A stretch of DNA of 64,000 nt from Octopus vulgaris (lineage: Eukaryota), in contig OX597821.1 of NCBI GenBank assembly GCA_951406725.2, positions 94,550,001 through 94,614,000 of the forward strand, written 5' to 3'. A program made the position numbers and the translations under genes. The notes below the pieces were generated by a model. That model was given only the letters and a program-made list of their open reading frames with translations, did no database searches and had not been told where the DNA came from. This document shows, one piece after another, positions 1 to 64,000 of the stretch. The first letter of the stretch is position 1. The number at the start of each line of letters is the position of its first letter.

Positions 1-62
1 ATGAATATCACAAAAAATTCTATCACATGGTTTAATGACTGCAAATTAAACCTCTCTCCCTA

Positions 63-106
<44 letters not shown>

Positions 107-258
107 AACACACACATACCCCACGCACTCAGGCTGATATGTAATAATTCTATTGTGAGTGAATTCGAAGTTTTGTCGGTTTCAGTGTCAGACGATGATA
201 GGTGGTGGTCAGTATACATACATACATACATATGTGTGTGTGTTTACATGTATTTATA

Positions 259-299
<41 letters not shown>

Positions 300-932
300 A
301 TGCATGTATTTATATAGGTGTGTGTCTGTATGCATATATAAGAATATACTTTATATATGCATATATAAGAACATACTTTTTACTGTTCAGCTACATAAAG
401 TCCGTTAATTTTTTTCAAAAAAAGCCCGCAAGATAGTTTTTTAAAAAAGGCCGTTAATTTTTTTTCTTTTTAAAGACCGCTAAATTTTTTACCTGAGGCA
501 CTTTTAGTCACTCGATATTTATATCCTCTCTACACCTCTCAACAGTCTTTCCCCCGTTATTGTTATATAATTCTTAGAAATTACTAATCATATTTAAGGC
601 TTGTTACTCACAATAGAAGCTTACAAAATAATACATCCTCGTTTTGCAGTCTAAAGCAGAGAATGCACCTGTGCAATTGTGCCCCGTTCTGTGTCTAAAC
701 CCTTGTATTGTGTATGTTTTTTCTTCAAGGTTGTCCATGAGAAAAAAACTTTTCTTGTTTTTTATTTTATTTTCTCTCCTGAGATAAAATAGTTTTTTCT
801 GCTTATTAAATATTAATATAATTCAATATTTCTTTGTCATCTAATGAATATTTAACAGGTTGTTCCTTTTCTTCTTTGATTCGCTATTTTTTTTTTTTTC
901 GTACCCAGAAACTCAATCTGTAGAACAATAAG

Positions 933-1235
933 TAGCACTCTGTCAGTTACGACGATGATCCGATTAACGGAACAGCATGCTCGTGAAATTAACGTGCAAG
1001 TGGCTGAGCACTACACAGACACGCGTACCTTGACTTAGTTCTCAAGGAGATTCAGCGTAATTCAGAATGTGACAAAACTGGTCCTTTGAAATACAGGTGC
1101 TACTCATGTTTTCTAACTGAGTATCCGGAGCAACGAGAAATAACGTGTTTTGTCCAAGGTACACTGCGCTGCCGAGAATCGAAATCACGACCTCACAATC
1201 GTTAGCTAAATACTTTAACTATTAAGCCACGCGCT
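933..1235 (-). mobile_element. Degenerate tRNA-derived SINE with family A body/tail
   Basis: Reverse-complement match to the family A 3' region (aacggaacagcatgctcgtgaaattaacgtgcaagtggctgagcac) plus a decayed tRNA-like head near 1170-1235. Confidence 0.75.
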
Positions 1236-1278
1236 TTAGCAATTTTTATTATTATTGAAAGGAAGATAATAGATAATC

Positions 1279-1444
1279 TTTTCTACTCTAGGCACAAAGG
1301 CCAAAATTTGGAGGAGAGGGGGGGCAGTCGATTAGATCGACTCCAGTATGCAAATGGTACTTAATTTATCGACCTCGAAAGGATGAAAGGCAAAGTCGAC
1401 CTCAACGGAATTTGAACTCAGAAAGTAAAGACAGACGAAATACC
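1279..1444 (-). mobile_element. Family C SINE unit with alternative tail, head-to-head with the next copy
   Basis: Family C core ggtacttaatttatcgacc.cgaaaggatgaaaggcaaagtcgacctc; tail tttctactctaggcacaa. Confidence 0.85.
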
Positions 1445-1451
1445 ATTAAGT

Positions 1452-1874
<423 letters not shown>

Positions 1875-2165
1875 TGTGTGTATATATAAATATACATACA
1901 TATATAAAAATGACCACTTAGTATTTTTCTCGACACGGCGTTTTACATACAACTAAATAAAGACATAAAAATGTCCTTTGCTTCAACTTCATCACAGCAG
2001 GTTATGAGCCAGCTCATCGTAGACAACAAAGACAACAAAGATCAAAGCCTACTAATTGAGATTAAAAGCAAAGAATACACTTCGAATCATTTCTGTCACC
2101 ATATACGATTCCTGTTATAGCGTGACTTTTTCCAGCAGAGAAAACATCAAATATCAAGACGTTAA

Positions 2166-2221
<56 letters not shown>

Positions 2222-2228
<7 letters not shown>

Positions 2229-2410
2229 AATCCAAACGGGAAACAAAAAAACAACAACAATGGAACAATTACAGTATTATTATTAATAGGCGCTCAGGAA
2301 ATGGAAGCAGGGAGGTATGACGTTTCGAGCGGAGCTCTTCGTCGGAAACATAAAGAAGGAAGAGAGAGGAAAGAAAGATCCCGGAGCGGGCAACGGAGAT
2401 AGAGAAAAAA

Positions 2411-2430
<20 letters not shown>
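2222..2430 (-). mobile_element. Penelope-like terminal fragment with variant minimal hammerhead, in (TA)n
   Basis: Minus strand reads gttt-CCGACGA-a-gagc-tcc-gctc-GAAAC-GTC-atac (about 2315-2349); (TA)n on both sides. Confidence 0.6.
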
Positions 2431-2485
<55 letters not shown>

Positions 2486-2679
2486 GTGTGTGTATATATC
2501 GTCTTCAAGGTTCTAGCGGTTGAATCACTTAACCTTTGTCTCATTATATCTCGCTGAGTGTCTTGTTTTTTTCTAAAATACATCCCGCCACGCATGCGCG
2601 AACACACGCATACAAGCACACATACATACTTACATACATACGTGTGTATGTATATGTAAATATATACATGTTTAATAGC

Positions 2680-2730
<51 letters not shown>

Positions 2731-2944
2731 TATATATATGTGTATGTGTGCTTGTGTGTGTACGCCAGAGTATTCATATAGTAATTATGACTCAGTAACG
2801 TTTGAATACAATAAAAGATTATAGAGGGAAAGACAGACAGTGTGAATAGAACGAAAAAAAAAACAGACACGATATGTTGAAAGTGACATTTTTTCCATTT
2901 CTCTTGAAATTGAAGAGTTAAATAATATTTAATAAGGAAAGGGC

Positions 2945-3027
<83 letters not shown>

Positions 3028-3031
<4 letters not shown>

Positions 3032-3277
3032 CGGGGTGAGTACTTGATAATTATAAGCACCTGTGTATACCGTTTGGTGGTGTAGGTGGTGGAGTAAATT
3101 GATCAAAATAAAATAAAAACATGATGCGAAGGATTCAGCGGTACATATGTTTCGGGCCTTTATTAGACAGATTTATAACATACATTATGCATTGTTATAA
3201 ATCTGTCTAATAAAGGCCCGAAACATATGTACCGCTGAATCCTTCGCATCATGTTTTTATTTTATTTTGATCAATTT
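3028..3277. mobile_element. Fold-back element with 85-bp inverted arms carrying the hammerhead 3' half
   Basis: Arms 3096-3180 and 3193-3277 are reverse complements; each has GAAAC-ATAT-GTA; unique tail 3028-3095; (TA)n flanks. Confidence 0.8.
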
Positions 3278-3301
3278 TATATATATATATATATATATAT
3301 A

Positions 3302-3682
3302 CTAGCAGTATCGCCCGGCGTTGCTCAGGTTTGTAAGGGAAATAACTATAAAGCATTTTTAGAGAGTTATAGCCAAAAAATAGCAAAAAAATGGAAAAAA
3401 ATGATGGTAAATTTTTTTTTTAGTTAAAAAAAGGTGGAGTTGCGTCCCCTAGACAGTTTGCGGTTTGTGTTTCTGATTCTCGACCCCATGTCGAATTTAT
3501 CGATTTTTTTCAGAACTGGGGGAACTTTTCAAAATTTTCGCTGCGTTAGTTTTGAATTATGACATTGGGCTATGTGTGTGTCAAGTTTCATCAGAATCGG
3601 TTGAAAGCCGTGGTCAGGGTGAGGGTACAAGCAAACAGACACACAGAAACACGCACAGACAAACTGCCGTTTATATAGAGAG

Positions 3683-3683
<1 letters not shown>
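3302..3683 (-). mobile_element. Non-autonomous Helitron-type element
   Basis: Minus-strand 3' end gagcaacgccgggcgatactgCTAG|t (hairpin plus CTAG); 3' part shared with the 3997 and 53093 copies. Confidence 0.75.
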
Positions 3684-3717
<34 letters not shown>

Positions 3718-3996
3718 TAGATAGAGGTTGAGTGGGAGAGGGAGAGAGAGACGTAAAGAGAACGTGTAAATGCTTGCATTGTTTGTAAATTGAGAAAAAT
3801 ACTTAAAACAGTATTTGATGGACAGTGCATGTGTATATTTGTGTATTTGTGTATTTGTGTGCTTGCGTGTGTATGTAAAAGAGGGGAGAGTCGGAAAGAA
3901 TAATGTGTCAGGCAAAAAACAAAAAGAATATCAAAAACAGTGAGAAAAGAAAATGTGTGGAAGATATATCGAAAGTAAGAATTTTATATATATATA

Positions 3997-4394
3997 CTAG
4001 CAGTATCGCCCGGTGTTGCTCGGGTTTGTAAGGGAAATAACTATATAAGCATCTTTAGAGAGTTATAGCCAAAAAATAGCAAAAAAATGCATTAAAAATG
4101 GAAAAGAAATGATGGTAAATTTTTTTTTTAACTCCTTGACTCATCGTAGACATTTTTAGAGAGTTACTTCCCTTATATAATAGCGAAAAAATGCATTAAA
4201 ATGGGAAAAAATGATGGTAATTTTTTTTTAAATCGTAGACTCATCGTAAACGCGCGCTAATACCCAGAAGGGCTCGATATGAATCACGACTATAAGATAC
4301 CCGCTTTTGGTTACACTGCACCGCAAAATGTGGGAGTAGTTAGGAATTTAAATCGTAGGAGACAGACACACAACTTCTCTTTTATATATAAAGA
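3997..4394 (-). mobile_element. Non-autonomous Helitron-type element
   Basis: On the minus strand a|TCtttatatataaaag ... hairpin, CTAG|t; closely similar to 53093-53387 with an extra internal duplication. Confidence 0.8.
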
Positions 4395-4891
4395 TTATCC
4401 GACCATAGAACGCAGGATGAACGTAGATCCCGAAGAAGTGGACAGACGCTGTGCAACAAGACCCGAGTAATTGAAGCACTATAGAGCAAGTCATATTGCT
4501 AACACAACGGCAGTATAATGCGCTTAATATGTTAAGATCATTGACTCAGGTGATCTAAAGAGACACTTCACGAACTTCAGATGAGAAGACAGCAAAACAG
4601 AGAGAATGAAAGAGAGAAAGAAGAGAGAGACGGGAGAAGATTAGAGACAGCTGTTAATGAAGAAAGAGCCATAGAGCAGCAAATAGGGGGTTAAATGTTA
4701 TTGATGAACTACGAGAAAGAAGAATAGAAGAAATTAGACAAAGAACAGCAGTAAAATGTCTTAATGAGACTCAAGTGCAAATTAATCAAGGAATTGGAAA
4801 TCCAAGACAAAAGCTGCTCCAAGATTAGAAAGTGGAATTAACGAACCAAAAAATGCACGGCGAGTAAATGATTTAATGAGAGCTAATGAAA

Positions 4892-5274
4892 GTGGAGGCG
4901 CAATGGCCCAGTGGTTAGGGCAGCGGACTCGCGGTCATAGGATCGCGGTTTCGATTCCCAGGCCGGGCGTTGTGACTGTTTATTGAGCGAAAACACCTAA
5001 AGTTCCACGAGGCTCCGGCAGGGGATGGTGGTGATCCCTGCTGTACTCTTTCACTACAACTTTCTCTCACTCTTACTTCCTGTTTCTGTTGTACCTGTAT
5101 TTCAAAGGGGCCGGCCTTGTCACTCTCTGTGTCCCGCTGAATATCCCCGAGAACTACGTTAAGGGTGCACGTGTCTGTGGAGTGCTCAGCCACTTACACG
5201 TTAATTTCACGAGCAGGCTGTTCCGTTGATTCGGATCAACCGGAACCCTCGTCGTCGTAACCGACGGAGTGCTT
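4892..5274 (+). mobile_element. tRNA-Arg-like SINE, family A, full length
   Basis: A box tggcccagtgg, TCG anticodon-like loop, B box ggtttcgattccc; near-identical copies at 7476, 19835, 26354 and 58657. Confidence 0.92.
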
Positions 5275-5854
5275 AAAAAAGAATAAAATGAAACCAGAGG
5301 TGAGACAAATATCATGAAATATAGTAAGGCCGAGAGCATGACTATTAAGTCCCCACTTTAGCTTCATGTAGCGAGCCAGGTAGATATCATTGATACTCAA
5401 TGGATACAAAGCGGGTATCAGAAATAAAATATCCAAATGTCTTAGATAAGTTATGGTTAAAACTAATATGTTTTGTGACGCTTTTATTTCATTTGAAAGA
5501 TACTAATATAAATGAATGATATTAATATAAATATTAATTTGATATATAAATATTAAATACGCTGTTTTATTTTCTACTATATCCAGCATTATTCAAGCCG
5601 CCAGAATATAATTTGGAAGTTCATTCTGGAAGGGTTTTTTTTTTATTTTGCAAAGTTTTCCCTATGTTATTGAATCGCCGCCAACATCCCCATCATGCTC
5701 TACTCTCTCTATCAATCCCCTTCTTTATATGCGTCTCCCATTCTCCCCCCTTCTCTCTCTCTCTCTTCTATTGTCTGAGAGAAAGAGAGAGACAGGGAGA
5801 TAGATTAAAGAAAAACTGAAAGAGGAAGAAAAACAGGTAATTTTACGTTTATAA

Positions 5855-6260
5855 GTGCAGGAGTGGCTGAGTGACAAGGAGCTTGCTTACCAGCCACATG
5901 GTTCCGGGTTTAGTCCCACTGCGTGGCACATTGGGCAAGTGTCTTCTACTATAGCCTCGGGCCGACCAAAGCCTTGTAAGTGGATTTAGTAGACGGAAAC
6001 TCAAAGAAGCCAGTCGTATATATGTAAATGCATGTGTGTGTTTGTGTGTCTGTGTTTGTCCCCCCGCCCAACATCGCTGACAACCGATGCTGGTGTGCTT
6101 ACGTACCCGTAACTTAGCGGTTCGGCAAAGAAGACCGATAGAATAAGTACTAGGCTTACAAAGAATAAGTCCTGGGGTCGATTTGCTCGACTAAAGACGG
6201 TGCTTCAGTATGGTCGCAGTCAAAAGACTGAAACAAGTAAAAGAGTAAAAGAGTAAAAGA
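5855..6260 (+). mobile_element. tRNA-derived SINE, family B
   Basis: Head gcaggagtggctg..., ttgggcaagtgtcttc core, internal TA/TG seed, (gtaaaaga)n tail. Confidence 0.9.
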
Positions 6261-6867
6261 ATTATACCAAAGTATTTTAGAATCATTCTTGTACTGACAC
6301 AACTCCTTTCTAACTTTCTATGCTTGCTACTTCTACATTTCAAATTCTTTACAACCAGCAAGATATGATTTAAAGGAGATTTGACTACTATTTCTCAAAA
6401 TATATATTATTCAAATTTTCCTCATGAATTAGCGAAAATGTGGTTTTATGGGTGTTCGCTTTGTAGTCTCGTATTAAGAGGTTGTCAGAGTTAGAATGTA
6501 TTTCATAATGATTTTGCTTGATTAGAATTGGATTAATTCTAAACAATAAGAACAACAACACATAAAACGCCTGCAATAATTATGTACTGGAACTGTTTGA
6601 ATCCCCTATAGCCCTCCCTTATAAATTCTTGTTGTTGTGGCCGATGTACGGCACTATATGGTACGTAACTTTCAATGAGCGTCACGCTGACGATTTATCT
6701 CCCTTAAGCCTAACTCTAGTCGTATTTCAATTCAGTGCCAGCTTAAATGGTCGCTATTAATACCCACGATGGCTTAATGACTCTTCTAACCAATCATTAT
6801 CATCTTCACAACCATCACCACAACTATTAGCATAATCGTCAACATCATCATTATCTAATGGAACTAT

Positions 6868-7030
6868 TCTCCTACTACCAACTACCAACAAGTGAAGGCG
6901 CATGACACAGTGGTTACAGCGTCGGGATCTAATCATGAAGTAGTGAGTTCGATTCCTGGACGGGGATGTGTGTTGTGTTCTTGAGCAAGACATTTTATTT
7001 TGTGTTGCTCCAGTTCACTCAACTGCAGAA
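6868..7030 (+). repeat. Direct duplicate of 7243-7419 (flank plus family E SINE head)
   Basis: tctcctactacca...gtgaaggcgcatgacac...ctcaactgcagaa is present twice. Confidence 0.85.
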
Positions 7031-7241
7031 CAAGGGGCTAAACACAGAGAGGACAAACAAGGACAGACAAGCGGATTAAGTCGATTACATCGACCCCAGT
7101 GCGCAACTGGTACTTAATTTATCGACCCCGAAAGGATGAAAGGCAAAGTCGACCTCGGCGGAATTTGAACTTAGAACGTAACGGCAGACGAAATACGGCT
7201 ACGCATTTCGCCCGGCGTGCTAACGACTCTGCCAGCTCGCC
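7031..7241 (-). mobile_element. Family C SINE
   Basis: Full head, core and most of the tail, in reverse orientation. Confidence 0.9.
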
Positions 7242-7280
7242 GTCTCCTACTACCAGCTACCAACTACCAACTACCAAATA

Positions 7281-8020
7281 GTGAAGGCGCATGACACCGT
7301 GATTAGAGCGTCGGGATCTAACCATGAGGTAGTGAGGTCGATTCCTGGACCGGGATGTGTGTTGTGTTCTTGAGCAAGACATTTTATTCTGTGTCGCTCC
7401 AGTTCACTCAACTGCAGAAATGAGTTGCGACGTCACTGTTACCAAACTGAATCGGTGTTTGGCTTTCATCTGGATGGGAAGCACTCCGTCGGTTATGACG
7501 ACGAGGGTTCTGGTTGATGCGAATCAACGGAACAGCCTGCTCATTTATTAACGTGCAAGTGGCTGAGCACTCCACAGACACGTGTACCCTTAACGTAGTT
7601 CTCGGGGAGATTCAGCGTGACACAGAGAGTGACAAGGCCGGCCCTTTGAAATACAGGTACAACAGAAACAGGAAGTAAGAGTGAGAGAAAGTTGTGGTGA
7701 AAGAGTACAGCAGGGATCACCACCATCTCCTGTCGGAGCCTCGTGGAGCTTTAGGTGTTTTCACTCAATAAACACTCACAATGCCTGGTCTGGGAATCGA
7801 AACCGCGATCCTATGACCGCGAGTCCGCTGCCCTAACCACTGGGCCATTGCGCCTCCACTTTCATTTGGATAACATCGGTGGCGTTGAGAGGGGAGGCTA
7901 GTATACGTAGGTGATTGCTGGTCTTCCATAAACAACATTGTCCGGACTTATGCCTCGGAGGGTAACGTTCTTGGTGCAATCTCATGGTCATTCATGACCG
8001 AAGGAGGGTCTTTACTTTTT
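7281..8020 (+). mobile_element. tRNA-derived SINE, family E, interrupted by a family A copy
   Basis: tRNA-like head, tcttgagcaagacatttt core, tail ggtgcaatctcatggtcattcatgaccgaagg; the same tail is inverted at 12000-12210. Confidence 0.7.
7476..7858 (-). mobile_element. Family A SINE with 13-bp TSD
   Basis: Full-length match; TSD ctttcatYtggat at 7463-7475 and 7859-7871. Confidence 0.92.
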
Positions 8021-8104
8021 TACTAACTACAGCCAAGATATCGAGCGGAATTGTTTCTTTCTCTATTCATTTATTCGAATCTATCTATCTAATATTTGCA
8101 TAGG

Positions 8105-8266
8105 GATAGGAGTGGATGCGTGGTAAGTAGCTGGCTTACCAACCACATGGTTCCGGGTTCAGTCCCACTGCGTGGCGACTTGGGCAAGTGTCTTCTGCTG
8201 TAGTCTCGGGGGCCGACCAAAGCCTTGTGAGTGGATTTGGTAGACGGAAACTGAAAGAAGCCCGTC

Positions 8267-8361
<95 letters not shown>

Positions 8362-8469
8362 TGTATGTATGTATGTATGTATGTATGTATGTATGTATGT
8401 ATGTATGTATGTATGTATGTATGTATGTATGTATGTATGTATGTATGTATGTATGTATGTATGTATGTA

Positions 8470-8531
<62 letters not shown>

Positions 8532-8745
8532 TATGTTTGTGTGTCTGTGTTTATCCCCCCAACATCGCTTGACAACTGATGCTGGTGTGCTTACAACTGA
8601 TGCTGATTCGGCAAAAGAGCCGATAGAATAAGTACTAGGCTTACAAAGAATAAGTCCCGTGGTCGATTTGCTCGACTAAAGGCGGTGCTCCACCATGGCC
8701 ACAGTCAAATGACTGAAACAAGTAAAAGAGAGTAAAAGAGTAAAG
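8105..8745 (+). mobile_element. Family B SINE with a greatly expanded internal (TA)n(TATG)n(TG)n
   Basis: Family B head and tail flank about 260 bp of compound microsatellite. Confidence 0.9.
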
Positions 8746-9114
8746 TTACAAAAGCTACCATTTCTAGTAAATCTGGAGACTGCGTAGTGGTGGTCCCACA
8801 GGATCCTGCGGTTTATTGCTTTCTTTTTTATCTTTTTCTATTTTTTTTGTCTTTTTGTGGTTACATCATGCAATAAATAAAGAACCTACTAAAAAGAAGG
8901 ATGTGTCATCGCAATTACACTTCATCTCTACCCACAAACTACGTCAGTTATTAAATACCCTCACAATATACCCGAAAACTCATCCGGATATTTTTCACCA
9001 GAGCTCCTTCCTTTGCCCAACAGATCGAATTAGTTAATTGTTTCATAAACTCGGATCAATTTTCTTTTTTCTGCTTTGATTCGTGATTCAGGCTTCTATC
9101 GAAGGAATTGATTG

Positions 9115-9128
9115 CTTGTTGTTGTTGC

Positions 9129-9171
<43 letters not shown>

Positions 9172-9941
9172 GGCTATGGTGGTGACGTTGGTGGTAGGGA
9201 GGAGAATGATGATGATAATGATGATGATGAGGGGAAGAAGATGATGATAAGGATGGTGATGATGATGCTGATGATGATGATAATGATGGTGATGATGATG
9301 ATGATGATGATGGTGACGAGGATGATAATGATGGTGATGATGATGATGATGATGATGAAAATGATGATGATGATGATGAAGATGATGATGATGATGGTGA
9401 TGATGATGATGGTGACGAGGATGATAATGATGGTGATGATGATGATGATAACGACGACAGTGGAGATGATAATGATGATGATGATGATGATGAGGGGAGG
9501 GAGGTGATGATGATAAGGATGGTGATGATGATGATGATGACGACGACGAAGTTGATTGTTGTGATATGTTCATGATTGTGGAGGCAGTGGTAGTAACAAC
9601 GATGACGACGACGATGACGACGACGATGACGATGACGATGGTGATAATGGCTGTCGTTGTGACCAGAAGTTGTATAAATAATATAGGAATATTTTGCGTG
9701 TGAATCTGCTCTTCTGTTCGAAACCGTGTGTACGCGTGAGTATCTCTGTATTTGAATGTGTAAATGTGTGTATGTGTTTGTGTGTGTGTGTGCTGTGTGT
9801 GTGTGTGTTTGTGTGTGCGTGTGTGTGTGTGTGTGTGTTTGTGTGTGTTTGTGTGTGTGTGTGTTTGTGTGTGTGCTGTGTGTGAGTGTATGTGTGTGTT
9901 GTGTGTGTGTGTTTGTGTGTGTGAGTGTGTTTGTGTGTGTT

Positions 9942-10011
<70 letters not shown>

Positions 10012-10341
10012 GTGTGTGCGTGTGTGTTTGTGTGTGTGTGTTGTGTGTGTGTGTTGTGTGTGTGTGTGTGTGCATGTGTGTGTGTGTTGGGGCGAGAGAC
10101 AAGGAGGTAAAGCTATTCATCACTATTTGCGGTAGAAGAATTTCTACCTGGAATTGTTGGCTCTTAAAAGTGCAATTCTTTCTTTCACTTTCCTATCTTT
10201 CTCTCTCTCTCGCTCTCTCTCGCTCGCTCTCTCTCGCTCTCTCTCGCTCGCTCTCTCTCGCTCTCTCTCTCACTCACTCACTCTCTTTACGCACACAAAC
10301 AAACACACACACACACGTTTGCGCACAAGTACGCATATACA

Positions 10342-10378
<37 letters not shown>

Positions 10379-10380
10379 CT
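9115..10380. repeat. Compound microsatellite field (GTT, GAT, GAC, TG, CT)
   Basis: Directly visible simple repeats. Confidence 0.95.
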
Positions 10381-10575
10381 TTATATGAGGAGAATAAGAA
10401 CAAAAAGGAAGCGATGAAATAATGTGGGTATATATTTACTTGCGAGTATGCATTCATGCGTGCATAAATGTGCGTATGAGTGCATGTTTGTATGCATGTA
10501 TATGTGCACGTGTGTGTATAAATATGTATGTACGTGAGAAATATATATAGATATTATACATATATATATATATAT

Positions 10576-10725
10576 ATCAAAATAAGCAACAAGGATATCC
10601 AGAGGGTACTTCTGGATATCCATGTTGCTTATTTTGATTTTAAATACCTTACTTTGATTTTGTATGCATAATACGGTACTAAATTCTGGTGCCTCAACTT
10701 AAGTACTATATTCATCTGAATCTAT
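10576..10725. mobile_element. Short fold-back element (28-bp arms plus tail) in (TA)n
   Basis: atcaaaataagcaacaaggatatccaga (10576-10603) pairs with tctggatatccatgttgcttattttgat (10611-10638), followed by a unique tail. Confidence 0.65.
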
Positions 10726-10774
10726 GTATATATATATATATACATGCATGTAAGAATGTATGCATATATATGTA

Positions 10775-11190
10775 TGCGAGTGGCTGTGTGGTAAGTAGCT
10801 TGCTAACCAGCCACATGGTTCCGGGTTCAGTCCCACTGCGTGACATCTTGGGCAAGTGTCTTCTGCTATAGCCCCGGGCCGACCAATGCCTTGTGAGTGG
10901 ATTTGGTAGACGAAAACTGAAAGAAGCCTGTCGTATATATGTATATATATGTATGTATGTGTGTGTGTGTGTTTGTGTGTCTGTGTTTGTTCCCCTAGCA
11001 TTGCTTGACAACTGATGCTGGTGTGTTTACGTCCCCGTCACTTAGCGGTTCGACAAAAAGAGTCCGATAGAATAAGTACTGGGCTTACAAAAAGAATAAG
11101 TCCCGGGGTCGAGTTGCTCGACTAAAGGCGGTGCTCCAGCATGGCCGCAGTCAAATGACTGAAACAAGTAAAATAGTAAAAGAGTAAAGA
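10775..11190 (+). mobile_element. Family B SINE
   Basis: Full-length match to other family B copies. Confidence 0.9.
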
Positions 11191-11624
11191 GTATATATAT
11201 ATACGCAATTGTTTCCGTGAGTATGTGTATGTATGTATTACGTATGTATGCATGTATGTATGTATGTAAGCATGTATAAATGTATGTATGTTTTATATGT
11301 ATATTTGTATGTGTGAAAAGTAGAGGGAGAGAAAGAGGTTATGTGAAAAGTGAGTGTATGTATATGCACGTGATTGCATATGAAAGAGAGGAGATGGTGA
11401 TGGGGGCAAAATGCGGAGGTTGAATGCGGGGATGGAGAAGTTTTGTATGAGAATTTATATGCGTGCATGTAAGTGTATGTGTGTAAGGTAATGTGTGTGG
11501 GACGAGAGCAGAATGAGAAAATGGGAGCGGCATGGGAAAGGTGTTAAAACACAAAGGTTGTATATCAGTATCTGTGTCTGTATATGCGTGTATGTGTGTA
11601 TGTGTGTATACATACATATGTATG

Positions 11625-11694
<70 letters not shown>

Positions 11695-11789
11695 TATAAG
11701 TATAAGGATGAAAAGGGACACACGAGTTGATATATATGAAAAAACAAGTCAAGATAGAAAATGCTAAAATAATTTTATAAAGAACATTT

Positions 11790-11826
11790 CAGTACCGGTT
11801 TCGGTCATTTGAGACCTTTTCAACTG
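11790..11826 (-). ncRNA. Minimal type I hammerhead ribozyme, U3-A8 core variant
   Basis: cag-TTGAAAA-ggtc-tcaaat-gacc-GAAAC-cg-GTA-ctg: stems I, II and palindromic III all pair. Confidence 0.7.
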
Positions 11827-11895
11827 TAACTATTAAGTAATTGAATTTAAAAAAAAAAGAAAAGTTTTTTTTCTAATTTAATTATTTAATAGTTA

Positions 11896-11932
11896 CAGTA
11901 GAAAAGGTCTCAAATGACCGAAACCGGTACTG
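11896..11932 (+). ncRNA. Second hammerhead copy with a core mutation (TAGAAAA)
   Basis: cag-TAGAAAA-ggtc-tcaaat-gacc-GAAAC-cg-GTA-ctg. Confidence 0.55.
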
Positions 11933-11999
11933 AAATGTTCTTTATAAAATTATTTTAGCATTTTCTATCTTGACTTGTTTTTTTCATATATAAAGGGGT

Positions 12000-12210
12000 A
12001 AAGACCCCTTCGGTCATGAATGACCATGGGATTGCACCTATACCCTATCCGGGCAAGGTTGTTTATGGAAGACCAGCAGTATATACCAGCCTACCACGCC
12101 ACCAGTGTTATCCAAGGGAAAGACAAAGGTCGATACAGCTTGGCACCAGTGATATTTCTATGAGTGAACTGAGCAACGTGAAATATAAGAACACAACACG
12201 CAGCCCGGTC
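12000..12210 (-). mobile_element. Degenerate SINE with family E tail
   Basis: aaagaccccttcggtcatgaatgaccatgggattgcacc is the reverse complement of the tail at about 7970-8015. Confidence 0.7.
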
Positions 12211-12260
12211 CGGATAGCTCATATATATATATATATATCATATATTATATGCATATATAC

Positions 12261-12320
<60 letters not shown>

Positions 12321-13059
12321 ACGCACACACTATATATATATATAAGAAAGAGGAAAGACAAATGTGTAAATGATTGTCTTATGATCTTCATTGGCTTACA
12401 GTTGTTTTATTAGATGTAGTGGACTTACAGCTTCTTCGGAGCTTCGAATTTGAAGCACGATTTATTTGAGACAGAATTTCATTTGTGCTTATATAGGGAA
12501 GGACATCAACAACACGAAATGTCAATACAGATGTATATATAAGAAAGGTGTATATCCAAAAAGCAATTGGATGTAATAGTGGAAATATATGTAAATATAT
12601 GTACGCACGGACTCTGAGGCACTCACAGATACAGAAAGGCACACGTGTAAAAAGCATCACTCACAGAACACAGAGACACGCACACGCATACGCACCGGGA
12701 CATCCACATTCGCATATAGATTGACTGCTAGAAATAGCAGTCAGACATATCTCTTATAATTTACCCGGTTTTCTTCTAAAACGAATGGACGAAGTGTTTG
12801 CGGCTAGAGTACTTTTGAATATAAGGTGTTATTCAGGCACTAAGTTCACTGCATTTCGTAGCAGAAACAGCTGTAAGCTAATGAAGCTCATAAGATAATC
12901 ACTTATTCCTTTGTATCTCTCTTTCTTATTACCGCTTTATACTCAACCAACACTTCGTTCTGAACATCGAGTTATTAGTGCCGAAGCGGCACCCCTTATA
13001 TTTTTACCTACATATATGTATATATATATATGATTGATTGATTGATTGATTCTAGTTTC

Positions 13060-13090
13060 AGCTTATGAGCTGTGGCCATGCTGGGGCACC

Positions 13091-13138
<48 letters not shown>

Positions 13139-13280
13139 TACGACGGGCTTCTTTCAGTTTCCATCTACCAAATCCACTCACAAGGCTTTGGTCGGCCCGA
13201 GGCTATAGTAGAAGACACTTGCCCAAGGTGCCACGCAGTGGGAATGAACCTAGTTGGTAAGCAAGCTACTTACCACACAG
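13060..13280 (-). mobile_element. Family B SINE, partial
   Basis: cgacgggcttctttcagtttcc...gacacttgcccaaggtgccacgcagtggg. Confidence 0.85.
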
Positions 13281-13443
13281 CACACATATTGAAAAGCTAA
13301 AAATGTGTGAAACATCAGTCCCATTGTTAACACCAATTGATTACACTCAATATAGAAGTTTTTCTTAAATGTTGTGGCCCCTTTTGTTTTAACTAACATA
13401 GTCAAATATACACAAACACACACAATATATACAGTGTGTGCGT

Positions 13444-13485
<42 letters not shown>

Positions 13486-13880
13486 GAGAGACAGATGTGG
13501 GGAGAAAGCAATGAAGTTTTATGTGTGTAAATGCCTGCATGTATAAATATATGCATATGTATGTAGGCGCGCAAGAGAACCTCGTCAATGAATTAACATC
13601 TGTGCTTATTGTGCTTTTGTATACGTGTGCGCATGTGTGAGTTGTACATGTGTGAATGTATGTGTGTGCACACCTCTGTGTGTGCGTGTGTATGCGCGTA
13701 TGTGAAGATGAGCGAGATAATTTCGGAGTGAGAAAAGAGTAAAATGTTAAAAATGTTTCTAAAAAGACACACCCATTATCTTGCCTTAATTTCTTTTCAA
13801 AAGCTAAGTCTGACTGATGCAGTAAGGAGTTAGTTGTCTGCTTGACTTTGACCTCTGGTAAAGCTTACCTATGATATATA

Positions 13881-14110
13881 TTTCCTTATTGCCCACAAGG
13901 GGCTAAACATAGAGAGGACAAACAAGAACAGATAAAGGGATTAAGTCGATTACGTCGAACCCAGTGCGTAACTGGTACTTAATTTATCGACCCCGAAAGG
14001 ATGAAAGGCAAAGTCGACCTCGGCGGAATTCGAACTCAGAACGTAGCGGCAGACGAAATACTGCTAAGCATTTCGCTCGGCGTGCTAACGTTTCTGCCAG
14101 CTCGCCGCCT
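13881..14110 (-). mobile_element. Family C SINE with 17-bp TSD
   Basis: Full length; agcttacctatgatata on both sides. Confidence 0.92.
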
Positions 14111-14163
14111 TCAGCTTACCTATGATATAGAAGAATTTCTGCCGTGGCTATGCTGATTTTTTC

Positions 14164-14269
<106 letters not shown>

Positions 14270-14407
14270 CTGTGAGTGTGTATTATTGGAACTGCAATAT
14301 CTAAAACGTTCTTCGTTTCTAAGACGATAGTCAGGATCTGGTTTAAGGGAGATTTGGTTGCTGTTTCTAAAAAGATAAAGGTGTGTCCCTTTATCTCTGT
14401 CTCTGTC

Positions 14408-14438
<31 letters not shown>

Positions 14439-15642
14439 GTCTCTCTCTCTCTCTCCCTCACTCTCTCATTCATTTTCTCTCGTGTAGTGTAGGGCGTTGA
14501 GGCGTTGTGTCTGGCGTTGAAGCGCTGAGGCGTTGTGGAGTTTTGTAGATCTGTAAAATGTCATGCAATATAACACATCATATGGGATAACTGCTGGAAG
14601 ATACGGGACATCAGTTATGACATCAGTTACTGACTGGTGATATCCTTTTCTACTCTAGGCACAAGGCTCGAAATTTTTGGGGAAGGGGGCCAATCGATTA
14701 GATCGACCCCGGTACGTAACTGGTACTTAATTTATCGTAAGATTGTGGTTTCAATTCCTGCACAGGACGACGCGTTGTGTTCTTGTGCAAAACACTTTAT
14801 CTCACTTAGCTCCAGTCCACTCATCTGGCAAAAATGAGTAGTCCTGCGACTGACCGACATGCCGTCCAGTTGCTGAATATATACGCCATGAAACCTGGAA
14901 ACCAGCCCTTATGAGTCGAGAATTTAACTTCATCATTTTTCTTCTTTTTTTACCTAGTCCACTCAGCTGGCAAAATTGAATAATCCTGTGACAGGCCGGT
15001 GTTCCATCCAGAAAGGAATATATCCCCCTCAGAAACCGAGAAGCAGGCCTTATGAGTCTATATCTCACAAACTAAGCAGCAAAAAAAGGTCGGTGAGATT
15101 TGTGGAACTGGTGTTTAGTTTTTAAAATATCACTTATATTTGCTTTGGAGTTGCTGTATCCAACCAAGAGAATTGCTTTCAAATGTTCATCAATCAACTT
15201 TGTTCAATGTGCCGACTCCACATACTTCATTTTTGAAAACATTTACTCACAGACATAACTTGTTCTAAACACTGACGCCATCCCAGAGGCAAATGAACTC
15301 TCATTGCAGCTACGTATTCGGCCCGCGGGCCGTAGTTTGGTGTCCCTTGGTGTAGAGTAATGTACTCTAATGCATCAATATGTTGTGTGGTATATTGTGT
15401 TTTGCTTCATTATTTAGCTCTTATATCAGATCAAAGAAGCTGTAAACGCGGCTATCACGTTTGTATTCGCGTGTAATATATCTATAACTGCATTATCTAA
15501 TAAGTCATTGCCGTTTTTTATGACAATCGGATATGATTAGAGGAAAGCTTGACTGCTATTTCTATCAGTTTGAATCACGTGAAAGCTCTTGAGATGAATT
15601 GTCAAAAAAAAAAAAGGACTATGGCTTAAAAGCATCACACGC

Positions 15643-15706
<64 letters not shown>

Positions 15707-16466
15707 AGAGGAAAGGCATTAAAGTAAAACAATAGTGTGTGATTGTAATATCATCACTTAGAGTTAATCACCAGGTGTTTCGTGTTAAAATAACAAAACA
15801 CAAACGGAAAACAAAAGGAATAAATGAGAATTCTCACCTGTATTCTAAAGCAATATATAACTAACTGGAAATTTCACACCAGATCCAAACTAAATGAAGT
15901 GTTGGCGTTTCCCAATTATATCTTTAGTCGCGCTATTATATATTATATTGCGAGAGAAACACATGTTGATGGTGATGGTGATGGTGATGGTGATGGTGAT
16001 GGTGATGGTGATGATAGTGGAAAATGTGGAGGTGGTAACGGTGATAATGGTGGTGGTAGTGGTGGTGGTAGTAGTGGTACGATGATGATTATGTAATCCT
16101 TTTTATTTGCCACAAGAGCGACATATGAGGAGACGTTACAAGAACGGATGACAAAAAAGAAAAGAAAAACTGTCCTCATTTTACACATAATTAAATTGAA
16201 TATTAAATTTGATACAGACAACGAAATAGTTGAGGACAGAAAAAACTGATAAGCTAGAAGAAAATTCTGAAGGAGGTTACTAAAAAAGAGACAGGGTAGT
16301 GTAATTAAAATCTGGACAGAAAGACAAGGTACAAACACACGGACCGTCCCAGTTATAAGCTACTTTACAAATTGGAAACCGATTGAATTGAAGAGATTAG
16401 ACGGCAAGAATATAGCTAGCGCACATACTATGAGGATTCATACAAATAATGCTAATATTTCTTTCT

Positions 16467-16767
16467 GTGGAGGCACGTGGCCTAGTGGTTAGAGCAGCGG
16501 ACTCGCGGTCGAGGGATCGCGTGTTCGAATCTCAGACCGGGTGATGTGTGTGTTTACGAGCGAAACACCTAAGCTCCACGCGGCTCCGGCAGAAGGTGAT
16601 GACGAACTTCTGCTGACTCTTTCGCCACAACTTTTTCTCACTCTTTCCTCTTGCAGCTCACCTGCGACGGACCGGCGTCCCATCCAGGTGGGGAACCTAT
16701 ACGCCAAGGAAACTGGGAAACCGGCCCTTATGAGCCAGGCGTGGCTCGAGCAGGAACAAACAACAAC
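16467..16767 (+). mobile_element. tRNA-Arg-like SINE, family D, with 13-bp TSD
   Basis: Head related to family A, distinct tail ending in (caa)n; TSD aatatttctttct at 16454-16466 and 16768-16780. Confidence 0.9.
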
Positions 16768-16784
16768 AATATTTCTTTCTAATA

Positions 16785-16981
16785 ATCTTTCCTATTATAG
16801 GTACAAAGCCTGATATTTGGGGGCAAGGAGCTAATCGATTACATCGGCCTCAGTGTCCAATTGGTATTTGTTTTATGGAACCTGAAAGGATGAAAGTCGA
16901 CATCGGTGGAATTAGAACTGAAAACGTAAAAAATATCGCTAAGCATTTTGTCCGGCGCAGTAAGGTTTCTGCCAGTTCGCC
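16785..16981 (-). mobile_element. Degenerate family C SINE
   Basis: gaaaggatgaaagtcgac core and cgctaagcattttgtccggcg head remnant. Confidence 0.7.
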
Positions 16982-17089
16982 TGATTAATATAGCTTTCTA
17001 ATAATAATGATCATAATAAAAACTCCAGCAAAGTAACAAAGTAAGATTTAAAAAGTTACTTAGAACTCAGCAAATTGAAAATGAAATAT

Positions 17090-17254
17090 GGCTCTGTGGT
17101 TAAGAATCACGTGGTTTCGGCTTCAATCCCACTGTGCGCACCTTGCGCAACTGTCATCTATTATAACCCTGGGCCGACCAGTGCCTTGTGAGTAGATTTG
17201 ATAGGCAAAAACTTGCGAAAGCTTATCACTTCGTATATTTATGTGTGTGAGTGC

Positions 17255-17287
<33 letters not shown>

Positions 17288-17510
17288 TGCATGCGCGTGT
17301 GTGTTTGTGTTTGTAGTTGTCCCTCCTCCACTGCTTGACAACCGGTACTGGTTTGTTTATGTCCCTGTAACATCGCGGTTCGGCAAAAGAGAACGATCGA
17401 ATAAGTACCGAACTTTAAAAATAAAAATTACTGGTGTTGATTTGTTCGACTAAACTCTCCAAAGAGGTGCCTCAGCATAGCCTTAGTTCAGCGAACGAAA
17501 CAAGCAAAAG
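17090..17510 (+). mobile_element. Degenerate family B SINE
   Basis: gggccgacc...ccttgtgagtagattt and cggttcggcaaaagaga motifs. Confidence 0.75.
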
Positions 17511-17590
17511 CTATTAAGAAAATACAAAAAACAAGTATCTTTTTGTATATACGACCCTTGGAATAACCGAAAAGGATAAGATTTTACATT

Positions 17591-17991
17591 ACTCTCTTTT
17601 ACTTGTTTCAGCCATTTGACTGCGGCTATGCTGGAGCACCGCCTTCTAGTCGAGTAAATCGACCCCAGGACTTATTCTTTGTAAGCCTAGTACTTACTCT
17701 ATCAGTCTTTTTTGCTGAACCGCTAAGTTACGGGGACGTAAACACACCAGCATCGGTTGTCAAGCAATGGTGGGGGGACAAACACAGACACACAAACATA
17801 TACACACATACATATACATACATATATACGGCGGGCTTCTTTCAGTTTCCGTCTACCAGATCCACTCACAAGGCTTTGGTCGGCCCGAGGATATAGTAGA
17901 AGACACTTGCCCAAGGTGCCACGCAGTGGGAATGAACCCGGAACCATGTGGTTGGTAAGCAAGCTACTTACCACACAACCACTCCTGCGCC
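17591..17991 (-). mobile_element. Family B SINE, full length
   Basis: Reverse-complement match, tail-to-tail with the preceding copy. Confidence 0.9.
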
Positions 17992-18129
17992 TAGAAACAA
18001 CGGTTTCTAAAATGCATGGACTTAATAGGATAACAGTTGCTGTAAGTCAATCATCTTCAGCTTATTGAAAGCTCGGTTACCGAACTACAACTATGTCGGC
18101 GCGATTCCTAATCGAACTTTGTCTCCAGC

Positions 18130-18246
18130 ATCAAATAAGTGGCTGCGACTTATAGTCGGGTCAATGATAAAATTCCCTATTTGAACCTTGTAAGTCGGCG
18201 GCGCGTCCTATAGGTGAGGGCGTTTTATAGTCAAGTATCTACGGTA
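18130..18246. mobile_element. Tc1/mariner/pogo-type MITE end fragment
   Basis: Repeated gcgacttatag/gcgtcctatag/gcgttttatag sub-terminal motifs ending in tacggTA; no partner TIR found. Confidence 0.45.
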
Positions 18247-18626
18247 AGTAAAACTCGACATAAAAGAGAATTCTGTTTAAACAAACAACATACTCTACCT
18301 ACAGCATGTACTTAGTACTCTGCTTTATTGTTTTTCACTTTGCAAACTATAATATTTGAACGTGTGCGTGTACCTACGTGTGTGTGTGCACATATTTATA
18401 TTTGTAAAGTTACAGCTGGTTGAAAAGAGAGTGTATTTGACTTGGTGGCCAATGGACGGACTTATGATATCATGATATCATGATATTATGACCAAGATAT
18501 TGCGCATTTACTGGCTCACCCTAATTAGTTAAAAATGGGCACCATGAGTAAGTACGAAATTTGAGCTCGGCTTCTTATAGACCACAGACTTCATGTCTAG
18601 GTAAATTATTCTACATTTGTGTGTGA

Positions 18627-18683
<57 letters not shown>

Positions 18684-19048
18684 CTTTCGATTCACTTTCT
18701 CTCCCTCTTCTCCCTCTTTTCACTACTCCTCATCATCGGAGGATTCCTCTCTAACTACAGAGTTCACTATAGATAATGAAACCGGACTTCATTAATGTTT
18801 AATGAGAATCTAATGTTCATTAGAGCTAATGATGTACTAATCTATTACTATTGAAAACAAAAGTAATTATCACATCAATATCACCTCACCTCCGTATGAC
18901 TACTACTACTACTACTACAACTACCACCACCACCACCTCCACAACTACTACTGCTACCACCACCACTTCCACAACTACTATCACCACCACCACCTCCACA
19001 ACTATTACCACCACCACCTCCACAACTATTACCACCACCACCTCCACA

Positions 19049-19102
<54 letters not shown>

Positions 19103-19413
19103 GTTGCAGCTGCTACTGCTGCTGCTGTTTTGTTGATGGTTTTGTTTAGCTATAGTTGACTCTATTTTAGTTGGTTTGTGACATGGAATTTGTTAATCGG
19201 TCGAAGTTTTTGATTGTTGTTAATGTGGTGTGGTACTTTGAATGATGTCGTTTATAAATTGCTTAACTCCAAGTCAGAACTGGTCGAGTAGATCTATAAA
19301 TCCAGCCATGCCTATGTCATCTTTGTTTTATCCAGTGTTTACTCCCACGCCATTTTCTTCAAAATCATTAAGATTTGACTGCCTTTTCTAGAAGCTAGAG
19401 CGACCATATATTG

Positions 19414-19638
19414 ATTTCTTTACTACCCACAAGGGGCTAAACACAGAGAGGACAAACAAGGACAGACAAATGGATTAAGTCGATTACATCGACCCTAGTG
19501 GGCAACTGGTACTTAATTTATCGACCCCGAAAGGATGAAAGGCAAAGTCGACCTCGGCGGAATTTGAACTCAGAACGTAACGGCAGACGAAATACGGCCA
19601 CGCATTTCGCCCGGCGTGCTAACGTTTCTGCCAGCTCG
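19414..19638 (-). mobile_element. Family C SINE
   Basis: Near full-length match. Confidence 0.9.
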
Positions 19639-19834
19639 AGGCTGTCCTATTAGTTCTTGGGGATGCTGTTGTTTTTAGTGCTATTGCTAATGCTGCTACC
19701 ACCGCTAATTATCGTTGCGAACGCTCTTGAAGCTAACGACAGTGAAGAAGGCAAGTTTTGAAATATACAGAGTCCTGGATCTTTGAATCGCATCGAGACG
19801 TTAGACCAGCTCCCTAAGAGGTAAAACTTTATTT

Positions 19835-20220
19835 GTGGAGGCGCAATGGCCCAGTGGTTAGGGCAGCGGATTCGCGGTCATAGGATCGTTGTTTCGATTC
19901 CCAGACCGGGCGTTGTGAGTGTTTATTGAGCGAAAACACCTAAAGCTCCACGAGGCTCCCGCAGGGGATGGTGGTGATCCCTGCTGTACTCTTTCACCAC
20001 AACTTTCTCTCACTCTTACTTTCTGTTTCTGTTGTACCTGTATTTCAAAGGGCCGGCCTTGTCACTCTCTGTGTCACGCTGAATATCCCCGAGAACTATG
20101 TTAAGGGTACACGTGTCTGTGGAGTGCTCAGTCACTTACACGTTAATTTCACGAGCAGGCTGTTCCGTTGATTCGGATCAACCGGAACCCTCGTCGTCGT
20201 AACCGACGGAGTGCTTCCAC
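19835..20220 (+). mobile_element. Family A SINE with 10-bp TSD
   Basis: TSD aactttattt at 19825-19834 and 20221-20230. Confidence 0.92.
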
Positions 20221-20348
20221 AACTTTATTTATTGATAAACGAGGTCTACACGACAAGAATATAAATGAATATTTACTTATTACTTTAGCCGCTCTGTCCT
20301 CTCCGGGACCTTGTTATCCCCTGCTAGAAGAACCATCGCTCCACTCAC

Positions 20349-20468
20349 CTTTGAGCTGATCCTCTGCTGTTGCGTCTGATTCGTTCCAAGAAAGACGGTA
20401 GAGTTCCCGGTCACATTCCGGTACGTTGTCTTAGCTGGCATGCCTAACATTGATGGAAGGTCGGAGTA
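20349..20468 (-). CDS. Candidate host coding exon (120 nt, phase 0/0), possibly extending to 20539
   Basis: Acceptor tgttgcttctcag|, donor AAG|gtgagt; open frame YSDLPSMLGMPAKTTYRNVTGNSTVFLGTNQTQQQRISSK; unique, GC-richer sequence. Confidence 0.45.
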
Positions 20469-20918
20469 CTGAGAAGCAACAGTACTTTGTGTCACTAAAA
20501 GCGACATTCATCGTCGAAATCGACAGAGATCCATTTACTCTGCATGGCAGCAAAACCCAATCAGTTACCGATGTTTCTATTAATTTTTCTTATTGCTGAT
20601 TCTGTTTGTCAATAGCCAGGCCTGACAGAAATGTCATGATATATTTTTGTTCGATCACAAGAGATGGAGTTTGAACTCAGAACGTACAGATCAGGAACAG
20701 ATACAGCAACGCATCTCTTTCGTGGTCAACAAGCTTGCTTTTAAGTATGTATGTATGTATGTATGTATGTATGTATTATGTGTGTGTGCTTGTTTTTATG
20801 TGTATGTATTCATAGTTCTATGCAATTATATCATGGATGAGCTATTTTAGTCTTCTAAAGCAGAAACTCTTAAATTCACTCTTCGTATATTTCTTGAGAT
20901 ATCATCATTATCACTATC

Positions 20919-20954
<36 letters not shown>

Positions 20955-21418
20955 ATGTGCGTGTGTGTGTGTCTGTCTGTGTGTGCGTGCGTGCGTGCGT
21001 GTGTGTGTGTCCTGAGCTAAAAATAAAAAATAGATAAGAAAAGAGAGAAGGAAGGCAAGAGAATAGAAAAAGGAAAGGTGAGAAATGTTTCAATCGGTCA
21101 ACCAGTTTTCGCATCAGTATCCTTCTGTCTCTCTCTCTCCCCTCTCCCTCTCCCCCTCAGTCTTTCTCTTTCACTTCCCCTTCTCTATTTCCCTCTCATT
21201 TTTCGTTTTCCTGTTTTTAATATACATTTTATTAATATTCACACATAATTTAGTAAGCTATTTTAGTAATAATATGCTAATTTCACTATGTGAATTATTC
21301 TGGCAAGACCGTACTCACCGATTAAGAATATGGTCCAGTGAGCATGTAGAGACTTCCGCACCGATGTTTTTATTTTTATTTTCATTGTTGCTGCCCATTT
21401 CAGATGAAATATTCAAGT

Positions 21419-21630
21419 AAGGCGGCAAGCAAGCAGAATCGTTAGCACGCTGGACAATTCGCTTAGCGGCACTTCGTCCTAGTTTACGTTCTGAGTTCAG
21501 ATGCCGCTGAGGTTGGCTTTGCCTTTCATCCTTTCGGGGTCGATAAAATAAGTTCCAGTTGAGCACTGGGGCCGATGTAATCGACTTACCCCGCCCCTCA
21601 AAATTGTTTGTCTAATGCCAGAATTTGAAA
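21419..21630 (+). mobile_element. Family C SINE, diverged, alternative tail
   Basis: aaggcggcaagc head and gcctttcatcctttcggggtcgataaa core. Confidence 0.82.
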
Positions 21631-21737
21631 TTAATGTGAAATATTCGAGTATGCAATAACTAATTTGGATCTTCAAAGTATCATTTTAGTGTGAAATTTC
21701 CTCATTCCCCAGTCTTCGATACTTATAACTTGAACAA

Positions 21738-21902
21738 GGCGCAGCAGTGGTTGTGTGGTAAGTAGCTTGCTTGCCAACTACATGGTTCCGGGTTCAGTCC
21801 CACTGCGTGGCACCTTGTACAAGTGTCTTCCACTATAGCCTCGGGCTGACCAAAGCCTTGTGAGTGGATTTAGTAGACGGAAACTGAAAGAAGCTTGTCG
21901 TA

Positions 21903-21905
<3 letters not shown>
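21738..21905 (+). mobile_element. Family B SINE 5' half ending in (TA)n
   Basis: Head through aagaagcttgtcgtata. Confidence 0.85.
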
Positions 21906-21985
<80 letters not shown>

Positions 21986-22172
21986 AGAAAATGGAGAAAT
22001 ATATCTAAATGAATCATCAACTATCAGATAATACCGAATCAATACTTTAATAAAACACTACACAATAGCAATGATAATTATACATTAATATAGTACAAAA
22101 ATTTCACAAGACATAGAAATACATTTACATTGTAGCTGACAGCTGTTTCGGCCGTGAAGACAGGTATGTCTC

Positions 22173-22232
<60 letters not shown>

Positions 22233-22651
22233 CATTACTATACATAAATGCCATACGCTAGGAGGGACTCTTAAGAATAAACACATCATACCGAATGCAA
22301 CTCTCGAAGCAAGTAATTTAAAAGCAAAATTTAGCTGCAGACCACGTGATTTCATAATTAGTACAGTAATGCACTTTTTAATCATCAGTGCAAGCATAAT
22401 TCAAGATTTATAACGAATGAACAAAATCAACATACCAGACGAACAACCAATGTATCTAACGTAGCATATAGAAATGTTCACCCTTTATACATCTATGTAA
22501 ATGGCGGGCTTTTTCGAATTGCATTTCGGTAACAACCTGCTTATTCGGAGTAAAAATTCAGTTGTTACCGAAATGCAATTCGAAAAAATCCGCCATTTAC
22601 ATAAATGTATAAAGGGTGAACATTTCTGCAGTTTCGGCCGGTTACACTCGA

Positions 22652-22704
<53 letters not shown>

Positions 22705-22708
22705 AACA

Positions 22709-23387
<679 letters not shown>

Positions 23388-23649
23388 TCACTTCCGTCGA
23401 AGACGATGTATGAGCGTTCAGTTTTTGCCGAACGAAATGCAAAAATGATTTGTTTACAGTGATCAAATGTTCGTGCCGCTCCTTAGCTCACTCTCTACAT
23501 CAGACAGACATTGCTTGTACAGGTGCACGGTGTGCCACACGTCAGGTGTCAAAGTGACCGAAGAGCAATGTGAAATGGAGTGTTTTGCTAAAGAGCACCA
23601 CGCACTGCTAGGTCCAAGAACTGAAGCGGCGATCGTGAGTGCAACACCC

Positions 23650-23727
<78 letters not shown>

Positions 23728-24064
23728 AACAAAAAGGAGCTAACTCGAAGTGGCCAGTGGCGTGTGTTTGAATAACATAGCCAAATACTAGAGTATCATA
23801 ATTGACAAATGGCAAATAAGACCAGCTCCAGTTAAGAAGGGAAGATAATCTCAAAGTTCAAGAGTTCTCCAGAAATGACTTGCCATAAAATAAAAGGACA
23901 GGATTATTGTCTGGAGGTAAGAGACAATCGTGGACACGTGTTTCTGGTCAATAGTCTTTATCAACACGGCAATTACCTTACCTTGTCTCCTGCAGCCAGA
24001 CGGCTTAGACGTATACAAAACAAAGTAGAAAATACTGATAGTCAATGTATTTTGCATGATTTAA

Positions 24065-24280
24065 TAAGGCGACGAGCTGGCAGAATCGTTAGCGCGCCGG
24101 GCAATAATGCTTGGCGGCATTTCGTCCGTCTTTACGTTCTGAGTTCATATTCCGCTGAGGCCGTGTTTGCTTTTCATCTTTTCGGGATCGATAAAATGAA
24201 TATAAGTTGAACATTGGGGTCGATGTAATTAACTTACCCACTCCCTCGGAATTTCAGATCTTGTGTCTATAACAGAGAAC
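24065..24280 (+). mobile_element. Family C SINE, diverged
   Basis: aaggcgacgagctggcagaatcgttagc head plus core. Confidence 0.82.
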
Positions 24281-25038
24281 ATGATATTATCAAAATAAGT
24301 TAAGAGAAATAGCTCGATTGCATGAAATATAATATTTGTAATTCAATTTTCGTCTTTAGTAAATTAAACTGCAGCAGCAACATTTTGAATTTGCCGAAAA
24401 TGAAACAACAAACGCTTTCAAATATAAAAGTAAATTTATATTTAAAAAGCTCTGTAGTTATAAATTCTCTAACGTCAATCGGTTGCTCGTTAATGAAAAT
24501 TCTGTGTAAAGTTTAAAGAAAAACATTTTCTTTTTTTTTTTTTTTTCAAATTATAACATTTATGATTTTGAATCTCTGGTGTTTGAAAATGTAATAATCA
24601 GAAAACCGTTAAAAAATAACTGATGGAAAGTTAGAGAAGGTTAAAAATCTATGCTAAAACAAATAATTGCCTTGTTTTTTGGGTTTTTTTTTTAGGTAAC
24701 CATTTTTACTGAAAATAATAACATTATTGATGTTGCTATATATTGCACTCATCGTAATATCGATTATGCTGAATATATGTTAGCGTAAAGGCGCATGCGT
24801 GCTTTGTATGTATGCGTGTGTGTGTGTGTGTGTGTGCGTGTGTGTATGTGTGTGTGTGTGTGTGTGTGAAACAGGGACTGAATAGAGGAAATTATCTTTT
24901 AGAAATCAAAAAATCGAATTTTATCAATGAAATCGTGAGAGAATTAGAAGGCGAACTATGGAGAGAACTTAATGAAGCAGTAGCTTGAAGTGGGGGGGGG
25001 ACGTGTGTGTGAGTGTGTGTTTGTGTGAGTGTGTGTTT

Positions 25039-25069
<31 letters not shown>

Positions 25070-25082
25070 CGTGCGCGCGCGC

Positions 25083-25124
<42 letters not shown>

Positions 25125-25889
25125 GAGAAAGGAAGAAACGGACAGAATAAAAACAAAAGTTAGTCCGTCCATCTATCAGTTCATCTCACTTTCTCCCTCC
25201 TCTATTTTTAATAAATATTCTTTCTTATAATAAATGCAGGGTCTCTATCGATCAATATTGAACATGCATCTGTACATGTATGCATGTCTGGGCAATAGTT
25301 TTTTTCAGGAAGACTAGCAGTTGCATGTAATTCTCCTCCTCTCCATGCCACTAACATTTATACAAATCGAAGGCCGCTGCTTTGGACTTACACATCATGG
25401 CCCCCATTGTCATCTCGTGCGTTGCTTTCACAATACAAAAAGAGCCGGAACAGATACCGCAAAGGCGTCTCATTCAATTCTCTAACAATTCCGACAACTC
25501 ACATCATCAGGTCGGTATTTTTTTAATCAGAACTGAAATGGCAAAACTGACCGCTGGAACACAAAGAGCAGGAACAAATACCAATAAACATTCTTTCAAG
25601 CACTCTAACGACTCTGCCAATCTGCAGCGACTCCATAAGTAAATATGATATACAAAAGCATAGAATATTTAGTTTGTGATTCTCTATATATCTATGTTTT
25701 TGCCTCGGTATATCCTTTGCCATGAGTTGAGCAAGACGTTTGTGCTTATATGTAACAATATGTGAGTCAGAAAGGCAATTATAGTTTACCTCAGTATTTG
25801 ACATTTGCTTATTTTATCATTTTATCACAATATATATCCTATATCTGTATCTATATCTATCTATCCATCTATCTATCTATGTAATATCG

Positions 25890-26102
25890 GTTTCAAATTT
25901 TGGCACAAGGCCAGAAACTTTGGGGGAGGGTGTAAGTCGATTTCATCAATCCCAGTGTTCAACTAGTACTTACTTTATCGATCCTGATAGGCTGAAAGGC
26001 GAAGTTGACCTCGGTGGCATTTGAACTCAAAACTTAAATTGCAATGAAATGCAGCTAAGCACTTTGTCCTGCAGGATAACGATTCTGCCTGCTCGCCGCC
26101 TT
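25890..26102 (-). mobile_element. Family C SINE, diverged
   Basis: Ends in ctcgccgcctt; degenerate core. Confidence 0.78.
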
Positions 26103-26353
26103 ACATACACTATTTAATATCAACATCATTTACCTACAGCTTGTCATATACTCAGAGAAAACTGTCATACTGTCATGCAATATGTATAAGTTATTCCGAT
26201 AATGCCTTGTTGATTAGCTAAGCGGATTTATATTTCAGTTCAGACATATTTAATCAGCGAAAGTCTACGTTGAGACATTGACAATACGACGGCTCTCTTT
26301 TCCCAATTTGATTTATGTAGTTAACATTTATCTTTGAATTGTATTATTAACGC

Positions 26354-26740
26354 GGAGGCGCAATGGCCCAGTGGTTAGGGCAGCGGACTCGCGGTCATAG
26401 GATCGCGGTTTCGATTCCCAGACCGGGCGTTGTGAGTGTTTATTGAGCGAAAACACCTAAAAGCTCCACGAGGCTCCGGCAGGGGGTGGTGGCGATCCCT
26501 GCTGTACTCTTTCACCACAACTTACTCTCACTCTTACTTCCTGTTTCTGTTGTACCTGTATTTCAAAGGGCCGACCTTGTCACTCTCTGTGTCACGCTGA
26601 ATCTCCTCGAGAACTACGTTAAGGGTACACGTGTCTGTGGAGTGCTCAGCCACTTGCACGTTAATTTCACGAGCAGGCTGTTCCGTTGATTCGGATCAAC
26701 CGGAACCCTCATCGTCGTAACCGACGGAGTGCTTCCATCC
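26354..26740 (+). mobile_element. Family A SINE with 11-bp TSD
   Basis: TSD attattaacgc at 26343-26353 and 26741-26751. Confidence 0.92.
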
Positions 26741-27624
26741 ATTATTAACGCTCACAAACAATGTGCAATTTTCAAGTATTTAATGAAGGACTTTCGGTAG
26801 AATAACAGAAATAAGTTTGAAAGTTTTCCAGAATGAGAAAAATGTGTATTTTAATTAAACACCAATCATAGCCAAATACGTTTGTCTAGTTTATTTGTCT
26901 TGTTTTCTTTCTACTGTTTTACTTCTTCATTGAAGTGACGTCTATGCAACAATTTCGCATCTGACATTATGTGTTGTAATTACTGGTTCTTAATTAGTTT
27001 TAGATGTCTGAAATGCTAAATTGCTACCTCGCAGTTCCTAAAGAGAAATAACATACCAACGCAACATGAATGGGAAAAAAAATAGAGAAAAATAAGCAGA
27101 CATTTATATTCTGTAAAACTTCTTATATCTTTATAATGCCTGTGATTCAAGGACCATGGTTACGTCTGTAGTAAACCAGGATGTGTGAATTCGACTTTTT
27201 AAGACCCAACAGTTATGCTGGCCATATATACACAGCTGGAATTGAACTCAGCAGGGGACACCATCTAGATACTTGTTACTTAAACTGGGCCGTCGCAGAA
27301 CGGGACAACTCAAAAGATCCTACATGCACATTGACAGGTTATGTAACACGTTAATAATTAAGTGGTTTCGCCACGGATGGATCGTAAACCGCGGAATTAT
27401 TTACTTTTCATCTGACTGCCTCTTAAATAGATCAACTGAAACGCTAACAGATACGAAAGTAACTACATCAGAGGGAGAATACAAGCCTACACCTAAAGCA
27501 GTGTTTCTCAACTACTTTTTATGAAGCCCTTTGATTCCTCTTTTACTCGGATAGACCCTGATAGGTCAAATGGCTAAAGTCCTAAAATTTTATAAGCCCT
27601 AAAATTCATTCCATAATTGCCCAC

Positions 27625-27698
27625 GGGCATATGGTGTATTGGTTGAGAGCGCGGGCTACTAACTCCAAAATTCCGAGTTCGATTCCAGGCAGTGACCT
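27625..27698 (+). promoter_or_regulatory. tRNA-like segment with Pol III A and B boxes
   Basis: A box tggtgtattgg (27632-27642), B box gagttcgattcc (27675-27686), tRNA-like spacing, imperfect stems. Confidence 0.65.
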
Positions 27699-27798
27699 GA
27701 ATAATAATGATAATAATAATAATAACAACAATAATAACAACAGCAACAACATTGAAAAATACCTTAAGAATGAGTACCCAAGTTCGAAATTTCCCCAA

Positions 27799-27849
27799 GA
27801 CACCTGATGAAAGCTGGGGGGGGGGGTATATCAGCCGAAACGTTGTGTT
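27799..27849 (+). ncRNA. Minimal type I hammerhead ribozyme
   Basis: gacac-CTGATGA-aa-gctg(loop)cagc-c-GAAAC-GTT-gtgtt: canonical core, stem I gacac/gtgtt, stem II gctg/cagc, palindromic AACGTT stem III. Confidence 0.75.
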
Positions 27850-28242
27850 AACATCAAACAAGATGATAAGACATATGGTAACCAGGAAGAAGGATTTACC
27901 TCATTAAAACCGTCTTTCTTAAAAGTCATCTGGGATTGCTTATTTCTGTGCTTCAAGCTCTCGAAAGAGAATGGCCTGTAACCACTTACATAAAATGCAA
28001 AGAATGTGAGCAGAGCAAGTCGTGAAGAGAATGTTATAAAGTTGATAGCAGGTCTTAACAACTACAGTATCATCAATATAACGTGTTTTATGAGTAAATA
28101 TGTAAATGGAATGACATCTATATCTGTAATAATCATTTAGTCTTGCAGCAAAAGTGGGTTTCTATCACCCACCCACTCACTCTGTATCTCTCTGTGTACA
28201 AATATATGAATCAATTCATCTAATTGTCTATATTCCTCTCCC

Positions 28243-28316
28243 TTCTTCTTCTTCTTCTTCTTCTTCTTCTTCTTCTTCTTCTTCTTCTTCTTCTTCTTCT
28301 TCTTCTTCTTCTTCTT

Positions 28317-28401
<85 letters not shown>

Positions 28402-28554
28402 TATGTTTGACTTTTGCTTTATGTCTGTACAAGTTGGCTCCAAGTCTCACCCAGAGACCGCAAGAGACAACAGGTTGGAAGTTCACGTTGTTGTTATGTC
28501 TAGTGTGCTATATATTTGGGGTTTTTTGGTGTTGTACTAGTGAATGTCTAATGA

Positions 28555-28589
<35 letters not shown>

Positions 28590-28594
28590 CATCA

Positions 28595-28664
<70 letters not shown>

Positions 28665-28677
28665 CATTATTATTATA

Positions 28678-28749
<72 letters not shown>

Positions 28750-28750
28750 T
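28243..28750. repeat. (TTC)n and (TTA)n arrays around a 150-bp unique insert
   Basis: Visible repeats; the insert at 28400-28550 may be a retrotransposon 3' UTR fragment. Confidence 0.9.
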
Positions 28751-31828
<3,078 letters not shown>

Positions 31829-32098
31829 GATTTAAACTGCCAGAATAGAGTTTTGGAAAAATGTTTCGCTGTATTTCTTCAGGGCATTTACACTTTAAGG
31901 AAATTGTGAGGGGTAGGAAGAGCAAAATATAGATTCAATGTGTAGTTTTTGTGTTTATTTTTGCGTTGTTGTTATTCATCATGTTAGCATTGCTTTTTAG
32001 CCCCAGGAAAAATAGGTAGCGTCCTGATCGAACACATACACACGCTTAAATATATGTGTGTGAGTGTGTATGTGTGTGCGTGCGCATGTTTATCTTAG

Positions 32099-32152
<54 letters not shown>

Positions 32153-32446
32153 CGTATGTTTATACATATGTACTCACTCGCTCACTCACTCAATCATACA
32201 CGCTCAATCATACACGCATATACATATATATACAAATATGTATATACACTTATATGCTCCCATTTGCGTATATGTGCGTTAATATTTACACATACGTATA
32301 CATGTACACCCCCAAAATATACATTTTTCATCAGATATAAATCTTGTAAAATTGAGTGTGTGTGTCTTTGTACGGTGTGTGTACGTGTGTATGTGTGTAT
32401 GTGCGTTGTTAGACAGACAGACATACATACAAATAGATAGATAGTT

Positions 32447-32520
<74 letters not shown>

Positions 32521-32522
32521 TA

Positions 32523-32625
<103 letters not shown>

Positions 32626-33363
32626 TGTATATGTTTGCATAAACTGAATAATGATATACATACTTACGTACACACGTACATACAAACATATACATACATA
32701 CATGCATACATACATACATACATACATACATACATACATTTACATACACACATACATATTTAAGTAGCACATTGACAGTGAACTGCGGAATCGTGTGAGG
32801 AATATGTGAGTGAGGTAAATTCCTTGAAGCGGGGTTGTGTAAATTTGGATCTGAAAAGTTTGGCACATAACATCATTTAGCATTCTGCCAATAGCTTCAA
32901 TCAATTTAATAGTTTTAGATATCTGCAAGGAAACTCTTTGTGCGTATGTTGCGTGTCTATGTGCACCTCATAAAGCGTGCTTTGTGTGTATGTGTTCATA
33001 CGTTTCAGAACCAGTCGATTTGCATAAATTTTCTCGTCTTGCAAATGACACTTGCAGTGCTGTTGAGTTATTCTTTTCCTTCTTTTTCTCAGTTACATTG
33101 AAATAAATAATTGAAAAGGTAAATATAAGTATGAATAATTAAATAAGTATATAAAAGAGAACAAATAGATGAATTCGTTATATTTTATCACCCAAAAACA
33201 CTCACAGAAACATTTAGATACAGAAAATACGAAAATAAAAGCAACATCTTAGCTCCGCCATTAGCACCAATATCGTATTTTTCCTATCATCATCTGCTTA
33301 TGATTTGGCATATTTTTTCTAAAGCTGATATATATTACATGTATGCAAATATATATGTATTTA

Positions 33364-33415
<52 letters not shown>

Positions 33416-34379
33416 CCTCTCTCTATCTCCATTTCTCTTTATGAGTGTGTATGTTCACGTTTGATAGACACGCATTCATAGATACATACATTCACATGTA
33501 CACATATACATACATATAAGTATAAATGCATATTTATTTGACATTATGTATGTTTATGTGTGTATATAAAATATGTTCACACACAGACACATACACACAC
33601 ACAAACACATACACATATTCAACGAGACGTGATGTAGTTGTTTTTTAAATGAAATGTAAAAATAGATGAATTGGAAAATAAAGATAAATGAATATATTCA
33701 TTTTAAAAAAAATGTGATATTGTTATAAATAAATGAAACGCCTAGAAACCTCACAAAAAAAACGATGAGAGATAGCGAATAAAGGGGAATATAAAAATGA
33801 ATTGAGTGTATGTATGCGTGTATAGATGTATATATATATATATATATTTATATGTACATATATGTACATATATGTATATATTCACAGACACTCACACACA
33901 GACACGCACACATAGGCGCACACACTCACACATACACATATACACAAAGAAACACACGCAAACATACACATGATGTGAGATATGTTGAAAAAAATAAAGC
34001 AGGGTTTCAAAACCGGCGCTGGTGATGTATGGGAGCAAACGAAGCATCATGAACGCAAATATGCTCGATTTGCATCGTAAAGGACTTTACAAAGCGTGCT
34101 CGAATCAATGAAATTAATATTAAAAATGAAATTTAGACATTTACTTCTGAACTACTAATAGTTTTATAGGTATAAATGCTAAATACCTTAACGAAGATGC
34201 TTCGCTTTTGAATAATCATTTAAGAAGAGTTATACAAAAGTGAAAAATAATCAAGTTTAGTACAGTAATATACACACGTACATATTTACATACATACATT
34301 CGACTTGAACGTGTATGTGTATTCATATGTATACACATATATGCAGTGTGTGTGTGTAATCAGGGGAGCTTTCAGCATA

Positions 34380-35760
34380 TGTTGTAGAGTTTCTAAAGTG
34401 GCAACTTTTTCGCTACCAGCAAAGAAGTTGACTTGCGCCAGAAACAGTTTTGAAATAACGGAAACTATTCTAAGTACGTGAGTAACTGATGAAATCATTA
34501 AACAAACATGTCGCAATTTAAAAAGCAATGATCATCTTCAGACATTTACAAGAAAATGATTCCGAATGATTTACTGTTAGCTGGGGTTGGTTTCATAGAT
34601 TTAAGAAATTTCATGGAAATTACCCCAAAATTCTTTATAGTATCTTCGAATGCGCCAACTATTCCCACCAAATTCTATCTAATGTAGCTGAAACGGGTCT
34701 TTTTAGAAAAAAGACACAATCCTGAACTTTCTTCTATTGAAAAGAAAAGGGATGCTGTGTCCAAGGTTGGAAAAGGTCATATCACACTATTACCTGGTGA
34801 TATTGCTTCAGAAGGCATTTTAACCAATGTACTTTTATAATTTAGAAGCGTCACGGATCAATGACGGTAATAGAAAACCATACCATCTTGAAATTGGTAA
34901 TCATACAAGAAAGCTTAAGAAACAAAAGAACATTTCACACAGGAGCTGTCATACTTTTGTTCTGCAGTGAAAAGATATTGCGAATGATATAACCTTGAAG
35001 CTAAAATATTGCAGGTGATTGATAATATTTTTCACTACGCAAGAATCTAGACACTCCATAGACCTGAACTTCTATCGGAAACAGTTTGCCTCTCATAAGA
35101 CATTACTAACTTACTGACATCTATAGGTATGGGTATACGTCGTTGTACTTTCAAATAACTTGTTGAAGAAACAAGTCAAATAATCTCTCGAGGACTTTCG
35201 GAAAATTGCCATATAATGGAAGCGTTAGGTGTTATTTAAGCAGTCTGTAACCTTTTAATTGAGAACTGCATGGACAGAGTATGGCCAGAAGCTATGGTTA
35301 GAAGTATTCAATGATTATTATGTATTTGACGAAGAAATAGTCTCAGCAGTCATCAATTACATCGTTGAACTGGCCAAAGAAGGGAAAATACAAAACAAAA
35401 TTCGAAGATTTCGAGTTATTGCTAGAGTTTTACTTGAAGAGCTGGAGGAGTTTGCGAGGCAATACATGCAAAATGGGCTGAAAATCACACTACGGAATCA
35501 GTAACCACCGAAAGAATGCTTAGCGAATTTCTCATTAAAAGCATCACCAAACTTACGGAAATCGGATGCTAGTTAACTGAAAATAACCTTGAAGGGAATG
35601 CAGCACGAAGATAAAGGGATGCGTTCTGATCATGATACCCTACTGTCGTGAACTGCTTTGTGGGAGTTGTCTCAAGAAAAACACAGCTGATTTTAAACGA
35701 ACACTCCGAAACGCAACATAATTGTGAGGACGAACCAGAACCTCTGTCCGCATCCTAGAT
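34380..35760 (+). pseudogene. pogo/Tigger-type DDE transposase remnant
   Basis: Broken-frame motifs FTVSWGWFHRFKK (CENP-B-type HTH), NVAETGLF (cf. NxDETGLF), HITLL and LQVIDN (cf. LLILDN). Confidence 0.75.
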
Positions 35761-36177
35761 TTAGTATCTTCTGTTCTACTTCACACTGTTGCTTTGCCGT
35801 GGAATAAATAGCGAGTATTTGTGTGTGTATTAGTGTGTAAAACTGATTGATTTGCGTTTAATAATGTTATATTACCATTAGAACTTAATGAATTAAAATA
35901 ACCTCATGCAATATGATATTAATCATACTGTGTGAGATTATCGAAAGTTATAGCGTTGCGTTTTAAGGAACGCATGTAGTTCGCTAACTGTCCACTCAAG
36001 AAAACATATAGCAAATGATCCACAAGCACTCAAGTAAACTGAATACTCATCTTGTTCCATTTGCCAAAAGAGTTTGCAAGGCACCAGCGGGTCTCAAGGG
36101 ACACATTCGGGTTCATAGAACATGATTAACGCTTTATTTTACTGAAACCTCATTTGTCGTTCATGACAAGAGAATCC

Positions 36178-36243
<66 letters not shown>

Positions 36244-36279
36244 TAATAAATAAATAAAACATATGCATATATACATACA

Positions 36280-36510
36280 TATATGTACGTACCTACCTCT
36301 ACATGTATATATACATGCATATATGGGTACAGGACACCAAAAAAAAAAAAACGTCGAACACAATGAGAAACGAAAACATAAACACAAATCCAAGGAAATG
36401 AACATTTTTCTTAAACAACGAAAAAATAGAGTACAGGACATACAAAACAAGGAAAAATTCCTCTTCTTCAGTCGCCTTTGTTTCATCTACTCCACGTTTC
36501 GAAGGTCAGA
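36280..36510 (-). mobile_element. Possible Penelope-like terminal fragment between (TA)n tracts
   Basis: Minus strand begins ccttcGAAACGTgg (hammerhead 3'-half-like) followed by a T-rich tail. Confidence 0.4.
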
Positions 36511-36570
36511 GACACTGAGACAGACAGAACAAAGACAGAAAGAGACAGAGAGAGGCAGAGAAGCAGAGAG

Positions 36571-36709
<139 letters not shown>

Positions 36710-37177
36710 CAGACAGACAAACAGATGCTTTCTGTGCGTGCAATATCTATTGTTTGCAAAGGAATAGAGGATTACAGGAATAAGTGCTTAAAACATTTTT
36801 TTAGATGATAAATAAATAAATAAACACAAGTATCTGGAGCATCTGGAATAATACTCAAGCGATATCAAATGAAAACTGTTGAACTGTACTGGCAAGTCGC
36901 AACTGTTTTATAAAAATTAACGGAACGAAAAATACAAACAAAACTGACGCGTAAAAATGAAGGTTGAGGGAAGATTTATACCGGGTGTTTTTTTTGTTTG
37001 TTTTTTTTTTTCGATAAAGATAAACAACAACAACAACAGAAAAAGTAGCAACAATGAAGAAGAAGAAGAAGAAGAAGAAGAAGAAGAAGAAGAAGAAGAA
37101 GAAGAAGAAGACATATATATACAGTAACTCGCTACCTCATAAATCCTACCAGGAATAAGACCGAACATGTGTCAAAT

Positions 37178-38250
<1,073 letters not shown>

Positions 38251-38741
38251 TGAAAATAAGCGTAATAAAGGTAAAAAAAAAACATAAAATCAAATAAAAA
38301 TTACAAATTGCGAAACAAGCAAATTTCAGCTTTGGATTAAGTATTAGTGCAAAAATGCTTGCCGAGCTAAATGTTTTTTTATTCATCTCGAACAAACTCC
38401 AATTAAATCTTATGAATTACAAAAGCGAGTACATTGTTTCGAAAATTTTTGTTAAGACGCCATATTGGATTTCTATAAATATTCTTTTTTTTTTCTTTTT
38501 TGGCTTTTTTCTCCTTCTATATACAAGTAATTCAAAATGTTTCGTTCTGATATCATTTTAATTTTTTCTTTTAACGAGTTTCTGCTCTTGTTTTTTGTTC
38601 AAGGAAGTAACGGGGTAGGTGCTATTCGGAGCATTTGCTTTTGGCATGTATATAGGTCCATTATATAAGCAAGACTTGATACATACGTTCATAATATACA
38701 CAACCTCTCCCTTTCTCTCTCCATTTGTATCTCTCCACTTA

Positions 38742-38811
<70 letters not shown>

Positions 38812-38892
38812 GATAGATAGATAGATAGTTAGATAGATAGGTAGATAGATAGCAAGATACATATATATTATGTATGTATGTATATATGTATC

Positions 38893-38927
<35 letters not shown>

Positions 38928-39051
38928 ATATAGTGAGAGATTGATAGATATGTATATATACATACATATATATACACACACATACAAACACACACATATA
39001 TACACACACACATAAATATATATATCATATGTCTTATAAACATTTATGAAG

Positions 39052-39113
<62 letters not shown>

Positions 39114-39133
39114 AATATGAATGTGTGTGTATG

Positions 39134-39169
<36 letters not shown>

Positions 39170-39814
39170 ATATGCATGTCCCTGTGTGCGTATGTGTGTG
39201 TATGTGTATGCGCGTGTTCGTGCGTGAACGCATATATGCATTTTATTCATGCAGAGCTAGATGCATATACATAGTAACAGATAAAGTTAAGATTGAGAAG
39301 TGTAGAGGCACTCGATTGATAACATGCTAACACACGCGCGTGAACACACATATACATACTCATAGATACACAAGCAACCTTCGCCCACGTACAAACACAT
39401 GCAGAAATGGATATAAGCTTATATGTACGTACGTATGATTAAATTTCTAATCTGCCAATGTCTATAAGCTATGCACAATTTATAGGAACAGCTAACGTAT
39501 GTATATAGGTATAGATTATATATAATGAATTTCTGTTCTCTAATGATTCTATGTACATAAATATATATACATGATATCAACACATATGAACGTGTAAATA
39601 CACAGCAAGTTTTACAGAGATGATACGTATGTACATTGAGGCATCATCATTTGTGTTTGTAATTATGTCTAAGTATGTATTATATATTTATGTGTCAAAA
39701 ATTATGAATAATATGCATGTGTGTGTATAGATGTATATGCGTGGTTGTGTATTTTGGTGCGTGAAATATATACATATAAATACACATGCGTAAGTAAATA
39801 TGTATGTATGCATG

Positions 39815-39848
<34 letters not shown>

Positions 39849-39921
39849 TGTATGTATGTATGTATGTATGTATGTATGTATGTATGTATGTATGTGTTTG
39901 TGTGCACATATGTAAGTACGC

Positions 39922-39963
<42 letters not shown>

Positions 39964-40834
39964 ATATGGGAGTGTGATATACTTAAATACATATATATAT
40001 ATATGTATATATATATATACATACATACATACATATATATATATATATACACACACACACAAGCACACATATATACACACATGTATCATATTTGGGGCTC
40101 TAAGTATTTGACACTTCCAAACATATACATAGATAGATACGTACGTATGTATTATGCATGTATGTATGTATGTATGTATGTATGTATGTATGTATGTATG
40201 TATGTATGCATGTATGTATGTACATACGTACGTATGTATGCATGTTTGCATGCATTCATGCTTGTATGTATGTATTTATGTACGTGTGTCTGACTACATA
40301 TATAAATATATGTATACATACATATCTAGACGTATAGATACGCATGAATCTATACGCATGTGTACACATACATATATGCATATGTACACATACATATACA
40401 GACGTACATTGACAATATGCGCGAATCCGCAGAGTATATGCACACATATTAAACATGTATGTATGAATATTTTCATATGATTAACTCTACCACACGTATG
40501 CAAAACGAAAGAAAGATAATGCCTATGTTTGCACTGATCTATACAAATATATATGCTGAACTTGCCTGCAAAAAGCACTTGCTTACATCTTTTCTAAAAC
40601 TAATATTTAGCATGAATTATCGCAGGGTCTTTAATTCTGCCATATATATGATGAATATTTATAAATGATGTTGATATTTATAAATATGTATATATGATTT
40701 ATTCAAAGATCTAAAACATGTTTAATATTACATCATGATAGGATGGTGGTAGTCAGAATGAAAAGTGTGCCGCGTAAAGTGCCACACGGTATTAATCTTC
40801 GTTTGATTTCGATTGTTGTCGTCGTTGTTGTTGA

Positions 40835-40887
<53 letters not shown>

Positions 40888-40927
40888 TATTATTATTATT
40901 ATTATTATTGTTGTTGTTATTATTATT

Positions 40928-40963
<36 letters not shown>

Positions 40964-40989
40964 ATTACTACTACTACTACTACTACTAC

Positions 40990-41040
<51 letters not shown>

Positions 41041-41761
41041 TCTGAGTTCAAATCCTGCAAAGTATATAGTATTTTTTTCCTTTGAATTCTGACTGTGTCG
41101 CTAAAATAACTGCTTGTATTATTATTATTATTATTATTACTAGTATTAGTATTAACAGTTGTAGTAGCAACAGTAGCCACAGCAGCAACATCAGCAGCTC
41201 TAGTGGCGGCGGCGGCGGCGGTGGTGGTGGTGGTGGTGGTGGTAATACTTGTTGCCATTGCTGTTGTTTATCTCAAAAAAAAAAAAGAAATTTTGTACGC
41301 ATGAGATCTACGATCAAAGGCATTCCAGCCGTGAACAACGCTTTTAAAAAAAAAAAACAAGATGGTGGGAGGGTGCGATCTGATGGAACATTTCGCCGCC
41401 ATTACGACCAGTCAGTCAGAGACCTCCTTCTCCGATTCAAATAAATACAAATAATTTAGTGATGTCGAATTTTTCTGGACTCTATCATCACCACGTCATC
41501 CATTTCGAATCCAAGGCATTGTGCCAGGATTAGATATTAATATTACATCATATTCGCGAACATTACTAATGAATTTGGGAAGTAATACACCACCGAAGGC
41601 TATACGTAATATTATTAATCTTACAGCAATAAACCCAAACTTTCATGACGGGTAATAATCAATGTTGTCATGGATACCGAAACCGATTTTCATTACTCGT
41701 TTCTAGTTATTTCATTTCACATTTCTTATATAATGTCCGTAAAATGTATGTGTATATACAT

Positions 41762-42360
41762 ATTTCTTTATTACCCACAAGGGGCTAAACATAGAGAGGA
41801 CAAACAAGGACATACATAGGTATTAAGTCAATTACATCGACCCCAGTGCATAACTGGTACTTAATTTATCGACCCCGAAAGGATGAAAGGCAAAGTCGAC
41901 CTCGGCGGAATTTGAACTCAGAACGTAAAGACAGACGAAATACCTATTTCTTTATTACCCACAAGGGGCTAAACATAGAGGGGACAAACAAGGACAGACA
42001 TAGGTATTAAGTCAATTACATCGACCCCAGTGCATAACTGGTACTTAATTTATCGACCCCGAAAGGATGAAAGGCAAAGTCGACCTCGGCGGAATTTGAA
42101 CTCAGAACATAAAGACAGACAAAATACCTATTTCTTTATTACCCACAAGGGGCTAAACACAGAACGGACAAACAAGGACAGACAAACGGATTAAGTCGAT
42201 TATATCGACCACAGAGTTCAACTGGTACTTAATTTATCGACCCCGAAAGGATGAAAGGCAAAGTCGACCTCGGCGGAATTTGAACTCAGAACGTAAAGAC
42301 AGATAAAATACCGCTAAGCATTTCGCCTGGCATGCTAACATTTCTGCCAGCTCACCACCT
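41762..42360 (-). mobile_element. Family C SINE tandem trimer within one 17-bp TSD
   Basis: Three units of about 185 bp with a single head; TSD tgtatgtgtatatacat at 41745-41761 and 42361-42377. Confidence 0.92.
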
Positions 42361-42391
42361 TGTATGTGTATATACATGTATGTACATACAA

Positions 42392-42905
42392 GTGAAGGCG
42401 CGTGGCTTAGTGGTTAGGGCATTCGGTTCACGATATTAAGCTCATGAGTTCAATTCCCGGCGACGCGTTGAGTCCTTGAGCAAGACGTTTTGTTTGTTTG
42501 TTTGCTCCAGTCCACTCCGCTGACAAAAGTGAGTTGTACCTGTATTTCAAAGGGCCAGTCTTGTCACACTCCGTGCTACACTGGATCTCCCTGAGGACAA
42601 CGTTAAGGGTACACGTAATCGTGGAGTGCTCAGTCGATAAATTAAGTACCAGTTACGCACTGGGGTCGATATAATCGACTTAATCCGTTTGTCCTTGTTT
42701 GTCCCCTCTGTGTTTAGCCCCTTGTGAGTAGTAAAGAAATAGGTATTTTGTCTGTCTTTACGTTGTGAGTTCAAATTCCGCCGAGGTCGACTTTGCCTTT
42801 CATCTTTCGGGGTCAATAAATTAAGTACCAGTAGCGTACTAGGGTCGATCTAATCGACTGGCACCCTCCCCCAAAATTTCAGGCCTTGTGCCAAAAGTAG
42901 AAAAT
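42392..42905 (+). mobile_element. Chimeric SINE: A-type body fused to a truncated family C dimer
   Basis: Switch at gtggagtgctcag|tcgataaattaagtacc near 42633. Confidence 0.8.
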
Positions 42906-43049
42906 AATAAGTTTGAGTCATGATGCCTGAGTTTACGGTTCAAATTATCAACAGGACATTAGTTTTAATTAATTGATTTTTTTAGTCCTATTTTGCCGAT
43001 GTAGTTACAAAACTTATCTTTTTTATATTTTTTGTTAATGCCAAGGATA

Positions 43050-44130
43050 TATCAATTGAAATTAGAACGTCATTAGTAAAGGTCAATACAGAACGTTTTA
43101 CAACAGAAATATATACTAGATGGCCTATTCTCGACAATGTAACCATTTCTTTTTTTTTTTCTAGAGATAAACAACATTATGCAATCCATATCAATTATAG
43201 AGGTGCATGTTAGCGTCCTTGAAATATGTTTTAAAATGCTGCAAGATGATATAAGACGTTGTAAGACGTTTAGAATCATGTGGTGGAAGAATATAATTAT
43301 TTGTTTCAATTAGTGTAGGACATAATAACGTTAATTAACGAATTTTGGCACTTGATAAAAAAATTACGATATCCTGAATTGTTGTCATGCTTACACAATC
43401 AGTTATCATTTATAAAATCCACAAAAATTTCCAGCGTATTGTCTTTCCATGAGTGCCACGAATCTATACATATGCTTCATGATAATATCTCTTCGGTAGG
43501 ATTTCTATTTTGCTTGAAGCTTGACTGAAGAATTATAATTAATTCCTTGTTCTTAATCTTAGCATTAGTCTCTAATGAAATTGATAATCCTCTTTAATTT
43601 TACGCAAAACTTGTTTCTTTTCTTTAGAAACGCTAGTAGCATAAACTTTGTGCATTCCTCATCTTCAAGACTTGATAACAAAAATTTGCCACAAAAATTT
43701 CCTACAAAAACTTTTTGTACATCCGACGGGATTTTCGTCCGATCTAACTGATTTTCACAAACAATTTTAATTTTCACCCTCTTTAATTCCTTCTCACGAA
43801 TTGGTTCAGCTGATATTTGAAGCACACTTTGCAAGCTGCTAATCAGTTCTAAGTCGTTTGTAGTTGTTGGAACATTTAATAACTTTTAAAAACCAAAGTA
43901 GAATCTTTGTTATGTGATACTCAATGGCATCTGCCGTTAGTTAAGATTAGCTTGCTTTTCTGTCAGTGATCTTGACAATATCTTCCTTAATCTCCTGTAT
44001 CTGTTCAGTTTTATGGGACTGCACAACTTCACTGGTTAATTCTCCTGGTGTTCTTTCTCATCGTAGTTCGAAGGTAGTAGGATTATCTCATCCTTCTCCA
44101 AGCTATATCCAGACAGCGAACTTAAAACTG
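43050..44130 (-). pseudogene. Decayed coding-like segment of unknown family
   Basis: Protein-like frames across frameshifts (KTEQIQEIKEDIVKI..., NDLELISSLQSVLQISAEPIREKELKRVKIK...); free of microsatellites. Confidence 0.4.
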
Positions 44131-45699
44131 CAAAATAACGAAACTTGTTAATTTCAGAGTGGTGACTTATTCCCCAACCTGTTGCGCATTCTCACTACCA
44201 CTTGAGCAGAGCCATTTTTTTCTTGTTTAGCTACTTATCCAATAAGTATCTTAACTCTAATTAATGAAGCATTCCGCGGGTCATTACAGCTTAAGAAAGC
44301 GAAAATTCTAAAAACTATTCAGCAACTGGCATCACATGTGAAATATTTATACAACTACGGTGATGTATAAAACATTTATGGTTTAGAAAAAAACAGGAGT
44401 TCGAGTTAGGCTGGCTTTCGAATGAGAAATACAGCCCGTTGCGAAATTTACAAATTGTATTCAAGCGCATGTCTTTATACTCAAAGCAAAGGCCCTTAAG
44501 CACCTTACTTTTTAGAATCATGAAAAATACTTCTAAAAGCTTCTATTGAAATTAGCAAACGGCTCTAATAATGGCATGCTCTCTTCAAAGAGTTGAACTG
44601 AGAAATTCTTCTTGACATTGTCTTTCTGTGAACTGCAACAGAATGAATGTTGATAAATTGGATTTCTATATGAAACCCAAACGTGTTATAAAACTATCAT
44701 TTCACAAACACATTTACGGAAATGCCAACATATGGAGATAGACGATGGGGGCTCCAAGCTTGCAGAATCTGAGAATCGACTTCAATCTCTTATTAACTAC
44801 TTCAAGTATTCCGTGGATTTATTTGATGAAAGGTATTGTCAAAACATCCTAACCACTCCGAAATGCTTGCATCTCACAGTCTGGATAGGTGGCGCTGCGA
44901 GCTGATTTAGGTGTAGTTACACCATTTATCTACAGCGAGAAATTTTCTCCATGACGAAACACAGTGAATGGCTTGCTAACGGATTCGAACGTGCCACAAG
45001 CATATTTGAACTGGTAATGACATTTCATTTATACATGGCATTACTTAGTGCTCCCGGTATATCATTGTGAGGAGTATTCAATCGTAAAGCTTGATAGTGC
45101 CTCAATAGAAGCTACTCAAGCTTCTACGAGTCATCCTTTGGCATGTCGTTCTGGTTTCGTCAGAGTAGGGTAGTATCCACGAAAAGTTATCGGCATTCAT
45201 CACATACGCGATTTCCTATTACAGTCTTATGGTCTCATTACACAGCTTTCACAGTTTTGGTGAAAGCTTTGATATTAATAGTTTCTGTTCTACAGTTAAT
45301 TTTGAAATGCAATTCCATCCTGATTCTATTCAGATACCATGTATCATGATTAAAATCATTCTTTTCGTGTCAGATCTTACACCACGCTGATTTACGATGC
45401 TCAAGAGAGGAGGAGATAATTTTATACAAATGCTATGCTTGCAGAAGAGAAGTTAACGTCTGACTAAAAACGGTTCACGAGTATAGTCGTTTAGAGCGAT
45501 GGAACAGTTCAGTTAACATCTCGTATTCATATGTGTTATACTCGCAAAGACTTTAAGTATCTCTGCGTTCGTAAATTAATTAAATTAATTAAATTTACGT
45601 GACACACGAGGGTGTCGTAAAAGTCTGTCCTGTTAGTTATACAACCTCAGCGGGGAAAATAAGAGAGAGATTGACTGGACAACGATTTTCCTTGATTTC

Positions 45700-45965
45700 A
45701 TCTCTTACTTGTTTCAATTACTGGACTGTGACCACGCTGGGGAGCGACCCTGAAAATCTTAGCTGGACAAATCGACTCCAATACTTATTTTTTAAAAGTC
45801 TGGTACGTATTCTGTCCGTTTTTTTTTTTTTGCAGGCGACATAAACAAAGCAAACACCGGTTGTCAATTAGAAGGGAGCAAACATTTATATGCTTGATCA
45901 CTTCTAATTGACATACACACACGTAAATACATATATACTTACACAAATACACAGACACACGCAGA
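45700..45965 (-). mobile_element. Degenerate family B SINE 3' half
   Basis: cttacttgtttcaatta tail and acaccggttgtcaa motif. Confidence 0.65.
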
Positions 45966-45972
45966 CACACAC

Positions 45973-46016
<44 letters not shown>

Positions 46017-46027
46017 TTATATGTGAA

Positions 46028-46352
46028 GTGAAGGCGCGTGGTTTAGTGGTTAGGGGCATTCGGCTCATGATCGTAAGGTTGTGAGTTTAATTCCCGGCGG
46101 CGCGTTGTGTCCTTGAGCAAGACACTTTATTTCACGTTGCTCCAGTCTAACTCAGCTGGCAAAAATGAGTAGTACCTGTTTTTCAAAGGGCCAGCCTTGT
46201 CACACTCTGTGTCACGCTGAATCTCCCCGAGAACTATATTAAGGGTGCACGTGTTTGTAGAGTGCTCCAGCCATTTGCACGTTAATTTCACGAACAAGCT
46301 GTTCCGTTGATCGTATCAGCTGGGACCCTTGTCGTCGCAACCGACGGAGTGC
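46028..46352 (+). mobile_element. SINE with variant head and family A tail
   Basis: gtgaaggcgcgtgg head, ccttgagcaagacacttt core, then the family A 3' region. Confidence 0.85.
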
Positions 46353-46354
46353 TC

Positions 46355-46417
<63 letters not shown>

Positions 46418-46586
46418 CAAACACATGCGCACACACACACACACATATACACAGACACACACACGACTGGTTTTAACACAGCTATGCATGCGTCTTCATC
46501 AGTAAGCGAATACTCGACATTTTAAAGCACTGTGAAATAGTATGATGCTTATAATTATGTGTTTATATGTACAAACATGCATATAT

Positions 46587-46664
<78 letters not shown>

Positions 46665-46668
46665 AGAA

Positions 46669-46701
<33 letters not shown>

Positions 46702-46988
46702 CAAACATAGTTTTTAGTTTGTGTTATAAGGATCGTCCATTAACCCCACCCTATAACGTTTATCTATATTATCTCCTCCCTCAAATTGCAATAAGATGTG
46801 AGCTCGCAAGTTCTGGATATAACCTTGGACTTTACTTTTTTTTACTTTTTTACTTCTTACCATTATGGACTCTGATGAAATTTTGGGGCTCAATTTATTG
46901 TATAATTTTGTGTGCATAATTTTTGTATGAAGTGTCAACTTTGGCATACCGGACCGTCAAAGTAGAAACAGCTGTAAGAGTAGAGTTG

Positions 46989-47281
46989 TATTTATTTATT
47001 TATTTATTTAATTAATTATTTATTCATTCATTTATTTATTTCTGTGATTGGAATAAATAGATCTTGCTGATGTGTCTCAATTGAATCTCTTATCCATTTT
47101 CTTCCTGGCCTTATAAATTCTGGATAAACGTTTTTTACCGCCCACTTATATCTATTATTCATTTGTACTATTGCCTTGCAACAGTAAGCATTTGGATATA
47201 AACACACCAGTTCCTCCAAGCATATTGGATATTTATTATCCCTTAGATGGTTGTCTACAAACACTCTACACTCATATATAC

Positions 47282-47337
<56 letters not shown>

Positions 47338-47802
47338 TATTAGAGACAAAACCACTATTTTGCAAAACAAACAAGTCTACCAAATCCACTCACAAGGCAA
47401 TTGGTCGGCCCGGGGCTATAGCACAGAAGACACTTGCCCAAGATGCCACGCAGTGGGACTGAAACCCGAACCATGAGGTTGGTTAGCAAGCTACTTACCA
47501 CACAGCCACTCCTGCGCCTATTTATTTATTTATTTAATTAATTATTTATTCATTCATTTATTTATTTCTGTGATTGGAATAAATAGATCTTGCTGATGTG
47601 TCTCAATTGAATCTCTTATCCATTTTCTTCCTGGCCTTATAAATTCTGGATAAACTTTTCTTTACCGCCACTTGTATCTATTATTCATTTGTACTATTGC
47701 CTTGCAACAGTAAGCATTTGGATATAAATAGATATTCCTCCAGTAGCATATTGGATATTCATTATCCCTTAGATGGTTGTCTAACCTCTAACTCATATAT
47801 AC

Positions 47803-47808
<6 letters not shown>
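46989..47808 (+). repeat. Direct duplication of about 290 bp around a partial family B SINE (47376-47519, minus)
   Basis: 46989-47286 matches 47519-47808 with scattered differences. Confidence 0.9.
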
Positions 47809-47892
<84 letters not shown>

Positions 47893-49725
47893 TGAGATTA
47901 AGAAGACTGTTTTGAATATTTGGCACTTTATCGACACTTAGTACTATTGCGAAAAAGTTCATGATATATCGTTAGTATATGGTGCTCTTATTGCCCACTT
48001 GACTTCTTATAATGGCGTCTGAAATACCTGATTCAAAGTCGGAGATTGTTGACATTTGATTGTAGACTGAATGGCTTAAGAAAAATGATTGCATTATCAT
48101 ATGCATTACCAATATCTGCTGTGCAGTGTTTCAATCATAATATCTCTTTCTCTCTTAATATGTGTGTGTGTGTGTGACAGACAAGTATTGAGTAATATAA
48201 TCCATAATACTTAACATGAGAGCTTGTGTTCTTCCTTGTTCTCGTCAATAAGCTGCCATGTTCAATGGTGGTTTACTGAATGTAAGTAAAGTGTCTAGAA
48301 ATGTGCGCTTGCTTTTGAGTCGTGTATGTCCTAGCCACCTCTGTCGGATAGGTTCTATATATAGATATGTGTGTTGTTATCTAGCCTCGTATCGGCCACG
48401 CACGAATAGCTTTATGAACGAAGGAATTCCATCAGTGACCATCCCATCTTGTGTACAGACATCTCAGGACCACGTTTTCCAATGTATCCTTTTCTAAGAC
48501 GATAGAGTTTAGTTTGAGGGTATTTGATTGCTATTTCTTGTAGCTCGAGCGACCACTTTAGCTCCTATATCTCAATGGTTGTAATATTGGTGATATTAGC
48601 TGCTGTTTGTTTCTATTTTCATTTCTCGCTTTTACTACAATGTTTTTTACTGTGTTGATAGTGTGAATGTATATGTATTTGTATGTGTAGTAGGAATATT
48701 AACAGAGTCCCAGATAACAACTCACTATCTGGGAATCGAACCACAATCACTATTCCTGCATAATGACAATTAATCGACACTATCAGGATTTTGTTAGAGA
48801 TTAATGAAGTCAACAAACAATTGACCCGTCAAATTTCTGAGAGATATCACTGTATCCAAACGTAGCTAGCTAAACAACACGAACGAGATTCCGTCAATGG
48901 TTGATGATATCAGGAAAGAAGCGATCGCTCAAGTCTTTGGTAGAAACTATATACCATGAATATTCTGCCTTTGGCACACTTTTTCTTCCATAGACGATTT
49001 CCTATATATATAGATGTAAATGTCTGCTAACAGTCACAGCTCAGCCAAGACCAACCGCTCCATGAATTTACATCAGACCACGATGACGATGATGAGGGCG
49101 ATGATCGTGATGATGACGACAGTGGCCATGACAAAGCATAAAGCATCTAATTTCTAGAATCTACAACACTCACGGCTACTGGGCTTGTTGGGACATAACA
49201 TCTCACAAAGACTAATGAACTGATTCCCTTGACTTATGTATCTCCTTTTCTACCGTTCGCTCTCTCGGTTTCATACTCTTTATTCTGTTCCCATCAGAAG
49301 CGAAATAAATATATCACTAAATTGGTGACCCCTGTCTTAAGAAAATCCCGCAACTTCTCAGCATATTATTACACTGCGAAGAAATAAATGCTGCAGCTTT
49401 TTCTATCGTCTTCAGAACCTTTACCATTTTATTGTTACATATGTATGAATGAATAGGATTGGTCAAATTGATGCTGACATTTCTGATTAGAACCCAATAA
49501 ATTTCCGAAAAGTGTACTAGGATGGATCGATTCTGTCGACTAAGAAAAAAATATAGCTGCAGCCATAAACGGAAACAAGTAACAGAGGAAAGATAAAGGA
49601 ATACATTCAGAAATGCGGGTATGATATTATGTGTATATAATGGTATATGTATATGAAAGTATTCATATTTGCGCGTGCATGTACATATGATGTTGTGTGT
49701 ATATGATGGTATATGTATATATACT

Positions 49726-49957
49726 AAGGCGGCGAGCTGGCAGAATTGTTAGCACGCCGGGCGAAATGCTTAGCGGTATTTCGTCTGCCGTTACGTTGTG
49801 AGTTCAAATTCCGCCGAGGTCGACTTTGCCTTTCATCCTTTCGGGGTCGATAAATTAAGTACCAGTTACGCACTGGGGTCGATGTAATCGACTTAATCCC
49901 TTTGTCTGTCCTTGTTTGTCCCCTCTGTGTTTAGCCCCTTGTGGGTAATAAAGAAAT
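49726..49957 (+). mobile_element. Family C SINE with TSD
   Basis: Full length; ggtatatgtatatat on both sides. Confidence 0.92.
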
Positions 49958-50710
49958 AGGTATATGTATATATGTGATTTTGCATGTATAAATGCGCGTG
50001 TGCGATATTATGTGACGTGATATGTATATGTATATATTTGTATGTTTAAATGACGATGTTAACATTTGCATGTGTAAATGACAAACAGAGAGAAAGAGAG
50101 ATTCTTTCACTCAGTTACCTTCACACTAAACGTTACCCGCCTTTATTCAGCCCACATCTCCATACACCCTGGGTTAGGTGAATGGCCTATGTAAACCAAA
50201 AGCTCACTCATCGAAACGATAAATGTCTCGTTAGTGCGTCCAGTTCCGGGTTCAAATTTCCACTAAAGGAAAAGTTAACCTGCCAACCGCAAGCGTTCTG
50301 TCCCCAGTTGCAAGAGATGGGTCACATTTATTTGTACAAGTGTAACTCAGTATAAACACCGAACGAAAAGACTATGTTGTTCGTAAGGGATTGACTTAAT
50401 GTAATCTAAGTTAATTATTTATGCTAATTAAATATGCGAATGACTCAAATGCCAACGTACGGAAATGAGTTGGAAATGTAATGAGCCTTGTATAACATCT
50501 GATTCCTCACTCCTACTTAATACGAAATATAACCTTTCTGTTAAAGGACTTAAAGAATTCTTTGTTGTTGATGCTGTTGTTGTTACCTTCGATTACCATT
50601 GAGAAGGCTTGATTTTAGACTGCTTCTGAATTTACATTTCTTTGTGATTCAAGTGGATACTCTCTACTTAATACTTTGCTTATTATGATATTATTGTTAT
50701 AATAAAAGAA

Positions 50711-50814
<104 letters not shown>

Positions 50815-50947
50815 GGTGGTGAGCTGACAGAATAGGTAGCACATTGGACGATATGCTTAGGGACATTTCATCTGCCCTTAAGTTCTCAGCTCAAATCCCT
50901 TGAAACTGCTGACCTTGTCCCATGATTTGAAACTGTTGTTGTTTTTG

Positions 50948-51033
<86 letters not shown>

Positions 51034-52539
51034 TATTATTACTTTGGTGCGGTTGTTGTTGTTATTATTGTGCGTGTGAACATTGTTTTTCCCTCTAGTT
51101 TTGGGAGTGGAACGAATTGTTTTATTTAGTTTGTATTTGTTTTTTTTTCTTCTTTTGCCTGCTTCTTTGAGCAGACAAAAAAATAGGGATAATTGGTAGT
51201 GATAGTTGGAGTACGATCCGAAAATACAAGCAGTGGCTCAGCTCACGTGGAAGAACCTTTTTTACAAAAAAAAAAAAAAAATACTTATTGAAAATAAAAT
51301 CCGAATTCCTCCTACCAAAAGCGATAAAAAAAAAAGAAACGTCCATAGATGTCCAATGCTTATAATCCAACTATTATTAAGAGCTTCACCCAACCGGTCA
51401 TGCCGATTTGCATTTACAGCGCATTTTCTTTTGGCAATTGGCTCGGTTTCAAATGTTGATTCAAGACAAGCATGTTCGGGGGACGGTTTAACTGGTTACA
51501 GCAACTGCAGTACTCAACTGGTACTTAGTTTATCGACCCCGAAAGAATGAGTGGCAAAGTCGACCTCGGCAGTCTTTGAACTCAGTCACCAGACTGCACC
51601 AGCATGGCCGCAGACTAATGTCTAAAACAAGTAAAAAGAAAAATGATACTATATATATGTATATATACATATATATGAGTGTATGTGAGTGTATCTATGT
51701 GTGAGTGTGAGTATGTGTGTGTGTGTGTGTATAAAAACGCATATATTTATTAGTATATATATATGGTATATTGAGGACATAAAAATGCCTTGCCATTTTA
51801 TTCATGTTTTTAGTACTAACTAGTTTCTCATATTTCGTTATTAGTCCTTAACATTTAGTTTGGAATGTCTTAAAAGATAAGAAAACGAAGAATCTTATTG
51901 TTCCATAGCAAACTCAGCAAGGTCAAAATAAAACCTGTCAGAGGACGGAAGAACTCTCGCCGAGAATCCGACGACCAATGATACGTGGAATAGAGATAGG
52001 CGCCACGAGGCTATATCCTTACTGAAACACAGCGTGGGGGCCCCAGCGAAGCGAGAGTCTGTCTCTTGCCGAGCACCTACGTCCTCCCTATGCCATGGAT
52101 TTTGATCGAATACATACATACTTTTGTATTTACGTAACTAATTTGCTAATTAAGTAATTAGTATATGGCGACAGCCTGCTATTTTTATAATCTTTAACGG
52201 TATGTTTTTCTCTTCTATTTCTTTACAGCTAACATTTACTGCTAATAAGAGTCGCTATGCGGTCTTTTGTCTTACAAGAAATAGCAACCAAATAAACCTT
52301 AAGTTACATCCTTGCATCTCGGAAAAAGGAACGAACTGCATATTAAATAATGTAGTTCTATTTACGCTTCAAGCAAATTGGATTGCCAGGGTTGGCGTTT
52401 TTGTTCATATGTTAACTGCATCGGAGCTTAACTTGGCCCTAAACAACAACGACAACAACGAAGACAACAACAATAACAATAAAAACAACGACGATGACTA
52501 CGACAGTAACAACAACAGCAACCTTTAGATATATATTTT

Positions 52540-52913
52540 TATCTTTTACTTGTTTGTCATTAGACTGTGACCATGCTGGAGCACCGCTTTGAAAAATTTT
52601 ACTCGATCGAATCGACTTTTTTTGAAGCCTGGTATTTATTCTATCCTTTTTTTTGTGTGTGTTTTGCTCATTTTTTTGTGGGGGGTGTTTTTGTTTTTGT
52701 GCTGAACTGCTACGTGACGAGGATGTAAATTCAACCAACACCAGTTCTCAAGCGGTAATGGGGGACAAACACAGACACAAAACCACACACGCGTACACAC
52801 ACATACACACACACATATATATATGTACATTTATATGACCGGCTTCTTACAGTTCCCATCTTCCAAATCCACTCACAAGGCTTTGGGAGGCTGGAGGCTA
52901 TAGCAGAAGACAC
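52540..52913 (-). mobile_element. Degenerate family B SINE
   Basis: ccatgctggagcaccgc and caaatccactcacaaggctttgg motifs. Confidence 0.8.
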
Positions 52914-53092
52914 TCCACTGAAGTATTGGGGTTGATAAAAAAAAACGAATGAACAAAAACATAGAAGCTATACCTGGGCCTTCAACACTAAACACTGTCC
53001 AAAAAAAATAACCCTGCGAAAGATACTATCAATTCAAAAGTACAACCCAAATAAAACAACCCACAAACACAAGACGCATTCTGTACAGTAAA

Positions 53093-53387
53093 TCTTTATA
53101 TATAAAAGTCAAGTTGTGTGTCTGTCTCCTACGATTTAGATTCCTAACTACTCCCACATTTTGCGGTGCAGTTTAACCAAAAGCGGGTATCTTATAGTCG
53201 TGCTTCATATCGAGCCCTTCTGGGTATTAGCGCGCGTCCACAATGAGTCTACGATTTAAAAAAAAATTTACCATCATTTTTTTTCCATTTTTAATGCATT
53301 TTTTCTATTTTTTTGCTATAACTCTCTAAAAATGCTTATATAGTTATTTCCCTTACAAACCCGAGCAACGCCGGGCGATACTGCTAG
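53093..53387 (+). mobile_element. Non-autonomous Helitron-type element
   Basis: a|TC start, sub-terminal hairpin cccgagcaacgccggg, CTAG|t end, no TSD. Confidence 0.82.
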
Positions 53388-53642
53388 TATCCAATAAAAT
53401 AAACGATCCCACTGGTTGGAAAACTCAACTCGCATTACACACATAACACACTATACAAACACTAATACAACAAAAGACTCAAGCCAAACCTCATAACAAA
53501 ATGGACTGATGCAATATAATAAGAATTTGTACTCCCTCAACAACATTTTTTTTTTATGAACACATAATGCTGCACACACCTCGGCAACAAGGAACTGTAG
53601 CAGCTGATGCAGTAGAAATTCACCTGAAACTATCAACTGTCG

Positions 53643-53980
53643 AGATGCAGTACCAGCAGTGGCCCTGGTGGCTTCTGATCTTAACTGATTGGAAGTGCTT
53701 TGCCTTGGCGTAAAAGACAAGCTGCAGCAAATGTTCTGCTCAATACCACAAATTTGTTTATCACTTGCTTGACTTTCATGAGTTGAGCATGTCTCTTGGT
53801 GGCTGATGATATGTACAACTCTGATCACGAACGGGAGTAGTGGGGGAGCATCATAGCCATGTGTGGAGAGAGATTCTTTGGGATTTTAATTATTCCCCTC
53901 TAGAAACATCATCCTCAAACAAACCTTTTGCAAAAACCTTTTGCGTGGAATGGGCTGCTTCACCTGAAGAAAATTCTCAC
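53643..53980. mobile_element. Degenerate copy of the 56966-57521 element
   Basis: gatgcagtaccagcagtggc...ggcttctgatcttaactgattggaagtg and later shared blocks. Confidence 0.8.
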
Positions 53981-54169
53981 GATTGCCCCAGTCAACTGCC
54001 GGTTAACTAATTCACTAATCTGGTCCCTGTAGTCTTTGCGTCCCGGGTCCCTGTCTACAGACCCTATCTAAATCGACTTCTGCAGATCACAAATTCGTGG
54101 TCTCTGTAGCCGATCAATTTGGATTGTAGAGTAATCAGAAGGCACCAAGGGGAATATAAAGGAAATCGG

Positions 54170-54325
54170 AATAGAGTGTCCAGTAAGGGTTGTTACAAAA
54201 CGTTTGCCTCCTTGGCACGGCCAGAATAATCAAGAAAGTACTAGGTAGTTGAAAATAACATATAGCATAGTACAGTAAGCTGCAGGTAGCAAGCCGACAA
54301 CGCATGCAAGACTCCTGAATTAAAT
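54170..54325 (+). mobile_element. R4/Dong-type 3' end fragment followed by (TAA)n
   Basis: Encodes CLLGTARIIKKVL; similar to 55750-55880. Confidence 0.7.
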
Positions 54326-54380
54326 AATAATGATAATAGTAATGATAATAGTAATAATAATAATAATGATAATAATAATG

Positions 54381-54441
<61 letters not shown>

Positions 54442-54447
54442 TAATAA

Positions 54448-54745
<298 letters not shown>

Positions 54746-54749
54746 GCTG

Positions 54750-54812
<63 letters not shown>

Positions 54813-54839
54813 ATAATAATAATAATAATAATAATTCAC

Positions 54840-55890
54840 AAAAAGTTATTCACAAAAAGTTAGGCAGAACTGGACTGCGTAGTCCAGTCTGTGCGGAGTT
54901 TCTCCGGTGATATTAAGATGGGGCTTAGACTCTTAAAATGTGCTACGATGGTAATGAGATGAGGAAAGCTTGTCAGGACAGTAGGTATAGGTTTGCCAAG
55001 TGATGAGCTGATGAAGGCAATTCGACCTCAATCCAGTTATAAATACCTGGTAATACTTGAGATAGATGGAATTAAACTCAATGACATGAAGGAAAAGGCA
55101 AAAAGCGAGTACCTGTGGTCAGTGAGAAAAATACTTATTTCTTTATTACCCACAAGGGGCTAAACATAGAGGGGACGAACAAGGACAGACAAAAGGATTA
55201 AGTCGATTACATCGACCCCAGAGCTCAACTGGTACTTAATTTATCGACCCCGAAAGGATGAAAGGCAAAGTCGACCTCGGCGGAATTTGAACTCAGAACG
55301 TAACGGCAGACAAAATACGGCTACGCATTTCGCCCGGCGTGCTAACGTTTCTGCCAGCTCGCCGCCTTCAGTGAGAAAAATACTGGTTTCAAAGTTGAAT
55401 GCCAGAAACATAATTTTGGTAATAAACTCTCGTGCGTGCAGTCGCAGTAGTTCGGTATGGCGTTGGAATCCTAAAGTGAACAGAGGAGGAGCTAAAGGAG
55501 ATGGATAGGAAATCAAGAAAGCTTCTAACGATGCATGGAGCCCATCATCCACGTGCAGACACTGATCGCCAAAACATGAAGCGAGCAAATACAGGAAGAG
55601 GATTTATTAGTGTAGAAGACTGTGTACGTATCGAACTCGAGAGCTTAACGAGATACCTAGCCCAAAGTAAGGAAACCTTGCTAGTGACAGTTAGGAACGA
55701 GGGAGAGTATTGAAAGCAGAGAAAAAAGGAACACGAAGGAAGAAGTTCAAAATGTGTTTGCCTTCTTGGCATGGCCAGAATAATCAAGAAAGTATCAGAT
55801 AGCTGAAAAGAACAGATAGCATGGTAAGGTAGGCTGCAGGCAGCAAGCCCGATACGCAGGCAAGACTCCAGGAGTTCCAAGAAAACCTGT
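54840..55890 (+). mobile_element. Decayed R4/Dong-type retrotransposon fragment (post-RT region plus 3' end)
   Basis: MDRKSRKLLTMHGAHHPRADTDR...GRGFISVEDC, then CLLGMARIIKKV; (TAA)n on both sides. Confidence 0.8.
55136..55367 (-). mobile_element. Family C SINE nested in the LINE fragment, 17-bp TSD
   Basis: tcagtgagaaaaatact on both sides. Confidence 0.92.
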
Positions 55891-55919
55891 AATAAAAATA
55901 AATAATAATAATAATAATG

Positions 55920-55979
<60 letters not shown>

Positions 55980-55981
<2 letters not shown>

Positions 55982-56370
55982 TTCTACTGGAAGCTCAAAG
56001 CCTCAAATTTGGGGGAAGGAATTAAATCGATTACATCGGCCCCAGTGCTTAACTGGTACTTATTTAATCGACCTCGAAAGGATGAAAGGCAAAGCCGACC
56101 TCAGTGGAATTTGAATTCCGAACGTAGAGGCAGACGAAATACCTATTTCTTTACTACCCACAAGGGGCTAAACACAGAGGAGACAAACAAGGACAGACAG
56201 ACGGATTAAGTCGATTACATCGACCCCAGTGCATAACTGAAACTTAATTTATCGACCCCGAAAGGATGAAAGGCAAAGTCGACCTCGGCGGTATTTAAAC
56301 TCAGAACGTAACGGCAGACGAAATACAGATACGCTTTTCGCCCGGAGTGCTAACGTTTCTGCCAGCTCAC
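55980..56370 (-). mobile_element. Family C SINE dimer (tail 1 unit plus tail 2 unit)
   Basis: Two cores with junction gacgaaatacc|tatttcttt. Confidence 0.88.
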
Positions 56371-56788
56371 CTCAACCATTCTGCCAACTGACAACTTTTA
56401 TGAGAAAGCGGGAAATCTGTTAAAAGACTTTAGGGCAGAAAACCATACATTTCGTGTATTTAACAGGATAATGATATAACCATATATGCAATGCAGACAA
56501 GAGAAGAAAAAAAAAATGAAATGTGCAGTTATACACGTGTAACATATGGGTGCATCAGCAAATTAACGATGACATGTGACAAAGAGCGCACGGGATAGGT
56601 CGAACATAGTGCAAAGCAGCGTGGGTTAGTAGTGAGAAAGCGAATCAGACATGGAGATAGTTTCACGGGGCAGTTGGGTGGTAAGGGAGCTTGTGAAGTA
56701 GGATTAGAAGTGAAAGAAATTCGTGAGAACTTAAGGCTTAAAACAAAAATAACGCGTTTATTATATTTGTAAAAAAAAAATAATAATG

Positions 56789-56829
<41 letters not shown>

Positions 56830-56834
56830 TAATG

Positions 56835-56869
<35 letters not shown>

Positions 56870-56889
56870 TAATAATGATAATAATAATT

Positions 56890-56920
<31 letters not shown>

Positions 56921-56965
56921 TAATAATAATTATAATAATAATTATAATAATAATAATAATAATAA

Positions 56966-57521
56966 ATGCCCTGATGCAGTACCAGGCAGTGGCTCTCATG
57001 GCTTCTGATCTTAACTGATTGGAAGTGTTATCATGTACATTGTTTTGTCTTGGTATAAAAGATGGGCTACAGCAAATATTTTGCTCAATACCACAGATTT
57101 GCTTGTCAGTTGTTTGACCTTAACCAGTTGAGCATGTCCCTTAGTGGCTGACAATATGTGCATCTCTGATCACGAGCAGAAGTAGTGGGGGAGCATCATA
57201 GCCATGTGTTGAGAGGGATTCTTTGGGGTTTGAATAATTCACCTCTGGAAACATGGGTGTTTCGTTCAACATCCTTAAACAACCCTTATTCAGGGACCTT
57301 TCGAGTGGGATGGGTTACTCGACCTGAAGAAAATTCTAACTGGGCTCCACCTGCAAGGTCATGTGCTGTTTATTTTGATATGAGATCACCATGTCACGCA
57401 CATATGGTTGTGATGCATGTGCCTAGTGTACCCTTATCAGACGGGTAGTCATGATGGGTATACTGGGCTTCGTATATTTTACCCCAGTGTCACTTTGAGG
57501 GCATGCACTGCTCTCTCACTC
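56966..57521. mobile_element. Non-coding interspersed element of about 556 bp embedded in (TAA)n
   Basis: Sharp boundaries with TAA tracts; second copy at 53643; no TIRs, TSD or tRNA head seen. Confidence 0.7.
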
Positions 57522-57557
<36 letters not shown>

Positions 57558-57559
57558 CG

Positions 57560-57769
57560 TTTCCAATTTTGACACAAAGCCAACCAGCTCGGTGGAGGAG
57601 TAAGTCGATTACATTGACTCTAGTGCACAACTGGTAATTATTTCATCAACCCCAAAAGGATGGAAGCCAAAGTCAACCTCGGCGGAATTTGAACTCAGAA
57701 CGTAGAGACGGACGAAATGCTGCTAAGCATTTTGCCCGGCCCGATAACGATTCTGCCAACTGGCCGCCC

Positions 57770-57770
<1 letters not shown>
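57560..57770 (-). mobile_element. Family C SINE, diverged
   Basis: Core and head match between TAA tracts. Confidence 0.82.
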
Positions 57771-57834
<64 letters not shown>

Positions 57835-58232
57835 CATAGCAACAGATGTAATAGCACAGGTATCAAAATTGCCGAAAAGAGACAGGACCAGACGGTATTC
57901 AAAGTTGCTGGCTCAAGTAGTTTAGGTCAACATACAAGCGAATTGCGTGGCAATTGAACAATTACCTACAGAGTGATGCAGTTCCGGAATGTATTGTAGA
58001 GAGAAAGACAACATCGTTTTCGAAAGATCGTTCAAAGGGCAATGAGGTTGACAATTACCGACCCATTGCTTGTGGAAAGTGTGTGTTAACAGACATCCTT
58101 GCAGGGAAAATGATTTTTAAATTTCTTACGACATATCGCCGCACTCATAGATTTTGGAAATACTCGACATGTGTGGAATAGCTAAGAACGTGTGTGCACT
58201 GATTAAGTACCTTGGGATTCTGAAGCTGGACA
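57835..58232 (+). mobile_element. R4/Dong-type RT fragments
   Basis: GPDGIQSCWLK, DNYRPIAC and YLGILKLD motifs; follows (TAA)n. Confidence 0.65.
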
Positions 58233-58233
58233 A

Positions 58234-58404
58234 TAGTTCACTGTGTGTATGACAAAGGCATCGTTATGTTTCGGTTTAGTGGGGTTTTGGGATCTTCGAA
58301 AATGGTGGGTGTACAAGCAAATCTGATCCTCAAATCAGGTCTGGCTCAAATACCCTGCGATGGAGTGTAATCTTTTGAATGTATTTAAGGGCTAAGTAGT
58401 GATG
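58234..58404. repeat. Unclassified 170-bp interspersed repeat, copy 1
   Basis: Matches 63815-63984. Confidence 0.85.
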
Positions 58405-58463
58405 GTGGTCATTAATGAGAGACGGAGGCCTCAAAGGAGAAATAGTTGAGCGGTATGATGATA

Positions 58464-58500
<37 letters not shown>

Positions 58501-58656
58501 CTTATATTTTCCAAAGGAACATCAGATGAGAGGGATGTTACAAAGACGGTTTACAATATGAGTAGATGTTTACGTAAAAGATGAGGGTAAAAAAAAATAC
58601 AATGTAGAAATGAGATAAAAGTATGCTCAGTATACAAAATATATAAACACATCGAT

Positions 58657-59042
58657 GGGAAGCACTCCGTCGGTTACGACGACGAGGGTTCCGGTTGATC
58701 CGAATCAACGGAACAGCCTGCTCGTGAAATTAACGTGTAAGTGGCTGAACACTCCACAGACACGTGTACCCTTAACGTAGTTCTCGGGGATATTCAGCGT
58801 GACACAGAGTGTGACAAGGCCGGCCCTTTGAAATACAGGTACAACAGAAACAGAAAGTAAGAGTGAGAGAAAGTTGTGGTGAAAGAGTACAGCAGGGATC
58901 ACCACCATCCCCTGCCGGAGCCTCGTGGAGCTTTTAGGTGTTTTCGCTCAATAAACACTCACAACCCCTGGTCTGGGAATCGAAACCGCGATCCTATGAC
59001 CGCGAGTCCGCTGCCCTAACAACTGGGCCATTGCGCCTCCAC
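58657..59042 (-). mobile_element. Family A SINE with 12-bp TSD
   Basis: TSD aaacacatcgat at 58645-58656 and 59043-59054. Confidence 0.92.
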
Positions 59043-59099
59043 AAACACATCGATAATGTAGTCCTGACACAAGAGAGCCTCCAACTAGAGCCAGTCAAA

Positions 59100-59850
59100 G
59101 AAACCCACAAAGCCAGAATCATCCTGATCACTAAACGCTCAAACCCTTGTCCAACTCTTGTTCTCCAATCTACAAACGCAAGTTTAGAAGAGGTCCATTC
59201 AACCTAACCATTTTTACCACATTCACCCACCTTTTGACAAATATACTGGGACTGAGCACTTCCTTCTCCATCCTCACTTTTACTTCTTAATAGAACTTAA
59301 AGTGATTATGTTTTAGTCGAAGAGGTGGGGTTTGATCCTCAATTCTTCCAACCTCGTCCACCAGACAACCTCTGTCACCGTAGCCAATAGACAGGAACAA
59401 CACTTGCCCTGCGTTACTGAAGGTGGTAGTGGGATGACGCCCGCGGTGAACTCAGAAGTCAGTTGGATTTGTCCTACACGCGAAACAAACTGTTCTATAT
59501 AACTCCACAAGTCAGTAACGCTCGGATACTGCGCGAGCGCATGCATTACGCCCTGTACGATCCCGGGCAGCCCCACCTAGTGACACTTTTGTGTTTATCT
59601 CGAATCTGCAGTGTCCCATGGTAACAGTGCCTATGGTAGAGCCGGTTAGGAAATCCTCAGAAACAGACCAACTAGTTCGTTTCCCTGAAAACCTCTTCGC
59701 TCTTATCTAAAGCTGAAAATCTCTTCGCTCTTATATAGAGACAAGGACTCTATATGCATAAAGATTTCACCGACTGCATTGCCCGATCAATAGAGAGTTG
59801 GTGCAGACGCTGCGGTCGGTGAAGTTGGTGCGATCGGTGGAACCTCTATG
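59100..59850 (-). mobile_element. L1/Tx1-type non-LTR retrotransposon 3' remnant
   Basis: YHGTLQIRDK and HALAQYPSVTDLWSYIE resemble the C-terminal zinc-binding region (H.L..CP...LW) of L1/Tx1 ORF2. Confidence 0.55.
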
Positions 59851-60147
59851 TTTAAAGTATATAGAGATTTAGTGGTGGGTATCTGCGTGCTAGTGTGCAT
59901 GCATGGATGTACACAAGCACACACACGTATACAGGTTACACTAGATTCACTTCCACCCTATATGTATGCACATGTACATACGCTATACCCAGACTCAAAT
60001 TAAGCGAAATTTGTAAATAACCTACATGTATCGTGCACATATGATACACACATACATGAACGCGTAATGAATATATTTGCACGCGTGTGATTGTATGTGT
60101 ATATGTGTGAGTATGAGTGTGTGTGCATGCGCATGTGTACGTATGAG

Positions 60148-60184
<37 letters not shown>

Positions 60185-60332
60185 TCAAAATATCAAAGTT
60201 AACAAGTGCAGCAGCAAACGACACTATGGCCAACACATTTAACTGCTGCACAGCAATAACAACAAGAAGCCGCCGGTTGCAAGAAGCAAGAAAAGTAGAT
60301 TAAAAGCAAGTAATATATAACAGTAATAGAGT

Positions 60333-60759
60333 TGTAAAGTATAGAAGCCATCTTATCATGGCTAACCACATAGGGGAGGGGGTGTTACTGTAGTTTTATA
60401 GCCCCAAGAGATCGTCGTCTCCAGCTGGCTTTAGACACCATTTCAGTGCCCTTGAAGTATTTGCAAAGGGAGGCCATCCCTTCCTCGCAAGCCTGAGTGA
60501 TACGCTCGGACTAGTTTCAGGATTTTTGTCCCTTGTCCGAGCGTATCACTCAGGCTTGCGAGGAAGGGATGGCCTCCCTTTGCAAATACTTCAAGGGCAC
60601 TGAAATGGTGTCTAAAGCCAGCTAGAGACGACGATCTCTTGGGGCTATAAAGCTACAGTAACACCCCCTCCCCTATGTGGTTAGCCATGATAAGATGGCT
60701 TCTATACTTTACATTATCGAGCGATTACTGTTTCAATCTCATTCTGAGATTTAATTATG
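60333..60759. mobile_element. Fold-back element: 179-bp arms, 23-nt loop with hammerhead 3' half, 46-bp tail, 14-bp TSD
   Basis: Arms 60333-60511 and 60535-60713 (2 mismatches seen); agtaatagagttgt at 60322-60335 and 60760-60773. Confidence 0.88.
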
Positions 60760-61336
60760 AGTAATAGAGTTGTTATTGTTAAATGTTGTAGACTGTGACG
60801 AGGAAGAGGATGGCTGTTCGCAGTGGTGGCGAAGAGGATGGCTGTTCGCGGTGGTGGTGGTAAAATTCCCATTCGTTTGACTGTGTAGTTTTTTTTTTCT
60901 TATCAGACAGACATATTTCTATAATAGACACTAAAATTGTTTTACTGACGTGAGTATGAGAAATGAATTTATGAGAGCAGACTTTCAAAAGCTAGCCCCC
61001 ACCCCGAGTAATTTAATATAGAAATAAAACAATAAAGAGAGACCGATATAGAAAGAGAAAAAGAGAAAGAAAGAGATTTCAGGTAGAAAGGAAGAGTGAG
61101 AGGAAGTGACACGTGTTTATATGACAATCAGACCTAAATAAAATCTCGTAAAATGGCTGACCTTGAATTTTATTACAAGAAGCTGGGTGTCTAATGAAGT
61201 CCTTTTTAACTGCTTTCCTAATTGTGTCGAAATTGTGAAATGATATTTAGCTTTCCATTTTGTTGCTGTTTAGTTCTATATCAGCTCCAACCCAACTAAA
61301 CACAACACCAGTAACTTTTTTTGTAGCCATATATAG

Positions 61337-61688
61337 GGGTAGGAGTGGCTGTGTGGTAAGTAGCTTGCTTACCAACCACAGGGTTCCAGGTTCAGTCCCA
61401 CTGCGTGGCACCTTGGGCAAGTGTCTTCTACTATAGCCGCGGGCCGACCAAAGCCTTGTGAGTGGATTTGGTAGACGGAAACCCGTCGTATATATGTATA
61501 TATGTATGTGTGAGCATATATTTGAGTGTCTGTGTTTGTCCCCCCGCCCAACATCGCTTGACAATCAATGCTGGTGTGTTTACGTCCCCGTAACTTAGCG
61601 GTTCGGCAAAAGAGACCGATAGAATAAATACTGGGCTTACAGAGAATAAGTCCTGGGGTCGATTTGCTCAACTAAGAGCGGTGCTCCA
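61337..61688 (+). mobile_element. Family B SINE
   Basis: Head through gcggtgctcca. Confidence 0.9.
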
Positions 61689-61999
61689 AATTTGTGGTGA
61701 TAGTGTTTATTGTTGTGTGGTGGTGGTGGTGGTGGTGGTGATGATGGTTGTAATGTTTGTTGTTATGGGTGGTGTTTGTTGTGGTGGTGGTGTTTGTTGT
61801 GGTGGTGGTGCTTGTTGTTGTGGTGATGTGTACTGGTAATGTAAAATAGTGGTGGTTGGGGTGCTAGTGGGGTTTGTGGTGGTGGAGTTTGTGGTAATGG
61901 AATTTGTGGTGGTGGTGTACTGTAATGGCAGTGAGAGAGTATGTGTGCCTGAAAGAGAGAGAGAGGGGGGAGAAAGAGAGAGTGAGTGTGTGTGCGAGA

Positions 62000-62059
<60 letters not shown>

Positions 62060-62706
62060 AAGAGTTTGTGGTATCTTTGGACACATGCTAGCGAATGAAG
62101 AAGAAAATGAAGGAAAAATATGAGGTTAGTGATGAAGGGAGAGATGGTGAGGGCCGGTAGGAAGTTTTGTGAGTGGTGTATGAGATGAAAGGAGGAGGAG
62201 GAAGGCAGAGAGAATATGAATATAAAGAATTTCAAAAAACAAGTAAAAATTTTAAATACCTTTTTTATAGTCAGTTTTCATTTAATATGATGAGTTCAAA
62301 ACGTTTTTTTTTTTAGCACAAAGACACATTTAGGGAAGTATAATCTATTATATCGATCATTGAACTTGATTGAACTTAATTGGCTCCGGAAGGAGGAAAA
62401 ACAAATCGAATGTTTGCGGCATCTGAAGTTAGATCGGAAAGGACGTAACTAAATACCACATGGTATATTTCCGATTTTATACAGTGTGAGTCAGTAAACT
62501 CATCGTTTTCTCGTTTTCTTTAATAGGCATGTGAACATGTGATGTCGAAATGTGGCATTATCTACATCCCCTGCCACATTCATGAACTCACGTGCAAACG
62601 CTTTCACCGTTGCGCGTCATTAGTTACGAGGTAAACAAAACTGTCACGTGACCACTGACATAATCGTACCTGAAGACTAATGTTCATAGAAATGGTATTT
62701 TTTAAA

Positions 62707-62936
62707 AGCAGCGAGCTGGCAGAAACGTTAGCACACCGGGCGAAATGCTTAGCGGTATTTCGTCTGTGTTATGTTGTGAGTTCAAATTCCGCCGAGGTCG
62801 ACTTTCCCTCTCATCCTTTCGGGGTCGATAAATTAAGTACCAGTTACGCACTGGGGTCCATGTAATCGACTTAATACCTATGTCTGTCCTTGTTTGTCCC
62901 CTCTGTGTTTAGCCCCTTGTGGGTAATAAAGAAATA
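62707..62936 (+). mobile_element. Family C SINE with 14-bp TSD
   Basis: ggtattttttaaaa on both sides. Confidence 0.92.
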
Positions 62937-63394
62937 GGTATTTTTTAAAAAACTATCTTACTGGTTTCATCCAATGAACTGTGACTACGCTGGGATATAA
63001 TCGACTGTATTGAAATTCAGTCGATTATATCGATCCAAGTAATAGACTCGGGCTTTATTTTATTGAATGAAAGACAAAGTGAACTCCGGCTTCCTGTCCA
63101 TGAGTAAAATCGTTGACAAACACGTGATCATAAATTTCACTACTTGCGAAGTAAACACAGCGATGTCACTCGGCACACTGCTTCATGAAGGTCCCTGCTA
63201 GCTCTCACCGCGCACCCAACCGTTCAAATCTAACTGGACAACGTAAACCCCCAGCTAGATTTGAACTTAGAGAGTTGATTTCAACAAAATTTTCTTGGGA
63301 TCTAGGACTCAAAAGAGCTGATTACCAGGTTTCCATGGCGAATAAGTAATTAAATTCAAATATTCTTCCTGAATATGATGCCGATCCATGGCAG

Positions 63395-63590
63395 GGTACA
63401 AAGCCCGCAATTTAGTGGAGAGGGAACTAGTCGACTATATTGACCCTGTACTTGGCTGGAATTATATTGACCCCGCAAAGGATGAAAGGCAAAGTTAACT
63501 TCAGCAGGAATTGAACTCAGAACGTAAAGAACCGAAAGAAATTCCGCTACGCATTTTGTCCGACTAGCCAACAATTTCACCAGTTTACTG
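63395..63590 (-). mobile_element. Degenerate family C SINE
   Basis: aaaggatgaaaggcaaagt core and ttgaactcagaacgt B box. Confidence 0.72.
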
Positions 63591-63814
63591 ACTTAAAAGA
63601 AGTAACTGGACGTAATCAAATACCACGTTCAATGCCACTGTTACTGATTGATTGTACCGGTAGATGACTTCGCAGATTTAAATAACGACGTATTAATCCG
63701 CGTTTTAATTTAAACGTTTTTAATTTGACAAAATGAATAACAGCTCTGTGGTTTTGATTGAGTATCGGAGTGTTAGTTAATGTATCAGCGACTAGTATGT
63801 AGTAACTAGCGCCG

Positions 63815-63984
63815 TAGTTCACTGTGTGTTGACAAAGGCATTATTTTGTTTTGGTTTAGTGGGGTTTTTAGCTCTTCGAAAATGGTGAGTGTACAAGCAA
63901 ATCTGATCCTCAAATCAGGTCTGGCTCAAATACTCTGCGATTGAGTGTAATCTGTTGAATGTATTTAAGGGCTAAGTAGTGATG
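63815..63984. repeat. Unclassified 170-bp interspersed repeat, copy 2
   Basis: Matches 58234-58404. Confidence 0.85.
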
Positions 63985-64000
63985 ATAAACCGGGTGACGG

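Follow-up and report, generated by a model that had tools for sequence, protein, structure and literature searches.

A hairpin insertion in Octopus vulgaris DNA joins two truncated, head-to-head copies of a repeat end inside a hammerhead motif

Why does a long hairpin in the DNA of Octopus vulgaris turn around beside the predicted cleavage site of a hammerhead ribozyme? The hairpin lies in a stretch of 64,000 nt (assembly GCA_951406725.2, contig OX597821.1, positions 94,550,001 to 94,614,000 of the forward strand), which we call the window and in whose coordinates all positions are given. The host DNA of the window is animal-like, rich in microsatellites and interspersed with many short repeats, and presumably resembles octopus repeats. 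A preliminary description of the locus had tied the inversion point to the cleavage site and had proposed that a cDNA folded back, or switched template, at stem I of the ribozyme. We found that the locus arose as a single insertion, in which a repeat end that bears a hammerhead is present in two truncated copies placed head-to-head. We propose, with a probability of roughly 0.55 for the account as a whole, that the insertion is a Penelope-like pseudo-LTR, that both nicks of one staggered cut were used, and that the cDNA ends were joined at a GTC/GAC overlap.

The insertion is bracketed by a direct repeat (Table 1) whose two copies are identical and are the only occurrences on both strands of the 64 kb. 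This bracketing repeat supports a single retro-insertion, as had been suggested from the start. The two arms (60333-60511 and 60535-60713, each 179 nt, including 3 nt common with the left repeat) differ at 2 of 179 positions (60394/60652 and 60422/60624). The tail is found on one side only, the left arm ends at the target duplication, and no flanking DNA was copied into the palindrome. The G+C content of the target duplication is 29%, in agreement with the AT-rich targets of endonuclease-bearing Penelope-like elements. No second copy of the insertion was found elsewhere in the 64-kb window.

Table 1. Features of the hairpin insertion at 60322-60773, in window coordinates
Feature	Position	Strand	Remarks and evidence
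Left copy of target-site duplication	60322..60335	+	14 bp; final 3 nt shared with the element
Left arm, tailless outward-pointing copy of the element	60336..60511	-	outer end at or within a few bases of the inner fixed end of the family
Spacer of the palindrome	60512..60534	.	23 nt; equals the extra length of the left copy
Junction overlap GTC	60535..60537	.	antisense of core positions 5-7 and sense cleavage triplet
Right arm, element copy pointing outward	60538..60713	+	begins 0-3 nt before the predicted cut
Tail, family sequence between two fixed 3' ends	60714..60759	+	46 nt; contig depth and loose ends
Right copy of target-site duplication	60760..60773	+	direct repeat; 597-nt contigs of X2 and X4
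Predicted 3' part of minimal type I hammerhead	60503..60537	-	sequence and family contigs

Read on the minus strand, the centre of the hairpin contains core positions 5-9 (60537-60533, GACAA), stem II (60532-60519), GAAA (60518-60515), the palindromic loop III CUAG, and UC. The predicted cut falls between 60509 and 60508, and the 3' strand of stem I starts beyond it. We defined the minimal type I hammerhead according to PMC4209133, as a CUGANGA or UUGANAA core, stem II, GAAA, a palindromic loop III and UH. The sequence bears out the preliminary reading of stem II, GAAA, CUAG, UC and the cut site. The accompanying remark that CUGANGA is absent was not confirmed, since GACAA represents positions 5-9 of a U3-A8 core: the window copy keeps five of the seven core letters, from position 5 onward only, and its core is shortened rather than absent. 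Core positions 3-4 and the 5' strand of stem I are missing, stem II has 4 bp with a closing G.U pair, and the window copy cannot fold as a ribozyme in cis. The plain CUGANGA pattern, which is blind to the U3-A8 form, had 10 matches in the window (5.45 expected), none of them at the locus. A search of the window with Rfam returned 0 matches at the gathering score, and below that score only generic hairpin matches at the locus.

Further copies of the element were sought among contigs from four public runs placed on 60485-60828: 1,005 from X1 and 1,059 from X2 (both labeled organism A), 690 from X4 (organism B), and 75 from X10, an RNA run by our guess. None of the runs listed as carrying the sequence is on record as RNA, and rows with small shares do not enter the analysis. 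Twenty-four loose ends and 32 pieces were listed, with 185 and 2,825 more, respectively. Summed depth in the DNA runs is 1e4 to 8e5 across most of the arm and tail versus 42 and 21 on the flank; these sums are not copy numbers, and we use the contrast between arm and flank only as a marker of an abundant repeat. Within the tail, depth in the DNA runs stays at 1e4-3e5 up to 60760 and then collapses to 21-42 or 0 on the flank. Among the loose ends listed, unlike AT-rich sequences follow 60759 in 13 contigs of X1 and 8 contigs of X4, and follow 60714 and 60717 in 7 and 7 contigs of X4. The depth through the tail and these accumulations of loose ends imply that the tail belongs to the element and is delimited by two fixed 3' ends. 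Arm and tail thus belong to one abundant repeat family with two fixed 3' ends, one per end of the tail. The outer ends of the two arms in the window coincide with these two 3' ends, the inner of which lies at about 60713-60717 in right-arm coordinates. The possibility that the tail is filler or target DNA is ruled out by the contigs, which show it to be family sequence. Another candidate reading of the tail, as a second, antisense hammerhead half, was dropped despite a minus-strand hairpin followed by GAAAC; the hairpin has a 3-nt non-palindromic loop and an ordinary folding score (z −0.42), and no core was found in the element DNA.

The family contigs also contain the part of the motif that the window copy lacks. 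Past 60537 on the plus strand, 7 contigs of X1 and 2 of X2 go on with AA, followed by a stem I strand that pairs with 60538-60543 at five of the first six positions by eye. In sense orientation, the family core of X1 and X2 is UUGACAA, the U3-A8 variant that has been reported for Cercyon elements of Schistosoma (PMC4209133). Stem II and the palindromic loop III are kept among variants: a single X10 contig has TGACGA and a GGGA/TCCC stem II with loop III unchanged, and X4 has a different stem II and a 6-nt palindrome. As read by eye from 30-letter loose ends, the family is predicted to carry a full minimal type I hammerhead, with core, stem II, GAAA, palindromic loop III and UH. The X1 and X2 consensus sequences behind 60537 are alike for 16 letters, to approximately the outer edge of stem I, and then part, which is a weak hint that many family copies end there. 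The X1 consensus closes with 13 letters identical to window positions 60291-60303, possibly by chance.

At the central junction, the left copy tracks the family to 60537, 29 nt beyond the cut site, and because it reads through the cut, its template was uncut. The right copy begins at 60538 or up to 3 nt earlier. Since the GTC fits both copies, the switch could lie anywhere from the cut to 3 nt before it; the right arm had been said to start exactly at this triplet, and the triplet is where it was reported, but the exactness is lost. In a wider register, five of six bases pair between 60532-60537 and 60509-60514. The chance of a 3-nt overlap is about 1.6%, and that of five pairs in six about 0.5%. 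The coincidence of junction and cut is equally explained by the GTC/GAC overlap, with no cleavage involved, and a single locus with a three-letter overlap cannot show RNA self-cleavage. A cDNA that had reached stem I would have left AA and the 5' strand of stem I behind 60537; neither is in the window, and therefore a switch at stem I is unsupported. Of the mechanism in the preliminary description, what survives is that the junction formed inside the ribozyme during insertion. The link between inversion point and cleavage site loses force, given that the left template was uncut, that a 3-nt overlap suffices, and that other palindromes in the window turn 39-82 nt away from their predicted cuts.

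The arrangement of tail and loop places a useful constraint on how the palindrome arose. The two are on opposite arms, and one fold-back of a cDNA primed at the tail end would put them on the same arm; therefore, two primings are needed under any model. Moreover, the tail is on the shorter copy, which is impossible by a single fold-back, so both nicks must have primed. This constraint connects the inversion with an activity on both strands that has been observed in vitro: the Penelope-like protein of an anole, a predicted dimer, cleaves each of the two strands and extends them, begins at two internal sites on either side of the tail, and uses uncut RNA, with no need for ribozyme cleavage (PMC11167929). 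That inverted copies originate from two nicks is our inference, and the available text of PMC11167929 does not treat such copies. An inverted truncated copy with a tail on one end and duplications of 8-10 bp is described as typical in two other studies (PMC3846280, PMC8557442).

We propose the following route. A Penelope-type nuclease encoded by the element would nick both strands, 14 nt apart. The top-strand end would prime at the inner start site, aided by the 3-nt match, and the bottom-strand end would prime at the outer site, 46 nt further 3', which would produce the one-sided tail. Both cDNAs would stall at the structured ribozyme, and their ends could then anneal, core positions 5-7 being complementary to the cleavage triplet in the family, with repair filling in the remainder. 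Ribozyme cleavage would be unnecessary for this route. That the insertion is of the Penelope type is very likely, priming at both nicks is probable, and for the annealing of two cDNAs as the way in which the centre was closed we see even odds. Several observations count against this account: no reverse transcriptase or GIY-YIG gene is linked to the locus, so that the driver of the reaction is deduced; the agreement of the arms at variable sites (see below) would also fit a fold-back; four inversion joints of other copies have no letters in common across the joint; and one family copy in X1 stops exactly at the cut, followed by an untemplated base, as would be expected of run-off from cut RNA.

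Inversion joints in other family copies vary in position. Five joints were listed, and four of them, all from X1, run from antisense to sense. Their left-type ends are at 60508 (exactly at the cut), 60533, 60534 and at least 60537, and their right-type ends are at 60647, 60601, 60591 and 60677. No letters are shared across these four joints, and three carry 1-5 untemplated letters. The sample is biased, in that three of the joints have <30 letters on the short side and left-type ends are visible only within about 60505-60537. Together with the locus itself, these joints show inverted, 5'-truncated, head-to-head copies. They also show that palindrome centres vary among family copies, that one end can stop at the cut, and that joining by overlap is not a rule of the family. 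In addition, copies in all four runs join sequence resembling the reversed tail end to the arm at 60649, which may represent a further inverted junction at a distance from the ribozyme, or else a chimera in which a short repeat takes part.

Other palindromes in the window also bear hammerhead-like motifs. The motif GAAA-palindrome-UH is present in four of the five long local palindromes examined, and it occurs 6 times in 1,335 palindrome bases versus 6 times in 62,665 other bases. The three hammerhead-bearing palindromes other than our locus belong to different families, and their arms continue beyond the predicted cut for 39, 65 and 82 nt; only one of the four thus has an arm end at the cut. 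The head-to-head palindrome at 11731-11992 belongs to another family and has what looks like a complete U3-A8 minimal hammerhead on its left arm and a mutated core on its right arm, with arms extending 65 nt beyond the cut and a one-sided left extension that adjoins an AT repeat. The palindrome at 3096-3277 has perfect 85-bp arms within an AT repeat and is extended on one side by about 68 nt; both arms carry GAAA-CATATG-TA, but a core was not seen. In an older palindrome at 22706-23057, a CTGACGA core precedes GAAA-CATATG-TA by about 60 nt, which would suit a hammerhead whose stem II is very long. The palindrome at 22470-22627 has arms of 67 bp; its 24-nt spacer lacks the motif, and the centre may itself represent a stem II. 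A solo motif resembling a minimal hammerhead, with a run of G in loop II, is at 27804-27850 on the plus strand, and its predicted fold is not ribozyme-shaped.

Could the centre have been closed in another way? In a self-priming scheme, the left cDNA would end at core position 5, loop back onto its GAC and serve as its own template, and the tail would come from a short cDNA that started at the other nick and annealed to the newly made strand. Such a scheme has been favored for Penelope palindromes in the Discussion of PMC3846280, and it would use the identical GTC/GAC overlap. It would also account for the haplotype that the arms share almost throughout: of the variable rows listed within the arm, 16 are identical between the two copies, so that any two templates came from a single source. 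The exception is 60624, which is a polymorphism of the family (A or G, with A at 37, 30 and 21% of depth in X1, X2 and X4); a new mutation would match it by chance in about 8% of cases, a rough figure, and the difference would mildly favor two templates. It lies 86 nt from the centre, however, and is still compatible with an inner fold-back. The fold-back is weak as DNA, with −1.0 kcal/mol for the best fold of 60500-60537 and +0.4 when the hairpin is forced with an open loop; this hairpin is not the best fold in a longer context, and two primings are still required. We regard self-priming as rather unlikely. Even less can be said for a single fold-back or template switch at stem I, the form given in the preliminary description. 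The junction is 2 nt from the start of stem I, and stem I is self-complementary; yet the two core letters and the 5' strand of stem I that family contigs have behind 60537 are missing, and one fold-back would have left the tail on the opposite arm, which makes this form highly improbable.

A role for cleavage itself would arise if the right cDNA had run off the 5' end made by the hammerhead and had then been joined to a left cDNA copied from uncut RNA. One possible reading places the first letter of the right arm exactly at the cut (under a uniform model, a landing within 0-3 nt has a chance of about 2-4%), and one of the four inversion-type joints of X1 ends exactly at 60508 with one untemplated base. 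Run-off, however, makes the overlap a coincidence. The other three joints, in a biased sample, overshoot the cut by 25, 26 and at least 29 nt, and the three other palindromes in the window also extend well past theirs. Minimal hammerheads are reported to cut poorly in vitro (PMC4209133), and ribozyme mutants left insertion unchanged in the anole system (PMC11167929). We consider run-off unlikely. The same low standing applies to its fuller form, in which the hammerhead would fix the point of closure: a dimeric Penelope enzyme would prime from both nicks at the two start sites that flank the tail, making one run-off cDNA from cleaved RNA and one cDNA from uncut RNA, which would zip together at GAC/GUC. 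If true, the genome would preserve traces of in vivo hammerhead cleavage in the centres of such palindromes, and a single reaction would explain the inversion, the tail on one side and the target duplication.

An assembly or library artefact, such as a chimeric fold-back read, is very improbable. The central junction is absent among the 32 pieces listed, and the left junction was not seen in reads either; of the anatomy described earlier, the near-perfect arms, one-sided tail, direct repeat and hammerhead half stand. In X1, of which 80% was read, no contig covers the right flank, which we do not take as absence. Against an artefact, the target duplication is perfect, both outer ends are at fixed ends of the family, the arms differ at two sites, and other copies also carry inversion joints. 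Furthermore, the right junction is present in 597-nt contigs of X2 and X4 that cover 60736-60828 with one differing letter each, although with 24 letters on the tail side these contigs are short of the 31-letter rule for bridging. The insertion therefore spans two organism labels and is not private to one assembly, which qualifies its earlier description as young: the arms have diverged by only 1%, but the right junction is found under both labels. No empty allele was seen among the 24 loose ends listed. A DNA transposon bounded by terminal inverted repeats, for example a MITE, or a palindrome that repair created once the insertion had taken place, would likewise provide long inverted arms and a target duplication. 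The asymmetric tail, the variable centres among copies, the hammerhead, and a left arm that halts at the target duplication without copying flanking DNA leave such an origin close to negligible.

We therefore return to the two-nick account, under which the locus behaves as a Penelope-like insertion and is likely the stump of a pseudo-LTR. The insertion contains no open reading frame for a reverse transcriptase or GIY-YIG nuclease and no long open frame. A protein search with its 41-aa frame, a weak query, gave three candidates, none significant, and no longer relative. Among 147 frames compared with Pfam (two from the element and 145 from the window, the longest of 195 that passed a complexity filter out of 377 stop-to-stop frames of at least 60 aa), none matched a reverse transcriptase or GIY-YIG domain; the only hits, in one frame, were all below the cut-off and unrelated. 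Scans of viral contigs and metagenome contigs with exact patterns found no match. Elsewhere in the window, minus-strand frames at 28948-29424 and 30626-31021 had no Pfam hit; they resemble decayed pieces of an R4/Dong-type non-LTR retrotransposon.

The inverted truncated copy, the tail at one end, the short target duplication and arms of about 180-220 bp are features of endonuclease-bearing Penelope-like insertions as described by Arkhipova et al. 2013 (PMC3846280) and Craig et al. 2021 (PMC8557442). Unlike the insertions described there, the locus has no coding region between the repeats, and only the two ends remain. Its tail, which as in those elements lies on one side between two fixed 3' ends, is slightly longer (46 versus 30-40 nt), and its duplication has 14 bp versus 8-10 bp in the rotifer cases. 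The resemblance extends to PAc, a Poseidon element of Anolis carolinensis, which has two internal start sites bounding a tail downstream of the hammerhead, AT-rich targets and an uncut RNA template (Frangieh et al. 2024, PMC11167929). The start sites of PAc are at about 111-118 nt and the length of the tail further, inside an ORF that begins at stem II, whereas those of our locus are at about 175 and 220 nt behind the cut, with no long open frame.

The predicted ribozyme has the type I order, the lack of a real stem III, the palindromic loop III, the U3-A8 covariation and the high variability from copy to copy of minimal hammerheads in metazoan Penelope-like elements (Cervera and de la Pena 2014, PMC4209133). 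In contrast to those hammerheads, the window copy is without core positions 3-4 and the 5' strand of stem I, and its stem II is short and closed by G.U. Pairs of hammerheads on opposite strands, 100-700 bp apart, have been noted in the same work. The locus is also similar to animal non-LTR retrozymes, which are described in bioRxiv 10.64898/2026.07.22.740005 as short non-coding units that contain a type I hammerhead and for which an origin from pseudo-LTRs is proposed. Retrozymes, however, consist of two or more head-to-tail tandem units with complete ribozymes, while the locus is single, truncated and head-to-head. No title or abstract opening in our literature search, which left subscription papers mostly outside, linked inversion centres to a hammerhead cut. 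The origin of inverted Penelope-like ends and hammerhead cutting in cells are regarded as open questions in PMC8557442 and PMC11167929.

The locus is real and tidy, and both its structure and its type of insertion are already known; it is of use mainly because it points to an inexpensive census of an abundant family. It also resembles LINE-1 twin priming, attributed to Ostertag and Kazazian in 2001, in which both nicks are said to prime and an inverted 5' part reportedly lies inside one target duplication. There, the two cDNAs are said to copy different parts of one RNA; at our locus, unlike in LINE-1, both copy the same 176 nt, so that two RNAs, or the re-use of one, would be needed.
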